Shown: positions 1 through 64,000 of the stretch, piece by piece
How the letters are laid out: the number at the start of each line of letters is the position of its first letter
Position numbering within the stretch: position 1 is the stretch's first letter
DNA from: Clostridia bacterium
Lineage (GTDB): Bacteria; Bacillota; Clostridia; HGM11514
Length of the DNA: 64,000 nt
Reading direction: 5' to 3'
Assembly: GCA_045586685.1 (NCBI GenBank)
Contig: JAZNAU010000020.1
Coordinates: 1 to 64,000 of the forward strand
Program-made: the position numbers and the translations under genes
The notes under the pieces: generated by a model
Databases searched by the model: none
What the model was told of the DNA's origin: nothing
What the model saw: only the letters and a program-made list of their open reading frames with translations

Positions 1-16
1 CCTTCTTTCTACAGCA

Positions 17-199
17 TTCAGCATCATTCGACACAATTCCTACTCGTGTCAAGTCAGGAGAACAGTGAATATTAGGACCTACTATTTTTATCCAATTTTT
101 TCAACTGTTATTTCTGAACAAAATTCTTTAGAACCCGCGAGAATACTGGATTTTCTCGCTCCCGATGATATATGTAAATATAATAAATCGGCAAACTAT
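17..199 (-). repeat. Structured intergenic repeat, copy 1 (~183 bp)
   Basis: Shares TTCGACACAATTC..CGTGTCAAGTCAGG.GAACAGTGAATA.TAGGACCTACTA...AGAACCCGC...ATATGTAAATA...ATCGGCAAACTA with copies at 4572 and 6901. Confidence 0.92.
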
Positions 200-218
200 T
201 CTTTTAAATTGTATAGAC

Positions 219-247
219 TTGACACGAGGGTTTTTAGGCCATATAAT
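219..247 (+). promoter_or_regulatory. Consensus sigma-A promoter pointing antisense into the KilA-N gene
   Basis: TTGACA (219-224), 17 bp spacer, TATAAT (242-247). Confidence 0.6.
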
Positions 248-254
248 TGAAAAT

Positions 255-1055
255 TTATTTCAAATACTTATGTCCCTTGTCCTCTTGAAGAACAGACATT
301 TGGTGTATTGCTATCTGATTAAGTTTTGTCAATCTTTCGCTTTGAGGAACACCTTCGTTTATTAACATTGCGTTTATGTTTTCTAAATTAGATAAGCATA
401 TTAATTCATTCATACTTGCATAATCTCTTATATTTCCTTTTTTGTCAGGATTTTCGTTTCTCCACTCTTTTGCAGTTTTTCCAAACAATGCCATGTTTAA
501 GACATCAGCTTCATCAGCATATACTACAGAGATTTGCTTGGGCGTAAGTAGCTCCGGAATCAAATTGTTTTTAATCGCATCTGTATGTATTCTGTAGTTA
601 ATTTTTGCAAGTTCTCTTTTCGCAGACCAGCCGATTTGCTTTTGCTCATCATTTTTCAATCTTTGAAATTCTTTAACAATATATATTTTGAATTCTGGAC
701 TGATCCACATTGCAAACTCAAAAGCAATGTCCTTATGAGCATAGGTTCCGCCATATCTTCCAGCTTTCGCTGTTATTGATATTGCATTTGTCTTCTCTAC
801 AAATTCCTTAACACTTATTTTGAAACTATTTAACCCTGAACGACTTGTTAATTCTTTAAATTCATCGTAATTGAAATTAGGATTGTAAACCTTTTCCCAA
901 GTTCCTATATACTCTAAAGTATTTCTATTTCTCAACCAGTCTGTAACAAAAAAATCTCCATCTTTTGCCTTAAGCATATCCGTTATACAAATATAGTCTT
1001 CGGATTCTATCTGTGTAATTGTTATTTCCGTATCTTTTACAATTAACTTTTTCAT
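255..1055 (-). CDS. KilA-N domain DNA-binding protein
   Basis: 266 aa; DYICITDM..WLRNRNTLEYIGTWE..GRYGGTYAHKDIAFEFAMWISPEFK motifs typical of KilA-N proteins; GGAGG RBS. Confidence 0.88.
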   Translation of the reverse strand: MKKLIVKDTEITITQIESEDYICITDMLKAKDGDFFVTDWLRNRNTLEYIGTWEKVYNPNFNYDEFKELTSRSGLNSFKISVKEFVEKTNAISITAKAGRYGGTYAHKDIAFEFAMWISPEFKIYIVKEFQRLKNDEQKQIGWSAKRELAKINYRIHTDAIKNNLIPELLTPKQISVVYADEADVLNMALFGKTAKEWRNENPDKKGNIRDYASMNELICLSNLENINAMLINEGVPQSERLTKLNQIAIHQMSVLQEDKGHKYLK

Positions 1056-1072
1056 ATAGTATAACCTCCGAT

Positions 1073-1102
1073 TTTAATTATGGCGAATTCGCCATAATTA
1101 AA
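1073..1102. promoter_or_regulatory. Perfect 30-bp palindrome, candidate operator upstream of the KilA-N gene
   Basis: TTTAATTATGGCGAATTCGCCATAATTAAA is its own reverse complement; lies 18 bp upstream of the start codon. Confidence 0.65.
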
Positions 1103-1160
1103 TTGTTTCACATCATTTGTTTTAACAATCTTCAAAATATCTTTTATTAAGTTCTGCAAA

Positions 1161-1799
1161 CTAATTTATTAAATCTTTTTCATTATATTTTAACGCATTT
1201 CTTACCGTTTCTAAAGCTTCCAAAATGTGTTCTTTTGCATATTCGTCAGCAAATTTTTCTGAAGGATATTTTGAATAAATTTCTTCGTTGTATTTTTCTC
1301 CCAGAATTCTCTTCATAGGATCACAATCGTTCATTTCATATATTTTTTTAAGTAATTCTTTATGTGGTTGACGAATTTTTCTTTCCATCTCGCAATATTC
1401 ATATGATGTTTTTTTACTATTCTTAAAATATATCCAATGTCCATATTCATGCAACACACTATAAATTGCTAGTACCAAGGAATACTCTTTTATATAAACT
1501 CTTGTTATGTAGCTTATTTCATTCATACGACTTTCAATAGCCATAGGATTTCTATTTCTTTCAAGTTGCAAATATTCTTCAATGTCTACATCCGGGAAAT
1601 ACAATCCCAAATCTTCATTATTATACTTTTTCTTCTGATCATGTGTACCCTTAATTAATGCATTTTTTTCTTCAACTCCCATAATTTTGCATAGAACATA
1701 GTTCTCTTTATTCAATTCATTTCTATTTGTAAAATGCACAGGAGCATCTATATTTAAAATGTCTATAAGCTTTTTGAAATCAATAGAAATATTTAACAT
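1161..1799 (-). CDS. Hypothetical HEXXH protein (ImmA/IrrE-like metallopeptidase candidate)
   Basis: 212 aa; VLHEYGHW motif plus downstream PSEKFADEYA. Confidence 0.55.
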   Translation of the reverse strand: MLNISIDFKKLIDILNIDAPVHFTNRNELNKENYVLCKIMGVEEKNALIKGTHDQKKKYNNEDLGLYFPDVDIEEYLQLERNRNPMAIESRMNEISYITRVYIKEYSLVLAIYSVLHEYGHWIYFKNSKKTSYEYCEMERKIRQPHKELLKKIYEMNDCDPMKRILGEKYNEEIYSKYPSEKFADEYAKEHILEALETVRNALKYNEKDLIN

Positions 1800-1948
1800 T
1801 AGTTTATTTCTCCCTTTTGTTAGCTCTTTATAGATAAAAAGTTGTTTTGATTCAATTTTAATATATATAACAACACCTTCAAATTATATCAATTTCCAAT
1901 TTCGTTAATCCTTATTTATCCAAAACTTTTTCCATATAGCAGAAAAAA

Positions 1949-3658
1949 TCAATCAATTATTTCAATTCGCATTGACGGTCTCACACCTCTATCATCTGCA
2001 TCTACTGGGCATCCAAAATAATACTTATCATCTAATTGTCCGGATGCCCATACTTCACACGCTTCATCGGATTTAATATAATTACTATACTCACCTACTG
2101 GTTTACCGCCAGGTGTTCTTAACCACCACCAGCTACCTTTTCCTTCAGAATCATTTGCAACATCAGCAAATGGTGTGGCTAATATTTTTCTGTCTTTTTC
2201 TGTCGAGAAATATAATTTTACTTCATCGACTGAAAGCAAAAATAATCTATCTTCCGTGTCGTTTCCTGCCGTTGTTTTTTGTTCTTTATTATCTTTATTT
2301 TCTATCCTCGTCCACAAGATCTGTTCTTGCTCATCATCTGTAAATGCAGAATTAATAAACTCGTTATTTAACCATTCCCTAATAGATGAATCTTCCCATG
2401 TAATTGGTGCTTGTACATAGTGATATGGCTGAACATCTAATACATATTTACTTATAACAAACAATCTGTTTTCATCTCTTTCAAGCACTTGCCATTCAAC
2501 ATCTTCTTTCCCATTTGTAGCATTATTATCTTGTTCATATTTTCCAAATGTTATAAAGTCACCTGGTTGTGCAAGAATGGGATGTTCTTTTAAGATTTCA
2601 GTTATTTTACTTTGACTATCTTTATAATTAATAATTTCTTTATATGTTTCATATGCATCGCTATACTTTTCTTGCTCGTATAAATTTGTCGCTTTTTCGT
2701 ACTTTTGTTCTGGTACAACGACGCAATTAACAAATACTGCACCACTAATAACAATCAATAATATTGGTAACATAGCAATTGCAACCTTTTTATTTTTCTT
2801 TGCTTGTTTATCTGCTATTTTTTTCTCTTCAGCAGATTTAATATTTTCATTTTCTCTTTCTTCACAATATTTTTGATAAGTCTTACCAATGTTTTCTTCA
2901 GTAAATTCTAATGCAATCTCTTTTTTCATTGTGCATTGTATGCACTCGTCTCCGGCATTTACAAAGCCACAAGTACACTGCCAATAATTTTCTTTAAAAA
3001 TAGAATAATAATTTGATTGTAAATTATATTTTTTAGCACATTCAATATGTATAGACTCCAACAAATTTTGGTTTGTACTAACCCAATTTTCTTCAATAGT
3101 ATCTAATATTGTACCATCAGCAAAACAAACCTTTTTAACTTTGACTTCTACCTTACGTATAGCATCATCTTGCAATATAGCATAAATCTCTCCGTGTTCG
3201 TTAGGATTAATAGTTAAATCCTGACCTATCACATCAAAGAAATCAGAATCATTCACGTTAACTATATCACCAAACGAATTAAACCCTGTTGCAGAAATCA
3301 TTACCGCAGATATTGCTTTTGAAGATACATTAATAAAATCTACAAACAATACTAACTTTTCAGCATCTTTCTTTATTTCCCATGATGTAATATGGGCAGG
3401 TGAGGAAATATTAACTTGTTTGTTTAAGATTTCGCTTGAAAGTAATTCCATACTATCATTAGTCGGTGAAGAACTCTCGATTACAACTTTGGCTGTGTTA
3501 ACACTTTGTTTTGTTAATGCAACAATCAATGCGAATATACCAAAGAAAAATCCCCACCAAAACCAATTCTCTTCATAACCTTTATTCTCAATTACCTTGT
3601 TTACAACAACACCCCATATAATGCCACCGATTATTGTTCCAACTATAATATATCCCAT
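1949..3658 (-). CDS. Membrane protein with zinc-ribbon, TPR-like segment and C-terminal DUF6273-like domain
   Basis: 569 aa; N-terminal TM hairpin, WQCTCG..CIQC, TM helix, then FGKYEQD..VEWQVL..WEDSSIREWLN..WWWLRTPG..GVRP. Confidence 0.75.
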   Translation of the reverse strand: MGYIIVGTIIGGIIWGVVVNKVIENKGYEENWFWWGFFFGIFALIVALTKQSVNTAKVVIESSSPTNDSMELLSSEILNKQVNISSPAHITSWEIKKDAEKLVLFVDFINVSSKAISAVMISATGFNSFGDIVNVNDSDFFDVIGQDLTINPNEHGEIYAILQDDAIRKVEVKVKKVCFADGTILDTIEENWVSTNQNLLESIHIECAKKYNLQSNYYSIFKENYWQCTCGFVNAGDECIQCTMKKEIALEFTEENIGKTYQKYCEERENENIKSAEEKKIADKQAKKNKKVAIAMLPILLIVISGAVFVNCVVVPEQKYEKATNLYEQEKYSDAYETYKEIINYKDSQSKITEILKEHPILAQPGDFITFGKYEQDNNATNGKEDVEWQVLERDENRLFVISKYVLDVQPYHYVQAPITWEDSSIREWLNNEFINSAFTDDEQEQILWTRIENKDNKEQKTTAGNDTEDRLFLLSVDEVKLYFSTEKDRKILATPFADVANDSEGKGSWWWLRTPGGKPVGEYSNYIKSDEACEVWASGQLDDKYYFGCPVDADDRGVRPSMRIEIID

Positions 3659-3689
3659 ATCTCATACATCCTTTCATGTGTTAATTACT

Positions 3690-4542
3690 TTAATTCAAAA
3701 AATCTTTATTTATACTTCCTATTTCTTCTTTCAAGGATTTTTTCATTTCTTTAAACATCTTTTTCATATGTTTATTTAATTCATCGCCAACACTTTTGCA
3801 ATTGTATTTACTGAAATAATCCAACTGCTCAGAAAGAAACTTCGTAGTTTCTTCTACTAACTTATAACATTCCTGTTCCTCTTTTTGATCTATGAAATCT
3901 TCTCCCTCTATTGTAACAATGCTTTCAAACAACTTTGTATATACAAACAAAACTATTACGCGTACCAAAAATTCGTTAATCACATTATCGCAAGTATAAA
4001 GATCGTTTTGGTTTATATAGTAATATACCGTCGAAAAATTACAGTGAGCAAAATCACATAAAAATCCATATAAATCGTAAAAATAATTCTTATCTTTCCC
4101 TAGCTTCATGTCTGATGGGTTTCGTTGTATAAAATCTATGATTTCATTTTTATCTCTTGTTCTTGCATTTTTTTCCATCAAATATTACTTTTCTTTGAAA
4201 AATCATTTGCGGAATAAATATAAAATCATTTAGCAAAGAATCATCATATTCTTCATCAATATATCTGCTAGCTAAATATCCCTCAAACATAGTTCTTGAA
4301 AGAACAAAAACATCTTCAGTGTGACCAATATCCAATAGTTTCCTGATAGATTCGAGAGATTTAGTGCTTTTTGTAAAAACAAAATACTGAAAATCACTTA
4401 TAAAATTAGCATCAGGCATCTTACCTAAAACATAGTTGTATTTTCCATATTGAAAGCAACCATAGTCAATAAATTTTCTTGCCCTCAAAATATATCTATT
4501 TATTAATTTATCACACTTTTTAATCTCTTCTCGTTTATTCAT
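3690..4542 (-). pseudogene. Frameshifted DUF5677-like gene (two overlapping ORFs 4150-4542 and 3690-4181)
   Basis: Removing one base from the A7 run (T7 at 4168-4174) fuses the ORFs into ~283 aa; LSRTMFE and YGFLCDFAH motifs. Confidence 0.65.
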
Positions 4543-4571
4543 ACTGCAAATTTCTCCATTATTTTGTAGTT

Positions 4572-4723
4572 TTCAGCATCATTCGACACAATTCGAGTTC
4601 GTGTCAAGTCAGGTGAACAGTGAATAATAGGACCTACTATTTCACCCTAACATTTTTCATCAGAACCCGCAGGAATATTAGATTTCCCTGCCCGATATGT
4701 AAATAGATTTATCGGCAAACTAT
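4572..4723 (-). repeat. Structured intergenic repeat, copy 2 (~152 bp, shorter central segment)
   Basis: Direct alignment to 17-199 and 6901-7066. Confidence 0.92.
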
Positions 4724-4741
4724 GATATTAAATTTTAAAAC

Positions 4742-5596
4742 CTATTCTTCATCTTCTGCAATACTTTCAATCAAATCAACCACGACCTGATTTAGTTCAG
4801 CAGCATTTTTCGATGTAATTACTGGCTTGCCTGTATCTGCCTCAATTTCCTTTCGTGCATTACCAGCATACTTTCCGCCCCTTTTTGCAATTTCACGATT
4901 TTCTTCAAAAGTTTGCGGATTATGTGCTTTTGATAATTCTGTAGTTGTCGCTTCTGCAAGCATATTAAGTACTAGTTCAAGAGTGCTCATATTATCTCTT
5001 AAATTTTCTTTTGTAAGTCCTTTGAGGTTTTTATATTTTCTTGTTGTCATTCCTGACCAAGCTTTTGTGATTTCATCTGTTAGAATAGCATACTCTACAC
5101 CTTTTTGAACACCTCTTGCATCCCATTCATCTGTTAATTCTTTTCTTACCTTAATAGCTTGCAACCTTTGGTTTATCCACTCCCGTGTATAACCTTTTTT
5201 AAAATATGTTTCAAGTGCTCTTTCTATTGTAAGTTCAGGATCAATGGTTTCCTCAATTCTTTCTCTACCCACTTGTGCCAACCACAACTTAAAAGGTTCT
5301 GCTTTTGGAGAAGGAATTGACTGAATAATACGAAGTAGTTGCTCGGTGTCAGCTACATCTGTTTTGTAATATTTACCATCAGTATGTGATTTTAATTTCA
5401 GTTGACTACAATTTGTAGCCGACTCGTTTCCTTCTTTTTTTAGGCGAGTTTTAAGAACACTCCAATACTTTCTTGGATTTGGACTGTCCGTTAAAACACC
5501 AACTACATCAACAACAGAAAAATACCATTCTTCCACCTCTTCATTCCAAGCAGTTCTTATTCTTATATCTTCAAATATTTGTATTTTATCATCCAT
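4742..5596 (-). CDS. Bro-N domain (phage antirepressor-like) DNA-binding protein
   Basis: 284 aa; IRTAWNEEVEEWYFSVVDVV..YWSVLKTRL..RIIQSIPSPKAEPFKLWLA..ENLRDNM. Confidence 0.85.
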   Translation of the reverse strand: MDDKIQIFEDIRIRTAWNEEVEEWYFSVVDVVGVLTDSPNPRKYWSVLKTRLKKEGNESATNCSQLKLKSHTDGKYYKTDVADTEQLLRIIQSIPSPKAEPFKLWLAQVGRERIEETIDPELTIERALETYFKKGYTREWINQRLQAIKVRKELTDEWDARGVQKGVEYAILTDEITKAWSGMTTRKYKNLKGLTKENLRDNMSTLELVLNMLAEATTTELSKAHNPQTFEENREIAKRGGKYAGNARKEIEADTGKPVITSKNAAELNQVVVDLIESIAEDEE

Positions 5597-5668
5597 ATGT
5601 ATATCCCCCGTTTAGCTACTTTTTAACACTTTATCTGTATGAATATATCAAATTAAAGCCTAAAAATA

Positions 5669-6424
5669 TTATCCAACTATCTTTTCTATCATCGTTGCAT
5701 ATTTCTCGCCCAATTCTAACTCTATATCTACTTTCAATTCTCTTCTTACAGCTTTTTCTTCAGAATCTTTAATTGGATTATATCCTGTCTTTTCGATTTC
5801 ATCCCAATATATGCCTACCCCTCTTTTTTGCCAGGATGGTAATTTGTCAAAGTTAATTCCTCTTGAGAAAAGCAGTTCATTTTTATAAGATACAGACTTA
5901 CCCTCTAGAAGAGATGTAGCACTCTCTACACTTTCGCCTTCTTTTCTTAACATCCAATAGCAGTGTGCATTAAGTGCATTTCTATGTGCATCCTCTTGTC
6001 GCCACAGAAAATAATCCTTTACCAATTCAACATTTGGCAATGGTACCAATCTACAATCAAAAGCAACCGGTTGTCCTAACTCCAAGGAGAATGTTGCGCT
6101 TGCCATTCCAGCAAGAATAGAATTGTATTTACGAACTTTTCGGCCAAATGTATTCTCATTCCGATGAAACAGAAGGGAAATCTCATCACTCTCCGTATAA
6201 CCATAAATAATTCTGAATCCACAATCCATTAATCTCTTTACGGTTGCAATCATCATATTTCGAAATCTTTCATCAAACGGGGCTTCAAAATTACATGCTT
6301 CCTTAGTAAGTCGAGAAAAGTTTCTACCATCTAAACGAGCAACCAAATATAACTCGTTTAATACTGTTTGATCTATGGACTGCTCATATACTCGCATTTT
6401 TTTATCTAAATCATCAAATTTCAT
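5669..6424 (-). CDS. tRNA(His) guanylyltransferase Thg1-like protein (3'-5' polymerase)
   Basis: RLDGRNFS, YTESDEISL, FDCR and WRQEDAHRN motifs; start chosen at the ATG after a GGAG/AGGA RBS. Confidence 0.92.
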   Translation of the reverse strand: MKFDDLDKKMRVYEQSIDQTVLNELYLVARLDGRNFSRLTKEACNFEAPFDERFRNMMIATVKRLMDCGFRIIYGYTESDEISLLFHRNENTFGRKVRKYNSILAGMASATFSLELGQPVAFDCRLVPLPNVELVKDYFLWRQEDAHRNALNAHCYWMLRKEGESVESATSLLEGKSVSYKNELLFSRGINFDKLPSWQKRGVGIYWDEIEKTGYNPIKDSEEKAVRRELKVDIELELGEKYATMIEKIVG

Positions 6425-6428
6425 TTTC

Positions 6429-6875
6429 CTATCTCCAGTCTTCAACAATCATAATATTACCATCGTTTTTTACAAAGTAAAGTTCATCAAATCCCTCGTC
6501 GTATTCAGGGAGTTGAAGTTTGTTGGATGTAGCTGCAATTGCTTTTGCAGGGATACACGCTTTTCCCTCTCTTTTGTTATTTCGCTCGATACATTCCTTA
6601 ATCTTTGACTCCACAAAATAACCAACAATTCTGTAGCCTTCCTTTTTAGCTTGTATTATGTATTTCTTCCGTTCCTCTTTTGTTGGATTTGTGTTATCTA
6701 TTACAAAACTTTCTCTTGTTACAAAACATTCATTAATTGCCATTTGTTCTTGGTATCTTGTTTTTAACGTATCAAGATTAATCCTTTTATAATCTGCAAG
6801 AAAGTTTTGGCAAAAAGTGCTTTTTCCACTTCCTTGTATGCCAATCATTATTACAATTGTTTTTTTCACATACAC
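6429..6875 (-). CDS. AAA_33 / polynucleotide kinase-like P-loop protein
   Basis: GIQGSGKST Walker A, VIDNTN, ERNNKR and EGFD motifs. Confidence 0.85.
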   Translation of the reverse strand: MYVKKTIVIMIGIQGSGKSTFCQNFLADYKRINLDTLKTRYQEQMAINECFVTRESFVIDNTNPTKEERKKYIIQAKKEGYRIVGYFVESKIKECIERNNKREGKACIPAKAIAATSNKLQLPEYDEGFDELYFVKNDGNIMIVEDWR

Positions 6876-6900
6876 GCCACCTTTCGCAGTTATTCCACAA

Positions 6901-7066
6901 CATTCGACATAATTCGACTCGTGTCAAGTCAGGTGAACAGTGAATAATAGGACCTACTAAATTTTCCTTATTTTTTCAACTGTTTTTCTTTGAACAAAAT
7001 TCTTTAGAACCCGCAGGAATGTTATATTTTCCTGCCCAATATGTAAATATCAAAATCAGCAAACTA
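6901..7066 (-). repeat. Structured intergenic repeat, copy 3 (~166 bp)
   Basis: Direct alignment to copies 1 and 2. Confidence 0.92.
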
Positions 7067-7071
7067 ATGTA

Positions 7072-7896
7072 TTAAATTTTTCTAAGCACCCTACAATAGT
7101 ATGGTCTATCCTTAGGAGCTTCCTCGACAATTTCAAAAATACCATTGGCAATCATTTCATCTATTCTCCACGCCACAAAACTATCCGAAACACAAAGTTT
7201 ACACAAAGACTTACCTAGCAATTCCGCTTCTTTGAAAGTATCCGTCATCTTTTCTGACTCTACTTTAATAATAGAATCATAAAAATCCTCATGCACACTA
7301 ACTATTTCTCCCATAATAACTGTTCGCAATTGGGTATTTTCTTCTTTTGCTTTATGCCATTGCTTAATATGAGCTTCTTTATATGCTTTTGTTAATTTTC
7401 TTTGAGAAAACACCAATTGAGCAAGTTCTTCAGGATCAAACGCACCTGAACCAAAATATGTTTTATAATCTCCATTATTGAAAAGAATACTATTAGGCAA
7501 TTTTACATAAAAAATCTTTTCATTATCTATTCCCCAAGAATCCAACAAACAAAGCATCCAACAAAAAGCACATAATTCATCCGGATACTCACTATACCAT
7601 ATCCTAATTTCTTCACCAGATTTAGCAAGTTTTTCTAAACTCGATACAACTTTAATTGTTTTATCAAACCACTTTGCACGATATATAGTTTCACTTCCAC
7701 CTCCATACAAATTTGCGAATTCACTTCGTCTCTCCTTGCCAATTTCATCAAAGGATATACTACCCATACTCAAATTCATATATATTGAGTGTAGATTTGC
7801 CTTTAAATCTTGTATTTCGCTATTGTCCTGTTTCGCATAATAATCAGCCATTTTCAAACTTCCTGATAAAGAATCAGAAAAAGCAATATTTATCAT
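7072..7896 (-). CDS. DUF1835/DUF3658-like protein
   Basis: IAFSDSLSGSLK, LSMGSI, IRIWYS, EENTQLR, SVHEDFYD and SDSFVAWRI motifs; ATG at 7896 follows an AGGAG RBS. Confidence 0.75.
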   Translation of the reverse strand: MINIAFSDSLSGSLKMADYYAKQDNSEIQDLKANLHSIYMNLSMGSISFDEIGKERRSEFANLYGGGSETIYRAKWFDKTIKVVSSLEKLAKSGEEIRIWYSEYPDELCAFCWMLCLLDSWGIDNEKIFYVKLPNSILFNNGDYKTYFGSGAFDPEELAQLVFSQRKLTKAYKEAHIKQWHKAKEENTQLRTVIMGEIVSVHEDFYDSIIKVESEKMTDTFKEAELLGKSLCKLCVSDSFVAWRIDEMIANGIFEIVEEAPKDRPYYCRVLRKI

Positions 7897-7924
7897 AAGT
7901 ACACACTCCTCTTTTAACAATATT

Positions 7925-7960
7925 TTCGACACAATTCGACTTTTGTCAAGTCCGGTTGAA
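7925..7960 (-). repeat. Partial copy 4 of the intergenic repeat
   Basis: TTCGACACAATTCGAC.TTTGTCAAGTC.GG matches the gene-proximal end of copies 1-3. Confidence 0.8.
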
Positions 7961-7962
7961 AA

Positions 7963-8035
7963 TTTCAATGAATTAAATTATAAATTTCAATTCATGACGT
8001 AGGGCAATTCAATGAGTTTGCTTTGCAAACTTATT
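7963..8035. repeat. Degenerate ATGAATT/AATTCAT hairpin mosaic element
   Basis: TTTCAATGAATT, CAATTCATGAC and GGCAATTCAA words also occur in the element at 39655-39815. Confidence 0.5.
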
Positions 8036-8079
8036 ATAGAATCTTTGAACAATTCAGACGTCACATGCTTAGATATGAT

Positions 8080-8733
8080 TTAATCTTTATCATTTTCCAA
8101 TTCTATTTTAGGCAAACTCCAACAATATTTCGTTGCAAGCATTCGTATTGCCACTACCAAAAGCAGTGTGGAAACTGAAACCAATGAAATATTTTCAAAA
8201 TATTTTCTTAATATAAAATACAATAAACTACCTGAAATTGAAGCCAAAGCATAAATATGTTTTTTAAAGACATACGGTGTTGAATCTGTTAATATATCAC
8301 GAAAAATTCCACCGCCAATACCGGTTATCATTCCAATTGTAACAATAATAAATCCGTTATCCGAAAAACCGTGTATATACCCAACTTCAGCACCTGTTAC
8401 AGAAAACGCTGCTAATCCGATTGCATCAAAAAAATTATTAACATACTCAATTTTCATTCTAAAATAATTAAATTTTTGTCTGTTTATGTAAGCAATGATA
8501 AAAACAATTACCGATACAACCATTGCAATAAAACATATATTATAATTCAAAAAAATACTCGGAGGATTGATGCCTAACATAATATCTCTCACTATTCCTC
8601 CTCCAACCGCCGTAATGCAACCAACAAACACGACTCCAAATATATCAAGTTTTGCACCAATAGCAACCAATGCACCCGACACAGCAAAGGCTATTGTACC
8701 TATAATTTCCAATACTTTTATTATTTCTGTCAT
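8080..8733 (-). CDS. Trimeric intracellular cation channel / UPF0126 family membrane protein
   Basis: GTIAFAVSGA, TAVGGGIVRD, DAIGLAAF and GIGGGIFRD repeats. Confidence 0.9.
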   Translation of the reverse strand: MTEIIKVLEIIGTIAFAVSGALVAIGAKLDIFGVVFVGCITAVGGGIVRDIMLGINPPSIFLNYNICFIAMVVSVIVFIIAYINRQKFNYFRMKIEYVNNFFDAIGLAAFSVTGAEVGYIHGFSDNGFIIVTIGMITGIGGGIFRDILTDSTPYVFKKHIYALASISGSLLYFILRKYFENISLVSVSTLLLVVAIRMLATKYCWSLPKIELENDKD

Positions 8734-8931
8734 TTTAACTCACTCCAGATATATTTATTATAAATCGACTCAACAATGCAGATGTCATCTTCTTTGAATT
8801 CATTATAAAATCAGCAAACGACTTTAATTCCACTTATTTAAAGGCATTGTTTACTTAATTATAAGTATAGCACATATTATTAGAAATTTCAATTAAAAGG
8901 AACAAATTTCATCACTTTAACTATAACTTTT

Positions 8932-9095
8932 TTAAAAAGTTTCACTCCATCTTGTATGTGACAAACTTTCTGTATCAAGTTTCATTCTTGGTTACCTCCT
9001 TTGTTTTTGTGCGGTTGGCAAACCTACACTAATTCTATCACAGTTCTACTCATAGCGAAAAGCTTTTTTGAACGACGGGCATAGCCCGTGGTATT
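8932..9095 (-). mobile_element. Truncated IS200/IS605-family remnant (left end plus tnpA 5' stub)
   Basis: Hairpin ACGGGC-TAT-GCCCGT, then GGTTTGCCAACC, RBS AAGGAGGT and ORF MKLDTESLSHTRW (8985-8932) resembling the IS200 TnpA N-terminus, stopping after 17 aa. Confidence 0.72.
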
Positions 9096-9104
9096 TGTTT
9101 TACA

Positions 9105-9138
9105 AAAAACGACCAAAGCAAAAAGCTTTGGTCGTTTT
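9105..9138 (-). terminator. Intrinsic terminator after rplQ
   Basis: AAAACGACCAAAGC-loop-GCTTTGGTCGTTTT with U-tract. Confidence 0.85.
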
Positions 9139-9150
9139 AATTACCGAATA

Positions 9151-9495
9151 TTAGTCCACCAACTGCAGAACAGCCATGGGGGCTGCGTCTCCTCTGCGGG
9201 GACCCATTTTAACGATTCTGGTATATCCGCCGTTTCTTTCCGCATACTTAGGTGCGATTTCATCAAACAGCTTCTTTACCACGTCTTCTTTGGTAATGTA
9301 TGCCAGCGCCTGTCTTCTGGAATGCAATGTATTGGTTTTACCCAAAGTAATCATCTTTTCCACCATACTTCTGGCTTCCTTTGCTCTGGTTTCAGTGGTC
9401 ACGATCTGACCATTTTCCAGCACACAGGTAGTCAGAGATCTCAACATAGCACGACGCTGATCGGTAGGTCTGCCTAATTTTCTTGTTCCAGGCAT
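9151..9495 (-). CDS. rplQ: 50S ribosomal protein L17
   Basis: [18 protein letters not shown]. Confidence 0.98.
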
Positions 9496-9530
9496 TTCGA
9501 ATACCTCCTTTGTTCATGAATTTAGCCTTA

Positions 9531-10487
9531 TTACTGGTCCTCAGATTCAGACAGGGACAATCCCAAAGAAATCAGCTTGTTAATAACTTCTTCTAAGGAC
9601 TTTCTTCCCAGATTTCTGACCTTCATCATATCTTCCTCAGTTTTGCCAATCAAGTCTTCCACCGTGTTAATTCCTGCTCGCTTCAAGCAGTTGTAGGAAC
9701 GGACAGAGAAATCCAAATCTTCAATTTGCATTTCCAGTACCTTTTCCTTCTTGGTTTCTTCCTTTTCTACCATAATTTCATTGTTTCTGGCATCATCAGA
9801 AAGATCGATAAACAAATTCAGATGCTCATTCATAATCTTCGCACCAAGGCTGATAGCTTCATCCGGACGAATGGTTCCGTCTGTCCAAACGTCAACCACC
9901 AGCTTGTCGAAATCAGTATCCTGACCGACACGGGTGTTTTCCACGTTGTAATTAAACTTTACAACAGGCGTATAGATGGAGTCAACCGGAATAATTCCAA
10001 TTACATTGTTCCCCATTTCAGCCTTGTTTCTTTCCGCTGAAACATAGCCTCTGCCGTGATCCAGCGTGATTTCCATATATAGTTTTGCATCCTCATTCAA
10101 AGTAGCAATCAAAAGATCTTTACTTAAAATTTCAACATCTGAATCAGGTTTGATATCAGAAGCGTAAATTTCTCCTGCGCCTTTTGCTTCAATAAAAATG
10201 GTTTTCGGTCCGTCGCAATGAAGCTTGGCAATCAGTTTTTTGAGGTTTAATACAATCTCGGTAACGTCTTCTCTGACACCGGGAATGGTAGAAAATTCAT
10301 GCAAAACTCCGTCAATCTTAACAGAGGTTACCGCAACACCGGGGAGCGAGGACAGTAAAATTCTGCGCAGGCTGTTTCCCAGTGTCATTCCGTATCCCCG
10401 TTCCAAAGGTTCTACAATAAAACGGGCATAGGATGCGTTGTCCTTTTCTTCAATACACTCAATTCTTGGTTTTTCGATCTCAATCAC
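9531..10487 (-). CDS. rpoA: RNA polymerase alpha subunit
   Basis: [29 protein letters not shown]; GTG start chosen by RBS spacing. Confidence 0.98.
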
Positions 10488-10541
10488 TGACAAAACCCTC
10501 CTTCAATATTCAATTTTAAATATTCAAAAATTGAACTCTGA

Positions 10542-11168
10542 TTACTTGGAATAATACTCAACAATAAGATGTTCTTCCAACGGGAGGTCAATATCTTCTC
10601 TTGCTGCCAAGGTGACCACCTTAGCCTGCAAAGTATTACGATCCAGATCCAGCCACTTAGGAATCACTTTTCCTTCAGTCGCTTCCAAAACTGCCTTAAT
10701 CTTGGTCTTGCTGCGGCTACCTTCCTTAACAGCAATTACATCCCCTGGAGAAACCAGGTAGGAAGGAATATCAACCTTCTTGCCGTTTACAGTAAAGTGA
10801 CCATGTCTAACCAACTGTCTTGCTTCAGGACGAGACATTCCAAATCCCAGTCTGTAAGCAACGTTGTCCAATCTGCTTTCCAAGATTGCCAGCAGGTTTT
10901 CACCTGTGATTCCGGCTCTTTTTTCAGCCATTACAAAATACTTTTCGAACTGGCCTTCCAAAACGCCGTAATATCTTCTTGCTTTTTGTTTTTCTCTTAA
11001 CTGAATTCCGTATTCAGAAACCTTTTTTCTGCTCTGGCCGTGCTGACCGGGCGCATAAGGTCTTCTGTCAACGGCGCATTTTCCAGTATAACAACGGTCG
11101 CCCTTCAGAAAAAGCTTCTGGCCTTCTCTGCGGCAAAGTCTGCATACCGCTTCGGTATAACGTGCCAT
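10542..11168 (-). CDS. rpsD: 30S ribosomal protein S4
   Basis: [18 protein letters not shown]. Confidence 0.98.
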
Positions 11169-11213
11169 ATCTGCACCTCCATTAATTAATAGTAATCCCG
11201 TATTGCCAACAAA

Positions 11214-11609
11214 TCAAACTCTGCGACGTTTGGGGGGTCTGCATCCGTTATGAGGAATGGGAGTTACGTCTTTAATCATTGTAACTTCTAAGCCTGCTCC
11301 CTGCAATGCTCTGATTGCAGCCTCTCTTCCGGCGCCGGGTCCTTTTACATATACTTCAACCATTTTCAGACCATGCTCCATAGCCGCTTTTGCAGCGGTT
11401 TCTGCAGCAGTTTGAGCAGCAAAGGGAGTGTTCTTTCTAGAACCGCGAAAGCCCATTCCGCCTGCGCTCGCCCACGAAATCGCATTACCTGCAACATCGG
11501 TAATGGTAACAATGGTATTGTTGAACGAAGAACGGATATGAACCGCACCGCGTTCGATATTTTTACGCTCGCGTCTTCTGCGTGTTGTTTTTTTCACTGT
11601 TTTAGCCAT
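11214..11609 (-). CDS. rpsK: 30S ribosomal protein S11
   Basis: [24 protein letters not shown]. Confidence 0.98.
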
Positions 11610-11627
11610 GGTATCGAACCTCCTTCT

Positions 11628-11996
11628 TTACTTTTTCTTACCTGCCATAGTCTTTTTAGGACCTTTTCTGGTACGTGCGTTATTCTTGGTGTTCTGTCCT
11701 CTTACGGGCAGTCCACGTCTGTGTCTTAAGCCACGATAGCATCCGATTTCCATCAAACGCTTAATGTCCAGAGAAACCTGACGGCGCAAGTCACCTTCTA
11801 CCGTGTAATCCTTATCGATTGCATCACGCAGCAAACCAATCTGTTCTTCTGTCAGATCCTTTACTCTTGTATCCGGATTGATTCCGGTTTGTTCAAGAAT
11901 TTTTCTGGAGCTGCTAACGCCGATACCGAAAATATAAGTCAAGCCGTATTCTACGCGCTTTTCCTTGGGTAAATCAACACCTGCAATTCTTGCCAT
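11628..11996 (-). CDS. rpsM: 30S ribosomal protein S13
   Basis: [17 protein letters not shown]. Confidence 0.98.
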
Positions 11997-12058
11997 TTAC
12001 TGTTTACACCTCCTGCATTTTCTATGCACTTCATTTTTGTGTATTTCATTATGAATAA

Positions 12059-12172
12059 ACTCCGTATTGCAGAAAACCGAGTTGCCCTTCCCGAAACAGG
12101 CTCACACACCATGGGCTTTCGCCTCAGGCACCTTCTTCCGGAATTGCCGGCTTTCCGCCAGCCGCATACGGA
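12059..12172 (-). ncRNA. Structured rpmJ-rpsM intergenic RNA, candidate S4-type ribosomal leader
   Basis: Closing stem UCCGUAU..AUACGGA with internal GGC-GAAA-GCC type hairpins, upstream of rpsM-rpsK-rpsD. Confidence 0.55.
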
Positions 12173-12181
12173 ATATAATCA

Positions 12182-12307
<126 letters not shown>

Positions 12308-12337
12308 CTAACAATAGTTTACTATGCGATGGACGGT

Positions 12338-12556
12338 TTATTTTGCACGCCATGTAATCCGACCCTTGGTCAAATCATAGGGCGACATCTCAACCGTAAC
12401 CTTGTCACCCGGAAGAATCCGGATAAAGTTCATACGAAGCTTACCCGAAATATGAGCCAATATCTTGTGCCCGTTTTCTAATTCAACCTGGAACACTGCG
12501 TTAGGCAATGCCTCAACAACCGTACCTTCCAATTCCAAAACATCATCTTTCGCCAA
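12338..12556 (-). CDS. infA: Translation initiation factor IF-1
   Basis: [17 protein letters not shown]. Confidence 0.98.
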
Positions 12557-12589
12557 AGGAATACCTCCTTCCAGAATTTTGGCTCGACG

Positions 12590-12883
12590 TTACACGTCTT
12601 TCTGCTGCGTAGTCAGTTCCGTGATGGCAGTTCTGAGCTCAGCATTGGTTACTTTACAATCATTGCTCATTTTCTGCGCTATAAATTCACTATTTCTTCC
12701 AAGTGCTTTCAGATGCTTCACCTTTTTCCGTTTAGGATGATCGGTTTTTCGCATCCTTCCGTCGCTGATAGCAACATAATTCTCGTCTTCCACAGACAAT
12801 ACAACAAAGATTTTTCCTTTGTCCCGTCCGGCAATTGATGTTACAAATGCCGACGGATAAATATCATCCACCGATTTCTTCAC
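12590..12883 (-). CDS. KOW-motif RNA-binding protein (L14e-like)
   Basis: SIAGRDKG..PKRKKVKHL; conserved position between map and infA in Clostridia. Confidence 0.85.
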   Translation of the reverse strand: MKKSVDDIYPSAFVTSIAGRDKGKIFVVLSVEDENYVAISDGRMRKTDHPKRKKVKHLKALGRNSEFIAQKMSNDCKVTNAELRTAITELTTQQKDV

Positions 12884-12895
12884 CTCAAAAATGGT

Positions 12896-13639
12896 TTACT
12901 TTGTGAGTATCACAGCTTCATTCTCAGTAACCAAAATAGTATTTTCGTAATGGGCAGCCAACTTACCGTCCGCCGTTACCGTTGTCCAGCCATCCTCCAG
13001 CACTTTCACCTGATAGGTCCCTTGATTTATCATAGGCTCTATGGCTAAGGTCATACCGGGATAAAGTCTTACACCTCGTCCGGCAGCGCCATAATTTGGT
13101 ATGCTGGGTTCTTCATGAAGTTGACTTCCAATGCCGTGCCCCACAAAATCCCGAACAACGCCATATCCAGCTTTTTCTGCACAAACCTGAACTGCGTGAG
13201 AAATGTTGCTGAGTCGTTCGCCTGCTTTGGCATGAGCAATGCCATCATAAAAACTTTGCTCCGTTACCCGAATCAGACGAGCTGCCTCTTCACTGATTTT
13301 TCCTACAGCAAAAGTTCTTGCACAATCAGCATGGTAACCATTATGACAAACACCAATATCAATACTGATGAGATCTCCTTCCTGTAATCTGCGTTCTCCT
13401 GGAATGCCGTGAATTACCACTTCATTAACAGAAGCGCACACCGAACCGGGAAATCCCCGATAATTTAGAAATGAAGGTCTCATTTTATGACCTGTGATAC
13501 AGTCATAAGCAATTTTGTCAATTTCCTCCGTTGTGATACCGTCCCGTAAAGAGTTCTGAATTTTTTCCAGCACCTCTACCGCTACAAGACCGGCTTCTCT
13601 CATCAGGGAAATCTCTTTTTTTGATTTAATTGAAATCAT
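12896..13639 (-). CDS. map: Methionine aminopeptidase type I
   Basis: VVIHGIP, GHGIG..HEEP, AIEPMIN, AHYENT. Confidence 0.97.
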   Translation of the reverse strand: MISIKSKKEISLMREAGLVAVEVLEKIQNSLRDGITTEEIDKIAYDCITGHKMRPSFLNYRGFPGSVCASVNEVVIHGIPGERRLQEGDLISIDIGVCHNGYHADCARTFAVGKISEEAARLIRVTEQSFYDGIAHAKAGERLSNISHAVQVCAEKAGYGVVRDFVGHGIGSQLHEEPSIPNYGAAGRGVRLYPGMTLAIEPMINQGTYQVKVLEDGWTTVTADGKLAAHYENTILVTENEAVILTK

Positions 13640-13640
13640 A

Positions 13641-14285
13641 CTATTTTGCCTCCACAGCCGCAAAGACTTGCGTTGTAATCGTATCTAACGGCTGATCAGC
13701 ACTGATTTCCTTTACAATGCCTTTTTTACCGTAATAATCTTTCAACGGTGCGCTCTGGGCATAGTAGATCTGCAATCTCTTTTTGATTGTCTCTTCCTTG
13801 TCATCATCCCGCATTTTCAGTTCAGCATCACACTTGTCACACAAATTGCCTTTTGCAGAAGGCTTATTTTCCACATGGAAAGTAGCTCCGCATTTGGGAC
13901 ATTCTCTTCTGCCGGTCAAACGCTTGATAATGACTTCATCCGGTGCATCAAAGGAAAAAACCAAATTGATTTTTATTCCCAAACCGTCCAAAGCTTCCGC
14001 TTGGGCGATGGTGCGAGGAAAGCCATCCAGAATAAATCCACGTTGGCAATCCTCTTCCTTTAAACGCTCCGATATCATACCAATCATCACGTCGTCACTT
14101 ACCAGTTGTCCGTGATCAATCAGTTCCTTTGCTTTTTTCCCAAGCTCTGTTCCCTTCCGAATCGCTGCGCGAAGCATTGCTCCGGTGGAAATTGTGGGAA
14201 TTGCTAATTTTTCTGCAAGTAGCTCTGCCTGAGTCCCTTTTCCGGCACCGGGAGCACCTAACAGAATTATATTCACGTCATTCAC
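13641..14285 (-). CDS. adk: Adenylate kinase
   Basis: GAPGAGKGTQ, LDGFPRT, zinc-binding LID cysteines. Confidence 0.97.
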   Translation of the reverse strand: MNDVNIILLGAPGAGKGTQAELLAEKLAIPTISTGAMLRAAIRKGTELGKKAKELIDHGQLVSDDVMIGMISERLKEEDCQRGFILDGFPRTIAQAEALDGLGIKINLVFSFDAPDEVIIKRLTGRRECPKCGATFHVENKPSAKGNLCDKCDAELKMRDDDKEETIKKRLQIYYAQSAPLKDYYGKKGIVKEISADQPLDTITTQVFAAVEAK

Positions 14286-14319
14286 CTTCTTTAAAGTCCG
14301 GCTTAAAGCCTATAATGCT

Positions 14320-15579
14320 TTATTCCAAAAATCCTTTGTAATGGCGAATCATCATCTGAGACTCAATCTGCTTTCTTGTTTCCAGAACAACACCAACAAC
14401 AATTAGGATAGAGGTTCCGCCAATACCGAAGGAACTCAGACCAAAAATTGATGCCACCACCATGGGGAACAATGCAACAATAGCGATGAACAATGCACCT
14501 GCCATAGTGATTTTGTTCAGGGACTTTTCAACAAACTCGGAAGTTGATCTTCCGGGACGAATCCCTGGGATAAAACCTCCGTTGTTCTTCATGTTATTTG
14601 CGATTTCTACAGTATTAAATTGAATCTTTGTGTAGAAGAACGTAAAGAACAGAATCAACAGGAAGTATAAAATCATATAACCCATAGAACCATAACCAAA
14701 GATATTGGTCATAATCCAACCGGTTGTATTCTTACCAAACAACTGCATAATGGTTGCGGGGAAGGACATGATGGACATTGCAAAGATGATAGGCATTACA
14801 CCTGCCATACTCACTTTAATCGGAATATGAGTGCTTTGTCCGCCATACATTTTTCTGCCAACAACACGTTTTGCATACTGAACAGGAATTCTGCGTTCTG
14901 CTTCATTCATCCAAACGATTGCACCGATTAAAACGATACAAGCAATTAAAATGATGATGAGAGCAATCCAGCTCAAACCTCCGCCTTGTAAGTTTCCAAC
15001 CATCTGCATAATCATTTGCGGGAAACGGCAAACGATACCGGCAAAGATAATCAGAGAAATACCATTTCCAATCCCTTTATCGGTAATCTTTTCACCCAAC
15101 CACATCAAAAATGCAGTACCGGCAGTCAAAGAAAGAATAACTGTAAAGTAAGTCAGTAAACCAGGGTTCTTTACTGCACTCTGCAAACCGAAATACATAC
15201 CGGTAGACTGAATGAAAGCAAGGAGAATGGTTAATGCTCTTGAATACTGACCAATCTTCTTTCTGCCTTCTTCTCCCTGACGGGACAGTCTTTCTAAAGC
15301 AGGTACTGCTACGGTCAACAGCTGCATGATAATGGAAGAGTTGATATAGGGGGTAATGCTCATGGCAAAAATAGTTGCCTGAGACAATGCTCCACCCGAA
15401 ATCATATCCATCAAACCAAGCATATCCAATTTACTTACAGTACTACTCAACGCTCCGGCATCCAGACCGGGTACGGGAACGTGAGAACCCAAACGGAAAA
15501 TTACCATCAACAAAAGAGTATAAAAAATCTTTTGTCTCAAATCCGGAATCTTAAAAGCATTTACAATTGTTTTAAACAA
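14320..15579 (-). CDS. secY: Preprotein translocase SecY
   Basis: GIGNGISLII, FIPGIRPG, GGTSILIVV. Confidence 0.98.
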   Translation of the reverse strand: MFKTIVNAFKIPDLRQKIFYTLLLMVIFRLGSHVPVPGLDAGALSSTVSKLDMLGLMDMISGGALSQATIFAMSITPYINSSIIMQLLTVAVPALERLSRQGEEGRKKIGQYSRALTILLAFIQSTGMYFGLQSAVKNPGLLTYFTVILSLTAGTAFLMWLGEKITDKGIGNGISLIIFAGIVCRFPQMIMQMVGNLQGGGLSWIALIIILIACIVLIGAIVWMNEAERRIPVQYAKRVVGRKMYGGQSTHIPIKVSMAGVMPIIFAMSIMSFPATIMQLFGKNTTGWIMTNIFGYGSMGYMILYFLLILFFTFFYTKIQFNTVEIANNMKNNGGFIPGIRPGRSTSEFVEKSLNKITMAGALFIAIVALFPMVVASIFGLSSFGIGGTSILIVVGVVLETRKQIESQMMIRHYKGFLE

Positions 15580-15580
15580 T

Positions 15581-16021
15581 TTAAATCACCTCGAACTTTC
15601 CGCCAACTGCAGTAATTTTCTTTTTCGCTGATTCAGAAAATCTTGCAGCCTTTACGGTAAGGTTCTTGGTTAATTCACCTCTGCCCAATACAACGATACC
15701 GTCGCAAATTTTTGAAACAACACCGGTTTCTTTCAGCAATGCAGGTGTTACTTCCGTTCCGTTTTCAAATCTTTCCAATTGAGCAACATTTATTGATACA
15801 TATTTTTTAGCAAAGATATTGACAAAACCACGTTTCGGCAATCTACGGTACAAAGGCATCTGTCCACCTTCAAAACCAGGTCTCACACCGCCGCCGGAAC
15901 GAGCCTTTTGTCCCTTGTGACCACGGCCTGCGGTTTTACCGTTACCGGTTGCGTGACCACGGCCTTTTCTTTTCGGATCCTTTACAGAACCAGGAGCCGG
16001 AGACAATTCACAAAGTTTCAT
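15581..16021 (-). CDS. rplO: 50S ribosomal protein L15
   Basis: [18 protein letters not shown]. Confidence 0.98.
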
Positions 16022-16039
16022 TTGCACACACCTCCTTCG

Positions 16040-16222
16040 TTATTTTACCTCTTTCACTTCTACCAAATGTGACACTTTATTCACCATACCACGGATCGCA
16101 GGACCATCCTCGAATACCTTGGTATCTCTGATTTTCTTCAAACCGAGGGCTGCTACGGTCGCAATCTGGTCATCTTTTCTACCAATGGTGCTTTTGATTA
16201 AAGTAACACTGATTTTAGCCAT
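16040..16222 (-). CDS. rpmD: 50S ribosomal protein L30
   Basis: [20 protein letters not shown]; operon position. Confidence 0.96.
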
Positions 16223-16234
16223 GTCGCAACCTCC

Positions 16235-16738
16235 TTAACCTAAAATTTCTTCGGTAGTTTTGCCTCTCAGCTTGGCTACCTCTTCTGCACTCTTCAGATC
16301 CGCCAGTGCAGCAATGGTAGCGCACACAACGTTTTTCGGATTGTTAGAACGCAGAGACTTGGCTCTGATGTCTTTAATACCTGCCAGTTCCATTACCGCA
16401 CGGGCTGCACCCCCTGCGATAACTCCGGTACCTTCACCGGCGGGTTTAATGAGTACACGGCCTGCGCCGTATTCACCGATGACATCGTGAGGAACCGTAG
16501 TTCCCAGCAGATTTACTGTAATCATATTTTTCTTAGCATCTTCAATTCCCTTGCGGATTGCTTCAGGAATTTCAGCAGCTTTACCCATTCCGCAACCTAC
16601 GTGGCCGTTTTCATCACCAACAACCACCAAAGCGGAAAAACGGAAAGTACGTCCGCCCTTTACAACCTTGGCGACACGATTTATTGCAACAACTTTTTCT
16701 TTGATATCCAATGTGCTTGCATCAATTCGTTCCGTCAT
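16235..16738 (-). CDS. rpsE: 30S ribosomal protein S5
   Basis: [18 protein letters not shown]. Confidence 0.98.
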
Positions 16739-16753
16739 GATGTTCCTCCTTTA

Positions 16754-17116
16754 CTAAAACTTTAATCCGCCCTCGCGAGCACCTTCGGCCAGTTCCATAA
16801 CTCTGCCGTGATACAGGTAACCGCCACGGTCAAATACAACCTCTTCAATCCCCTTAGCTTTAGCACGCTCTGCAATCAGCTTACCAAGCTCACGGGCAGC
16901 AGATTTGTTGCCGCCGTAGGTATCCGCAAAATCTTTATCCAATGTGGAAGCGCTTACTAATGTTACGCCGTTCACATCATCAATCACCTGCGCATACATA
17001 TGCTTCAAACTTCTGAATACATTCAAACGAGGACGTTCAGGAGTACCGGAAATGTTCTTACGAACTCTTTCATGCCGTTTCAATCTGTTTTTATTAGATG
17101 CCGGTTTATTTACCAC
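16754..17116 (-). CDS. rplR: 50S ribosomal protein L18
   Basis: [20 protein letters not shown]. Confidence 0.98.
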
Positions 17117-17135
17117 TCTGAATCACTCCTTTCCC

Positions 17136-17681
17136 TTATTTCTTACCGCCAGTTTTACCTTCTTTGCGTCTGATATGTTCATCAGCATACTTGATACCCT
17201 TGCCCTTATAGGGTTCCGGAGGTCTCTTTTCTCTGATTTCAGCCGCAATCTGTCCAACTGCCTGTTTATCAATACCGCGAACGATAATCTGGTTGGGTCC
17301 GGGCACTTCAAAAGTGATCATCGGGGGTTCTTCCATTTCTACAGGATGAGAATAACCCAGATTCAACACCAGCTTTTTACCTTGCTTCTGTGCTCTGTAA
17401 CCAACGCCGTTGACTTCCAATTCCTTGGAATATCCTTCGGTCACACCTACGATCATATTGTTCAGCAGGGTTCTTGTCAAACCATGCATCGCTCTATGGA
17501 TCTTGTCTTCAGAGGGACGTTCAATAACGATTACGTTACCCTCTTGTTTAATCAGCATATCCTTATGCAGTGCCTTTTCTAACGTACCTTTAGGACCTTT
17601 TACGGTCACAAAGTTGGATTCAGCTACTTTTACATCAACTCCGGCAGGTACGTCGATTGGCATTCTACCAATACGTGACAT
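17136..17681 (-). CDS. rplF: 50S ribosomal protein L6
   Basis: [16 protein letters not shown]. Confidence 0.98.
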
Positions 17682-17716
17682 TCGTTACACCTCCTAAATC
17701 AACCTAAAAATAGTCT

Positions 17717-18115
17717 TTACCAAATAAATGCCAGTACTTCGCCGCCAATTTTCTGTGCTCTCGCCTGCTTATCGGTCATAATACCCTTAGAGGTAGAAAT
17801 GATTGCGATACCCAGACCATTCAACACGCGGGGCAGCTTTTCACAGCTTGCATATACTCTCAGACCCGGCTTAGAAATTCTCTTCAGGCCAGAGATTACT
17901 TTTGCTTTGTTTTCACCATACTTCAAGGTAACCTTGATAACGCCTTGTTTATCGTCCTCGATTACCTGATAGTTTTTAATATATCCTTCTTCTAACAGAA
18001 TCTGCGCAATGGCTTTTTTCATATTAGAAGCAGGAACATCAACACTTTCATGCTTTGCTGAGTTTGCATTTCTGATACGAGTCAGCATATCAGCAATAGG
18101 ATCGGTAATTTGCAT
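17717..18115 (-). CDS. rpsH: 30S ribosomal protein S8
   Basis: [20 protein letters not shown]. Confidence 0.98.
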
Positions 18116-18148
18116 GAGTCTTTCCTCCTTCCAATCGTCTACTCTATT

Positions 18149-18334
18149 TTACCAGCTGGCTTTTCTTACTCCGGGAATCTGACCCTTGTATGCCAACTCT
18201 CTGAAACAGATACGGCACACGCCGAACTTTCTCAAATAGCCGTGCGGACGACCACAAATTTTGCATCTGTTATAAGCTCTTGTCTGATACTTGGGAGCCT
18301 TTTGTTGCTTTAAAATCATAGCCTTTTTTGCCAT
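18149..18334 (-). CDS. rpsN: 30S ribosomal protein S14 (zinc-binding type Z)
   Basis: RCKICGR..CRICFRE. Confidence 0.97.
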
Positions 18335-18350
18335 AATGTTTCCCCTCCTC

Positions 18351-18893
18351 TCAGTTCTGCTGGAACGGTGCGCCCATTTGCTTTAACAACTCTCTACCTT
18401 CTTCATCGGTTTGAGCAGTTGTGACAAAGATAATATCCATACCACGCACTTTATCCACTTTATCATAATCAATTTCAGGGAAAATTAATTGTTCCTTTAA
18501 GCCTAAGGAATAATTGCCGCGTCCGTCAAAGGAATTAGGATTGATTCCTCTGAAGTCACGAACACGAGGCAAAGCCACGTTAAACAATCTATCCACAAAT
18601 TCATACATTTTTTCGCCACGAAGGGTTACCTTACAGCCGATGTTCATTCCTGCTCTCAGTTTAAAAGCAGCAACAGACTTCTTCGCCTTAGTGACTGTGG
18701 GTTTCTGCCCTGTAATCTGAGCAAGATCGCTCATAGCAGCATCCAGAGCCTTGGAATTTTCCTTCGCTTCTCCAACGCCGATGTTTATAACGACTTTATC
18801 CAGCTTGGGGATTTGCATCGGGCTTTTGTAGCCAAACTTCTGCATCAGAGCAGGCGCAATTTCACTCTTATACTTTTCGCTAATTCTTGACAT
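18351..18893 (-). CDS. rplE: 50S ribosomal protein L5
   Basis: [15 protein letters not shown]. Confidence 0.98.
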
Positions 18894-18911
18894 GCTTCAA
18901 CCTCCTTTCGC

Positions 18912-19235
18912 TTACTCAATGATTTCGCCGCATTTTTTGCAGTAGCGAGCCTTCTGACCGTCAGCCAACATCTTAATGCCGGTTCTGGAAGCTTTACCGC
19001 ACTTGTTGCAGTTTACCATTACTTTATCAGCATAAATAGCAGCCTCCTGGTGGATAATCCCGCTGGGATCTCCTGCCTTTCTGGCTTTCTTATGCTTGGT
19101 TGCCATGTTAACCCCTTCTACGATAACTTTGCCTTCGGAGGGGAACACGGTAAGCACCTTACCTTTCTTGCCCTTATCCTTACCGGACAGAACGGTTACG
19201 CTATCACCTTTTTTAACGTGTACCTTTTTAATCAC
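18912..19235 (-). CDS. rplX: 50S ribosomal protein L24
   Basis: KKGDSVTVLSGKDKGKKG. Confidence 0.98.
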   Translation of the reverse strand: MIKKVHVKKGDSVTVLSGKDKGKKGKVLTVFPSEGKVIVEGVNMATKHKKARKAGDPSGIIHQEAAIYADKVMVNCNKCGKASRTGIKMLADGQKARYCKKCGEIIE

Positions 19236-19253
19236 TCGTTACACCTCCTACGA

Positions 19254-19622
19254 TTAAAGTACCTCCGGTGCCAAAGACAGAATCTTCATGTATTCCTTGT
19301 CTCTCAACTCTCTTGCCACCGGCCCGAAAATACGGGTTCCTCTGGGGTTTTTATCATCTCTGATTACAACGGCTGCATTTTCATCAAAGCGGATATAAGA
19401 TCCGTCTTTACGGTGAACGCCTTTGCGGGTTCTGACGATAACAGCCTTTACAACATCACCTTTTTTTACGACTCCGCCCGGGATTGCCTTCTTAACGCTG
19501 GCAACGATAACATCGCCTACATTCCCGTATCTTCTTTTGGAGCCGCCCAAAACTCTGATACACATAAGCTCCTTGGCGCCGGTGTTGTCAGCGACCCGGA
19601 GTAATGTCTGCTGTTGTACCAT
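19254..19622 (-). CDS. rplN: 50S ribosomal protein L14
   Basis: [19 protein letters not shown]. Confidence 0.98.
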
Positions 19623-19654
19623 ACTTTATCCTCCTTCCAAATGCGAACTGTGAT

Positions 19655-19909
19655 TTAGCGAGCCTTTTCAACAATTTCAACCAGTCTCCATCTCTTGTTC
19701 TTAGACAGGGGTCTGGTTTCCATAATTTTCACCTTATCACCAATACCGCATTCATTGTTTTCATCATGCGCCTTAAACTTAATGGTGCGCTTAACAACCT
19801 TATTATACAAAGGATGCTTTACTCTATCTGCAATGGCAACGACAATGGTCTTATCCATTTTGTCACTTACCACTTCGCCGATTCTAACCTTTCTTTCTGC
19901 TCTTTCCAT
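19655..19909 (-). CDS. rpsQ: 30S ribosomal protein S17
   Basis: [16 protein letters not shown]. Confidence 0.98.
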
Positions 19910-19928
19910 GGAAATAGCCTCCTTTCAC

Positions 19929-20114
19929 CTATTGACGCTCTCTGAGAATAGTCTTAACGCGAGCAATATCACGCTTTACGTCAACAATTCTCATGGGATT
20001 ATCCAACTGGTTGGTGGCATGCTGAAATCTAAGATTAAACAGCTCGGCCTTTAATTCGGTTTGCTTTACTTCCAATTCCTCAACGGTCAAATCTCTTAAT
20101 TCATTAGCTTTCAT
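19929..20114 (-). CDS. rpmC: 50S ribosomal protein L29
   Basis: [21 protein letters not shown]. Confidence 0.97.
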
Positions 20115-20541
20115 CACTATCACCACCTACTTCTTTTTCGCGTGTAACAATCTTACACTTTACAGGAAGCTTATGCATAGCAAGACGCAATGCTTCCCGG
20201 GCAACTTCCTCGGAAACGCCGCCAACTTCAAACATTACACGACCGGGTTTTACAACTGCTACCCAGTACTCAGGAGAACCTTTACCGCTACCCATACGGG
20301 TTTCAGCAGGTTTCTCAGTAACAGGCTTATCCGGGAAAATTTTAATCCAAACCTGACCGCCTCTCTTAGTATAACGGGTCATCGCAATTCTGGCTGCTTC
20401 AATCTGATTACTGGTAATCCAAGCGGGCTCTGTAGCCTGCAGACCAAATTCACCATTGGAAACGAAGTTTCCGCGGGATGCTTTACCCTTCATGCGACCA
20501 CGCATAACTCTGCGGTATTTTACTCTCTTAGGTAATAACAT
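20104..20541 (-). CDS. rplP: 50S ribosomal protein L16
   Basis: [17 protein letters not shown]. Confidence 0.98.
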
Positions 20542-21207
20542 TTATTTTCCTCCTTCCGCCTTAACTGCCTTTTTATTTTCTGGAAGGACCTCCCCTTTGT
20601 AAATCCATACCTTTACGCCGATTTTACCGTAAGTGGTATTCGCTTCTGCAAAACCGTAATCGATATCTGCACGAAGAGTCTGCAGAGGAATTGTACCTTC
20701 ATGATAATGCTCACTACGAGCAATTTCAGCTCCGCCCAGACGACCGGAACACAGGGTCTTAATACCCTTGGCATTCAGCTTCATTGTACGCTGCATTGCC
20801 TGTTTCATAGCACGTCTGAAGGAAGTTCTCTTTTCCAGCTGTAATGCAATGTTTTCTGCAACCAGCTGTGCATTCATATCCGGTTGCTTCACTTCAACAA
20901 TGTTCAGAGAAACTTCTTTGCCGATTGCCTTTTCTACAGCAGCCTTAATCTTTTCGATTTCAGATCCCTGACGGCCGATGATAAGACCGGGCTTTGCGGC
21001 ATGGATATTGATTCTGATCTTTGCGGATGCTCTTTCAATTTCCAAACGAGCAATTCCGGCCTGATACAGCATTTTCTTGAGTAATTTTCTGATTTTATAA
21101 TCTTCTACAAGATTATCACCATAACTGGTCTTGTCAGCGTACCATTTGGAATCCCAGTCTTTGATAACACCGACTCTCAGACCATGAGGGTTAACTTTCT
21201 GGCCCAT
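20542..21207 (-). CDS. rpsC: 30S ribosomal protein S3
   Basis: [22 protein letters not shown]. Confidence 0.98.
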
Positions 21208-21228
21208 AACTTAGCCTCCCTTTCCTTA

Positions 21229-21564
21229 TTATTCTTTTTCCTTTAACACCAAGGTAATGTGGCTGGTTCTTTTTCTGATTCTGAATGCCCGTCCCTGTGC
21301 TCTGGGTCTGATTCTCTTGAGCGTAGGGCCCTGGTTGGCATAACATTCTGCAACATACAGCTTTTCAATATCCATTTCATGATTGGTTACTGCATTTGCA
21401 ATCGCAGAATTCAACAGCTTTTCCAGTATTTCACTTGCAGCCTTAGGTGTATTCTTTAAGATACCAAGGGCGGTTGCAACGTCCTTGTTTCTGATCATGT
21501 CCAGTACAATCTTCACTTTTCTTGAAGAAATACGAGCATAACTTAATTTTGCTTTTGCTTCCAT
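21229..21564 (-). CDS. rplV: 50S ribosomal protein L22
   Basis: [15 protein letters not shown]. Confidence 0.98.
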
Positions 21565-21604
21565 GTTAAAACTGCCTCCTTTCACCAAAACTCAGTTTGG
21601 TTGC

Positions 21605-21880
21605 TTATTTCCCGCTTGATTTAGAACCTGCATGACCGCGATATGTTCTTGTGGGAACAAATTCGCCCAGCTTGTGACCAACCATATCTTCAGTCAGATA
21701 TACGGGAACGTGTTTTCTTCCGTCATGAAGTGCGATAGTGTGCCCTACCATATCAGGGAAAATCGTGGATGATCTTGACCAGGATTTCAGCACTCTCTTT
21801 TCGCCGGCTTCATTCATTTCTATAATTCTCTTCAGTAAACGTTCGTCTACATAAGGTCCTTTTTTTACGGATCTGCTCAT
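21605..21880 (-). CDS. rpsS: 30S ribosomal protein S19
   Basis: RSVKKGP..GHKLGEF. Confidence 0.98.
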
Positions 21881-21923
21881 TACATTGCCTCCTTCCAAGT
21901 GGAATCACGCACATCGTAACCGA

Positions 21924-22757
21924 TTATTTTGCGTTTCTTCTCTTGACAATAAACTTATCGCTCTTGTTCTTTTTCTTTCTGGTTTTCAAGCCCAGAGCAG
22001 GTTTACCCCAAGGTGTAACAGGGCTGGGTCTTCCGATAGGAGACTTACCTTCACCACCGCCGTGGGGATGGTCATTGGGGTTCATAACAACACCGCGGAC
22101 GGTGGGTCTCCAACCCATATGACGTTTTCTTCCGGCTTTACCGATAGAAATATTTTCGTGTTCCAGATTTCCTACCTGACCGATTGTAGCACGGCAGTTC
22201 ATTCTGATTTTTCTTACTTCACCGGAGGGCAGTCTTACCTGAGCATACTCCCCTTCCTTTGCCATCAACTGAGCTGCATTACCTGCTGCACGAACCAACT
22301 GTCCGCCCTTGCCGGGAGCAAGCTCAATGTTGTGAATCATGGTACCAACAGGAATCTGAGCAATTTCCATTGCGTTACCAGGCTTAATGTCAGCGCCTTC
22401 ACCGCTTAACAGAGTGGTTCCTACAGTCAAACCGTTGGGAGCTAGAATGTAAGCCTTTACTCCGTCTTCGTACTGAATCAGAGCAATGTTTGCGCTTCTG
22501 TTAGGATCGTATTCAATGGTTTGTACCACTGCAGGGATCCCATCCTTGTTTCTTTTAAAATCAATAATTCTATATTTTTTCTTGGCACCGCCGCCTCTGT
22601 GACGAACGGTAATTCTACCATAAGAGTTCCGTCCGGCATGCTTTTTCAAAGATTTAACCAAAGACTTTTCAGGCTTTGAAGCTGTAATTTCTTCAAAGGA
22701 AGAAACGGTCATAAATCTTCTTGCCGGGGAGGTAGGATTAAATTTCTTTAATGCCAT
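21924..22757 (-). CDS. rplB: 50S ribosomal protein L2
   Basis: [21 protein letters not shown]. Confidence 0.98.
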
Positions 22758-22794
22758 CCTGAATTCTCCTCACTTTCCGTATCTGTTTGGGGAC

Positions 22795-23088
22795 TTAAGC
22801 CATCCCTTCAAAAAATTCAATGGTTTTACTGGTTTCAGTCAATTTTACAATGGCTTTCTTCCAGTCAGGTCTTTTCCCAACGTGAACGCCCATTCTCTTG
22901 TACTTACCGACAACGTTCATGGTGGTTACGTTCTCAACTTCTACTTTAAACAGTTGTTCAACAGCCTGTTTGATTTCGATTTTGTTTGCCCCTTTGGCAA
23001 CTTGGAACGTATATTTTCTATCCTGCATGTTTTCCATACTGGATTCAGACACGATAGGTCTGATGATTACGTCGTATGCACTTTTCAT
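22795..23088 (-). CDS. rplW: 50S ribosomal protein L23
   Basis: ANKIEIK..WKKAIV. Confidence 0.97.
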   Translation of the reverse strand: MKSAYDVIIRPIVSESSMENMQDRKYTFQVAKGANKIEIKQAVEQLFKVEVENVTTMNVVGKYKRMGVHVGKRPDWKKAIVKLTETSKTIEFFEGMA

Positions 23089-23711
23089 TATGCGTACACC
23101 TCCTCAATCTTGGCAATAGCATCCTTGGATACGATTACCTTATCACTGTTGAGAACATCATAGGTGTTCAGAGCAGTTGCAAAGGTGGTTGCAGCAGTGG
23201 GGATATTGCGGGCGGACAGTACAACGTTATCATCCTTATCACAGGTAATAATCAACGCTTTTCCTTCCACCTTCAATGCGTCCAGCATGCTAACAATCTG
23301 CTTGGTTTTAATCTGATCAAAACCGAACTGATCTACAACAATCATGCTCTCATCTGCAACCTTCGCACTCAGTGCAGATTTCAGAGCTGCTCTCTTCAGC
23401 TTTTTGTTCAAAGCATAACGGTAGCTTCTGGGCTTGGGACCGAGGGCAACGCCGCCACCTGTCCATTGAGGAGCCCGAATGCTTCCCTGTCTTGCACGGC
23501 CTGTACCTTTTTGTCTCCAAGGCTTAATGCCGCCGCCACTTACTTCTGTTCTTGTTTTGGTGCTCTGGGTACCTTGTCTTTGGTTTGCCAGATAATTTTT
23601 AACAACTTCATGCAAAGCATAACCATTTACTTCCTGACCAAAAATCGCATCATTCAGCTCGATTTCCCCTACTGTTGCACCGCTTACATTATATAAAGCC
23701 ACTTTAGGCAT
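23088..23711 (-). CDS. rplD: 50S ribosomal protein L4
   Basis: [14 protein letters not shown]. Confidence 0.98.
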
Positions 23712-23734
23712 GGAACTTCCTCCTTTCTAACTGC

Positions 23735-24370
23735 TTATTTCCCGCTCTTCACGGTATTCTTTATCGTGATAATTCCGCCCTTAGGACCGGGAACCGCTCC
23801 CTTGACCAGAATCAGATTCTTGTCTGTATCGACCTTTACGACATCCAGGTTCTGAACAGTTACCTTTTCTACACCGAAGTGTCCGGGCAGTTTCTTGCCT
23901 TTCATAACTCTTCCAGGGTAGGAGCAGGCACCCATGGAACCAACGCCTCTGTGATAACCGGAACCGTGAGACATAGGGCCTCTGTGAGTTCCCCAACGCT
24001 TAATGGTACCGGAAAAACCGTGACCCTTAGAAATACCGGTAACGTCAACACGATCTCCTTGGGCAAATACATCTGCCTTCAGTTCGTCACCAACGTTCAT
24101 TTCTGCTGCGTTGTCCAGTTTGAATTCCTTCAAAACCTTTTTGTAAGCTACGCCGTTCTTGTCAAAGTGACCTTTCATAGGCTTGTTCAGCTTCTTTGCA
24201 TCAACATCGCAGAAGCCAATCTGAACTGCGCTGTAGCCATCCTTTTCTACTTCTTTCTTTTGCACTACTGTGCAGGGACCTGCTTCAATTACGGTAACCG
24301 GAATCAATCTTCCGTCTTCCAGAAAAAGCTGCGTCATCCCAATTTTCTTACCGATGATTGCTTTTTGCAT
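23735..24370 (-). CDS. rplC: 50S ribosomal protein L3
   Basis: KIGMTQ..KGAVPG. Confidence 0.98.
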
Positions 24371-24448
24371 CCTTTCTTACCTCCTATTGGTTATTGGTTG
24401 ACCGTTACGGCCAACATGACCTGCCGTCCTTCTGACGGCCAAAGTGCC

Positions 24449-24763
24449 TTACAGCTTGATTTCAATATCAACGCCTGCAGGCAGATCAAACTTGGTTAAT
24501 GCATCTACTGTTTTTGCAGTAGGAAGCAGAATGTCGATCAAACGCTTGTGGGTTCTCAATTCAAACTGCTCACGGGAATCTTTGTACTTATGAACTGCTC
24601 TCAAGATTGTAACAACCTCTTTGCGAGTGGGCAGGGGGATGGGTCCGGAAACCTTTGCACCGGTTCTCTCCGCTGTTTCCACGATACGTTCTGCGGTCTG
24701 ATCCAACAGAGCATGGTCATAAGCCTTGATTCTGATTCTGATTTTGTCCTTTACTGCTGCCAT
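24449..24763 (-). CDS. rpsJ: 30S ribosomal protein S10
   Basis: [22 protein letters not shown]. Confidence 0.98.
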
Positions 24764-25016
24764 CTGTTTCGCCTCCTATTCATAATGTTTGGTTACGCAT
24801 AACAGCCGAACATCTGTACACTGTGCCGGGTGTATCCCGACACCCTATCATAAAACCCACATCATGTGGGCAACTTTTTACGCAAACACCAAAGATCCGT
24901 CTTACCGTGTGGACTTGAATACAAATCAATCATATTCAGTATCCCCGAAACTGACAAATCCGCAAAAAAATTGCTGTTGTGTTACGTCCATAGGTTATTA
25001 AAACCTGTGTACAGTG

Positions 25017-25112
25017 ACTTGCGCCCGGTTTTCAAAATCGGACAATCTCCACGGAAAAACCTACATATTCTATGTAGCAACCTCCCGTTTCATCGTATGC
25101 CATACGTCACAC
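25017..25112 (-). ncRNA. Candidate rpsJ (S10) ribosomal leader RNA within a ~350-nt 5' UTR
   Basis: GAUGAAACGGGAGGUUGC-CUACAUA/UAUGUAG stem-CCGUGGAGAUUGUCCG..CGGGCG, just downstream of the promoter; resembles Firmicute rpsJ leaders. Confidence 0.6.
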
Positions 25113-25120
25113 ACCTAATT

Positions 25121-25149
25121 ATTTTACAGTAAAATCACGATAATGTCAA
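25121..25149 (-). promoter_or_regulatory. Sigma-A promoter of the S10 operon
   Basis: TTGACA-17 bp-TAAAAT on the minus strand. Confidence 0.8.
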
Positions 25150-25383
25150 GCTTTTTTTTGAAATTTTTTTCAATTTTTTATTTCTTATCAAATTTAACCA
25201 AAAAATTGATTCTATTTGTAAATTCCATGACACAATAAACAATAAACTTTTTATAGATCCATTTTTTCTCATTTTTCCCTTATTATACTGCCCGTTTTTG
25301 TATAGTTGCAATTTTTTTGTATATTTTTTTATTACAGACTTATACTAATCATGTAATTCAAATTTATCAAAGGAGATTTTAAA

Positions 25384-25518
25384 ATGAAAAATCAAAACAA
25401 CAACCAAAACAACCAGCAGAATAAGAACAACAAACAAAATAATCAGCAAAACAATCAGCAGAACAAAAACAACGACCAGCAAAATAAGAACGACAGACAG
25501 GACAACAATAATTTCTAA
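25384..25518 (+). CDS. 44-aa Asn/Gln-rich small protein (candidate spore protein)
   Basis: MKNQNNNQNNQQNKNNKQNNQQNNQQNKNNDQQNKNDRQDNNNF; AAGGAG RBS; followed by a terminator. Confidence 0.7.
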   Translation: MKNQNNNQNNQQNKNNKQNNQQNNQQNKNNDQQNKNDRQDNNNF

Positions 25519-25526
25519 TTTTTTTA

Positions 25527-25563
25527 TAAAAATAATGCCTCTCAAACAGGAGGCATTATTTTT
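25527..25563. terminator. Bidirectional intrinsic terminator
   Basis: AAAATAATGCCTC..GAGGCATTATTTT between convergent genes. Confidence 0.8.
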
Positions 25564-25566
25564 ATA

Positions 25567-26400
25567 TTACATCAAATCCTTTACACATAGTTCCAGAGGC
25601 AACCCTTCACGAAAAGGATTGCCTTGCTTTTTTGCAAGAAAAATATTTCGATACACAAATTCCGAAGCATATTGCAAACAATTTTCCTGACTTTCTTCCT
25701 TTAATAAATAGGAAAGAAACACAGATGCAAACGCATCCCCTGCTCCAGGATATTCTCCATATACTTCTTTGCTTCCGAAACAAAAGCTTTTTCCTTTTCT
25801 TTTATCATACAGCACAGAAAAAACTTTTCCCTCTTCTTCTTTTAAATGAACTCCTGTTAAAACACAGCAGGAAGGTCCAAAATCACAAAGCCGTTTTGCC
25901 CATTGTTCTGCCTGAGATTTTGTTAAGCTTTCTAAAGCAGACTGTTCCAATAAATATGCACCTTCCGTTAAGTTTGGTGTAATCAGCTCTGCCTTTGATA
26001 TTAAGTGTCGCATTTGGTTGACCAAAGAGGGAGTAACGGTGGAGTAAAGAACTCCGTTATCACCCAATACGGGATCCACCAATACAGTTCCTTTTCCAAA
26101 GGCTTCGATATATTCCTCCACCAAACCACATTGCTCAGCGCTTCCTAAAAACCCGCTGTATATCCCGTCAAATTCCAGATTCAAATTCTTATAATGCCGC
26201 AAGTTGTCTTTCATAAAATCTGTCATATCCTGAAATGCAAAATCGGTAAATCCGCCCGTATGAGTAGAAAGAACCGCAGTAGGAACGGGACAAACCTGTA
26301 TTCCTAGGGAGGACATAACAGGAATAACAACCGTCAGTGCACACCGACCAAATCCGGACAAATCATGAAGTGCCAGCACTCTTGGAATTTCACCACTCAT
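25567..26400 (-). CDS. pdxK: Pyridoxal/pyridoxamine kinase
   Basis: HDLSGFGRCAL, LSTHTGG, VDPVLGDNG, ITPNLTE, PGAGDAF. Confidence 0.9.
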   Translation of the reverse strand: MSGEIPRVLALHDLSGFGRCALTVVIPVMSSLGIQVCPVPTAVLSTHTGGFTDFAFQDMTDFMKDNLRHYKNLNLEFDGIYSGFLGSAEQCGLVEEYIEAFGKGTVLVDPVLGDNGVLYSTVTPSLVNQMRHLISKAELITPNLTEGAYLLEQSALESLTKSQAEQWAKRLCDFGPSCCVLTGVHLKEEEGKVFSVLYDKRKGKSFCFGSKEVYGEYPGAGDAFASVFLSYLLKEESQENCLQYASEFVYRNIFLAKKQGNPFREGLPLELCVKDLM

Positions 26401-27544
26401 GAACATCCCTCCTATAGGGCGGTTTAGGCCCAAAATATTGATAACAGTCGCATTTAATCATACCATTATAAATTTTTCTCTTTTTATCCGCTTTTTTTCC
26501 GTAGAACTGCTCAAATTCTTCGTCTGATGTCAAAATATATTGAGACCAGGTGGGACATTGCCCAAACTGTTTCCCCATTATTTTATAAAGTCTGCGAGCA
26601 TCCTTTAAATCTCCCAACCGTTCACCGTAGGGCGGATTGCATACAATCACACCATATTCCTCCGATTGGCGAAATCCGCAAACATCACGTAGCTGAATGG
26701 AGACCAAATCCTCCACTCCGGCTCTAATTGCATTTTCTTTTGACAAGGAAACACAAGCAGGGTCCACATCATAGCCAAAAATAACAGGTTTTCTATCCCG
26801 TCGCATCAAATCTTTTGCCTCTTCTTTTGCCTGTTTCCAAAGATTTCTGTCCACCTGAGAAAATTTTTCTCCCGCAAAGACACGGTTTAATCCCGGAGCG
26901 TGGTTGATTGCTATCAGCGCCGCCTCTATAGGAAAGGTTCCGGACCCGCAAAAAGGGTCTGCAAAGGGACGGTTTTCATGCCAAACGCTTAATTGCAATA
27001 ATGCCGCCGCTACCGTTTCACGCAAGGGGGCATCGTTGGATTTCAATCGATATCCTCTTTTATGAAGGCCGGGTCCGCTGGTATCCAGCATCATGGTAAC
27101 CTGATCCTTAATAATACTGAACTGAATCTGATAGGTTGCGCCCTGCTCATCAAACCAATCCACATGATATTTTTCTTTTAATCGTTCTACAATACTCTTT
27201 TTTAAAATAGACTGACAATCCGACACACTGAATAACGTGGATTTCAGGGTGAAACCTTTGACGGGAAATGCAACATGTTTGGTAATCCATTTTTCCCAGG
27301 GCAATGCCTTGTTTTTTTCAAACAACTCTTCAAAGGTGGTTGCCCGAAATTCGCCTATTTTAATCAACACCCGTTCCCCTGTTCGTAGCCAAAGGTTGGC
27401 ACGACAAACCGCCATGGCGTCTCCTAAAAAAGTAACACGACCATCCTCCGTACGAATCACTTCATATCCTAAGGCTTTAATTTCTTTTGCTGTCACTGCC
27501 TCAATCCCGAACAGAGTGGGCACAATGAGTTCAAACTGCTCCAT
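26390..27544 (-). CDS. THUMP-domain class I SAM-dependent RNA methyltransferase (RlmL/YpsC-like)
   Basis: LHKRGYR, DPFCGSGT, NPPYGER. Confidence 0.92.
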   Translation of the reverse strand: MEQFELIVPTLFGIEAVTAKEIKALGYEVIRTEDGRVTFLGDAMAVCRANLWLRTGERVLIKIGEFRATTFEELFEKNKALPWEKWITKHVAFPVKGFTLKSTLFSVSDCQSILKKSIVERLKEKYHVDWFDEQGATYQIQFSIIKDQVTMMLDTSGPGLHKRGYRLKSNDAPLRETVAAALLQLSVWHENRPFADPFCGSGTFPIEAALIAINHAPGLNRVFAGEKFSQVDRNLWKQAKEEAKDLMRRDRKPVIFGYDVDPACVSLSKENAIRAGVEDLVSIQLRDVCGFRQSEEYGVIVCNPPYGERLGDLKDARRLYKIMGKQFGQCPTWSQYILTSDEEFEQFYGKKADKKRKIYNGMIKCDCYQYFGPKPPYRRDVHEW

Positions 27545-27556
27545 ACTTTCTCCTTT

Positions 27557-29734
27557 TTATTGCTTCAACTTTGCCAAAGCATCTGCAAGGGCACTGTTAA
27601 AGGGCTCTTGCTCTTTTTTATCTTGCTTATTCAAATATTTGGAAATCTCCCGTTTGGAAAGTTTACTGCTATTTTCGGCCAATTTTTTATTAAAGCTTTC
27701 AAAATTTTCACGGAATCCGCATTTGCAAGCATATATTTTCTTTCCGTCCGCTCCACGTACTTCCAATTTTTTATGACATTGGGGACAACGGGCATTACTC
27801 GAGCGGCTGATCGTCTGCCGATAGCCACATTCCGTATTTTTACAAACATATTGTTTTCCGTGTTTTCCGTTGACCTCCAGTAAAAACTCGCCACAATCAG
27901 GGCATCTGTTTCTGGTTTGGTTATCGTGCCGATAAATCACATCGCTTGTAATGACATTCCTCACCAAATCCTTGGAATACTGCCTCATCTCAGCAATAAA
28001 TTCCTTCGATTTTGCCTGTCCTTTACTAATTGCGGTTAATTGCTGTTCCCATTTTCCTGTCAGCTCCGCAGAACGAAGCTCGGGAGGAACAATAGAAATT
28101 AACTGAATCCCTTTTGAGGTTGGGAAAATTTCTTTCCCTTGCAATTCAATGTAATTGACAGAAAACAGTTTTTCAATAATATCCGCACGGGTAGCAGGTG
28201 TTCCCAATCCACCTGTGGTGTTGATTACTTCACGCATCGCCTGATTGGTTATTGTTTTTCCGGCAAATTCCATGGCTGTCAGCAATGTACCTTCGGTATA
28301 ACGGGAAGGGGGCGGTGTTTTGCCTTTTTTAATGTCCAGCTTAGTGACTTTCAACAAGTCCCCCAACGCAAGCTTTGGAAGGTTTTGGCTTCGTTCTTCG
28401 TCGCCATCCTCCTCATCTTCTAAATCCATTCCCTCATAGGCTGCCTTCCAACCCTTAGAAAGCACCGTTTTCCCTCGAGCGGTAAACAGTTCCCCACTGA
28501 TATCCCCTTCCAAGGTAGTTTGTTCATAAGAAAAAGGTGTGCTGAGAGCGGCAAGAAAGCGTTTTACCACCAAAACATAAATATGCTTTTCTTCCGAAGA
28601 AAGGGCGCTTAAATCCAAATATTGCTCAGTGGGGATAATAGCATGATGGTCTGATACTTTCGAGTCATCCACCACTCTTTTCCCCGGAGTTAAAGGTGCT
28701 TTTAACAATTCTTTTGCAATAGGAAAAGCACCTGATATGGCTTTTAACCGCTGACCTAAAGTGGGAACAATATCCTGACTTAAATATCGAGAATCTGTTC
28801 TTGGGTAGGTCAGCACCTTGTGTGTTTCATAAAGCCGTTGCATTAGATTTAATGTTTTTTTTGCAGAATACCCGTACTGCTTGTTCGCATCTCTCTGAAG
28901 CTCCGTTAAATCATACAATAAGGGTATAGGCAGTTGTTTGGCTTGCTTTTTGATATTGGTAATTTTCAACGGTTTTCCGCTAATTTTCTGCCGAATTTCT
29001 TCCAGTTTTCCGAGGCTAAAAACCCGACCATTACCCGTTTCTCTGTCTTTCCAAGAGAAATTCACACCTTCCGCCTTCGCAGACATGGTTTCAAATTCCT
29101 TGGGAACAAACCGTTTAATCTCCTCTTCCCTGTCAACAATCATTGCCAAGGTGGGGGTCTGCACCCGACCGGCAGACAACTGAGCATTATGTTTGCAAGT
29201 CAATGCCCTTGTTACATTCAAACCAACCAGCCAATCCGCCTCTGCCCGACTTTTGGCAGACTGATACAGATTTTCATAGTCTTTTCCTGGTTTCAAATTG
29301 GCAAACCCTTCCCGAATTGCCTGATCTGTCTGGGAAGAAATCCAAAGACGCTTAATCGGTTTTTTACAAGTTGCTTTTTCAATTATCCAACGAGCAACCA
29401 GTTCCCCTTCCCGTCCGGCATCTGTTGCAATGACCACCTCATCTACCTCATCGGAACGAAGCAGTTCCTTTACAATTTTAAATTGCTTGGCAGTATTTTT
29501 AATCACCACCAGCTTCATCTTTTCCGGCATCATGGGAAGAGTATCCAGACTCCATTTTTTATATTGTTCTCCGTAAGCATCAGGGTCGGCAAGAGTAACC
29601 AAATGGCCAAAGGACCAGGTAACAATATATTGTCCCCCCGTCATATAGCCTTCTCTTCCTTGTTTACAACCCAACACCCGCGCCAGTTCTTTTCCGACGG
29701 AGGGTTTTTCTGCAATAACTAATTGTTTTCCCAT
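27557..29734 (-). CDS. topB: DNA topoisomerase III
   Basis: IAEKPS, ATDAGREGE, GRVQTPTL, TYPRTDS; C-terminal zinc ribbons. Confidence 0.93.
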   Translation of the reverse strand: MGKQLVIAEKPSVGKELARVLGCKQGREGYMTGGQYIVTWSFGHLVTLADPDAYGEQYKKWSLDTLPMMPEKMKLVVIKNTAKQFKIVKELLRSDEVDEVVIATDAGREGELVARWIIEKATCKKPIKRLWISSQTDQAIREGFANLKPGKDYENLYQSAKSRAEADWLVGLNVTRALTCKHNAQLSAGRVQTPTLAMIVDREEEIKRFVPKEFETMSAKAEGVNFSWKDRETGNGRVFSLGKLEEIRQKISGKPLKITNIKKQAKQLPIPLLYDLTELQRDANKQYGYSAKKTLNLMQRLYETHKVLTYPRTDSRYLSQDIVPTLGQRLKAISGAFPIAKELLKAPLTPGKRVVDDSKVSDHHAIIPTEQYLDLSALSSEEKHIYVLVVKRFLAALSTPFSYEQTTLEGDISGELFTARGKTVLSKGWKAAYEGMDLEDEEDGDEERSQNLPKLALGDLLKVTKLDIKKGKTPPPSRYTEGTLLTAMEFAGKTITNQAMREVINTTGGLGTPATRADIIEKLFSVNYIELQGKEIFPTSKGIQLISIVPPELRSAELTGKWEQQLTAISKGQAKSKEFIAEMRQYSKDLVRNVITSDVIYRHDNQTRNRCPDCGEFLLEVNGKHGKQYVCKNTECGYRQTISRSSNARCPQCHKKLEVRGADGKKIYACKCGFRENFESFNKKLAENSSKLSKREISKYLNKQDKKEQEPFNSALADALAKLKQ

Positions 29735-29736
29735 TT

Positions 29737-31209
29737 TTATCCAATATACTTTCTAAAGGTTTCATAAGCTGCATCCCAATCCAAATCGGAATCTGCAGTA
29801 TAAATTGTTGTTTCGAAAGAGTCACGAACCAACTGCCGTGCTTCATTCAAATCCTTTAATTCGCCCAAAGCTATAAGCTGAACCAAATTGTTTCCGATTG
29901 CAGTTGCCTCAACGGGTCCTGCAATGACTTCCCGCTTGGTAGCATTTGCGGTAAAACTGCAAATCAGCTTATCCTTGATACCACCGCCAACTAAATGAAT
30001 CCGATTGATTTTCTTGCCCTGAATTTCTTCCAGACATTCTACGGTATAACGGTATTTCAATGCCAAGCTCTGTGCAATACAACGAATCACTTCACCCTTG
30101 GTTTCGGGAACAGGCTGTCCTGTTCTCTTGCAGAATTCCTGCACCTTGGTAGGCATATTGTTAGGACCTGCAAACAGCATATCATCAGGATCAACAAAGG
30201 AAACGAAGGGAGCCGCTTCTCTTGCAGCTTGTTCCAAATCGTTAAAGGAAAGCTTTTCTCCGTCAATTTCCCATTGACGCTTACATTCCTGAATCAACCA
30301 CAGACCCATGATGTTCTTCATAAGCAACACCTTATCTCCTGCACCGCCTTCGTTGGTGAAGTTCAGTTTCATGGTATGATCGTTAATCAAAGGTTTATCG
30401 ATTTCTGCTCCCATAATTGACCAGGTACCGCAACTGATAAAGGCATAATCATCCCCACCCGTTACAGGTACACTCACTACAGCCGACGCTGTATCATGAG
30501 AGGCAACAGAAACAACAGGAATTGCCGGAACACCCAACTCCTTAGAAATTTCAGGAAGAAGGTTCCCTACCTTTGCTCCCGGCTTTACAACATCTAAGTA
30601 CAGATTTGTGGGAATCCCCAGTTTTGTCATCAAATCCTCCGCCCATACACCCTTAGAAGAATTGTACATCTGAGAGGTAGTGGAGTTGGTATATTCGCTG
30701 GATTTTACCCCTGTCAAAAAATAATTGAACAGGTCAGGCATCATAAGCATGGTATCCGCTTTTTCCAAAATAGCAGAACCCTGCTGCACCATTGCCATCA
30801 TCTGGTACAGAGTATTAAACCAAATAATTTCAATTCCCGTCTGACCGAAAATTTCATCACGTCCTGCAAGCTGGCAAGCTTTTTCCATCATTCCATCCGT
30901 TCTGGTATCACGATAATGATAAGGGTTGCCCAGCAAATTGCCTTGTTTGTCCAACAAACCAAAATCTACACCCCAGGTATCAATCCCGATGGATGCAATA
31001 TCACGATGGCCTTTATGAACGGTCTGTACGATTCCCTGTTTGATTTCATGAAACAAACGGAGTACATCCCAGTGAAGGCTGTTGCCAATCTGCACAGGGT
31101 CATTCGAAAACCGATGGGTTTCTTCCAAATCCAGTTTTTTGCCGTCGTATAAGCCTAAAATGGCACGGCCGCTGCTTGCTCCAAAGTCAAATGCTAATGT
31201 TTTAATCAT
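29737..31209 (-). CDS. rhaB: Rhamnulokinase family FGGY sugar kinase
   Basis: DFGASSGR, IDTWGVDF, HDTASA, FTNEGG, KNIMGLW. Confidence 0.88.
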   Translation of the reverse strand: MIKTLAFDFGASSGRAILGLYDGKKLDLEETHRFSNDPVQIGNSLHWDVLRLFHEIKQGIVQTVHKGHRDIASIGIDTWGVDFGLLDKQGNLLGNPYHYRDTRTDGMMEKACQLAGRDEIFGQTGIEIIWFNTLYQMMAMVQQGSAILEKADTMLMMPDLFNYFLTGVKSSEYTNSTTSQMYNSSKGVWAEDLMTKLGIPTNLYLDVVKPGAKVGNLLPEISKELGVPAIPVVSVASHDTASAVVSVPVTGGDDYAFISCGTWSIMGAEIDKPLINDHTMKLNFTNEGGAGDKVLLMKNIMGLWLIQECKRQWEIDGEKLSFNDLEQAAREAAPFVSFVDPDDMLFAGPNNMPTKVQEFCKRTGQPVPETKGEVIRCIAQSLALKYRYTVECLEEIQGKKINRIHLVGGGIKDKLICSFTANATKREVIAGPVEATAIGNNLVQLIALGELKDLNEARQLVRDSFETTIYTADSDLDWDAAYETFRKYIG

Positions 31210-31253
31210 AATAATTCCCTCCCTATCCTCCCTGGGGGAAGATATTTTTTCAT

Positions 31254-33131
31254 TTAAGATTTTATCATTTCCAATTCCTGATTTAACTGCTCCCATTCTT
31301 CCATCAAGGCTTCTAATTTTGTTTTTTTCTCCTCACATTCCGAGAACAGTTCCATGCTTTTATTGTAATCCGACGCACTTTCTTCCATTTGCTTTTGCAG
31401 TTCTTCAATTTCCTGTTCCAATTCTAAAATTTCATCCTCACAGCGGTTAAGTTTTCCTGTTGCACGGTTTATGGCAGAACGCCGTTCTTTTGCTTCTTTA
31501 TAATCTAAATTCTTCTTTTCTGCCTTGCCATCAGGGACAGAAACCTCCACTCGCTTTTCCGCATAATAGTCATAATCTCCGTCGTAGCACACCGCCCCTT
31601 GGGGGGTCAATTCATAAATTTTGGTAGCAAGACGGTTGATAAAATAACGGTCATGGGAAATCATGAAAAGGGTTCCTTCGTAAGCACTTAAAGCTTGTTC
31701 CAAAGCTTCACGTGAGGCAATATCCAGATGGTTCGTAGGCTCATCCAGCAACAAAAAGTTTGCTCCGGAAAGCATCAATCTGCAAAGCAACACTCTTGCC
31801 TTTTCTCCGCCGCTTAACACATCCACCGTCTTTTCCACGTCATCCCCGTAAAACAAAAATGCCGCCAGTGCATTACAAAGCTCTGTTCTTGTTTTAGAAG
31901 GATAGGCATCCCACAGAGTATCGAGAACGGTTTTTCCGGAAGGTAAATCCGATTGCATCTGGTCGTAATACCCGATTGTGACACCGGGACCAAATATAAA
32001 CTCTCCGTCACCTGTACACTTCCCTAACATCATTTTCATCAGAGTGGTTTTCCCGCAACCGTTTTTCCCAAGCAAAAACACTCTGTTTTTTTGACGAATC
32101 TCCATAGATACATTTCGAAAAATCTGTTTGGTTCCAAACTGTTTCTCCGCATTCCGTACGGTCAGAAACTCCTGAGGTCCCATGGCGCTGACTCCAAAAG
32201 AAAGACGGATAGCACGTTGCTTTTCTTCAGGAGTAACTAAATTTGCCTGTAAACGGTCAATGGATTTTTGTTTATGCTCGGCAGTACGGATATTCCGCTC
32301 CCGATTCCATTGTTTTTGCTGAGCAATAATTCCCTCAATCCGCTTAATTTCCCTTTGTGTATTTTCATAATTTCTTGTAATTGTTTTTTGTTCTTCCTCT
32401 TTTAAGTAAAGATAACGGCTATAGTTTCCCGGATAGCTTTTTAAAGCACAGTTTGACATAGCAAATGTTTTATCCGTTACCTTATCCAAAAAATAACGGT
32501 CATGGGAAATCACCATAAACGCACCGTTATATTCCTTCAAATACCGTTCCAGCCATTCTACAGATCCAATATCCAGATGGTTGGTCGGTTCATCCAATAA
32601 CAACAAATCTGCACGGCTTAACAAAATTTTTGCCAACATCAGTCTTGTTTTTTGTCCTCCGCTTAGCTGTTGTGCAGAAAATTCCTGTTCCGAAAAACCC
32701 AATCCTGTCAGAACCCCCTTGATACGACTGCGGAATTCTGCTCCTCCTTCACGAAAAAACTGTTCCTGTAATTGATGTTGACGTTCTATCAGCTCAGCAG
32801 ATTGTTCTTTTTCCAATACATCATTGATTTCTTCGATTCGCTGTTCCAATTCCAGTAAATCAGAAAAACAGGACAAACATTCTTCATAAACGGAGCCTGA
32901 AAATTGCATCATCTGCTCCATGTAAGCAAGCTTCATCCCTTTTGCAAGAGTAACTTGTCCCCCGTCAGCAGACTCCTCCCCTGTAATAATTTTAAACAGA
33001 GTCGTTTTTCCGCATCCGTTAGCACCTACTAAGCCTATTTTTTCACCGGTTTCTACAGAAAAGCTCACCTCCGAAAACAGTTCCTCTGCTCCAAAGGACT
33101 TTTCCAGCCCGTTCACACCCAAAAGAATCAT
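31254..33131 (-). CDS. ABC-F family ATPase
   Basis: Two NBDs (GCGKTT, LSGG, LDEPTNHLD), no TM segments, C-terminal coiled coil. Confidence 0.93.
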   Translation of the reverse strand: MILLGVNGLEKSFGAEELFSEVSFSVETGEKIGLVGANGCGKTTLFKIITGEESADGGQVTLAKGMKLAYMEQMMQFSGSVYEECLSCFSDLLELEQRIEEINDVLEKEQSAELIERQHQLQEQFFREGGAEFRSRIKGVLTGLGFSEQEFSAQQLSGGQKTRLMLAKILLSRADLLLLDEPTNHLDIGSVEWLERYLKEYNGAFMVISHDRYFLDKVTDKTFAMSNCALKSYPGNYSRYLYLKEEEQKTITRNYENTQREIKRIEGIIAQQKQWNRERNIRTAEHKQKSIDRLQANLVTPEEKQRAIRLSFGVSAMGPQEFLTVRNAEKQFGTKQIFRNVSMEIRQKNRVFLLGKNGCGKTTLMKMMLGKCTGDGEFIFGPGVTIGYYDQMQSDLPSGKTVLDTLWDAYPSKTRTELCNALAAFLFYGDDVEKTVDVLSGGEKARVLLCRLMLSGANFLLLDEPTNHLDIASREALEQALSAYEGTLFMISHDRYFINRLATKIYELTPQGAVCYDGDYDYYAEKRVEVSVPDGKAEKKNLDYKEAKERRSAINRATGKLNRCEDEILELEQEIEELQKQMEESASDYNKSMELFSECEEKKTKLEALMEEWEQLNQELEMIKS

Positions 33132-33143
33132 TCATCTCTTCCT

Positions 33144-34010
33144 TTACTGACCCAATGCCATTTTTTGCATTGCTTCCAGTCGAACCGCCTCATAATCTTC
33201 CTGTGTCATTTCCGCTCTGAGAATGACATGGTAGCCCCAAGAGGATTTTACAGGCTTTTTTGTAATTTTGCCAACCTGTAATGCAAATGCAGCATCTTCA
33301 AATGCCTTATCCCCAATTTCCCCTCTGGCAAATACATAGCCTTCGGGATATTCCGCTACACCCCCGTCCAGATTATGCTCATACATCAGAGCTTCAAAAT
33401 TAAATCCTTCTTTTGTCACCTGGTCGATAATAATTTCGCCTTTGCTTCTTCCTTTTATAGAATTTTCCAAAAGAATATGCTGGACTTTAATATAATTGTC
33501 GCCGATAAATGCATCCTGTTGCTCAATGCTGTAAATTTTCTCTTTATCATAGAAAATATTAACAGAGGAGGTAATTCCATTCCAAATGACTTCTGCATCT
33601 AAGGCTTCGCTGACAGCACGCAAGGGCACCATAATACGGTCGTTGATATTCTGTGCCGGCACATCTAAAGAAATACGGGATTCAACACTTTTTTGTGTTT
33701 CATCCTCTATTATATAATCCCGAACGACAATTTCATTTTTTCCTTCTGAAATCTGCAACAACCGCACCCGACCGGGCATGGCACATGCCGCATAAGCCGC
33801 ACCATTACTCCATTGCACCATACAACCATAGGCTTCGAAAATAGCACGGAGAGGTACCAAGGTTCTATCTGACACCAGCGTAGGCTGTTGATCCGGAAAA
33901 CTCACCCGCTCTGTATTTAAAAAAACGCTGATTTTTGGTTCTTCCGCACTAACTACACTTGCGCAACTCAACATCAAGCATAATGATAATAACACGCATA
34001 TCTTTTTCAT
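33144..34010 (-). CDS. Secreted copper-amine-oxidase N-terminal (stalk) domain plus parvulin-type PPIase
   Basis: Signal peptide; RTLVPLR and RIMVPLR repeats; HILL..FEDAAFAL..SSWGYHVI. Confidence 0.8.
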   Translation of the reverse strand: MKKICVLLSLCLMLSCASVVSAEEPKISVFLNTERVSFPDQQPTLVSDRTLVPLRAIFEAYGCMVQWSNGAAYAACAMPGRVRLLQISEGKNEIVVRDYIIEDETQKSVESRISLDVPAQNINDRIMVPLRAVSEALDAEVIWNGITSSVNIFYDKEKIYSIEQQDAFIGDNYIKVQHILLENSIKGRSKGEIIIDQVTKEGFNFEALMYEHNLDGGVAEYPEGYVFARGEIGDKAFEDAAFALQVGKITKKPVKSSWGYHVILRAEMTQEDYEAVRLEAMQKMALGQ

Positions 34011-34756
34011 TTTTCATTCTCCCCTCTATCCTTCATGTAAGTGCTGTGAAGGCTCATAATTTTCTCAACACCGCCCAATTCAATCAAACTGACGCATTGT
34101 TCCTCTGTGACTAAAATGTGATCTACCAATTCAATATTCAGTGTGTCCAATGCCCGCTTTATTTTCAAAGTATAATCATAATCTTCAGACGAAAATGCCG
34201 CAATACCGCTGGGATGGTTATGTGCAAAAACAACACCGCTGGCATTTTGTTGTAAAATCAAGCTGACTGCCTTTGGAATGGAAACTGAGACATTACCTTG
34301 ATCACCCTCCCCCAACAAAAGGGTTCGAATCACTTTTTTTCCAGGAGATAAACAAATGCAGTACATCCGTTCATACATACAATCAAAAAACAAGGTTCTT
34401 GCATACTCTATCATCTGCTTTGTGGTTTCAAATGTACAGGAAGTTTCTTTCGCATGATAAAGCCCATATTGCCGAAAAATCGGTAGTATCATTTTAATCA
34501 GACAGGCTGAGTTTTTGCTGATGCCTTTGACCTTCAGCAAATCCTCATAGCTGGCCTGCAGCACTGCCGGCAGTGAATTATGAAAATGGTTTAGCAGTTG
34601 ATGCGCCAATTCATTTGTATCTTTTCTGGGAATTGCATAAAATAAAAGCAGCTCAAGGATTTCGTGCGGCTTAAAGGCATCCAAGCCTTCCTCCAAAAAA
34701 CGTTTCCGCAATCGATTCCTATGACCTGCATGCACGTTGTCTTCTGACTTGCTCAT
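34007..34756 (-). CDS. radC: RadC-like JAB domain protein
   Basis: HAGHRNRLR, AHNHPSG, SSED, LVDHILV. Confidence 0.9.
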   Translation of the reverse strand: MSKSEDNVHAGHRNRLRKRFLEEGLDAFKPHEILELLLFYAIPRKDTNELAHQLLNHFHNSLPAVLQASYEDLLKVKGISKNSACLIKMILPIFRQYGLYHAKETSCTFETTKQMIEYARTLFFDCMYERMYCICLSPGKKVIRTLLLGEGDQGNVSVSIPKAVSLILQQNASGVVFAHNHPSGIAAFSSEDYDYTLKIKRALDTLNIELVDHILVTEEQCVSLIELGGVEKIMSLHSTYMKDRGENEK

Positions 34757-34784
34757 ACCGAGCACCACCTGTTACAATAATAAA

Positions 34785-34859
34785 TGGTGACCCTAAGGGG
34801 ATTCGAACCCCTATTACCGCCGTGAGAGGGCGGCGTACTGACCATTATACGATAGGGCC
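34785..34859 (-). tRNA. tRNA-Glu (CTC)
   Basis: Cloverleaf; anticodon arm CCGCC-CTCTCAC-GGCGG; TTCGAA; CCA end. Confidence 0.95.
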
Positions 34860-34919
34860 ACACCACTAGCATTATTATACCATATTTCTCATTAAAAAGC
34901 AAGCTTTTTTTGCATATTT

Positions 34920-35756
34920 TCAATGATAAACCAAAAAGCCATTTCCTACAATCTGCTGAGATTCTGCATAGATCACGAAAGCTCCTTCATCTATCTCCAA
35001 TACCTTCTTTTCAAAACTTGGAATTTCGTTGTCTTTTAATGCACATACCAGCATATTCTTTTTCTCTTTTGTGTAAGCCCCTGTGACATCAATCAGGGTA
35101 ACTCCTCTAGGTGAAGAAGAAACCAACCGCTGTGCCATATCACTGCCGGATTCCGTAATAATAAAGGCAAGCTTCGATATATTCATTTTTTTAATCAGCC
35201 AATCAATAGCGGTACTGGAAATCGCCAGACCGAAAACACCGAACAACACCAAATCTACCGTTTTGAAGCAAAGGAAGGATGCAAGGAGCACCAATCCATC
35301 AACAAACATTAATAATTTTCCGATTGACATATGAGGAAAAAAGTGCTGAATCAGTCTTCCAGCAATATCTGTTCCACCGGTAGACGCTCTGTTTACCAAA
35401 GTCAAACCAATTCCAAAACCATAAAGCACCGCACCGTAAATTGTAGCCAGAAAAACATTGTCTGTCAAAGGCGGTAAGTAAGAAAACAGTTCGGTAAACA
35501 GCGAAACCCCGCCTGCACAGATGACCGTTTTTATTAAAAAGGATTTTCCCAATATCCTTGCGCCTATTAACAACAACATCAGATTGATGGCATAATAGGA
35601 AATACCGGCAGGAATATGCAGGGTATGATATAAAATCGTTGAAATACCCGAAACACCTCCGGTAACAATTTTATTCGGCACAAAACAGAGACCAATCCCC
35701 GCTGATACCGACACAACACCCAGTAAAATTAACAAATATGATTTAATTTTTTTCAT
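34920..35756 (-). CDS. YitT family membrane protein
   Basis: TGGVSG, STGGTDI, RGVT..GAYT, IDEGAF. Confidence 0.9.
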   Translation of the reverse strand: MKKIKSYLLILLGVVSVSAGIGLCFVPNKIVTGGVSGISTILYHTLHIPAGISYYAINLMLLLIGARILGKSFLIKTVICAGGVSLFTELFSYLPPLTDNVFLATIYGAVLYGFGIGLTLVNRASTGGTDIAGRLIQHFFPHMSIGKLLMFVDGLVLLASFLCFKTVDLVLFGVFGLAISSTAIDWLIKKMNISKLAFIITESGSDMAQRLVSSSPRGVTLIDVTGAYTKEKKNMLVCALKDNEIPSFEKKVLEIDEGAFVIYAESQQIVGNGFLVYH

Positions 35757-35791
35757 ATGAATCCTCCACTCATGTCAAAATATAAACGTTT

Positions 35792-36658
35792 TCATTGGTT
35801 TGCTACAATAGACCTTGTGCTTTCATTCCGATACTGCACCGGTGTCATCCCTATTTTTTGTTTAAATCGGCGGTTAAAATAAGAAATATTTTCAAATCCA
35901 CATTCCATGGCAATTTTTATCACCGGTTGTGTTGTTCCTGTAAGCATCATGCAGGCCTTTTCAATCCGCTTGCAGTTTATGTAATCAAACACTCCTGTCC
36001 TCATTACCTTTTTAAAATAGGTGCAAAAATAAGTTCGGTTCATGTGAACCATAGAAGCAAGACCATCCAGAGAAAATTGTTCCTCCCCGTAATGCACATC
36101 GATATATTCCAAGCAGGGATGCAGACGGTGGTACATCTTATGAAACTTCGCTTCCTCTTCCCGGCTTTCTTTTTGATTCAAGCTTCGATACACCAACCCC
36201 AAAAATTGCATCAGCATTGCCTTTAATATCATTCGATAACCCGATTTTTTCTCCGTCACTTCTTTCTCCATGGCAAACAATAATTCTCTCAACTGTTCCG
36301 CTATGTTCTCCTGTGTTTCCAAACAACCAAAGTCAAAAATGTTCTTTTGATAAAAGGGCTGAATATACTGGTAATCAAACAGATGGTTTTGATGGATAAA
36401 AGAAGGCTGAAACATTATTAACATAATCTTTAAATTATTCGTGGAAACTGCTTCATGCACCTGCAAATTGTTTATAAAATAAAACGAACCGGGCTTACAT
36501 TCCAGCCGTTTTCCGTCAACCAAAAGATATCCTTCCCCGCCCAGACAATAATTGATTTCCAGGCAATCATGAAAATGCAAGCCTGTGTCGCTTTTCACAT
36601 CGGTTCTATATAATTGAAATTCAAATTTTTGATCAAAGGGAATAAACATCTTGTTCAA
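35792..36658 (-). CDS. AraC family transcriptional regulator (cupin plus HTH)
   Basis: LHFHDCLEI; IAMECGFENISYFNRRFK..GMTP. Confidence 0.92.
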   Translation of the reverse strand: MNKMFIPFDQKFEFQLYRTDVKSDTGLHFHDCLEINYCLGGEGYLLVDGKRLECKPGSFYFINNLQVHEAVSTNNLKIMLIMFQPSFIHQNHLFDYQYIQPFYQKNIFDFGCLETQENIAEQLRELLFAMEKEVTEKKSGYRMILKAMLMQFLGLVYRSLNQKESREEEAKFHKMYHRLHPCLEYIDVHYGEEQFSLDGLASMVHMNRTYFCTYFKKVMRTGVFDYINCKRIEKACMMLTGTTQPVIKIAMECGFENISYFNRRFKQKIGMTPVQYRNESTRSIVANQ

Positions 36659-36802
36659 TACAAACGCCTCCTTCTTATTATTATACTATAATTTTACATA
36701 TGAAACAAGGGCATTTAAAAAATTTTCTTGAAAATTGCAAAATTTATGATATAATAGAATGCATACAACGAGTTTTGCAACAAGCGCAAGGGAGTGATAA
36801 CA

Positions 36803-39067
36803 ATGTTGTGCAGTCGCTGTAAAAAAAACATTGCTGTTGTCTTTATGGCAAGAGCAGATAACGGGGAAATTACAAAAGAAGGTCTTTGTCTTTCCTGTGC
36901 AAAAGAACTGGGTATTAAACCGGTAGAGGAAATGTTATCCCAGATGAATGTTGATGACGAACAGATGGAGTCCATGATGGAAGAAATGAACGGAATGTTC
37001 TCCGATGAAAACATGGCACAGCTTGCCTCGGGCGGAAACCCGTTTGAAATGTTCGGTTCATTGCTTTCACAACCGCCCCAAGAATTTTCAGAAGAAGAGG
37101 AAAATTCTGCAAAGAAATCCACAAAAACCAAAACAGATAAAAAAATATTAAAGAAAAAACGATTACTGGATACCTACGGCACCAATCTGACGAAAAAAGC
37201 AGTGGAAGGTGCCATTGATCGGGTCATTAAACGGGAAGAAGAAATTGCCCGTGTCATTCGTATTTTAAACCGAAGAACTAAGAACAATCCCGTTCTTTTG
37301 GGTGATCCCGGTGTAGGAAAAAGTGCCATCGCAGAAGGGCTTGCTGTTCGAATTGCAGAAAAGCAGGTGCCTGCGATGCTGTTAAGTTTTGAAGTGTATC
37401 TACTTGATTTTACCGCCATTGTTGCAGGAACCCAATTTCGCGGACAGTTTGAGTCCCGTTTGAAAAATATTATTGAAGAAGCAAAAAACTTAGGAAATAT
37501 TATTCTTGTTATTGATGAACTTCATAATATTATGGGTGCAGGAGATGCAGAAGGTGCAATGAGTGCTGCTAATATCTTAAAACCTGCTCTTGCCAGAGGA
37601 GAAATTCGGATTTTAGGAGCAACAACCTTAGATGAATATCGTAAGCATATCGAAAAGGACTCTGCTTTGGAACGTCGCTTCCAGCCGGTTATGGTCAACG
37701 AACCCTCCCTTGAGGATACAGTTGAAATTTTGCAAGGCATCAAACATTATTACGAAGAATTTCACCGTGTGGTGATCAATGACGAAATCATCTGTGAGGC
37801 AGTGGATATGGCAGCCCGATATCTGCCGGAACGTTTTTTCCCTGACAAAGCAATTGACCTGATTGATGAGGCTGGCTCCATGGTTAACTTAAAAAATCTG
37901 GCATTAGTGGAGCTGACCAATTATAAAAACGAACTGAAAAAAGTAGCGGAAGAAAAAGAATCTGCAGTCTCAGCAGATTCCATTGAAGATTATCAAAAAG
38001 CGGCAGACTTAAAAATCAAAGAATGCCGTTTGCTTACCAAAATCGAAGAGCTGGAAGCAAAAATGGAAAATGTTTATGTAACCCGTGAAGATTTGGCTCA
38101 AGTAATTCAAAGCCGGACTGGTATTCCCGTTCAGCAGTTAACACAAGACCAATCTGAAAAACTACTGAATCTGGAGGAATATCTCCATCGCCGTGTCATT
38201 GGTCAGAACGAAGCCGTTTGTGCTGTTGCAAATGCAATTCGCCGTCACCGCGCAGGGTTAATTCGCAAAAAACGTCCTGTTTCCTTTATTTTTGTAGGAC
38301 CTACAGGAATAGGAAAGACAGAATTGGTAAAAACTCTTACAGAGCAGTTATTTGACACAGAGGATGCTCTCATTCGGGTAGATATGTCAGAATACATGGA
38401 AAAACATTCTGTTTCCAAGATGATTGGTTCTCCTCCGGGATATGTGGGATATGACGATGCAGGTCAGTTGACAGAAAAAGTGCGCCGTCGTCCTTATAGC
38501 GTCATTTTGCTGGACGAAATCGAAAAAGCACATGCTGACGTTCACAATATTCTTCTGCAAATTCTGGATGACGGTAAAATTACAGACAGCCACGGAAAAA
38601 CCGTTGATTTTCGAAATACAGTGATTATCATGACCTCCAATGCAGGTTCCAATGAATCCGCCGGAATTTATGGTTTTGGTACCAATCCGGAAGGTCGGGA
38701 AGAACGCAGAGCGGAACAGGGATTAAAAAATATTTTCCGACCCGAATTTTTAAATCGGATTGACGAAATTATCTCTTTCCATAGCCTCAACAAAGAGGAA
38801 ATCTGTGAAATTGCTTCTCTACAAATTCGCGATTTGGTTCATCAGGCATTGGCGAGCGGGATTACATTAGATGTCAGCTCAGATGTTGCAACATACGTTG
38901 CAGAAAAGGGCTACAGCCATGCTTACGGTGCCCGCCCCATTCGTCGGGTCATTCAAAAAGAACTGGAAGACCCCCTTTCCTCTTTGATTATTCGTGAAGA
39001 AGCAACAAAAGGTGACCGATTCAATGTCCTAATTGAAGGCGATATGATTAAAATTATAAAAAAATAA
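36803..39067 (+). CDS. ClpC/ClpE-like ATP-dependent Clp protease ATPase subunit
   Basis: N-terminal CxxC..CxxC; GDPGVGKS; GPTGIGKT; GSPPGYVGY. Confidence 0.92.
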
Positions 39068-39086
39068 AAAAAATTTAAAAAAACAG

Positions 39087-39115
39087 TTGACAAATTAGGA
39101 ATTTCTTGTTATAAT
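39087..39115 (+). promoter_or_regulatory. Sigma-A promoter of the tRNA cluster
   Basis: TTGACA-17 bp-TATAAT with TGn extension and an A-rich UP-like element. Confidence 0.85.
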
Positions 39116-39175
39116 GATATGGTCACGTAAGGTGATAAACAACTTAACAAGCAACTTGTTTGCAGCTGTTTTGAT

Positions 39176-39249
39176 GCGGGTGTAGTTCAATGGCAGAATC
39201 CCAGCCTTCCAAGCTGGTCGTGTGGGTTCGATTCCCATCACCCGCTCCA
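39176..39249 (+). tRNA. tRNA-Gly (TCC)
   Basis: CCAGC-CTTCCAA-GCTGG anticodon arm; CCA end. Confidence 0.96.
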
Positions 39250-39256
39250 TTTTTAT

Positions 39257-39333
<77 letters not shown>

Positions 39334-39339
39334 ACCTAT

Positions 39340-39417
39340 GGTGGGTATAGCTCAGTTGGTTAGAGCGCTAGATTGTGGCTCTAGAGGCCGTCGGTTCGAA
39401 TCCGACTATCCACCCCA
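39340..39417 (+). tRNA. tRNA-His (GTG), with genomically encoded G-1
   Basis: CTAGA-TTGTGGC-TCTAG; G at 39340 opposite discriminator C. Confidence 0.96.
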
Positions 39418-39441
39418 CCAGTTTTACCTTACTACTTATAT

Positions 39442-39518
39442 TGGGATGTAGCCAAGTCGGTAAGGCACCAGACTTTGACTCTGGCATTTCGTAGGTTCGA
39501 GTCCTGCCATCCCAGCCA
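39442..39518 (+). tRNA. tRNA-Gln (TTG)
   Basis: CCAGA-CTTTGAC-TCTGG; CCA end. Confidence 0.96.
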
Positions 39519-39548
39519 AAACGGGAAGGACGAGCCTTCCCACAATAT

Positions 39549-39624
39549 GGACCATTAGCTCAGTCGGCAGAGCACTTGACTTTTAATCAAGGTGTCCGGG
39601 GTTCGAATCCCCGATGGTCCACCA
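39549..39624 (+). tRNA. tRNA-Lys (TTT)
   Basis: CTTGA-CTTTTAA-TCAAG; CCA end. Confidence 0.96.
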
Positions 39625-39654
39625 GAAAAAACGCCTTGTTTTGACAAGTCGTTT

Positions 39655-39993
39655 TTTCAATGAATTGCCTGACGGCACGAATTGAAATCTGCAATTTCAT
39701 GATTGAGCCTACAGCTCATGAATTGCACCTTACGGTGCATTAAGGCAATTCAACTCATAGAGCGATAGCGAGAATTCATGGCGAAGCCAATTCATGACAA
39801 CGAAGTTGTCAAATTATTATAAAATTAAATATCCCTTTGGTTCTGCTTTCCCAAAAAAAGCATCAATCTTCATATGAGATTGGTGCTTTTTTCAATGAAG
39901 CGTTCTTTACAGAACATTAAGTCGTCTGCGACAACGAAGTCGCTCCGCTAATGAAGTGTGCCTTAGGGCACATTTTCGAACGCTTCGCTTCAT
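39655..39993. repeat. REP/BIME-like mosaic of short hairpins separated by ATGAATT / ATGAAG words
   Basis: Hairpins GCC-TGAC-GGC, GAGC..GCTC, GCACC-TTAC-GGTGC, GGC-GAA-GCC, GACAAC-GAA-GTTGTC, GTTCT-TTAC-AGAAC, TGTGCC-TTAG-GGCACA. Confidence 0.75.
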
Positions 39994-40095
39994 AAATCTG
40001 CAAAGAAAAACGCAGACAAATAATTTCATTACAACACTTATATTTTTGAAAACACACCGCTTTTTTGTTTCAAATTTGAAAAGCGATGCATTTAT

Positions 40096-41277
40096 CTATA
40101 TTGTTTTATTACATACATCTATTATTTTATCGGCAGCCTGTTTTGCGCCTGAACAACGCTTGAATCCTTCTGCGATTTTTTCAGCATTACGCTTATAAAT
40201 GCTATCTTCTAATACTTTATTTATTGCACTTAAAACGGATATTTCATCAATTCTATCAAGTTTTACGCCTGCTCCAAGCTCCAAAACTCGCTGGGCAACA
40301 CCTTTTTGCTCTGTGGTTTGAGGTACCATAACAAGAGGAACTTCAAAATACAAACCTTCGCTGACACTGTTCATTCCACAATGAGACACAAAGACATCTG
40401 CTTTTTTAAGAACAGCAATTTGGTCAACAAATGAATAAACGGATATGTTTTCAGGCAGATTTCCAAACTCCCCGATAGATACCAAATTACCAACAGACAT
40501 AATTACTTGATACTCTGTGTTTCCTAAAGCAGCTATGCAACTTTTGTAAAAAGGCATCATATGGTTATTAACTGTTCCCATTGATATATAAATCAGTTTA
40601 TCCCTATTTTTCTCAATTCCATCTGTTGCAGAGCAAATAGATGGACCTACAAATGCATAATTGTCAGAAAAAGTTTCCGAATAAGGTTGAAATTCAGGTG
40701 AGGTATACACAATTGTATGGGTGTTATCATCACTACCTATAATATCAAAAATATTTTCAATCGGATATCCTTTACACTGCAAACGCTTAATTTGTTTAGA
40801 TGTTTTGAGCATTGAGAAAAACATCTTAAATAAATCACCGATACCTTGTTTCATTACTTTTGCCGAGTGCCTGTTAAATGCAAAAGTTGTAGTTGAAGAA
40901 ACAAAAGGAATCCCGAGTTTGAGTGCAACCGCTTTTCCCCATAATGCCATAGAGTCTGCAACAATACAGTCAGGCTTAAGTTCTGCCATATCTCTACAAA
41001 CCTTATCATCAAGAGCCAGTGTAGTATCTACAAGTATCTTTGTAGAGAACGCCATGTCTTTTCCCACTCGGGTGGAGTCTTTAGCATTTAGTTTTTTCTC
41101 CATATCATAATCATCACAGGATATAAAGATTGCTCCTGTCGACTCAATTTTTTCACGCATAATGTTATATGAATAATACCATACCTGATGTCCGCGAGAA
41201 ACCAGCTCCCGAACAACACCCAAAGTTGGATTTGTATGTCCGTGCGCAGGTATACAAAAGAAAACTATTTTGCTCAT
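40096..41277 (-). CDS. MGT-family (macrolide/xenobiotic) UDP-glycosyltransferase, GT1
   Basis: PAHGHTNPTL, YISMGT, FVSHCGMNSVSE. Confidence 0.88.
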   Translation of the reverse strand: MSKIVFFCIPAHGHTNPTLGVVRELVSRGHQVWYYSYNIMREKIESTGAIFISCDDYDMEKKLNAKDSTRVGKDMAFSTKILVDTTLALDDKVCRDMAELKPDCIVADSMALWGKAVALKLGIPFVSSTTTFAFNRHSAKVMKQGIGDLFKMFFSMLKTSKQIKRLQCKGYPIENIFDIIGSDDNTHTIVYTSPEFQPYSETFSDNYAFVGPSICSATDGIEKNRDKLIYISMGTVNNHMMPFYKSCIAALGNTEYQVIMSVGNLVSIGEFGNLPENISVYSFVDQIAVLKKADVFVSHCGMNSVSEGLYFEVPLVMVPQTTEQKGVAQRVLELGAGVKLDRIDEISVLSAINKVLEDSIYKRNAEKIAEGFKRCSGAKQAADKIIDVCNKTI

Positions 41278-41293
41278 ATTACTTCTCCTGATT

Positions 41294-41512
41294 TCATTCT
41301 TCTATATCACTGAAAATTTGTTTCATATAATTTTGTTGCTTTGCTTTTGGAAGAATTGCTATTCCTCTCTCTACTTCCCCAAGAACTAAAATCTCATCTC
41401 CCGGATACAGTTCAAACAGTTCCCTTGCTTCTTTTGGAATAACAAACTGTCCCTTTTCACCGATTTTGACCATCCATGCATATTTATCTTCGTGTATATT
41501 CATATCTGACAC
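41294..41512 (-). CDS. AbrB/MazE/SpoVT family DNA-binding protein
   Basis: VKIGEKGQFVIPKEARE. Confidence 0.88.
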   Translation of the reverse strand: MSDMNIHEDKYAWMVKIGEKGQFVIPKEARELFELYPGDEILVLGEVERGIAILPKAKQQNYMKQIFSDIEE

Positions 41513-41525
41513 TTCCTTGTATAAT

Positions 41526-41565
41526 TGGTATGAATAATCATACCATAGTTTTATGTGATTGTCAA
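41526..41565 (-). promoter_or_regulatory. Extended -10 sigma-A promoter overlapped by a palindromic operator
   Basis: TTGACA-17 bp-TATGAT on the minus strand; TGGTATGA-N4-TCATACCA at 41526-41545. Confidence 0.7.
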
Positions 41566-41656
41566 TAGAATGAAAAAATTTACTATGAAATATTCTATTA
41601 CAGTTTGTACCGCTAATATGTTCGCATTAAAATTGATCCTTTTTTCTTTGTGTAAC

Positions 41657-41699
41657 AAAAAAGGAGCTGCAGCAAAATAATTTTGCCGTAGCTCCTTTT
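41657..41699 (-). terminator. Terminator after carA-carB-rdgB
   Basis: AAAAGGAGCT..AGCTCCTTTT hairpin. Confidence 0.75.
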
Positions 41700-41722
41700 A
41701 TTATAGAATTAGAAAAGCTCCA

Positions 41723-42295
41723 TTATCGCAGTTTTTCCTTTAAAGCACGAATTGCTCTGCCTCTGTGACTAATGCTGTTTTTCTCCTCCCCTGTCAGCTG
41801 TCCAAAGGTTTTATCAAACTCCTTTACATGAAACACAGGGTCATATCCAAATCCACCGTCTCCCAAGGGTTTATAAAGGATTTCTCCTTCACATTCACCA
41901 AGGGCTGTCACAATCTTTCCTTGGGGAGTACAAAGGGCAACCACAGAAACAAATTTTGCCTTTCTGTCTTCTTTGTCCTTCATTTCCTCCAACAGCTTTT
42001 CAATCCGCTGCCTATCTGTTGCATCATCCCCGGCATAGCGAGCCGAGTAAACTCCAGGTGCCCCCTGCAGGGCATCCACGCAAAGACCGGAATCATCTGC
42101 AATGGCGGTCATTCCTGTTAGTTTTGCAATTTCAGAGGCTTTTTTTATGGCATTTTCCTCAAAGGTGGTGCCATCCTCCTCCACCTCAATCTCTAAAGAA
42201 ACATCCTTTAAAGAAAGAATCGTATCCTCTGCAAAAATTTCACAGAATTCTTTCAGTTTTCCTTCATTATTACTCGCAAGCAGATAGGTGCTCAT
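41723..42295 (-). CDS. rdgB: XTP/dITP diphosphatase (Ham1)
   Basis: ADDSGL, PGVYSARY, GFGYDPVF, SHRGRA. Confidence 0.95.
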   Translation of the reverse strand: MSTYLLASNNEGKLKEFCEIFAEDTILSLKDVSLEIEVEEDGTTFEENAIKKASEIAKLTGMTAIADDSGLCVDALQGAPGVYSARYAGDDATDRQRIEKLLEEMKDKEDRKAKFVSVVALCTPQGKIVTALGECEGEILYKPLGDGGFGYDPVFHVKEFDKTFGQLTGEEKNSISHRGRAIRALKEKLR

Positions 42296-42307
42296 TGAAT
42301 CACCGCC

Positions 42308-45300
42308 TTAAATCTTGGTAATATCTACAATATGCTCTTCATAGTTTTCGGTATAATCCATGCTGATGAGTAACGCTTCTGCCGTATCCAAAGAGGTCAG
42401 GCAAGGCACAGAGGCTTCTACCGAACAACGCCGAATACGGAAGCCGTCTCTTTCGTTGTCACTGCCTTTAGAAGGAGTGTTAATGACCAGATTGACCTCA
42501 CCGGAGCGAAGTAAATCGGTAATGTTAGGAGACCCTTCCGAAATGGTATTCACATGTTTTGCTGCAATACCATGGTCATTTAAGAATTTACAGGTTCCCT
42601 TTGTTGCATACACCTCGTAATTCCGTTCCACAAACTTTTTGATAACAGGCAATGCTTCTTCCTTGTCCTCATCACGAATGGTAGCAACCATTTTGCCCCC
42701 CTTCTCTACCTTTGTGCCCGTTGCAATAAAGGCTTTCAAAAGTGCGTGAGGGAAGGATTTTGAAATTCCCAGAACTTCTCCTGTTGACTTCATTTCAGGT
42801 CCTAAACTAATGTCTACATCATGAAGCTTTTCAAAAGAAAATACAGGCATTTTTACAGCCACATAGTCGCTTTCCGGATACAATACATCCGTATAGCCCA
42901 TATCCGGCAATTTCTCACCCAGTAATGCTCTTGTTGCAACATCAATCATAGGAACATTTGTTACCTTACTAATATAAGGAACCGTACGGCTGGAACGGGG
43001 ATTTACCTCGATGACATACACCGTTTCATCCGATACAATAAACTGAATGTTAATCATACCCACAACATGCAGTGCTCTTGCCAGACGGCAGGAGTAGTCC
43101 ACAATCACATCTTTTGCATGCTGGCTCATGGTTTGAGGCGGATAAACAGAAATACTGTCACCAGAGTGAACACCTGACCGTTCCAAATGTTGCATAATAC
43201 CGGGAATCAGTACATTTTCGCCGTCGCAGATGGCATCCACTTCTGCCTCTGTTCCCATGACATACTTATCCACCAGAATGGGATGTTCCTGAGTCACACG
43301 GTTAATAATATTCATATAATTGGTAATTTCCTGATCAGACAGAGCAATTTCCATACCCTGACCGCCCAATACATAGGAAGGACGAACCAGAACAGGGTAG
43401 CCAAGCTCGTTAGCAGCCGCAATAGCTTCTTCACAAGTAAAGACAGTTTTTCCCTTAGGACGGGCAATTCCGCATTCTTCTAAGATGTTATCAAATGCTT
43501 CTCTGTCCTCTGCGTTGTTCACATCTCTTGCATCGGTCCCCAAGATTTTCACGCCCATATCTTCCAATGCTTGAGTCAGCTTAATTGCGGTCTGACCGCC
43601 AAATTGAACAATCGCACCCTCAGGCTGTTCCAAATCCACAATGTTTTCTACATCTTCAGCGGTCAGCGGTTCAAAATACAGCTTGTCCGCAATATCAAAG
43701 TCGGTAGAAACCGTTTCTGGATTGTTGTTAATAATAATGGTTTCGTATCCGCATTTTGACAATGCCCAAACACTGTGAACGGAACAATAGTCAAACTCAA
43801 TCCCCTGACCGATACGAATAGGGCCTGACCCCAAAACAAGCACCTTCTTCTTATTAGAAGGAACTGATTCATTTTCAGTATCGTAAGAAGAATAGTAATA
43901 AGGTGTTTCCGCCTGAAACTCTGCCGCACAGGTATCCACCAGCTTATAAGTGGGTAAAATGCCCCAATCAAGCCGTTTTTGACGAATTTCTCCGGGTAGC
44001 AATCCTGCATATTCTCCAATTAGTTTATCGGTATATCCCGTTTGCTTTGCTTTTCGCAAAAGCTCAGGGGTCATCAATTCTGATTTTAAAGCATCTTCCA
44101 TTTGCACCAGCATACGGAATTGATTTAAGAACCACTTATCCATTTTGGTAACTTCGTTGATTTCCTCAATGGAAATTCCTTTGCGAAGTGCTTCTGCAAT
44201 TACGAAAATTCTTTCGTCATCAACCTTTTTCAACGCTTCTCTTAACTGTTCAACCGTATAGTCTGCTATCTTGGGAAGATACAGACTGTCCAAATGCTGT
44301 TCCAGAGAACGGATTGCCTTCATCAATGCGCCTGTAAAGGTAGGACTGATGGACATAACCTCCCCTGTTGCCTTCATCTGTGTACCCAAAGTACGTTCTG
44401 CATGAACAAATTTATCAAAGGGCCACTTAGGAATCTTCACAACCACATAGTCAATAGTAGGCTCAAAAGATGCATAAGTGGTTTTGGTTACTGCATTTTT
44501 AATTTCGTCCAGACCGTAGCCCAATGCAATTTTAGATGCAACCTTTGCGATTGGGTATCCCGTTGCCTTAGACGCCAGTGCAGAAGAACGGCTCAAACGG
44601 GGATTTACTTCGATTACCGCATATTCAAAGCTGTCAGGCTTTAATGCAAACTGAACATTACATCCGCCCTCAATTCCTAATGCAGAAATAATTTTCAAGG
44701 CAGAAGAACGGAGCATCTGAAATTCCTTGTTTTCCAAAGTCTGACAAGGAGCAACAACAATACTGTCCCCTGTATGAACCCCAACTGGGTCTACATTTTC
44801 CATACTGCAAATGGTAATACAACTACCCTTTGCATCCCGCATAACTTCAAATTCAATTTCCTTCCAGCCGGAAATACATTTTTCAATCAATACCTGTCCC
44901 ACACGGCTGAGTCTCAAGCCGTTGGGAGCAATTTCCGAAAGCTCATATTCATTATTGGCAATACCGCCTCCCGTTCCCCCCAAGGTGTAAGCAGGACGGA
45001 CAATCACAGGAAACCCAATTTCATTGGAAAAGGCAAGAGCATCTTCATAATTATCCACAACCTTGCTTGCAATACAAGGCTCATTGATGGATTCCATAGT
45101 ATCTTTAAACGCCTGACGGTCCTCCGCCATTTTAATACTTTTTGCTGAAGTGCCAAGCATGGTAACACCATGCTCCTGTAAAAAACCTTCCTCAGCCAGC
45201 TCCATTGCCAAATTCAAGCCCGTCTGACCTCCAAGAGTAGGCAAAATGCTGTCCGGCTTTTCTTCTAAAATAACTTTCTTTAATACAGGAATAGTCAAAG

Positions 45301-45502
45301 GTTCGATATACACTCTGTCCGCAATATCTTTATCTGTCATAATGGTTGCGGGATTCGAATTGATCAACACAACCTCCAGTCCTTCTTCTTTCAGGGAACG
45401 GCAGGCCTGTGTTCCTGCATAGTCAAACTCTGCTGCCTGACCGATAATAATAGGACCTGAGCCAATCATCAATACTTTCTTAATTTCAGGATTTTTAGGC
45501 AT
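42308..45502 (-). CDS. carB: Carbamoyl-phosphate synthase large subunit
   Basis: [15 protein letters not shown], duplicated ATP-grasp domains, MGS domain. Confidence 0.97.
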
Positions 45503-46577
45503 TGTAAGTTCCCTCCTTTATCATAGTAAGAAATGAGTCAAACACAAATCCGGTATCGGTAGGACCATCGCTGGCAACCGGATGGAACTGAACACCGGAA
45601 ACCAATGTATTAGGGTAAGAAATCCCTTCGCAACTGTTATCGTTTACGTTTACATGGGTCAGCTTTGCAATTCCTTTCGAAAAGCTGTCCATATCCACTT
45701 CGTAAGTATGATTCTGAGAGGTAATATACACTCTGTCCTGAGATAAATCTCTCACAGGATTACTGGAACCGTGATGGCCATATTTCATCTTTTTTGTATC
45801 ACCGCCCATTGCCAAAGCAATGAGCTGGTGCCCCAAACCAATGCCGAATACAGGAAGTCCGGATTTACAAAGTTCCTTTACACAATCAATCAGCTTGTTA
45901 CATTCTTTCGGATTTCCGGGACCGTTTGTAATAAAAATTCCCTTGGGGGCTGATGCCAGTATGGTTTTTGCAGAGGTGTCGTAAGGATAAAAATCCAAAA
46001 CAAACCCCTGATTCTTCAGCATTTTTGCCATGCTTTTTTTCAGTCCTAAATCAAGGATAGCAATCTTTTCACCGGAAACTGAAGACCGCATTTGCTCCTG
46101 CACACCCGTCTTTGCAACCACACCTTTTACAGAGTACGCCTTTGCTTTTGAAATGCATTCTTCCAAATCAAAGTCTTCATTACAGGTTAACACCGCGTTC
46201 ATAACCCCCTGCTCTCGAAGGATACGGGTCAACATTCTGGTATCAATTCCTTCGATACCCGGAATGTCCCATTCCTTCAGAAGACTTTCCAAGTCCCCTT
46301 TTGCACGGAAGTTGCTGGGGAAACGGGACAGTTCTTTTACAATCAGTGCTTCCACCCACAATTTATCAGATTCCCAATCCTCTTTATTCACACCACAGTT
46401 TCCAATCAATGGATAGGTCATCAACAACCCTTGTCCCGCATAAGAGGGATCGGTCAGTGTCTCCAAATATCCCACCATTGAGGTATTGAACACAATCTCA
46501 CATACCGCATCCCGAGTGGAGCCAAAGCTTTGTCCTTCAAACACTTGCCCATTTTCCAAAATCAAAAATGCTTTCAA
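45495..46577 (-). CDS. carA: Carbamoyl-phosphate synthase small subunit with a degenerate glutaminase site
   Basis: EIVFNT..LTDPSY, GIDTR, NGPGNP, SQNH; GIGLGHQ and QFHPV replace the usual GICLGHQ and QFHPE; start position approximate. Confidence 0.9.
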
Positions 46578-46652
46578 ACTGTTCACTCCCATCACTATTT
46601 TTTCGTCTTTTTCATTGGTATTCATAATTTGACGAATATTCTGTTTTAAAAA

Positions 46653-46742
46653 AATGAATTTTTATTAGTTTTTATGAATAAATATTAGTTTTTGACCAAA
46701 AAAAATTCTGAAAAACGAATTTTTTTACATATCTATTCATAT
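46653..46742. promoter_or_regulatory. Possible ArgR (ARG-box-like) sites upstream of carA
   Basis: Tandem ATGAAT-W4-ATTAGT words and ATGAATAGATATGTA on the minus strand; AT-rich context makes this uncertain. Confidence 0.35.
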
Positions 46743-46815
46743 TCTGTTTGCTGTAAAAAGCCATTTTTTCTATTTTAACTCATTTCCGCAAAAAAATCAA
46801 GTGTTTTTAAAAAAT

Positions 46816-46842
46816 AAAAAGGCGGTTTTTGACCGCCTTTTT
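46816..46842 (-). terminator. Terminator after the glycosyltransferase gene
   Basis: AAAAAGGCGGT..ACCGCCTTTTT. Confidence 0.75.
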
Positions 46843-46890
46843 CGCATTTTTTTGGTAAATTTGTAAAATTCTCAGAAAAACTCCGCATTT

Positions 46891-48000
46891 TTATGGTTTC
46901 AAATTGAGAATAAACTCGGCGAAATCTGATGCAGCATTGGGTTTCCCCAGATAACCAATCAGAGACTCTGTCTGATTTCTTCTTCGGGTGTTTGCCATTG
47001 CCTGATACACCGCTTCATCCAAAGGAACGGTCTTAGTTACACGAAGTGCTGCACCGTTGTTTACTAAAAATTCACTGTTTCTGTCCTCTTGACCTGGAAT
47101 GGGATTGATGAGAACCATAAAAAGACCCTTTGCCAGAGCCTCCGAGGAGGTCAGCCCCCCCGGCTTTGTTACAATACAATCTGCCGCATCCATCATTTCG
47201 GGAACATTATTTACATATCCGAAATTATAGAGCTTTTTTCTTGTGGTCATACGGTCGATTTTCCGTTTGGCTCTGATGTTGTTACCGCATACGCAAAGAA
47301 CCTGAAAATCCAGAGGAACACTGTCAATTTTCTCAATCAGACCTGCTAAATTACCATATCCCATGCTACCGCTCATCACCAAAACGGTATCCTTATTTGC
47401 AATTCCAAGCTGCCGTCTTGCCTCTGACTTGTCCAGTTTTTTGGCAAACTGTTCTCCCACAGGAATTCCGATTGGCACCGCCTTTTCAACAGGCACTCCT
47501 CGCTTTTCCAGTTGTAAATTCATTAAATGAGAAGGAGTAACGTAATAATCAATCTCTGTATCCTCCCAGAAAGGATGCAAGGTAAAATCTGTGACAATTC
47601 CCACCACCTTAACCCCTTTTAAATACCCTTTTCTTTGCAACACCGTTACCAGATGGGCAGACAGCACATGGGTGCACACTATTACATTGGGCTTATATTC
47701 ATCCAAAAAATCCGTCAGCTTACGGGAAAGAATAACATTGAATAATTTACCTAAAGAAAAAGGACTGGTAAAGCTGTAATTTTTTTCTGCCCAACGATAC
47801 ATTCTCCCATACTCTTTCGGAGAAATTTTAGTAGAAATCAAGTATCCTTTTGAAAGAGAATCGCTGTATGTAGGGCTGATATATTCATAAACATCCAGCG
47901 TGTCACAAGTAACACCCTTCTTGTTAAGAGCCTCCACTGTTGCCTTCGCCGCTTGATGATGCCCCTGGCCTGTAGAAACGGACATGAGTAAAACTTTCAT
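46891..48000 (-). CDS. MGDG synthase / UgtP-like diacylglycerol glycosyltransferase
   Basis: TGQGHHQAA, IVTDF..HPFW, TKPGGLTSSE, PIPGQEDRN. Confidence 0.9.
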   Translation of the reverse strand: MKVLLMSVSTGQGHHQAAKATVEALNKKGVTCDTLDVYEYISPTYSDSLSKGYLISTKISPKEYGRMYRWAEKNYSFTSPFSLGKLFNVILSRKLTDFLDEYKPNVIVCTHVLSAHLVTVLQRKGYLKGVKVVGIVTDFTLHPFWEDTEIDYYVTPSHLMNLQLEKRGVPVEKAVPIGIPVGEQFAKKLDKSEARRQLGIANKDTVLVMSGSMGYGNLAGLIEKIDSVPLDFQVLCVCGNNIRAKRKIDRMTTRKKLYNFGYVNNVPEMMDAADCIVTKPGGLTSSEALAKGLFMVLINPIPGQEDRNSEFLVNNGAALRVTKTVPLDEAVYQAMANTRRRNQTESLIGYLGKPNAASDFAEFILNLKP

Positions 48001-48137
48001 CAAAACTCCTCCCTTTCCGTAATTCCTGTTATATTTATTATACCTTAGTTTTTCCAAAAATACAAGTCCCGTCTGCACATTTTTTCCTAACTTTCATAGT
48101 ATAACAGTGAAGGTAAGCCGAAGGGAGGTGACTACAC

Positions 48138-48239
48138 ATGAATGGAAGCTGCGGTATCTTTGGCGAGAACAGCGAAATCCTGTTTTTCATCCTTGTATTC
48201 CTTTTGATTTTCTGCTGCGGTTGTGGCTGTAACAACTAA
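48138..48239 (+). CDS. 33-aa Cys-rich single-TM peptide
   Basis: MNGSCGIFGENSEILFFILVFLLIFCCGCGCNN; GGGAGGTG RBS. Confidence 0.75.
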   Translation: MNGSCGIFGENSEILFFILVFLLIFCCGCGCNN

Positions 48240-48279
48240 AGTATGTTCATGTAATCTGAAGAAAGAGAGGTGATAAATA

Positions 48280-48402
48280 ATGGGATTCTTAGGCCGTATG
48301 GGAAATAACGGTTGCGGAAACAATGACACTGTACTGTGGTTCATCATTTTGTTCCTGCTTCTGTTCTGGTGCAACAATAACGACTGTTGCTGCGAAAACT
48401 AA
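48280..48402 (+). CDS. 40-aa Cys-rich single-TM peptide
   Basis: MGFLGRMGNNGCGNNDTVLWFIILFLLLFWCNNNDCCCEN; GAGAGGTG RBS. Confidence 0.75.
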   Translation: MGFLGRMGNNGCGNNDTVLWFIILFLLLFWCNNNDCCCEN

Positions 48403-48425
48403 TTAAAAATAACGGAGGGAAAATC

Positions 48426-48563
48426 ATGTCAGAAATCAGTACAAACAACTGCGGATGCGGTTTAGACTTTGGTCAAAACAGCTGGATCTGGATTATTATT
48501 GCAATTATTGTCATCTGCTGTCTGTGCGGCGACGGCTTTGGTAACAGCCGTGGTTGTTGCTAA
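48426..48563 (+). CDS. 45-aa Cys-rich single-TM peptide
   Basis: MSEISTNNCGCGLDFGQNSWIWIIIAIIVICCLCGDGFGNSRGCC; GGAGG RBS; terminator follows. Confidence 0.75.
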   Translation: MSEISTNNCGCGLDFGQNSWIWIIIAIIVICCLCGDGFGNSRGCC

Positions 48564-48575
48564 CATAATCATAAC

Positions 48576-48605
48576 AAGGAGTGCGGTTTTCCGCACTCTT
48601 TTTTT
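48576..48605 (+). terminator. Terminator after the peptide cluster
   Basis: GAGTGCGG-TTTT-CCGCACTC followed by a T-tract. Confidence 0.8.
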
Positions 48606-48661
48606 AAGTATAAAACCACTCCACCCTTCATAAGATAGGAACAAAAGAAAGGAGTGGTTTT

Positions 48662-49132
48662 ATGCAAAAAATACATTGGAAATCTCTGCTATGGAATCTG
48701 GCACTGCCCTTATTGACAGGCGGGTTGGCTGCATGGGTCACGGCAGGCTCTATGAGTCAATTTGTATCTCTCAATCAACCGCCACTGTCCCCGCCTGGTT
48801 GGCTATTCCCTATCGTCTGGACCATTTTATATACATTGATGGGGATTTCCTCTTATCTTGTCAGTCAGACCGACAGTCCTTATAAAGAAAGTGCCCTAAG
48901 AGTATACGGGATTCAGTTGGGGGTAAACTTTTTTTGGCCAATTTTATTTTTCAGACTTGAAGCATATCTCGCTGCATTTTTCTGGTTGCTGCTTCTTTGG
49001 GTGCTGATTATTGTGATGATTGTTTTATTTTATAAAGTCAAACCTCTTGCAGGTTTTTTGCAGATCCCCTATTTTCTTTGGGTAACCTTTGCCGCATATC
49101 TTAATCTTGCCATTTATTTTTTAAACAGATAA
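48662..49132 (+). CDS. TspO/MBR family membrane protein
   Basis: PPLSPPGWLFPIVWT, NFFWPILFF, PYFLWVTFAAYLN. Confidence 0.92.
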   Translation: MQKIHWKSLLWNLALPLLTGGLAAWVTAGSMSQFVSLNQPPLSPPGWLFPIVWTILYTLMGISSYLVSQTDSPYKESALRVYGIQLGVNFFWPILFFRLEAYLAAFFWLLLLWVLIIVMIVLFYKVKPLAGFLQIPYFLWVTFAAYLNLAIYFLNR

Positions 49133-49140
49133 CATTTACA

Positions 49141-49173
49141 AAGGGGCTGTAGCACATTTGCTACAGCCCCTCT
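49141..49173. terminator. Terminator between convergent tspO-like and rnfB genes
   Basis: AGGGGCTGTAGCA..TGCTACAGCCCCT. Confidence 0.75.
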
Positions 49174-49176
49174 TAT

Positions 49177-49959
49177 TTAAAACAATTCAATCACTTTAAC
49201 AGGACATTTTTCCATACAGGTTCCGCATCTGGTACATTTGGTATGGTCTATCACAGGAAGATTTTGTTCCATGCTAATGGCTTCTTCCGGACAGTTTTTC
49301 CCGCACAAGCCACAACCGATACAACCTACTTTGCAAACCTGTTTCACCGCCAACCCTTTTTCATGAGAAGAACAGCCAACCCGAACCGCAGAAACAGGCT
49401 GTAATGAAATCAGCTGATTGGGACAAACCTTTACACACTGACCGCAACCTGTACAAAGTGTTTCATCCACAACTGCAATCCCATTCTCACAGGATAATGC
49501 ACCAAACACGCAGGCAGAAACACAACTTCCCAATCCCATACATCCTGTCTTACAAGCCTTTCCGCCGTTTTGTTGAACGGATTTTGCTGCAATACAATCT
49601 CCGGCTCCAAAATAAGTTCCTACCTGTTCTGCTATTCCACAGCTCCCCTTACAGGCTACATAAGCGACTTTTCGTTCCGACTCCTCTGCCTTCACACCAC
49701 AGAGAGCACCAATTTTCTCCGTGTTGGTACACATGGGACAGGCATTCACAGGAGCATCCCCCTTTGCGATTGCTTCTGCCAGTGCATCACAGCCTGCATA
49801 TCCGCAGCCACCGCAGTTATTTCCGGGAAGAAGTTCCCGAATCTGTTCCGCTTTTTCGTTGGGTTCTACATAAAATTGATCCCCTGCAAAATTTAAGATA
49901 AGAGCAATGGCAATTCCAATCGCTCCAATCACAAGGGCAGATAATACGATCACATTCAT
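49177..49959 (-). CDS. rnfB: Rnf complex subunit B (polyferredoxin)
   Basis: LPGNNCGGCGYAGC plus several CxxCxxCxxxCP motifs. Confidence 0.93.
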   Translation of the reverse strand: MNVIVLSALVIGAIGIAIALILNFAGDQFYVEPNEKAEQIRELLPGNNCGGCGYAGCDALAEAIAKGDAPVNACPMCTNTEKIGALCGVKAEESERKVAYVACKGSCGIAEQVGTYFGAGDCIAAKSVQQNGGKACKTGCMGLGSCVSACVFGALSCENGIAVVDETLCTGCGQCVKVCPNQLISLQPVSAVRVGCSSHEKGLAVKQVCKVGCIGCGLCGKNCPEEAISMEQNLPVIDHTKCTRCGTCMEKCPVKVIELF

Positions 49960-49971
49960 TCTTTACACCTC

Positions 49972-50544
49972 CTATAGCATTCCGGCAAAACCGTAAAAGG
50001 CGATTGCCATAAGACCGGATGCCGCCAGCGTAATAGGAGTTCCTTGAAAGGACTTGGGAATATTGTGATGGGTCATCCCTTCCCGAATCCCTGCCAATAT
50101 CACAATCGCTACTGTAAATCCCACCGAAACACCCACTCCATTTACTACACTTTCTACAAAACCGTATCCGCTTTGCACATTGGTAAGGGCAACCCCAAGC
50201 ACTGCACAGTTGGTGGTAATTAAAGGAAGATAAACTCCTAAGGAACGATACAATGCAGGCATTGTCTTTTTCAACACCATCTCCACAAACTGAACTAAAG
50301 CTGCAATCACTAAAATAAATGCAATGGTTTGTAAATATTCCAATCCGCCTTTTAATACAAACTGATAAATCAAACTTGTACAAGCACTGGCAACGGTAAT
50401 AACAAAAACAACTGCCGCACCCATTCCTGCCGCTGTTTTCACCTGTTTGGAAACACCTAAGAAAGGACAAAGTCCTAAAAACTGGCTTAATACAACATTA
50501 TTCACAAATGCAGACGCCACTAAAATCAATGCCAATGTTTTCAT
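49972..50544 (-). CDS. rnfA: Rnf complex subunit A
   Basis: FLGLCPFLGVS, LPLITTNCAVLG. Confidence 0.94.
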   Translation of the reverse strand: MKTLALILVASAFVNNVVLSQFLGLCPFLGVSKQVKTAAGMGAAVVFVITVASACTSLIYQFVLKGGLEYLQTIAFILVIAALVQFVEMVLKKTMPALYRSLGVYLPLITTNCAVLGVALTNVQSGYGFVESVVNGVGVSVGFTVAIVILAGIREGMTHHNIPKSFQGTPITLAASGLMAIAFYGFAGML

Positions 50545-51191
50545 TCCTCGCATCCTCCCTTACAAGCACTGCATCGACCGCAGTTTTTCTCTTTTTTCTT
50601 TCCCGTTTTATTACGGATTTTGTTCTGTAAAGCTGTCAACCAACTCAACACAAAGAAAGCACCCGGTGCTAAAATCATAATCGTAATCGGCTGAAAACTG
50701 TCCGGAAGAACTGAAATCCCGAACACCTGCCCCGCTCCCAACAACTCACGAACTGTTCCGATGCAAGTCAGTCCAACGGTAAATCCAAGTCCCATCCCGA
50801 TGCCGTCAAACAAAGAAGGCAGTACAGGATATTTGGATGCAAAGGATTCTGCACGTCCTAAAATAATACAATTCACCACAATCAATGGAATATAAATACC
50901 CAAGGATTTATAAAGAGAAGGAACAAAGCCTTCCAAAATCAGTTGTACCATGGTAACCAGAGAAGCTACAATGACGATATAGGCAGGAATCCGCACCCGA
51001 TCGGGAATTACTTTGCGAAGAAGAGAAATCACCGTATTGGACAGCATCAATACTGCCGTTGTAGTCAACCCCATACCGAGTCCGTTGATTGCACAAGTAG
51101 TAACTGCCAGTGTGGGACACATTCCGAGCATTTGAACAAAGGTTGGATTTTCTTTTATCAATCCGTTAAAAAGTGCTTTTTTACAGTTCAT
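50541..51191 (-). CDS. rnfE: Rnf complex subunit E
   Basis: LGMCPTLAVT, IPLIVVNCIILGRAE. Confidence 0.94.
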   Translation of the reverse strand: MNCKKALFNGLIKENPTFVQMLGMCPTLAVTTCAINGLGMGLTTTAVLMLSNTVISLLRKVIPDRVRIPAYIVIVASLVTMVQLILEGFVPSLYKSLGIYIPLIVVNCIILGRAESFASKYPVLPSLFDGIGMGLGFTVGLTCIGTVRELLGAGQVFGISVLPDSFQPITIMILAPGAFFVLSWLTALQNKIRNKTGKKKEKNCGRCSACKGGCEE

Positions 51192-52729
51192 TTCGTCCCA
51201 CCTCCCACGAGTTTTAGTGCAGCATTGACCGCTTCTGTTACTGCCTTACTGGTTACTGTCGCACCGGAGATGGCACTGATTTCATTCTCTGCAGTTACAT
51301 CTCCCTTGACAACGGTAAAGGCATCTGTTTTCTTATGATTAAATTGAGATTTGAATTCATCCTTTTCTGCATTCATTCCTAAGCCTGCTGTTTCGTTAAG
51401 AGAAAGGAAGGAAATTGCCGTTGTTTCTCCCTCCGGAGTAATTCCCACAACCAAACGGATGTCCCCGCCGTAGCCTTCGTGAGATGTGACGCAGACCACC
51501 GTTCCCAAGACAGTTTCACCCTCCTTTGCTGTCAGCATTTTTTCAAGGGAATAAGCATCCGTTTCTTCTCCCTTAAAAGAAAGTTCCTCAAAAAAATCCG
51601 CCTCAGAAAACACCGTTTTATATGCCTCCTGTGCTTGTTTTTCTTCTTGCAAAGCAATGGGTTCCTTGGTCATTTCATAAAAATACCCCAATACCAGGCC
51701 GGATAAAAGAGTAATACAAGTAAGCACTGCTACAACCTTCACATTTGCCTTTTTGTCCCCTTTATGAGGTGCAGTTGCGACCTTTTCCTGTGTTTCTTTT
51801 TGTTTTTCATTCTTCTGTTTTACCACACCAAAGGCTCTGGGAACCGTTACCTTTTCAATCAACGGTGTTACCATGTTTCCAATGATAATGGCAAAAGAAA
51901 CCCCCTCCGGATTGGCACCGAAAATACGGAACAGTGCAGTAAGAAAACCAATAAGCACACCGTAAATCAGCTTACCCTTTCCGGTAATGGGACTGGTCAC
52001 ATAATCCGTTGCCATGAAAAAAGCACCCAACAGCAAGCCTCCCGATAATACCTGGGAAAGAAGCCACACACCGTCCCAACTTCCCATAAGTCCTGAAAAC
52101 AGAACAAAAGATAAGATATAAGAAACCGGAATGTTCCAGGAAATAATTCCTTTCAAAAGCAAGTACAGTCCTCCAAGCAAAATTGCCAATGCAGACACTT
52201 CCCCGATGACGCCCGGAGTAGTTCCAAAAAACAAGTCAGACAACAAAACGCTGCCTCCCTCCCGCATTTGTGCCAAAGGAGTCGCACTGCTCACTCCGTC
52301 AGGAGAAAAGCGATTCATCTGTGCCGCAAAAGAAATCAAAAGAAAGCAACGGGCACCTAATGCAGGATTCATAAAGTTTTGCCCCAAGCCTCCAAACAGT
52401 TGTTTTACCATTAAAATCGCAAATATACATCCTAAAAGAGGAATCCAAAGAGGAATCTGGGGAGGCATATTCAAAGCAATCAAAAGTCCGGTCAAAGCGG
52501 CAGAGCCGTCTTTCACCGTAATTTCCTGCTTCATTCCCTTCTGATATGCCCATTCACAAGCAATCGAGCAAACCATACAGGCAATCATCAAACAAAGTGC
52601 ATACCACCCAAACTGATAAATTCCCCAAAGACAAGCGGGAATCAAGGCAATCAAAACATCCGTCATAACAGAACGGGTGGTTTTTTTGCATCTGATATGA
52701 GGGGATGCTGAAACATGATAACTCATCAC
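51188..52729 (-). CDS. rnfD: Fused RnfD-RnfG
   Basis: RnfD (SPHI, FGGLGQNFMNPA, SSATPL, FMATDYVTSP) in frame with RnfG (GYGG, ETAGLG, ISGATVTS). Confidence 0.9.
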   Translation of the reverse strand: MMSYHVSASPHIRCKKTTRSVMTDVLIALIPACLWGIYQFGWYALCLMIACMVCSIACEWAYQKGMKQEITVKDGSAALTGLLIALNMPPQIPLWIPLLGCIFAILMVKQLFGGLGQNFMNPALGARCFLLISFAAQMNRFSPDGVSSATPLAQMREGGSVLLSDLFFGTTPGVIGEVSALAILLGGLYLLLKGIISWNIPVSYILSFVLFSGLMGSWDGVWLLSQVLSGGLLLGAFFMATDYVTSPITGKGKLIYGVLIGFLTALFRIFGANPEGVSFAIIIGNMVTPLIEKVTVPRAFGVVKQKNEKQKETQEKVATAPHKGDKKANVKVVAVLTCITLLSGLVLGYFYEMTKEPIALQEEKQAQEAYKTVFSEADFFEELSFKGEETDAYSLEKMLTAKEGETVLGTVVCVTSHEGYGGDIRLVVGITPEGETTAISFLSLNETAGLGMNAEKDEFKSQFNHKKTDAFTVVKGDVTAENEISAISGATVTSKAVTEAVNAALKLVGGGTK

Positions 52730-54048
52730 TTTTTACCTCCTTGCCGCTTTTTCTGTAAACAGGTCATTCTTCCTGCTGTAATCAACTGACTCAAGGGACG
52801 CTTTGCAGGACAGCTGTAACTGCAACATCCACAGGAAAAACATTCCAATCCGTAAAACCGTTCAAAACTTTCGTAATCACGACGCAGTGAAAATTCCGCC
52901 AATTTTTGAGGCAATAATCTCTCAGGGCAATGCTGCACACATTGTCCGCATCGGATACAGGCTGTTTCCTTCACAGCCCCTTCGTCCTTTTCCATTGCAA
53001 CCAATGCGGTAGCGTTTTTCGTCACAGGAACAGACAAATCGGAAAGAGCAATCCCCATCATAGGGCCGCCGGAAATCAACTTTTCTGCCGGTTTTATAAG
53101 ACCTCCTGCTGCCTCTAACACACGTTTCAAATTTGTACCAAGACGCACCTCAAAATTGCCTGGATTGGCAACTGCATCTCCCGTTACTGTCACAATTCTT
53201 CGCATCAAAGGCGTCGATTCCGCCACAGCTTCGTAAATGGCTACCACCGTATCAATATTATGTACAATACATCCGGCATCAATGGGCAGCATAGTGGAAT
53301 TTAGTTTCCTTCCTGTGGCAGTATAAATCAGCATCCGTTCCGCCCCCTGAGGATACTTTGTTTTTGTCACAAGCAAACCAATCGACCCATCTTCCGGCAA
53401 GTGCTTTTTCAATTCCCCAATGGCTGCAGGCTTGTTATCCTCCACGCAAATGATTCCTTTCGCACAAGGAAACATTTTTAATAAAAGCAGTAAACCTTCT
53501 ATTACTTTTTTCGGAGATTCTAACATAATCCGGTAATCTGAAGTCAAGCAAGGTTCACACTCCGACCCATTTACCAAAATATATTCCACTTTCTCAGGCT
53601 CCTTGACAGAAAGCTTTACATGGGCGGGAAAACAAGCACCGCCCATTCCCACAATACCTGCCTCCTGAATTTGTTGCAGAATATCTTCTCTTGATAGTGT
53701 ACTTATCTCTCTTTTTTCACCAAGATGGTCAACAGGAGTGTCCAACCCGTCATTTTCAATAATAACCGACATGCATTTGGTTCCGTTCACCAAAGTTCTG
53801 GGTTCAATCCCCTTTACCTGACCGGAAACAGAGCTAATAATATTGGCAGAAACAAAGCCGTTCGCCTTGCAAAGCACCTGCCCCATTTTCACCTGCTCCC
53901 CTTGTTCTATAATAATTTCAGCCGGTGCACCAATATGCTGACTGACAGGAAACACCAGTTCCTCTCCCGGCTCTACTTTTGCAATCGGTTTGTTTTTGGT
54001 AAAATGTTTTCCGTCAAAGGGATGAATTCCACCACGAAACAGTTTCAC
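52726..54048 (-). CDS. rnfC: Rnf complex subunit C
   Basis: FRGGIHP, QHIGAP, ECEP, YPQGAE, GGPMMG; two Fe-S motifs. Confidence 0.94.
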   Translation of the reverse strand: MKLFRGGIHPFDGKHFTKNKPIAKVEPGEELVFPVSQHIGAPAEIIIEQGEQVKMGQVLCKANGFVSANIISSVSGQVKGIEPRTLVNGTKCMSVIIENDGLDTPVDHLGEKREISTLSREDILQQIQEAGIVGMGGACFPAHVKLSVKEPEKVEYILVNGSECEPCLTSDYRIMLESPKKVIEGLLLLLKMFPCAKGIICVEDNKPAAIGELKKHLPEDGSIGLLVTKTKYPQGAERMLIYTATGRKLNSTMLPIDAGCIVHNIDTVVAIYEAVAESTPLMRRIVTVTGDAVANPGNFEVRLGTNLKRVLEAAGGLIKPAEKLISGGPMMGIALSDLSVPVTKNATALVAMEKDEGAVKETACIRCGQCVQHCPERLLPQKLAEFSLRRDYESFERFYGLECFSCGCCSYSCPAKRPLSQLITAGRMTCLQKKRQGGKK

Positions 54049-54106
54049 ACCAATTCCTCCTTTTCCAAAAAGAAAAACCTACGCAAAAAAACGCAGGTTT
54101 AACCTA

Positions 54107-54832
54107 TTATATTTCCCAGTTGTGCCAAACATTCTGCACATCGTCATTATCTTCCAGCATATCAATCAGCTTTTCCATGTGCAGTAAATCTTTTTCATCA
54201 GTTAATGTAACATAGTTTTGAGGAACCATTTCCACTTCAGCGCTAACAAAAGAATAACCCTTTTCTTCCAATGCTTCTCTCACTGCAGAAAAATCCGCAG
54301 GAGCTGTCAAAATTTCAAAGCATCCATCTTCAGCAGAAAAATCCTCTGCGCCCGCATCCAGTGCTTCCATCATCAAGGTTTCTTCATCTACACCATCTTG
54401 TTCTTCGATTACGATAACGCCCTTCTGGTCAAACATAAATCCTACACAGCCAGTCTGACCTAAATTACCGCCGAATTTGTCAAAATAATGTCGAACTTCG
54501 CCTGCAGTACGGTTTTTGTTATCTGTCATTACCTCTACAATGACCGCAACCCCTGAAGGACCATAACCCTCATAAGTGATTTCCATGTAATCCTCACCGT
54601 TGCCTTCTCCGGCTGCTTTCTTAATACTCCTTGCAATGGTGTCATTGGGCATATTGTTCGCTTTTGCCTTTGCAATAACATCCTTTAGCTTAGAGTTGCT
54701 TTCCGGATCCGGTCCGCCCATCTTTACCGTAACAGCTATCTCACGGCCTATCTTGGTAAAAATTTTACCTTTTTGGGCGTCTGATTTCTCCTTCTTGTGC
54801 TTTATATTAGACCATTTGGAATGCCCTGACAT
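54107..54832 (-). CDS. YebC/PmpR family protein
   Basis: [24 protein letters not shown]. Confidence 0.96.
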
Positions 54833-54877
54833 GAAACTATCCTCTCCATTTCATCATAAAACAATTTTAACATTAGT

Positions 54878-54906
54878 ATTATAACATAAATCTCTCATTT
54901 TGTCAA
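54878..54906 (-). promoter_or_regulatory. Sigma-A promoter upstream of the yebC-like gene
   Basis: TTGACA-17 bp-TATAAT with TGn extension. Confidence 0.8.
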
Positions 54907-54927
54907 GAAAATATCCCCTCTCTTTTG

Positions 54928-57900
54928 TTAAATGCGAAAATATTCTCCCGTTTTTATGAAATAAAGAATGGTTTTTATCGGTTTTTTTCCGTATATCTGT
55001 TCAACCGCCAAAGAGTATAAATACAACTGCATTTCATAGCGTTTTTTAGCGCGTTCAAAATCGGTATCGGAATCCGTCTTATAATCCAGCAGATAAAATT
55101 CTCCGTCTTTTTCCACCAGACAGTCAATCATTCCCTGAATCAGCAGTGTTTCCTCGCCCGCCTCAGAAAACAATTCTTTTGCAGGAAAAGGGAACAGGAA
55201 TCGTTTTTCCCGCTCAATGCGGTCTGCCTTACAAATCAAATCATAAAGAGGCGTTTGACTGAATTTCATAAGTAGGGATACATCAATGATGTTTCTATCT
55301 TCTTGGGTCATTTTTCCACTGACAACAAAGGAATCAAGTTGCTCTGTCATTTTTTCTTTGTCGTTCAATGATTTCAAATCCAAATACTGCAACGCCAGAT
55401 GATATACAGTTCCCCGTTCCGTGGCAGTAAGGCGTTCCTCCCGCATAAATGCGGGGCGCTTGGGCAATGGACTTTCTGCAATTTCCTTTGGGTAATAAAC
55501 CCACCCCTCCTCTGTTGCTTCGCTTGTGTACCGTCGTTTCAATTCACTGACCGAAAGCTTTGCAGGAATCCGACAGAGGGCATTATAAGGATATGTAAAG
55601 TCAAGGGCAGAGAAATCAGTGATTTCGCATACTGTCTCCGTTTCCGATTGTTGACTCTCAGGGCTTTCCTCTATTCCTTCCTTCCAATGCAATTCAAAAG
55701 AAAATCCGGGATTTTCATCAAAGGGCAAACCGCTATCACGAAGGAATTTTGCGGAAGGATGAAACATAAATGCCCCTAATAACCATTCCAGCCAACTTTT
55801 TCCGTTTTGGGCAATTATAGATTCAAAGCCTGTTCCCTGAATCTGACTGCGAACTCCATTTAAGGTGCTCTCTAGCCCATTATCGCTCCCAATCATAATA
55901 AGTTTCTGTTTTGCTCGGGTCATGGCAACATACAAAAGACGCAGTTCCTCTGCCTTAATATCTTGTTTTTTCTTTTGTTTAATTGCCTTTTTGACAAAGG
56001 TTTCAAAAATAATATGTTTTTGGGTATCAACACAGTCAGAGCCAAATCCCAGTTGTTCATCGGCAAGCAAGCGGTTTTTGTTAATATCCTGAAAATTAAA
56101 CTGTTTTCCGCAATCGCAGATAAATACCACATTTGCTTCCAACCCCTTACTTTTATGGGCACTCATAATGCTGACTGCATTGTCTCTGGTGGATACATCA
56201 GACATATCCACACCTCGTTCTGTCTGTTCCATCTGTCGTTGTAAATAGGTGATAAAATGGAACAACCCCCTATAAGAGGTTCTTTCAAAAGAGCCTGCCC
56301 ATTTGGTCAGGAGAAGTAATCTGTTTTTCCGAAGTTCTCCGTCCGGTTTCTGGCTATAATAAACCAGTAATCCTGTTTCTTCATAAATCCCTTCAATTAA
56401 CTTTCTGACACGCAAATTTTCTGCATCCGTCCGCCAACGGTTTAAGGTTTCCAAAAACGACGTTGCACGTCGGTCTTGCGATGCAAGCAAACAATCATAA
56501 TAATCTCCGTCTCGTTTCTGTAAGCGTAATTGGGTTAAAAAGTCATCGTCAAAACCAAATAGAGGAGAACGAAGGACCGCCAAAAGGGGAATGTCCTGTC
56601 TTGGATTGTCAATAATCTGCAAGAGAGAAATGGCAAGTTTTACCTCAAATGATTCAAAAAAGGAAGAACCTTTACCCAACTCATAGGGAATATCATACCG
56701 CTTCAACATATCCGTATAATATTCCGTCCGTCCTTTCAGAGAACGAAGTATAATCATAAAATCCCCATAATGACAAGGACGCATCTCCCCGCTTTTACTG
56801 TCATAAATCAATTCACCCTCCAAAACCATTTTCCTGATACGGCGGACACAGATTTCTGCTTCACGCTGATAGTAGGTTTCATCTTCCTCGGTATCTTTTC
56901 GCTCCAGCACATATAATTCAGCGGAAGTGTTTTCGCCGGGGTATCCGCCACCAAAATACAAAGCCTCCTCTGCAGTATAATTCAAACCCCCGCATTCCTT
57001 GCACATCAGACGGGAAAAAACAAAATTGCAACAAGCCAAAACAGACTGGTTACTTCTGAAATTTTTTGACAGTAACAATCGTCTGGTATCCTCTCCGTCC
57101 GTCTTACTGTATTGCTGATACTTTTCCAAAAACAATACAGGCTTGGAATTTCGGAACCCGTAAATGCTCTGTTTGATATCTCCTACCATAAAACGTTTCT
57201 TTTCGCCTGCAGTTAAAGAAAATATCATTTCCTGCACATCGTTGGTATCCTGATATTCGTCAATCAAAACTTCTTCATACTCTTTTCTCAGTTGCAATGC
57301 AACAGAAGAAGGAACCAACTCTCCCTCAGCCGTTCGTTCAGACAAAATGCCGATACTGTAATGCTCCAAATCACTAAAATCCGCCAATGAACGTTGTAAT
57401 TTCTTTTTCAGATAGCAATCCTCAAACAATTCAATGACTTCTGCTAAAAATGAAATCTGTTTCTCTACCGGCATTAAATCACAAAAGCACGCTTCCTCCG
57501 ATTGAAAAAAAACATTTTTTTGCAAATCCCAAACTGCTGATTTGATTTTTTCACGAATCTTTTTAAAGCGGTCGGCAAGCTCTTTATTCCCTCCTCTTGC
57601 CATTCTGGATATATCACAAAAAGTGATTTCCTTCAGTGCAGTTACGATTTGGTCCCAACTTGCCGTTTCTATCTTCTTTTTCAAATTCAGCAAAAGGACA
57701 ATATCCTCTGAAAATGTAGTGATATATCCCTTTAAACCATTTCCTTCATCCAACTGCTCCAACTGTTTTTTTGCATTTTCCGCAAGAGAAAGAGTTTGCT
57801 CCAGTTGTTCACGGGCATACTTTATCAAAAAGTTCCCCCAGCGAGTCTCTGAAATTGGTTGTTCCGGAAATCGAATAACGTTTCTCATCCAATTACGGTA

Positions 57901-58461
57901 AAAAGGCATGGAACGAAGAAACTCATACAGATTCAGAATCAGACTCATCAAGGGCTTGTCATCTCTTTCACCGTACCATTCTACCAATTCAGACATTTTC
58001 TCTCCCTGTTGTTCATATAAAAGTCCAAAAGCCTCCTCCAATGCATCTTGTTTCAGCATTTCTGTTTCTGCCGGCTCTGATAACTTAAAATCATAAGGCA
58101 GCTCCGTTTTTTGAAAATGACGCTTAATCAGATTCATACAAAAAGAATGCATGGTGGTAATTTCCGCATTGCCAAGCAACGCCAACTGACGTCTCAACCC
58201 GTCATTATGAGGATTTTTTTCAATCCCCTCTACAATGGCAGCACCGATTTTTTGCTTCATTTGTTTTGCCGCTGCATTGGTAAAGGTCACCACAAGCAAC
58301 CGGTCCACATCCACCGGATGTTCGGGGTCTGTAATCATCCGAATGACTCGTTCTACCAAAACTGCCGTCTTGCCCGAACCGGCCGCAGCGGACACAAGGG
58401 TGTCGGTATGACGGATAGAAATTGCTTCCATCTGTTCTCTGGTCCATTTCATATCAGCCAT
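54928..58461 (-). CDS. addA: AddAB helicase/nuclease subunit A
   Basis: AAAGSGKT, IDEYQD, VGDIKQSIY, HKSKGLE, YVAMTRA, DYKTD. Confidence 0.95.
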   Translation of the reverse strand: MADMKWTREQMEAISIRHTDTLVSAAAGSGKTAVLVERVIRMITDPEHPVDVDRLLVVTFTNAAAKQMKQKIGAAIVEGIEKNPHNDGLRRQLALLGNAEITTMHSFCMNLIKRHFQKTELPYDFKLSEPAETEMLKQDALEEAFGLLYEQQGEKMSELVEWYGERDDKPLMSLILNLYEFLRSMPFYRNWMRNVIRFPEQPISETRWGNFLIKYAREQLEQTLSLAENAKKQLEQLDEGNGLKGYITTFSEDIVLLLNLKKKIETASWDQIVTALKEITFCDISRMARGGNKELADRFKKIREKIKSAVWDLQKNVFFQSEEACFCDLMPVEKQISFLAEVIELFEDCYLKKKLQRSLADFSDLEHYSIGILSERTAEGELVPSSVALQLRKEYEEVLIDEYQDTNDVQEMIFSLTAGEKKRFMVGDIKQSIYGFRNSKPVLFLEKYQQYSKTDGEDTRRLLLSKNFRSNQSVLACCNFVFSRLMCKECGGLNYTAEEALYFGGGYPGENTSAELYVLERKDTEEDETYYQREAEICVRRIRKMVLEGELIYDSKSGEMRPCHYGDFMIILRSLKGRTEYYTDMLKRYDIPYELGKGSSFFESFEVKLAISLLQIIDNPRQDIPLLAVLRSPLFGFDDDFLTQLRLQKRDGDYYDCLLASQDRRATSFLETLNRWRTDAENLRVRKLIEGIYEETGLLVYYSQKPDGELRKNRLLLLTKWAGSFERTSYRGLFHFITYLQRQMEQTERGVDMSDVSTRDNAVSIMSAHKSKGLEANVVFICDCGKQFNFQDINKNRLLADEQLGFGSDCVDTQKHIIFETFVKKAIKQKKKQDIKAEELRLLYVAMTRAKQKLIMIGSDNGLESTLNGVRSQIQGTGFESIIAQNGKSWLEWLLGAFMFHPSAKFLRDSGLPFDENPGFSFELHWKEGIEESPESQQSETETVCEITDFSALDFTYPYNALCRIPAKLSVSELKRRYTSEATEEGWVYYPKEIAESPLPKRPAFMREERLTATERGTVYHLALQYLDLKSLNDKEKMTEQLDSFVVSGKMTQEDRNIIDVSLLMKFSQTPLYDLICKADRIEREKRFLFPFPAKELFSEAGEETLLIQGMIDCLVEKDGEFYLLDYKTDSDTDFERAKKRYEMQLYLYSLAVEQIYGKKPIKTILYFIKTGEYFRI

Positions 58462-61400
58462 TTTCTTCAACCTCCATCCGTTTCATAATTTCTTCCTTCG
58501 GCAAATCAACAAAGCTACGGCATTTACCCGTCTTTCCTTCAAAGCCGCATACAGAAGAATAAGGGCAATAGGTACAGGAAAACTCCCGTTTTGTTTTCGC
58601 AGGAAAGACATCTGCACGTCCCTTTTTTATTTCAGCGGATAGCCGTCTTAAACAGGATTTTACCTGTTTTCTCAACAATTCAAATTCATGTGCCGTCGCC
58701 ACATTTCCTCCATACCCGCCTTTTTTTAAAATACGAGCAGGGATCAGGTCGGAACCGCCCTCGCAGTTTTCGTCCATGGCAAGCATGACTGCACTGTCTG
58801 CAAGAACAATCCCCTTCATTTTATAATTTTTCTGCAATTCCTTTAACAATTCGGTTCCGTCCAGCGTTGTTTCCGTTCTGGCGTAAGGGTCTTTGACAGA
58901 AAAATAGAATACACCCGCCGGCTTTTCCTCTTTACACATAGCATCAAGATAAGTAATCAATTGCAGATTCAATCCGTAATACACATCATTTAAGTAAAAA
59001 TCCTTTTCCCCTGATTTGTAATCAATAATTCGAATCCAAGAGCCGTCGGGAGTCCGATACACATCCGCACGGTCCACCTTTCCCGTTAATGTAACCGGTT
59101 TTCCGTCAGCCGTATATAAAGTAACAGGAGGCAAGTCCCCTTTGTCACTAAATTCCAACTCATAACCCAAGGGACGGAACAAGCCGTTTTTAAAATGCAA
59201 ACTAATGACATAAATTTTCTTTGAAAGCAAACGCTTTAATCTTGCTGTCAGATACACATATCTGGGAGAGCTTACCAGCAGTCCTCCAAACCATTGAGGA
59301 AGGGATTCATCCACAATTCTGTCCACCAGCCAAGTACACTCTTCCTGTGTTATGGTTTGCCAATCCAAAGATGATGATTCATCAATCAATCGGGCACTTT
59401 TTTCTAAAATATCATGCAAAAAACTACCCGTGTCAGGTGCCCCTAAACGATATTGGCGCCGCTCCTTTGCCCTTAAATGATAAGTTGCATGAAAAGAAAA
59501 GGGACATTTATGAAATCGCTCCAAACGGGACACGCTTACGTTCAACCCCTTCTGATACAAAGCATTCACCGTTTCAGAAGATAAGGTAACTTGTTGTAGG
59601 TCTCCCGTCCGATTCAGCATTGAAAGTTTGTCTGTCCACTCAGGATGGTCAGCAAACCATTGCTTTGCATGACGATACCATTGCGGATGCTCTGCCATTT
59701 TAGAAAAGGTATAACCGGGTGCACTGACCAAAGGAAGATTGGTCACAGCCGTCAGTTTTGGAAATAATTCATAAATACGGCTCACGATTTGCGAGGCGGT
59801 TTTTGCCGTCTGGTCCATGTCACTTTTGCGATAACTGAAGATAAGTTTTTCCTGTGCCAGAGAAATCACCTTATAAATAATTTCCTGTTCCATATACGCA
59901 GCCTTTTGCCGACTTGTTGCCGTTTCCAGTCCGAAGGCTTCCAGAACATCCCGTTCTGTACCGTCTAACAGACCGTTTCGTTCTCCGTTTGCAGGAAATT
60001 CTCCTTCATTGACGCCCATTACAAACAGGCACCGCACTCCGTCTCCCACAAAACGGTCTGCCGAGCTTATGGTGACACTGTCAAGACTTTGAGGAACAGA
60101 GCCAACCGCAGAGGCGCTAAAGCCCTCTTCCACCAATTCCATAAATTTAAAAAAGCTTCCCTTATCCTCCCCTGCCAGTAAAACTACCTGATCCAGTACA
60201 TGAAGCAAAACATTCCACAGCTGACGGTATTCTTCGCTTAACCGTTGCTCTCCCTTTTGTCGAAACTGCTCCATTTTTTTCATCAGCTTATCGTATATTT
60301 CAAGGGATTCCAAGAACAAAAACAAGGTTTGTGCCTGTTCTAAATACGCTCTGCTCCCTTTTACCTTTTCCCAAAGATTTTTCAAAGGAGTAACCAACAA
60401 ATTACGGGCCGTTTCAACTTCTTCCCTGTCAAATTCGCAATGCTCATCTAAAAAAACACGATTCAGCTTGTCCGTCCATTTTTCATCCTCCGTCCAGACA
60501 TTACCGAACACCCCATAGGCAAGAGAAAAATTTTCCAGCATATCCCCTTGTTCCTTAGATAAGGGGCTGAAATAAGATTTGACATAATGAAATACCGATT
60601 CATAATTCCAATTATGCTCAAAGATATCCCCAAAGGACATCAAAAACGTCACTAATGGATGACTGACCACCGGCTCTTTCCGGTCGGTAAAATACGGAAT
60701 GTCAAACATCCCAAATACTTGCTCCAATACATCCTCATATCCGGAAAGATTTCTTGCTACAACCCCAAAATCACGGTATCGCATTCCTTCTTCACGACAA
60801 AGTCTGACAATTTCTGCCCCAACCATTTCCGCCTCTACGTATGGATTGTCAGCAACAAACAACTGTACTTGTTTGGGCTCATTTTCCCATCGACCGCTCG
60901 GGTATGTAAAATACTGCTCTCTTAAAAATTGCAATTCAGAAGGTTTTGTTTCTCCCTGCACAAAGACAAATTTGGGATCCATAGCTGAAAACGTATCAAT
61001 ATTCCGAATGGTTGACCGAAAACAAAGCTTTGTTTCTTCCGTTCGTGAAAACTCCTCCGTTACCAGACCGATAGAAACTTCCTTGCACAATCCGTTCAGA
61101 ACAGTAATCAGTTTTCTTTCCTGAACAGTAAACCCGCTGAAATAATATAAAATCAAAGTGGCGTCTGACAATTCTGCTTGTTCTGGCTGTTCGGTTAAAA
61201 GCCGCGTAAAACGAGTCAGGTCATCATCTGCATCCCTCCCCGCTTTTTCGCAAAGCTGTGTAAACGTTTGATATACCAACGCCATATCGGCTAATTTTTC
61301 CTGTAAATAGGGATGCTCCTCCAACTCCTTCTTTTTCTCTAACAAGGTTTCGGGGAAAATTTCGGAATGTTTCAATTCCGCTACGGTTTTACACATGGTA

Positions 61401-61726
61401 TCCGCAAACCCCTTTTTCTCAATACTGGTTTTGTACACTGTAAGCTTGGAGAAACATTTCTGTAACGCCTGCTCCATTAAAATCAACTTGGCAGAACCAC
61501 CAATATATTCACCGCTGTTCCCTGTCCGTTCAAAAATTTCTTGAGCAAAACGGTGGAAACTGGTAACGTTGGTTCCGTATTTTTGCAAATCAAGAAAAGA
61601 AGTTTCTCCCGAAAGGGAAAATTGCTCAGGAACAATCAAAAAGGTACGGCTGTTTTGCATCGCAAGATGACGGCAATGCTGTTGCAACGCCTCCCTGTCA
61701 GTTCCGTAAAAAAAACACAAACCCAT
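58454..61726 (-). CDS. addB: AddAB subunit B
   Basis: IVPEQ, SVSRLE..CPF, GKVDRAD, IDYKSG, LQL, CTYCPYSSVC. Confidence 0.92.
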   Translation of the reverse strand: MGLCFFYGTDREALQQHCRHLAMQNSRTFLIVPEQFSLSGETSFLDLQKYGTNVTSFHRFAQEIFERTGNSGEYIGGSAKLILMEQALQKCFSKLTVYKTSIEKKGFADTMCKTVAELKHSEIFPETLLEKKKELEEHPYLQEKLADMALVYQTFTQLCEKAGRDADDDLTRFTRLLTEQPEQAELSDATLILYYFSGFTVQERKLITVLNGLCKEVSIGLVTEEFSRTEETKLCFRSTIRNIDTFSAMDPKFVFVQGETKPSELQFLREQYFTYPSGRWENEPKQVQLFVADNPYVEAEMVGAEIVRLCREEGMRYRDFGVVARNLSGYEDVLEQVFGMFDIPYFTDRKEPVVSHPLVTFLMSFGDIFEHNWNYESVFHYVKSYFSPLSKEQGDMLENFSLAYGVFGNVWTEDEKWTDKLNRVFLDEHCEFDREEVETARNLLVTPLKNLWEKVKGSRAYLEQAQTLFLFLESLEIYDKLMKKMEQFRQKGEQRLSEEYRQLWNVLLHVLDQVVLLAGEDKGSFFKFMELVEEGFSASAVGSVPQSLDSVTISSADRFVGDGVRCLFVMGVNEGEFPANGERNGLLDGTERDVLEAFGLETATSRQKAAYMEQEIIYKVISLAQEKLIFSYRKSDMDQTAKTASQIVSRIYELFPKLTAVTNLPLVSAPGYTFSKMAEHPQWYRHAKQWFADHPEWTDKLSMLNRTGDLQQVTLSSETVNALYQKGLNVSVSRLERFHKCPFSFHATYHLRAKERRQYRLGAPDTGSFLHDILEKSARLIDESSSLDWQTITQEECTWLVDRIVDESLPQWFGGLLVSSPRYVYLTARLKRLLSKKIYVISLHFKNGLFRPLGYELEFSDKGDLPPVTLYTADGKPVTLTGKVDRADVYRTPDGSWIRIIDYKSGEKDFYLNDVYYGLNLQLITYLDAMCKEEKPAGVFYFSVKDPYARTETTLDGTELLKELQKNYKMKGIVLADSAVMLAMDENCEGGSDLIPARILKKGGYGGNVATAHEFELLRKQVKSCLRRLSAEIKKGRADVFPAKTKREFSCTYCPYSSVCGFEGKTGKCRSFVDLPKEEIMKRMEVEENG

Positions 61727-61889
61727 TTCGTTCTCTCCTTTTCAAATATTTCCCCATTCCTTCTTTTTATTATATCACTTCTTTTATTAAATGACAATAA
61801 AAATTTACAGTTCATAAGCACCACCTCTCTCATCTTGACAAAATGTAAAAATTATGATACGCTTAATAAAAATATGCAGGAGGTTTTCT

Positions 61890-62576
61890 ATGATTGGATT
61901 GATTGGCGCAATGCGCATTGAAGTAGAAGCATTGCAAAAGGAAATGATACAAAAAAAACAAGAGGTCATTAGCGGTATGACCTTTGTCAGCGGAATGTTA
62001 CACGGAAAAGAAGTTGTTGTTGCCGAAAGCGGTGTAGGAAAAGTATTTTCCGCTCTTTGTGCACAAACCATGATTTTACATTATAAAGTAACACAAATTA
62101 TAAACACCGGCGTTGGCGGAACATTGACAGATCAGCTGTCTATCGGACAGATTGCCATAGCAGATCAGGTGGTTCAGCATGATATGGATACCTCTCCTTT
62201 AGGCGATCCTGTGGGATTACTTTCCGGCATTAACATGGTAAAAGTCCCTTGCGACCCAGCCATTATACATTTACTGGAGAAAAGTGTAAAGAAAACGGGA
62301 ATTCCCTATGCAATCGGCACCATTGCCTCAGGGGATCAATTTATTCATTCCAATGAACAAAAAGAAAGAATTGTTTCTCTGTTTCAAGGAATTTCTTGCG
62401 AAATGGAAGGCGGAGCAATCGGTCACGCTTGCTACATTAACAAGATTCCCTTTGGGGTTCTTCGCGCAATTTCTGACGATGCAGACGGCAATTCTCCAAA
62501 AGACTTCCCTGCCTTTGTTGCAAAATCTGTTGAAGTTTCCCTGCAGGTAATCCGCAATTATTTACAATTTATCTAA
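61890..62576 (+). CDS. mtnN: 5'-methylthioadenosine/S-adenosylhomocysteine nucleosidase
   Basis: IGAM, SGVGKV, SGDQF, EMEG, RAISD. Confidence 0.93.
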   Translation: MIGLIGAMRIEVEALQKEMIQKKQEVISGMTFVSGMLHGKEVVVAESGVGKVFSALCAQTMILHYKVTQIINTGVGGTLTDQLSIGQIAIADQVVQHDMDTSPLGDPVGLLSGINMVKVPCDPAIIHLLEKSVKKTGIPYAIGTIASGDQFIHSNEQKERIVSLFQGISCEMEGGAIGHACYINKIPFGVLRAISDDADGNSPKDFPAFVAKSVEVSLQVIRNYLQFI

Positions 62577-62627
62577 TTGTGTATAAAAAACCTCAGCCTT
62601 TTTTATATTCTTCTGAATCTATATAGC

Positions 62628-62666
62628 AAAAGTCATAACCACCCGCAACCGATGGTTATGACTTTT
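62628..62666. terminator. Bidirectional terminator
   Basis: AAAAGTCATAACC..GGTTATGACTTTT. Confidence 0.75.
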
Positions 62667-62668
62667 CA

Positions 62669-64000
62669 TTATTGGGCAATTATGATTCTAACCCGCCCCC
62701 CCTCTGATTGGGGCTTATCATAGTACCCTGTTAAAGAATAGTTTCCATTTATGGCATCAGATAGTGTGATGCTTGTATAATTACTGTTATAGTCTTTTTG
62801 ATACACCCAAACGGTATCACTCATAAGATAAGTTTTTGAGCCCACCTGAAATTCCGTTAAGGTCACCTGATCTGCAGTACCCGAAATCGATTCCAACGAA
62901 TGCATGGTAATTACTTGACTTCCGCTCCTTAAAATTTTCGCCGGAACACCTGCATAAACCGAATATTCCTTTTGGGAGGAAAACATGGTTTCTTCTCCCT
63001 CAATCACACAAGTATAAGTTCCGCCAACTCCCCCTCCCTGAGAAGAGCTAGTTTTCGCAGTTTTTATCATCCCATAATCATACAAATCTCCCGTGACATC
63101 CAACAAAATCAGTTGTTCAATTTCTCCGTTTCCGTTCTTTTGTGCGTGAAGCACCTGACTGTTATACAGAGTAACACCATCTAATCTGCGGGGAAATGCG
63201 GTTTTGTACACGCTCGTTTCATCCGATGTCGTTGTGGAAACCTCTAAGATTGTCAAATCAGAAGATAATTTGTTGTTTCCCAACGTCCGCTCGTTCCAGT
63301 TTACTTTTCCCGAAACACTGCTTGAATTTAAACGGCTCACCGTAGCTTTCCCATTGGAAAACGTTACCTTAACAGGAGCATTGACGAGAGACTCGTAATC
63401 TTTCACTGCTGCATATTCATAGGTTTCACCTGTAGTCAACACAACAGAAACATAATGGTCTGTATAACTTTCCCCCGTACCGCCGTCGGTGAAATTCTTT
63501 GTTCCTGATTGAGTGACATAACCATATACCGTTGTATTCATTTTAGAAGGAGAAACCACATCCGCAACACCTCCGTTTTTTCCAAGCAGTAAAGTAACCG
63601 AATCCCCATAAGAATAACTTCCGCCGGTTGCCAGCTTTTTTAAACCATTGGTGCCCTCTATGGAATAGGTTTTGCCCGACACCGTAACTTGGGTCGGCAT
63701 ATCCTGATTGGGAGAAGCCCCTTCATAAACGCCAGTTACCTTGTTATTATAAGCCCACACCTGATTCAGTCCTTTGGAATAATACACAATATCATATGAG
63801 GACAGCTGATTTGCCTCAATCACCGCACCGTTTCTGGTAACGGAAGGATTCACAAGTCCCCAGGAATCCAAAAGGCTTGAACTCGAATAGGTAAATGGCC
63901 CTTCCATTTCCCCTGTCACAACCACACCGTAATCTAAAATCCCCAAAGAATTTTTATAAGTAGTTAACAAATCTCCCGCCTCTAAAGAAGACAGCATACT
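62669..64000 (-). CDS. 3' part of a large Ser/Thr/Gly/Tyr-rich protein (possible S-layer or cell-surface protein), truncated by the window edge
   Basis: Open frame of more than 440 codons running to the window end; composition typical of surface proteins. Confidence 0.55.
   Translation of the reverse strand, partial: SMLSSLEAGDLLTTYKNSLGILDYGVVVTGEMEGPFTYSSSSLLDSWGLVNPSVTRNGAVIEANQLSSYDIVYYSKGLNQVWAYNNKVTGVYEGASPNQDMPTQVTVSGKTYSIEGTNGLKKLATGGSYSYGDSVTLLLGKNGGVADVVSPSKMNTTVYGYVTQSGTKNFTDGGTGESYTDHYVSVVLTTGETYEYAAVKDYESLVNAPVKVTFSNGKATVSRLNSSSVSGKVNWNERTLGNNKLSSDLTILEVSTTTSDETSVYKTAFPRRLDGVTLYNSQVLHAQKNGNGEIEQLILLDVTGDLYDYGMIKTAKTSSSQGGGVGGTYTCVIEGEETMFSSQKEYSVYAGVPAKILRSGSQVITMHSLESISGTADQVTLTEFQVGSKTYLMSDTVWVYQKDYNSNYTSITLSDAINGNYSLTGYYDKPQSEGGRVRIIIAQ

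Follow-up and report, generated by a model that had tools for sequence, protein, structure and literature searches.

Introduction

The closest described counterpart of the element reported here comes from T4-type phages, in which promoter-stem-loop (PeSL) cassettes are known: open reading frames (ORFs) are shuffled by recombination between the motifs (PMC2839356). The element resembles the PeSL motif (PMC2839356, PMC4122927) in being conserved and combining a predicted sigma-70-like promoter with a stem-loop, in recurring in a constant direction among ORFs that are small, variable, and for the most part unknown, and in marking the insertions, deletions, and replacements that distinguish relatives, a process that would need no dedicated recombinase. 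It differs in being ~190 nt long, whereas the PeSL motif has a few tens of nucleotides, in carrying terminal inverted repeats and an invariant 25-mer, in being chromosomal (0 matches in IMG/VR and the phage collection) and common to different families, and in having a stem-loop that is not followed by a T-run. Mini-circles that arise by recombination between motifs belong to the PeSL type; for the present element such circles are hypothetical.

Integrons and CALIN arrays share with the present arrays the co-oriented, mostly single-ORF cassettes of diverse function, the repeat placed closely after the ORF, the occurrence of the same cassettes in unrelated genomes, and a single strand that can fold via inverted ends. 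Complete integrons are reported not to have been found in Firmicutes genomes (PMC4889954); compared with integrons, the element has no IntI, attI, or RYYYAAC/GTTRRRY cores. In attC sites the structure is conserved and the sequence variable, whereas here the sequence is conserved; furthermore, promoter-like sites lie in the element itself, each genome has several small arrays, and the junctions do not lie at one point.

The pdif (Xer) modules of Acinetobacter plasmids (PMC6449649) likewise have a short site, in inverted copies, at their borders, share sites with their neighbours, are shuffled among replicons, and have their recombinase encoded elsewhere. Their XerC/XerD sites are 28 bp long, in contrast to inverted repeats of 14-19 bp with a 3-nt centre. 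The elements here are, moreover, chromosomal and belong to Clostridia. By eye, their inverted repeats show only partial half-site resemblance to dif sequences.

Pneumococcal BOX, Neisseria Correia/CREE, ERIC, and Bacillus bcr1 elements are modular intergenic repeats of 100-200 nt, the inverted ends of which can pair in RNA. They can carry promoters and be co-transcribed with their neighbours, are present in high copy number and in either orientation, and several of them make target duplications. By comparison, the element here is low-copy, strictly co-oriented, clustered in arrays, and marks cassette boundaries. It was not found in the literature searched.

The repeat in the source stretch

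The window is a stretch of 64,000 nucleotides (W in comparisons) from contig C20 of the source genome, a Clostridia bacterium (G000), which has a second copy-bearing contig, C11. Other G-numbers denote related genomes, and L-numbers denote the collected loci with copies. The window contains three full repeat copies (~190-220 nt), one lone right-end module, and one weak remnant, all on the minus strand, as are the genes. They were recovered by repeat finding, alignment, and pattern searches, the last with 0 matches in 100 shuffles, and were placed by nhmmer using a profile built from 102 copies. The features are as follows.

13-235, minus: full repeat copy 1, type A (nhmmer E 7e-65)
23-52, minus: predicted promoter P2 of copy 1 (promoter scan)
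42-55, minus: right inverted repeat of copy 1, GACTTGACACGAGT
60-84, minus: invariant 25-mer of copy 1
137-159, minus: hairpin H1 of copy 1
216-228, minus: left inverted repeat of copy 1, CTCGTGTCAAGTC
255-1055, minus: KilA-N cassette gene (Pfam)
1152-1176, minus: weak remnant of the repeat 5' box, ATTAGTTTGC... (nhmmer E 0.72)
1161-1799, minus: 212-aa ORF with HEYGH motif, without Pfam family (ORF and sequence)
1949-3658, minus: DUF6273 protein, 569 aa (Pfam)
3690-4542, minus: DUF5677-like gene, split into the overlapping ORFs 4150-4542 and 3690-4181 at an A-run, place 4168 (Pfam)
4566-4743, minus: full repeat copy 2, type B, short spacer, without left inverted repeat (nhmmer E 1e-44)
4578-4607, minus: predicted P2 of copy 2, TTGACA-18-AATGAT (promoter scan)
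4597-4610, minus: right inverted repeat of copy 2
4742-5596, minus: Bro-N cassette gene (Pfam)
5669-6424, minus: Thg1-like nucleotidyltransferase, Thg1 and Thg1C (Pfam)
6429-6875, minus: AAA_33/zeta-toxin-like P-loop kinase (Pfam)
6877-7085, minus: full repeat copy 3, type B, without left inverted repeat (nhmmer E 5e-57)
7072-7896, minus: DUF1835 and DUF3658 cassette gene (Pfam)
7914-7956, minus: lone right-end module, partial copy, CCGGACTTGACAAAAGTCGAATTGTGTCGAA (nhmmer E 0.007)
7922-7949, minus: predicted P2 of the lone right module, TTGACA-16-GAAAAT (promoter scan)
8080-8733, minus: Gly_transporter (UPF0126) gene, between array and rplQ (Pfam)
8946-9109, minus: IS-like remnant (sequence and comparison with relatives)
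9151-9495, minus: rplQ, the last conserved gene

Copy 1 reaches the contig end, and the gene that follows it is absent from the assembly. The bounds of copy 3 depend on the profile (6887-7102, E 5e-57, with the 102-copy profile; 6877-7082 with the first one), and the stop codon of its upstream gene lies inside the first conserved box (AATTTAA box) of the repeat. The lone right-end module stands 18 nt ahead of a start codon. The remnant at 1152-1176, between the HEXXH and KilA-N genes, has homologous counterparts in L107 and L055, which back it. In the comparison with four genomes of the same genus, synteny stops just beyond the rplQ terminator. The array genes have a GC content of 31.7% vs. 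41.0% in the genome, a composition that makes them look foreign. Homologues of the Gly_transporter gene occur within the repeat arrays of L080 and L102; the IS-like remnant is repeated in the relatives G001 and G005 and is outside the repeat family.

The initial annotation had described a repeated intergenic element in one orientation, separating AT-rich accessory genes. This description stands: the copies are far beyond chance and all on the gene strand, the genes are AT-rich as measured above, and Pfam bears out the gene calls, 1161-1799 giving no match and showing HEYGH. The distances reported there agree as well, the repeat beginning 0-20 nt after a stop codon and ending ~12-30 nt before the following start. 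The copies proposed are real, with bounds drawn slightly too narrow; copy 1 also has the left inverted repeat at 216-228. The array does run off the left edge, because the window starts at the contig end. It does not begin just after the rplQ terminator as had been thought, since the IS-like remnant and the Gly_transporter gene intervene.

Anatomy of the element

On the gene strand the element opens with the left inverted repeat, followed by a conserved box (AATTTAAAAGATTAGTTTGCCGAT..ATATTTACATAT) with a predicted sigma-70-like promoter, P1. Then come H1, a 7-bp hairpin positioned where transcription is predicted to start, a variable spacer rich in A, the invariant 25-mer (TAGTAGGTCCTATTATTCACTGTTC), the right inverted repeat, and a short leader with a ribosome-binding site. 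The ends read ACTCGTGTCAAGTC ... GACTTGACACGAGT. Terminal inverted repeats of 14-19 bp, the right one containing TTGACA, are present in ~70% of copies; when both cores are matched strictly, an inverted repeat of 12-19 bp is found in 40/101 copies. The two ends pair in ~80% of alignment cells, and the ~30% of copies in which the left repeat is missing keep the remainder. Each terminal repeat is a near-palindrome (ACTYG-N3-CRAGT), as is the 25-mer, every base of which is invariant across families. A 70-nt element is inserted at one fixed point inside the 25-mer, and other small elements are nested within the repeat.

Across 102 copies, 99.3% of the alignment cells of H1 are paired; two pairs alternate between GC and AU (63/33 and 64/35), G-U variants are found on the gene strand, and there is no T-run. 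The element is not a complex RNA, because just one helix is supported. As a single strand it takes up a fold that a 13-bp stem closes (DNA z -3.42). Sequence conservation is 75-97% over most of the length, and the 25-mer with the right inverted repeat reaches a pairwise identity of 84-97%, even among random copies. The halves of the element are also found singly, as lone left halves and as lone right modules directly upstream of genes. Lone right modules open arrays beside host DNA; in L025, for example, the module follows a 5S rRNA gene, and in the window it follows a host gene.

A -10-like hexamer accompanies P1 (TTGCCG/TTGCAA) in 61/91 copies and is absent in 30/91; in type C copies the predicted P1 is perfect, TTGCAA-17-TATAAT. 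For P2, the -35 of which would be the TTGACA of the right inverted repeat, such a hexamer is present in 34/88 copies and absent in 54/88. The promoter scan yielded 59 sites compared with 47.8 ± 7.2 in shuffles, barely above expectation in this AT-rich DNA. Lone GACTTGACAC motifs outside repeats lie with the gene direction in 44 cases and against it in 12. No terminator-like sites were called on the gene strand in window 1-9600. The cassettes had earlier been called promoterless, which is not supported: the repeat has sigma-70-like sites and one downstream gene keeps its own promoter.

Distribution, array rule, and cargo

A search of relatives and Clostridia MAGs, as had been suggested, showed that 12/61 related genomes carry the family, as do at least 120 contig stretches from Clostridia MAGs. 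Between families the repeat is 75-87% identical, multi-copy, and patchy. The loci were gathered with the invariant 25-mer as bait; therefore, full copies are over-represented among them. The source genome carries 5 full copies, which are divided between 2 loci and without exception run in the direction of the genes; five other genomes show 3-11 BLAST matches each at several separate loci, partial and split matches being counted. The element is modular and oriented, lies between genes, and is common to different families of uncultured gut Clostridia. Rfam returned 0 matches at E ≤ 1 across window 1-12000 and, on four copy-bearing loci, only 5S rRNA and one chance match. Like the viral collections, the plasmid collection gave no match to the repeat.

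A co-oriented ORF lies upstream of 87/104 full copies, with a median stop-to-repeat gap of 34 nt; it is opposed in 1/104, and the locus edge takes its place in 16/104. Downstream, the ORF is co-oriented for 87/104 and opposed for 8/104. No copy among the 104 lies between divergent genes, and the inner segment has an identical orientation relative to flanking genes in all of them. Within each of 80 loci all copies are on one strand, and 103 of the 106 ORFs between repeats (60 intervals) are co-oriented, which, with the upstream ratio of 87:1, agrees with the view of co-oriented accessory-gene arrays split by one conserved element. The cassettes are mostly single-ORF, and the cargo comprises 74 Pfam families among 87 proteins, without a common pathway. 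Bro-N leads the cargo families, with genes at 11 of the loci examined; 7/12 repeat-positive relatives have close Bro-N homologues vs. 3/49 repeat-negative ones.

Cassette exchange at the element

Where relatives differ by insertion, deletion, or replacement, the differences map to the element. Cassette identity is 92.8% for W/L107, 83.6% for W/L078, and 97-99% for L030/L093, L055/L107, L032/L033, and L103/L129, whereas the rplQ-rpoA region is 67-74% identical between genomes that share cassettes at 84-99%. Window block 44-1174 (the KilA-N cassette) corresponds to L107 1005-2135, and the homology stops at the TTGACAC core. Homology is lost at profile positions 163-180 in some blocks and at the left end or just past H1 in others; the ends cluster at the TTGACA core, yet are also found at the other two places. 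The end of the L030/L093 block is very sharp, directly after TTGACA. One recombinase-repeat end continues, right after TTGACA, into two different downstream sequences. For L032/L033 and the W/L107 block, the break coincides with the outer border of the left repeat. The linkage to flanking genes changes over the variable spacer and not at a single base (only 4 + 3 pairs). As judged from these alignments, distant genomes have exchanged entire cassettes at the element.

The expectation that gene content among relatives would change exactly at the repeat is thereby supported, and single cassettes are common to distant genomes. A precise recombination point had also been claimed; against this, the homologous blocks stop variously at the left end, just behind the hairpin, and at the right inverted repeat, and linkage switches within the spacer. 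Nor is a single gene-capture platform supported: the 3-11 BLAST matches of the other genomes, which include pieces of one and the same copy, are divided among several loci.

Recombinases

No recombinase was found on contig C20 or beside the C11 copies; the PF00589 matches in G000 lie solely on contigs C38, C10, C13 (fragment), and C6 (fragment). A phmmer search with two tyrosine recombinases as queries found no match in the 848 ORFs that surround copies at 88 loci, and one with five recombinases of G000 gave only two weak matches, both large serine recombinases (L030, L093). Genes of this type stand directly upstream of a copy in 6/88 loci (L030, L093, L118, L119, L028, and L100), as 1-3 genes (Resolvase + Recombinase + Zn_ribbon_recom) co-oriented with the copy. 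G000 has no large serine recombinase at E ≤ 1e-20, and 29/61 relatives have such genes, not matching the 12 repeat carriers. The recombinase tied to the array that one had been advised to look for was not seen: none is on C20, and large serine recombinases adjoin just those six loci.

The attC cores RYYYAAC...GTTRRRY are not at the element ends. The system is not an integron, for it has neither IntI nor attC and its copies lie at several loci per genome; the reported lack of classical attC ends and of an integrase is borne out, no integrase being on the contig. As to the proposal of an undescribed cassette system of Clostridia, the family has no match in Rfam, the phage and plasmid collections, IMG/VR, or the literature searched, and no recombinase is tied to it.

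Discussion

The explanation that we favour, at somewhat less than even confidence, is a promoter-bearing intergenic module that doubles as portable homology for cassette exchange, as PeSLs do in phages. The element would supply expression signals to the downstream gene, with TTGACA of the right inverted repeat serving as the -35 of a second promoter, P2, and with H1 stabilising the 5' end of the mRNA. Because it is nearly identical wherever found, it could act as portable homology; once DNA has been transferred, general (RecA-type) recombination would let genomes gain, lose, and exchange single accessory genes. The long invariant block of 25-mer and right inverted repeat would be a natural crossover substrate. 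That P1 and P2 fire, that H1 has a stabilising role, and that exchange proceeds by homologous recombination rather than by a dedicated enzyme is what we infer. A purely regulatory or homology role leaves the terminal inverted repeats of 14-19 bp unexplained, as well as the invariance of the 25-mer and its fixed-point 70-nt insertion. Sharp block ends, such as that of L030/L093 after TTGACA, are equally expected from site-specific crossover, and it is possible that a dedicated recombinase is behind cassette exchange.

Such an enzyme is central to the idea of gene capture, in which the element, its 13-mers, or its near-palindrome would be the site at which a trans-supplied, site-specific recombinase, perhaps of the large serine type, excises and inserts cassettes. 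Arrays in which co-oriented cassettes, mostly of one ORF, carry very diverse cargo, lone right modules at the upstream array start beside host DNA (L025, window), junctions sharp at the TTGACA core, copies without target duplication, and the single-strand fold with its 13-bp closing stem are all consistent with it; so are the six loci with a large serine recombinase directly upstream of a copy, the one recombinase-repeat end joined to two downstream sequences after TTGACA, and the reported lack of complete integrons in Firmicutes. We nevertheless regard it as unlikely, in view of the recombinase searches on C20, near the C11 copies, and in G000 and its relatives, of block ends at three or more places with linkage decaying across the spacer, of the several copy loci per genome, and of the conservation of sequence, not of structure alone as in attC. 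Known crossover sites span 6-8 bp for tyrosine recombinases and 2 bp for serine recombinases, and the 3-nt centre of the inverted repeats is unlike either. A non-autonomous, MITE-like transposon, with its transposase elsewhere, incidental outward promoters, and a preference for inserting at the ends of genes in variable regions that would give rise to the arrays, is improbable. Its size of ~190 bp, the terminal inverted repeats in ~70% of copies, the multi-copy, patchy occurrence at 75-87% identity between families, the cases in which the whole repeat is the unit of difference (L032/L033 and W/L107), and the nesting of other small elements would suit such a transposon. Target-site duplications are lacking, however (the best flanking direct repeat is 0, 1, 2, or 3 nt in 17, 9, 13, and 1 of 40 copies), the gene-relative orientation is 87:1 with no copy between divergent genes, copies are few (5 full ones in G000, 3-11 BLAST matches, partial and split ones included, in five others), ~30% of copies keep the rest without the left inverted repeat, and no transposase with matching ends was seen in the 848 neighbouring ORFs, for which only recombinase queries were used. 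An ordinary MITE, scattered in random orientation with target duplications, had been named as the finding that would overturn the array reading; the co-oriented copies at two loci of G000 and the 40 copies without target duplication do not match it.

Quite improbable is a pure cis-regulatory region or small RNA gene, a shared operator spread by co-regulation and local duplication with no role in gene movement. The invariant near-palindromic 25-mer, the palindromic 13-mers at both ends, the hairpin with compensatory changes, the promoter-like sites, and the frequency of the DNA-binding proteins Bro-N and KilA-N among the cargo, Bro-N being enriched in positive relatives (7/12 vs. 3/49), could be accommodated by such a region. 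It does not account for 74 Pfam cargo families without a common pathway, for cassettes and flanking repeat parts far more alike between genomes than core genes, or for synteny breaks that coincide with the element; moreover, a single helix is supported and Rfam gives no match. Invertons have the general layout of inverted repeats flanking a promoter, and the 14-bp inverted repeats ~165 bp apart around the predicted P1 recall it. A promoter flipped by a recombinase is nonetheless disfavoured and very improbable, as the inner segment has one orientation in 104/104 full copies, ~30% of copies lack one inverted repeat, and no strand change is seen among the 15 joints listed of 30 (Logan contigs, other organisms).

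With respect to the biology of these bacteria, there is a small chance that the arrays belong to a Firmicutes cassette system not known before, in which cassettes bounded by inverted 13-mers would be excised and inserted by a recombinase acting in trans, the tandem large serine recombinases being candidates. If true, this would be an integron-like gene-capture device of gut Clostridia with different enzymes and sites, i.e., a functional analogue of integrons in a phylum without them.

Repeat copies in the window and their surroundings

The repeat reported by the initial annotation is real. Repeat finding, alignments and pattern searches all place three full copies and one partial copy on the minus strand (the gene strand), and the repeat patterns match shuffled sequence 0 times. 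The features below were located with a profile of 102 copies and a promoter scan (P1 and P2 being predicted promoters in the left and right part of the element).

13-235, minus strand: repeat copy 1
4566-4743, minus strand: repeat copy 2
6887-7102, minus strand: repeat copy 3
7914-7956, minus strand: partial repeat copy
1152-1176, minus strand: weak repeat remnant
165-194, minus strand: predicted P1 site
23-52, minus strand: predicted P2 site
4578-4607, minus strand: predicted P2 site
7922-7949, minus strand: predicted P2 site

Pfam agrees with the gene names first given, and the description of the blocks as AT-rich holds, the first 8 kb having a GC content of 31.7% vs. 41.0% genome-wide. The proposal that the array directly follows the rplQ terminator turned out to be incorrect: an IS-like remnant and a Gly_transporter gene intervene before the first module. 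A degenerate copy suspected upstream of the latter gene (about 8783-8830) is unsupported by the profile search. At 8946-9109 (minus strand) lies a short ORF of 17 codons with its upstream region, a stretch also repeated in the relatives G001 and G005, which we take to resemble the start of an IS200-type element.

The left end of the array is the contig end, as contig C20 starts at window base 1, and no contig overlapping this start was found among the other contigs of the source genome G000 (1.55 Mb, 56 contigs). Judging from synteny with the relatives G002 and G003, the end of contig C42 is likely to be the far side of the array; the join is not assembled. The small AT-rich contigs C10, C26, C52, C56 and C7 were rejected as missing array parts, carrying polysaccharide and housekeeping genes. 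Outside the window G000 has only two further full copies, both on contig C11. There, at 17168-18960 (3165-4991 of locus L001; L numbers denote repeat-bearing stretches), a single MatE-type transporter gene is located between two diverged copies, forming a second locus. No clean empty site for this cassette was found in the relatives G001-G005, because they share just two genes, on one side.

Two cargo units in the window deserve mention. The DUF5677-like gene (3690-4542, minus strand) consists of two overlapping ORFs broken at an A-run near 4168, where one base is missing in one metagenome contig; a frameshift, slippage or misassembly may explain the split. At 5669-6875 (minus strand) a two-gene unit with overlapping stop and start combines an AAA_33 P-loop kinase with a Thg1-like 3'-5' nucleotidyltransferase; it may be an RNA-end repair pair borne as cargo.

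Anatomy of the element

The consensus of 102 distinct copies, read along the gene strand, has the following parts in order.

Left inverted repeat (TIR-L): (TTTT)ACTCGTGTCAAGTC
Conserved box: AATTTAAAAGATTAGTTTGCCGAT..ATATTTACATAT
H1, a 7-bp hairpin, then GGGTTCT
A-rich spacer, rich in indels
Invariant 25-mer: TAGTAGGTCCTATTATTCACTGTTC
Right inverted repeat: CCTGACTTGACACGAGT
GTCGAAT..GAA and a ribosome-binding site at the 3' end, in many copies

H1 is the sole helix retained by RNAalifold, with pairing in 99.3% of cells. It shows GC/AU switches at two positions (63/33 and 64/35) and a few G-U variants on the gene strand; since these switches divide two sequence types, they may reflect few events. 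The two ends of the element pair in about 80% of cells, and a full copy out-folds shuffles (RNA z -2.72, DNA z -3.42). The 5' part comes in three types, type C containing a perfect TTGCAA-17-TATAAT. Copy 1 of the window belongs to type A, copies 2 and 3 to type B, without the left inverted repeat. Antisense coding within the repeat, where 16 ORFs of at least 60 aa occur, was rejected: indel lengths are not divisible by three, and no codon position of the 25-mer varies.

Some copies carry additional sequence. An insert of ~70 nt occurs at one fixed position of the repeat, between AGTAGGTCC and TATTATTCAC. It forms a long hairpin whose pairing is kept through differing sequences, its ends mimic the target (GGTTC|TTATTA), and it has no match in Rfam. 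It looks like a second, nested mini-element inserting site-specifically. These and other variable features were found at the following loci.

L023 12195-12464; L025 8488-8760; L028 10090-10335: copies with the ~70-nt insert
L029 9897-10231: two tandem copies of the insert
L052, L061, L064, L077, L081, L089, L115, L117, L120, L122: insert also present
L127 4166-4437; L060 6496-6757; L105 1089-1357: a 20-nt GC-rich palindrome, GGGGCGATTCACGAATCGCCC, within the A-rich spacer
L026 1190-1600; L027 10860-11110; L030 9470-9690; L063: a different repeat family (GCCTTCCCCTTGAGGGGAAGG..., matching inverted partner roughly 200 nt further along), often directly right of the element
L071 6051-6300, L094, L070, L086, L105, among others: motif ..TTGCATCTAAACC.. 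to the right of TTGACAC

The last motif follows the right inverted repeat in at least 10 copies, replacing the GTCGAAT module, and may be an alternative downstream promoter.

Orientation, cargo and expression signals

The ORFs counted here are mechanical calls (longest non-overlapping, at least 60 to 80 aa) rather than curated genes; the duplicate loci L062, L069, L074, L079 and L111 were excluded from orientation, interval and lone-motif counts. Within each of 80 loci a single strand holds all copies. Of the 104 full copies, 87 have a co-oriented ORF (at least 80 aa) as their nearest upstream neighbour and 1 has an opposed one, while for 16 it is missing at a locus edge; the median distance from stop codon to element is 34 nt. 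The downstream ORF is co-oriented with 87/104 and opposed to 8. Intervals between copies have a median of about 1.1 kb and mostly contain one ORF; 103 of the 106 ORFs in 60 such intervals are co-oriented. After removal of 2 of the 89 cluster representatives, both small antisense ORFs (L078:5288-5467 and L108:962-1321), 87 distinct proteins matched 74 Pfam families, including transporters, enzymes, surface proteins, RhuM, Bro-N, KilA-N and DUFs. Bro-N is associated with the repeat (7/12 repeat-positive vs. 3/49 repeat-negative relatives) and was rejected as the element's own protein, since it is a cassette itself, which confounds the association.

Parts of the element also occur alone. Lone right modules (CCTGACTTGACACGAGTAAGAATTTTGTCGAATGATGCTGAA) open arrays upstream, 7-27 nt past a host gene or past a 5S rRNA gene, and lone left halves, ending at H1, also precede genes. 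Lone GACTTGACAC motifs outside repeats lie along genes in 44 cases and against them in 12.

A -10-like hexamer was found at P1 in 61/91 copies and at P2 in 34/88 copies. Promoter-like sites across the scanned region are barely above shuffles (59 vs. 47.8 +/- 7.2), and no terminator-like site was called on the gene strand of window 1-9600. At 219-247 (plus strand) lies a perfect TTGACA-17-TATAAT site, antisense and aimed into the KilA-N gene, with the left inverted repeat of copy 1 supplying the -35; the site is kept in the homologous cassette of L107 (TATAAA). TIR-L was rejected as a general antisense promoter, a -10-like site being present in just 14/51 copies. Sigma-H-like, TcdR-like and dif-like resemblances, seen by eye against consensus sequences, were dropped.

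Distribution and exchange of cassettes

The suggested BLAST search of relatives detects the repeat at 75-87% identity in 12 genomes of a set of 61 related ones that includes G000. The spread is patchy over several families of the class, with 3 of 6 other same-genus genomes positive. Five further genomes have 3, 11, 4, 6 and 6 BLAST matches, each at several separate places, hence there is not one platform per genome. An exact 24-mer recovers at least 120 stretches in one-genome-per-species contigs; among the matches listed, all are Clostridia MAGs (labelled Congzhengia, Ructibacterium, Oscillospiraceae, Eubacteriales or 'Clostridia bacterium'), and ruminant gut is the source of many. Gut and faecal metagenomes are rich in the repeat and in the Bro-N gene, and their contigs join repeats in other combinations. 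No sequencing run contains more than 0.18 of the words, no RNA run with the locus was found, and the four runs compared are contigs of other organisms. Rfam has no match to the repeat, and the element is not a known RNA family; blastn of copy 1 against PLSDB plasmids and INPHARED phages gave no match, and the exact 24-mer has 0 matches in IMG/VR.

Cassettes are shared between genomes that are otherwise distant. The KilA-N block (window 44-1174) shares 92.8% identity with one in the MAG L107, and the Bro-N gene 83.6% with that of L078, while the rplQ-rpoA region of these two genomes is only 68-69% identical to the window. Cassettes common to other genome pairs reach 97-99%. Four same-genus genomes keep rplQ and diverge just beyond its terminator, and the array is absent from this place in all four. 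Content changes coincide with the repeat in the genus pair G013/G054, where homology to a 763-aa gene with its own promoter starts 15 nt right of the repeat, and the upstream gene and the repeat are missing at the other genome's locus. Most homology blocks end in the TTGACAC core (profile positions 163-180), others at the outer left edge or directly after H1; L030 and L093 are identical through TTGACA and unrelated beyond. A linkage curve based on only 4 and 3 pairs suggests that each half moves with its own neighbour, the left with the gene upstream and the right with the one downstream, the switch lying within the variable spacer.

Nature of the element

The best-supported reading is that the element is a modular, promoter-bearing intergenic module whose near-identical copies double as the homology through which cassettes would be exchanged. 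The predicted promoters would drive expression of the downstream gene. We propose that it is the bacterial-chromosome counterpart of the phage PeSLs (PMC2839356). An integron is contradicted by the conserved element sequence and by several loci per genome; as initially observed, classical attC ends are absent, with no attC cores, and neither C20 nor the surroundings of the C11 copies contain an IntI-type gene. According to PMC4889954, no complete integrons have been found in Firmicutes. Nor does the element behave as an ordinary MITE, given that target duplication is absent in 40 copies, orientation is strict and copy number low, and the single orientation of all 104 copies speaks against an inverton.

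Three features stay unexplained by the promoter and homology reading: the inverted repeats are palindromic, the 25-mer does not vary, and the 70-nt insert occupies a fixed point. For this reason a dedicated site-specific recombination system acting on the element is still in play, although we consider it unlikely. Large serine recombinases (Resolvase + Recombinase + Zn_ribbon_recom) make up the largest real cluster of the 848 ORFs that surround copies. One to three of them stand in tandem just upstream of a copy, in its orientation, at six independent loci (L030 4024-9220; L119 2868-7412; L118 4708-7912; L093 2762-4541; L028 1494-2747; L100 6892-7410). The adjoining copies are mostly of type C. 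At L030 host core genes (P-type ATPase and Lon) lie right of the copy, which therefore stands at an element/host border. Such recombinases occur in 29/61 relatives irrespective of the repeat, and none was found in G000; they are a lead rather than a link to the element. Under either reading, the searched sources appear to contain no account of this element family or of its cassette arrays: literature searches, including a 20-mer and its reverse complement, yielded no description, most subscription journals and supplements being outside their scope.

Significance

Little is known about how uncultured gut Clostridia with small genomes take up individual accessory genes and express them. In many species from ruminant and faecal microbiomes, one conserved element bounds one-gene cassettes that are exchanged horizontally and whose cargo includes phage-type DNA-binding proteins as well as transporters, enzymes and surface proteins. 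Whatever the enzyme, the element is a ready marker of the variable gene pool in these MAG lineages, and a likely cause of contig breaks in them. If a dedicated recombinase is involved, this would be a new kind of gene-capture system. The element is also a candidate for a portable expression module in organisms that lack genetic tools.

Follow-up and report, generated by a model that had tools for sequence, protein, structure and literature searches.

Uncultured gut Clostridia, a group not known to have true integrons, carry gene cassettes in integron-like arrays, with a repeat of about 190 nt standing between the cassettes, and on balance we read this repeat as the boundary element of the arrays. 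What can be observed directly is a family of such elements, a uniform array architecture, a characteristic linkage between the parts of the element and the genes on either side, simpler sites at array heads, and covariation in one hairpin (P2). The family includes at least 201 copies in at least 120 loci of Clostridia metagenome-assembled genomes. Three copies lie in the window, the 64,000-nt stretch of contig JAZNAU010000020.1 (C20) that was analysed, at about 47-231, 4602-4737 and 6922-7081, all on the minus strand, which is the sense strand of the genes. In BLAST comparisons with the second copy they have E-values from 5e-7 to 9e-31, the first aligning as two pieces.

The element family and its arrays

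Throughout the family, the element has the orientation of the genes around it. None of the 201 copies listed is inverted relative to others of the same locus, and 714 of the 857 ORFs among the loci listed are on the element's strand. A same-strand ORF ends within 300 nt upstream of 116 of 135 full elements (mostly less than 50 nt away), and another starts within 300 nt downstream of 110 of the 135. Cassettes bounded by two elements (n = 56) have a median length of 1060 nt; 36 of the 56 hold a single ORF, and 79 of their 81 ORFs are co-oriented. The cargo is very diverse, with the 857 ORFs of the loci listed falling into 603 clusters, and includes Bro-N, KilA-N, RhuM, PADLOC candidate families, transporters and hydrolases. 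Among 41 genomes of relatives the element is patchy, occurring in seven genomes from three families, yet it keeps 74-91% identity to copy 1, and near-identical elements are found in different bacterial families beside unrelated genes. Records under the names Congzhengia and Ructibacterium are among the carriers. In four gut metagenomes the bins that contain the element are several-fold to tens-fold deeper than most of the bins between, and contigs often end at an element. Fifteen copies have an extra two-hairpin insert of 65-70 nt, strongly compensated, inside the 3' block.

An Rfam search, which the initial annotation had proposed, returned no known family on the element. In the window and seven further loci no Rfam 15 model matches it at gathering score; the best sub-threshold match of copy 2 is C0719 (17.6 bits against a gathering score of 50), and that of the insert-bearing form reaches 21 bits against 60 in a search at E <= 10. 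Phage and plasmid collections (by blastn) and viral contigs (by pattern scan) contain no match to the element, and the open-access papers and bioRxiv preprints that we found do not describe such arrays.

The array in the window is best followed in the direction of its genes, from higher to lower coordinates. A glycine-transporter/TRIC-type gene (8080-8733) and the rplQ-rpoA ribosomal operon lie 5' of the array head. The head itself (7925-7956, minus strand; repeat family D4) is a core-only site, CCGGACTTGACA, with a leader hairpin, AAAGTCGAATTGTGTCGAA, and the body of about 165 nt is absent; by analogy with integrons, we propose that it may play an attI-like role. The first cassette (7072-7896, minus strand) encodes a DUF1835/DUF3658 protein, the likely start of which is the ATG at 7896, behind GAGGAG. 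It is followed by copy 3 (6922-7081, minus strand), with a short-type P1 containing two G·U pairs and the stem GCAGGAA/TTCCTGC; the first bases of this copy (AATTTAATA) contain the stop codon of the upstream ORF. The interval between copies 3 and 2 (4742-6921) has three ORFs on the minus strand, for an AAA_33 P-loop kinase (6429-6875), a Thg1-like protein (5669-6448) and a Bro-N protein that matches PADLOC PDC-S13 (4742-5596).

Copy 2 (4602-4737, minus strand), which is the one flagged by the initial annotation, is of the short type and lacks the 5' inverted repeat. It comprises the core CCTGACTTGACA (4602-4613), an invariant block (4615-4638), the hairpin P2 (4669-4691), the two P1 arms (4692-4696 and 4711-4715) and TAGTTTGC (4715-4722). 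A leader hairpin, TTGACAC...GTGTCGA (4583-4607, minus strand), spans the junction between element and cassette, and its 3' arm is part of the downstream cassette's leader. The long interval between copies 2 and 1 (232-4601, minus strand) contains five ORFs and probably represents several fused cassettes. It has a leader at 4543-4601, a DUF5677 gene split into two ORFs (3690-4542), a DUF6273 gene (1949-3658), an ORF of 212 aa (1161-1799) and a KilA-N gene whose product matches PADLOC PDC-S22 (255-1055), all on the minus strand. Within this interval, 1145-1179 (minus strand; repeat families D7 and D15) corresponds to the first ~35 nt only of an element (AATTTAATAAATTAGTTTGCAGAAC), and we read this remnant as a putative decayed junction.

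Copy 1 (47-231, minus strand; found by BLAST and, at 177 bits, by nhmmer) is full length, with the 5' inverted repeat CTCGTGTCAAGTC at plus 219-231, the core CCTGACTTGACA at plus 47-58, a long-type P1 region and the GCGAGAA/TTCTCGC hairpin; its terminal inverted repeat forms 13 of 14 pairs. Positions 1-46 (minus strand) are the leader of the next cassette, with a purine-rich ribosome-binding stretch and the hairpin arm GTGTCGA (plus 28-34). The window begins where C20 begins, the contig end falls in this leader, and the array runs off the assembly there; no other contig end of the same genome overlaps it, and the continuation of the array was not found among them. The island has a G+C content of 27-34% per kb, compared with 41-47% in the next three kb. 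In total, the genome has five element copies in two places plus two core-only sites. One of the copies, on contig C11, is followed by a convergent terminator rather than a gene.

Stems, covariation and promoter-like signals

From three copies, the initial annotation had concluded that the repeat is a covarying multi-hairpin structure folding on the minus strand. The copies and their base changes are real, as can be read directly from that strand. The stem GCGAGAA/TTCTCGC of copy 1 is replaced by GCAGGAA/TTCCTGC in copy 3 as claimed, and by GCAGGGA/TTCCTGC, with one G·U pair on the minus strand, in copy 2; CCGAT/ATCGG in copies 1 and 2 becomes CTGAT/ATTGG on the minus strand of copy 3, with two G·U pairs; and the terminal stem TTGACAC/GTGTCGA requires a U·G pair in all three. 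The wider claim is narrowed by a MAFFT alignment of 137 sequences, in which P2 is the only hairpin that RNAalifold predicts, and it has changes on both sides. Selection on a single-stranded fold is supported for this one hairpin rather than for a multi-hairpin structure. Two adjacent pairs of P2 are swapped in 45-46 of the 137 sequences and a third pair is compensated once, with pairing in 98.5% of cells. P2 scores 0.177 for covariation, compared with 0.131 in shuffles (none of 500 reaches the observed value) and at most 0.10 in slid controls.

The other proposed stems fare differently. CCGAT/ATCGG is conserved in sequence and does not covary: it has no compensated double change, and 12 copies carry a consensus promoter in its place. 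P1 was counted by script because MAFFT puts its 3' arm in different columns for the long and short types. The terminal stem, taken in the initial annotation for a part of the element, belongs to the leader of the next cassette; it can form in 62% of copies compared with 22% of shuffles, with a spacing of 7 to 12 nt between the arms TTGACA and TGTCGA. As for the strand, P2 leans modestly towards folding on the sense (coding) strand, with 21 G·U against 10 A·C; the 3' palindrome has no strand preference (the sense strand is more stable in 48 of 126 sequences and less stable in 78). This palindrome has a modest excess of complementarity (mean z -0.88; 30 of the 126 sequences rank in the top 5% of their shuffles), and the single-copy folding energies of the three window copies are unremarkable (z from -0.2 to -1.9). 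The five blocks described as invariant are at least 90% conserved in the 137-sequence alignment, although for TATTCACTGTT and TAGGTCCTA, which were forced by the search pattern, this is partly ascertainment.

Terminal inverted repeats (CTCGTGTCAAGTC ... GACTTGACACGAG) form at least 11 of 14 pairs in 72 of 137 copies, and the 5' repeat is absent in 39. These repeats do not covary with either flank: the same-element score is 4.87 versus 4.81 ± 0.07 in shuffles (231 of 1000 reach the observed value), and the same-cassette score is 5.07 versus 5.12. P2 and the compensated insert of 15 copies are candidates for a new structured RNA or ssDNA motif.

The P1 region also has hexamers that resemble a sigma-70 promoter, TTGCCG followed after 16-18 nt by TATACT or TATCAT, and CCGAT/ATCGG overlaps this sequence. 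In place of P1, 12 copies have TTGCAA-N17-TGATATAAT, and at least 10 of these immediately follow tandem genes for large serine recombinases; in two other copies a TTGACA is fused at a comparable position, upstream of the -10 hexamer of the P1 region. The -10 is poor (TATCGG) in copies of the short type, copies 2 and 3 among them, and a promoter scan across the family is barely above shuffles (57 found versus 44 ± 7.6). We infer that the P1 region may fire as a promoter, and that P2 may act as RNA rather than as top-strand ssDNA.

Linkage, recombinases and competing explanations

The element body travels with the upstream gene, and the sequence after CTTGACA with the downstream gene. In pairs of elements that share the upstream flank only (43 pairs, or 17 by a stricter definition), similarity of the body greatly exceeds that of random pairs as far as the invariant block, with no such excess beyond it. 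Immediately 5' of CTTGACA, column 220 of the alignment follows the class of the downstream leader (none of 500 shuffles reaches the observed value) and not to the P2 haplotype. Head sites, which stand at the start of four arrays, have in common only CC(T/G)GACTTGACA and a leader that forms a hairpin, and the stretch they share with one another is too short for RecA-type exchange.

These observations suggest a mobile unit in which a short leader would precede a same-strand ORF, or a few of them, and the ~190-nt element would close the unit; such units would follow one another head to tail, beginning downstream of a core-only site in the chromosome. The exchange, presumably site-specific, would fall in the element's 3' end, in the stretch from the invariant block AGTAGGTCCTATTATTCACTGTTC to the core CC(T/G)GACTTGACA. 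On this reading the element would correspond to attC and the head site to attI. The element may also bear expression signals, with the P1 region serving as a sigma-70-like promoter and P2, directly behind it, lying at or near the 5' end of the next cassette's transcript. More tentatively, the system could be an integron analogue of gut Clostridia made of different parts, in which the element at the end of each ~1-kb cassette combines a recombination site (core CCTGACTTGACA), the promoter of the next cassette and a folded leader. Capture of cassettes at the core-only site in the chromosome would then fall to an enzyme other than IntI, namely tandem large serine recombinases supplied in trans or a host-encoded recombinase. 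Integrons are the textbook device for gene capture and shuffling. If the analogue is real, Gram-positive bacteria would have invented the cassette-array strategy independently, so that it would have evolved more than once, and a further recombination system would be indicated; every cassette would be expressed, rather than the first few only; and accessory and phage-defence genes of uncultured gut bacteria could be mined from the sequence between element copies.

Several points weigh against the cassette model. The window's own intervals hold three and five ORFs rather than one, and homologous recombination focused in the longest identical stretch predicts the same linkage inside arrays. No circular cassette or excision product was seen among the DNA contigs of four gut metagenomes. 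Several joints in the metagenomes do connect cassette boundaries out of their order in the window, such as 84 with 4641 and 5611 with 4572; the short sides of these joints are 21-55 nt and possibly from other organisms, and the joints were excluded from the evidence.

The enzyme is a further difficulty, the window's island having no recombinase gene. Large serine recombinases are the only recombinases seen adjoining arrays, and they form the largest ORF cluster in the loci listed. In nine loci, two or three tandem genes end 20-280 nt upstream of an element, and three further loci break off inside the coding sequence for the same recombinase C-terminus; there are three junction types overall, and recombinase-adjacent copies occur in about 12 of the 120 loci listed. 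Their best NCBIfam matches are XisF and CcrA/B/C, far below the cut-offs. Loci of the L126/L133 type have a trio of these genes with a DUF6870 neighbour, and those of the L103 type a pair. Two of the loci (L019 and L094) are identical around the recombinase junction and differ upstream, so the recombinase-adjacent copies could mark an unrelated mobile element inserted beside array heads. In the window's own genome, tblastn finds no large serine recombinase; its four tyrosine and two small serine recombinases are all on contigs other than C20 (PF00589 matches are on C38, C10, C13 and C6). Co-distribution with the element was considered and rejected: homologues of the recombinases occur in 3 of 7 relatives with the element and in 10 of 34 without it, in no case on the contig that carries the element. 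An IntI-type tyrosine recombinase was not found beside an array, either on C20 or among the cluster families listed, and of the 25 families listed as matches to the representatives of the 60 largest ORF clusters, none is Phage_integrase. One borderline PF01797 match (HUH Y1 transposase, 23.8 bits) lies on another contig. As the responsible enzyme, tandem large serine recombinases are a lead only.

The same features can be explained in other ways. A module with a purely regulatory function and no part in recombination, that is, a promoter and structured 5' leader (or a processing or antitermination RNA) shared by accessory genes piled in a hot spot and homogenised by gene conversion, would agree with the covariation of P2 and its modest G·U lean on the sense strand, with the placement of the element 5' of a same-strand ORF that has its own ribosome-binding site, with the hexamers of the P1 region and their consensus versions in array-head copies, with an insert that resembles a folded nucleic-acid domain, and with the lack of a recombinase near the window's array. 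We nevertheless consider it unlikely: the body is linked to the upstream gene and not to the one it would regulate, core-only head sites exist, the C11 copy precedes a terminator, near-identical copies have unrelated neighbours in different families, and there is neither an Rfam match nor a remarkable single-copy fold. The high summed depth of the element in gut metagenomes, the frequent contig breaks and the well-paired repeats of 72 copies recall instead a non-autonomous, MITE-like transposon with terminal inverted repeats of 13-16 bp, spread into intergenic gaps. This is improbable given that the inverted repeats are not on every copy (39 of 137 are without any 5' repeat) and their flanks do not covary, that the copies of a locus are uniformly oriented and follow the genes, and that they cluster in arrays rather than scatter, as the five copies in two places of the window's own genome illustrate; no target duplication was noticed on reading the flanks, and phage, plasmid and viral collections contain no match.

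The tandem recombinase genes upstream of some elements, with their distant XisF and Ccr resemblance, raise another possibility, namely that the repeat is the att site or insertion hot spot of elements with tandem large serine recombinases, which would have inserted successively behind one chromosomal site, leaving repeated junctions as in staphylococcal SCC composite islands. In line with this, no element or core was found 5' of the recombinase genes where sequence was available (700-900 nt read at four loci, and an nhmmer scan of ~14 kb at locus L133). We give this explanation little credence, since recombinases and element are not co-distributed, the window's own genome lacks these enzymes, serine-integrase att sites (~40-50 bp) have only about a quarter of the length of the repeat, and single-ORF cassettes of ~1 kb are far smaller than SCC-type elements. 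Finally, the integron-like layout could suggest a canonical attC site, and the inverted repeats that flank a promoter-like segment in about half of the copies a phase-variable invertible promoter; both are very improbable. The window's contig has no tyrosine recombinase, the attC boxes were not found by reading, and the wobble pairs lean modestly towards the coding strand, the bottom strand being the one that folds, with extrahelical bases, in attC. An invertible promoter is at odds with the uniform strand of all listed copies of a locus and of most ORFs, and with the copies in which one repeat is missing; among the joints listed for four metagenomes none changes strand, a weak test as contigs drop rare variants.

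Comparison with known systems

The arrays have the architecture of integrons, with ORF-plus-site cassettes in one orientation, sites that are linked to the ORF before them, and a simple site heading the array. As in the succession of attI, cassette and attC, co-oriented and mostly single-ORF cassettes of ~1 kb are each followed by a conserved, imperfectly palindromic site; in both systems the site travels with the upstream ORF, exchange is placed at its 3' end, a simpler primary site stands at the head, and the cargo is very diverse, with phage-defence candidates. Many arrays have no recombinase nearby, as is also the case for CALINs.

The attC analogy drawn in the initial annotation is therefore apt for the architecture, while the features that define attC and IntI were not found. 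Integron attC sites are 57-141 nt long and end in the R'' (RYYYAAC) and R' (GTTRRRY) boxes, with the crossover at G|TT. The element is ~190 nt long, and in the alignments as read its sense-strand ends are (CTC)GTGTCAAGTC and CC(T/G)GACTTGACA, with neither box. Its sequence is highly conserved across species, whereas attC is conserved mainly in structure; it also differs in its promoter-like hexamers, in the modest coding-strand lean of its wobble pairs and in having no IntI that we could find. According to Cury et al. (2016, PMC4889954), none of the Firmicutes genomes had a complete integron.

SCC islands (CcrAB/CcrC, with attB in rlmH) resemble the arrays in the tandem accretion of cargo units behind a single housekeeping locus, which in the window is the rplQ end of the ribosomal protein operon, in repeated junctions with inverted repeats, in units with and without recombinase genes of their own, and in distant Ccr/XisF-type recombinases in pairs or trios. 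They differ in unit size (tens of kb, against ~1 kb here), and in the arrays the junction repeat is structured and ~190 nt long and the recombinases are not co-distributed with the element. The pdif modules of Acinetobacter plasmids and other Xer-exploiting elements are small modules between inverted short recombinase sites, moved by host-encoded recombinases; the likeness is in small gene modules with no dedicated enzyme beside the array. By reading, no 11-6-11 dif-like site was recognised in the element, and the sole likeness seen, 8 nt (TATGTAAA) shared with the XerD arm of Bacillus dif, carries little weight in AT-rich sequence.

The Correia elements of Neisseria and the pneumococcal BOX and RUP elements are scattered genome-wide in both orientations. 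Like them, the element is short, ends in inverted repeats and promoter-like hexamers, and would form hairpins when transcribed; unlike them, it is confined to arrays, co-oriented with the genes, and common to several bacterial families.

The array in the window and its relatives

The element is a repeat of about 190 nt lying between gene cassettes. The window holds three copies on its minus (gene-sense) strand, all between genes, at about 47-231 (copy 1), 4602-4737 (copy 2) and 6922-7081 (copy 3), together with one partial site containing only the final ~30 nt of the element (7925-7956) and another containing only the initial ~35 nt (1145-1179). All genes in 1-8733 are on the minus strand, and G+C content is 27-34% per kb over 1-9000, compared with 41-47% in the next three kb. 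Because the window is the first 64 kb of its contig (C20), the array continues past the assembly end; no other contig end of the same genome overlaps the start of C20. A glycine-transporter/TRIC-type gene and the rplQ-rpoA-rpsD-rpsK-rpsM operon lie upstream of the array.

The cargo includes DUF1835/DUF3658, DUF6273, Bro-N (a PADLOC PDC-S13 match), KilA-N (a PDC-S22 match) and an unassigned 212-aa ORF. A Thg1-like 3'-5' nucleotidyltransferase gene and an AAA_33 P-loop kinase gene (5669-6875, minus) overlap by 20 nt; the pair hints at a cassette-borne module for RNA repair or modification. The DUF5677 gene (3690-4542, minus) is broken into overlapping ORFs at 4150-4542 and 3690-4181, which points to a frameshift or to gene decay in the cassette. 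A perfect palindrome (1073-1102; 30 nt, 13 pairs) sits between the 212-aa ORF and KilA-N; it adjoins the remnant at 1145-1179 and looks like a terminator or junction relic. On the plus (antisense) strand, 219-247 matches the sigma-70 consensus at 12/12 positions (TTGACA-N17-TATAAT), its -35 being the 5' inverted repeat of copy 1 and its -10 lying in the upstream cassette end; this predicted promoter would run antisense into the KilA-N gene. An S10-Clostridia ribosomal-protein leader (25019-25101, 42.9 bits) and five clustered tRNA genes (Gly, Arg, His, Gln and Lys; 39176-39624) are both ordinary and mark the genome as one of the Clostridia.

The most conserved block supplied a 24-letter degenerate pattern, which gave at least 120 stretches when searched against a one-genome-per-species collection; a profile built from these found at least 201 element hits in at least 120 loci. 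Among the matches listed, all are Clostridia metagenome-assembled genomes (names include Congzhengia, Ructibacterium and Oscillospiraceae), several labelled ruminant gut. Five other genomes have 7-11 matches each over 2-5 contigs. The element occurs in 7 of 41 relatives, from three families of the class, with 74-91% identity to copy 1, and mean pairwise identity in a 137-sequence alignment is 80%. No match was found in collections of phages, plasmids or viral contigs. In four gut metagenomes, summed contig depth is 81-745 in bins holding the element and mostly 0-30 for the genes between copies (Bro-N bins reach about 280), and many differing sequences continue past the element's two ends (places 228 and 4596).

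The window's own genome contains two further, divergent copies flanking one MATE efflux gene (C11:17203-17365 and 18788-18940), the downstream one followed by a convergent terminator instead of a gene. It also has a second head site, that is, the first, core-only site of an array, at C54:8842-8888, ~320 nt from the contig end. This consists of TGTTCCTGACTTGACAC, a leader hairpin and a ribosome-binding site ahead of a small ORF, and is probably the head of a second array broken in assembly.

The cassette unit and its proposed exchange

Copies within a locus are always on one strand, and this element strand also carries 714 of the 857 ORFs. For most of the 135 full copies, a same-strand ORF ends no more than 300 nt upstream (116, typically 0-50 nt away, the stop codon sometimes within AATTTAATA) and one starts no more than 300 nt downstream (110). 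The 56 intervals between two copies have a median of 1060 nt and contain one ORF in 36 cases, none in 4 and 2-5 in 16, with 79 of 81 ORFs co-oriented. Cargo is diverse: the 857 ORFs form 603 clusters. Among 80 cassette ORFs scanned, Bro-N (5) and zinc ribbons (3) recur in Pfam, and RhuM, KilA-N, GDSL lipases, esterases, MFS and WapI were each seen twice; PADLOC candidate families PDC-S13, PDC-S05, PDC-S04 and PDC-S22 and a type I specificity subunit also recur.

Where two copies share only their upstream flank (43 pairs when judged by BLAST extent, 17 when a stricter ungapped criterion is applied), the body of the element, meaning all but its 3' end, is far more alike than in random pairs as far as the invariant block AGTAGGTCCTATTATTCACTGTTC. 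Past this block, the nearest variable positions are only as alike as in random pairs. In pairs sharing only the downstream flank (22 and 4), the bodies look random. Alignment column 220, in CCT[G/A]ACTTGACA, is tied to the class of downstream leader (reached in 0/500 shuffles) rather than to the P2 haplotype described below, and column 203 leans weakly in the opposite direction. The leader follows CTTGACA and belongs to the downstream cassette; its first five bases are CGAGT in 47 copies, CGAAC in 28, AAAGT in 15, AAATC in 14 and CGAGC in 13, with others. Flank linkage and leader classes thus define a unit of leader, ORF(s) and element, with the switch in the last ~40 nt. The core-only sites at array heads support the same unit: those of the window, C54 and two other genomes have in common only CC(T/G)GACTTGACA and the leader hairpin, and are preceded by unrelated T-rich sequence.

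Homologous recombination would need more than the 12-14 common bases, which leaves site-specific or illegitimate exchange as the route by which the first cassette, at least, came in. Within arrays, an identical linkage pattern would also result from homologous exchange at the longest identical stretch, so that there we can only infer site-specific exchange. Several arrays (L014, L026, L032, L110, L113, L130 and L025) end at a recurrent GC-rich terminator hairpin, AAAGCCTTCCCCTTGAGGGGAAGG; the sequence beyond it resembles the terminal part (3') of a tRNA-type gene in convergent orientation.

Structure and promoter-like sequence in the element

The initial annotation had described a covarying multi-hairpin fold. 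Its observations are confirmed on the minus strand: the P2 hairpin is GCGAGAA/TTCTCGC in copy 1, GCAGGAA/TTCCTGC in copy 3 and GCAGGGA/TTCCTGC, with one G·U, in copy 2; P1 (CCGAT/ATCGG) has two G·U pairs in copy 3, where it reads CTGAT/ATTGG; and TTGACAC/GTGTCGA needs a U·G. The interpretation was half right, since one hairpin covaries, not several. It had also named an Rfam match as counter-evidence, and the element has none. Single copies from the window fold unremarkably (z -0.2 to -1.9, the plus strand about equal), and RNAalifold on 137 copies retains P2 alone.

With a seventh pair, P2 has 98.5% of cells paired. Pairs 94-112 and 95-111 are GC and AU in 87 and 86 sequences, and AU and GC in 46 and 45, with G·U intermediates, and at pair 96-110 a single change is compensated. 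P2 scores 0.177 for covariation, compared with 0.131 ± 0.005 in shuffles (0/500 reach it) and 0.025-0.10 when partners are slid. The swap is mostly two haplotypes tied to the long and short types of P1, with a few recombinants, and so represents few independent events. Cells comprise 923 Watson-Crick, 21 G·U, 10 A·C and 5 other, a pattern that leans toward a sense-strand fold without amounting to proof.

P1 is fully paired in 107 of 133 copies, and in no copy is a double change compensated; deviations consist of G·U (GTCGG, ATTGG, CCGGT) or simple mismatches. The 3' palindrome, AACAGTGAA..AATAG TAGGTC CTATT..TTCACTGTT, has a variable 5' half and an invariant 3' half; it is modestly more complementary than expected (mean z -0.88), and its sense strand is no more stable than the antisense. 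Of the 137 copies, 72 have a 5' inverted repeat that pairs with the 3' core and 39 lack this repeat; its extension covaries with neither flank. The terminal stem (TTGACAC/GTGTCGA) straddles the element/cassette junction, and 62% of copies, vs 22% of shuffles, have a complement of at least 6/7 to TTGACAN no more than 32 nt away. A small GC-rich hairpin, GGGGCGATTCACGAATCGCCC, is inserted in the variable A-rich linker in L023, L068, L090:4183-4424, L115 and L107.

Fifteen copies (at L015, L024, L027, L040, L044, L052, L078, L080, L083, L085, L107, L123 and L129; for example L044:5778-5915, minus) have a 65-70-nt insert within the invariant 3' block, flanked by a ~15-nt imperfect duplication; the window has none. 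The insert forms two hairpins whose stems vary by compensated changes: TTATGC/GCATAA vs TTGTGC/GCACAA, and ACCCAACA/TGTTGGGT vs CGAAATATA/TATATTTCG vs CGGAATATA/TATATTCCG. The outer stem is missing from the RNAalifold prediction, since MAFFT gapped the variants against one another. One copy has a predicted three-way junction closed by the 3' palindrome (z -2.97). By eye, the insert is the strongest sign that this part of the element is read as a single strand. The insert-bearing form has no Rfam match; the insert may represent a novel structured domain of RNA or ssDNA, or else a mini-insertion.

The P1 region also resembles a promoter. Long-type P1 contains TTGCCG-N16-TATACT (N18-TATCAT in copy 1), in strict form in 30 of 137 copies and relaxed form in 72. 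In the short type, which includes copies 2 and 3, the -10 (TATCGG) is poor and the only alternative is TTTACA-N17-TAATAT/TAACAT. In 12 copies the P1 arms are replaced by TTGCAA-N17-TGATATAAT, consensus hexamers with an extended -10, and P2 and everything downstream are kept. Seven of these 12 stand directly behind tandem large serine recombinase genes in view, and three are cut inside the C-terminal coding part of the same recombinase; upstream of L019 and L054 the sequence is different. A further two recombinase-adjacent copies have TTGACA fused 5' of the P1-region -10 hexamer, 18 nt from TATACT in L082 and with no fitting spacing in L126. A better promoter combined with lost pairing in head copies argues that the P1 region may act as DNA. 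Transcripts would start ~7 nt past the -10 and have P2 at their 5' end, which would explain why P2, not P1, covaries.

Candidate enzymes and known systems

The largest ORF cluster is a large serine recombinase (16 ORFs, 9 loci) with Resolvase, Recombinase and Zn_ribbon_recom domains. The genes always occur as 2-3 in tandem on the same strand, ending 20-280 nt upstream of an element; no element or core was found upstream of them (700-900 nt read at four loci; ~14 kb by nhmmer at L133). Two loci, L019 and L094, are identical at the junction and differ upstream, like an occupied and an empty insertion site. The window's own genome has no large serine recombinase, and at E <= 1e-40, homologues are present in 3 of 7 relatives with the element vs 10 of 34 without it, never on the contig that carries the element. 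This absence, this distribution and the comparison of L019 with L094 count against a causal role. Other candidates in the genome, all off C20, are four tyrosine recombinases, two small serine ones and a borderline match to a Y1 transposase.

The portions of the literature consulted hold no account of such arrays. Passages of PMC4889954 describe all Firmicutes genomes as without complete integrons and CALINs as present in Firmicutes. The element arrays have the layout of an integron or CALIN, but IntI and R boxes were not found for them; as to folding of the bottom strand, another defining feature, P2 leans to the sense strand and the 3' palindrome is at least as stable on the antisense strand. 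The attC-like role proposed in the initial annotation is well supported by architecture, with a putative mechanism. Staphylococcal SCC islands grow by tandem accretion with Ccr enzymes. The recombinases here have XisF and CcrA/B/C as best NCBIfam matches, far below cut-offs; tandem accretion and Ccr-like enzymes are shared with SCC islands, but scale is not. No dif-like site was recognised in the element. The Xer-dependent pdif modules, which have inverted short sites and no dedicated enzyme, resemble the element arrays in both of these respects.
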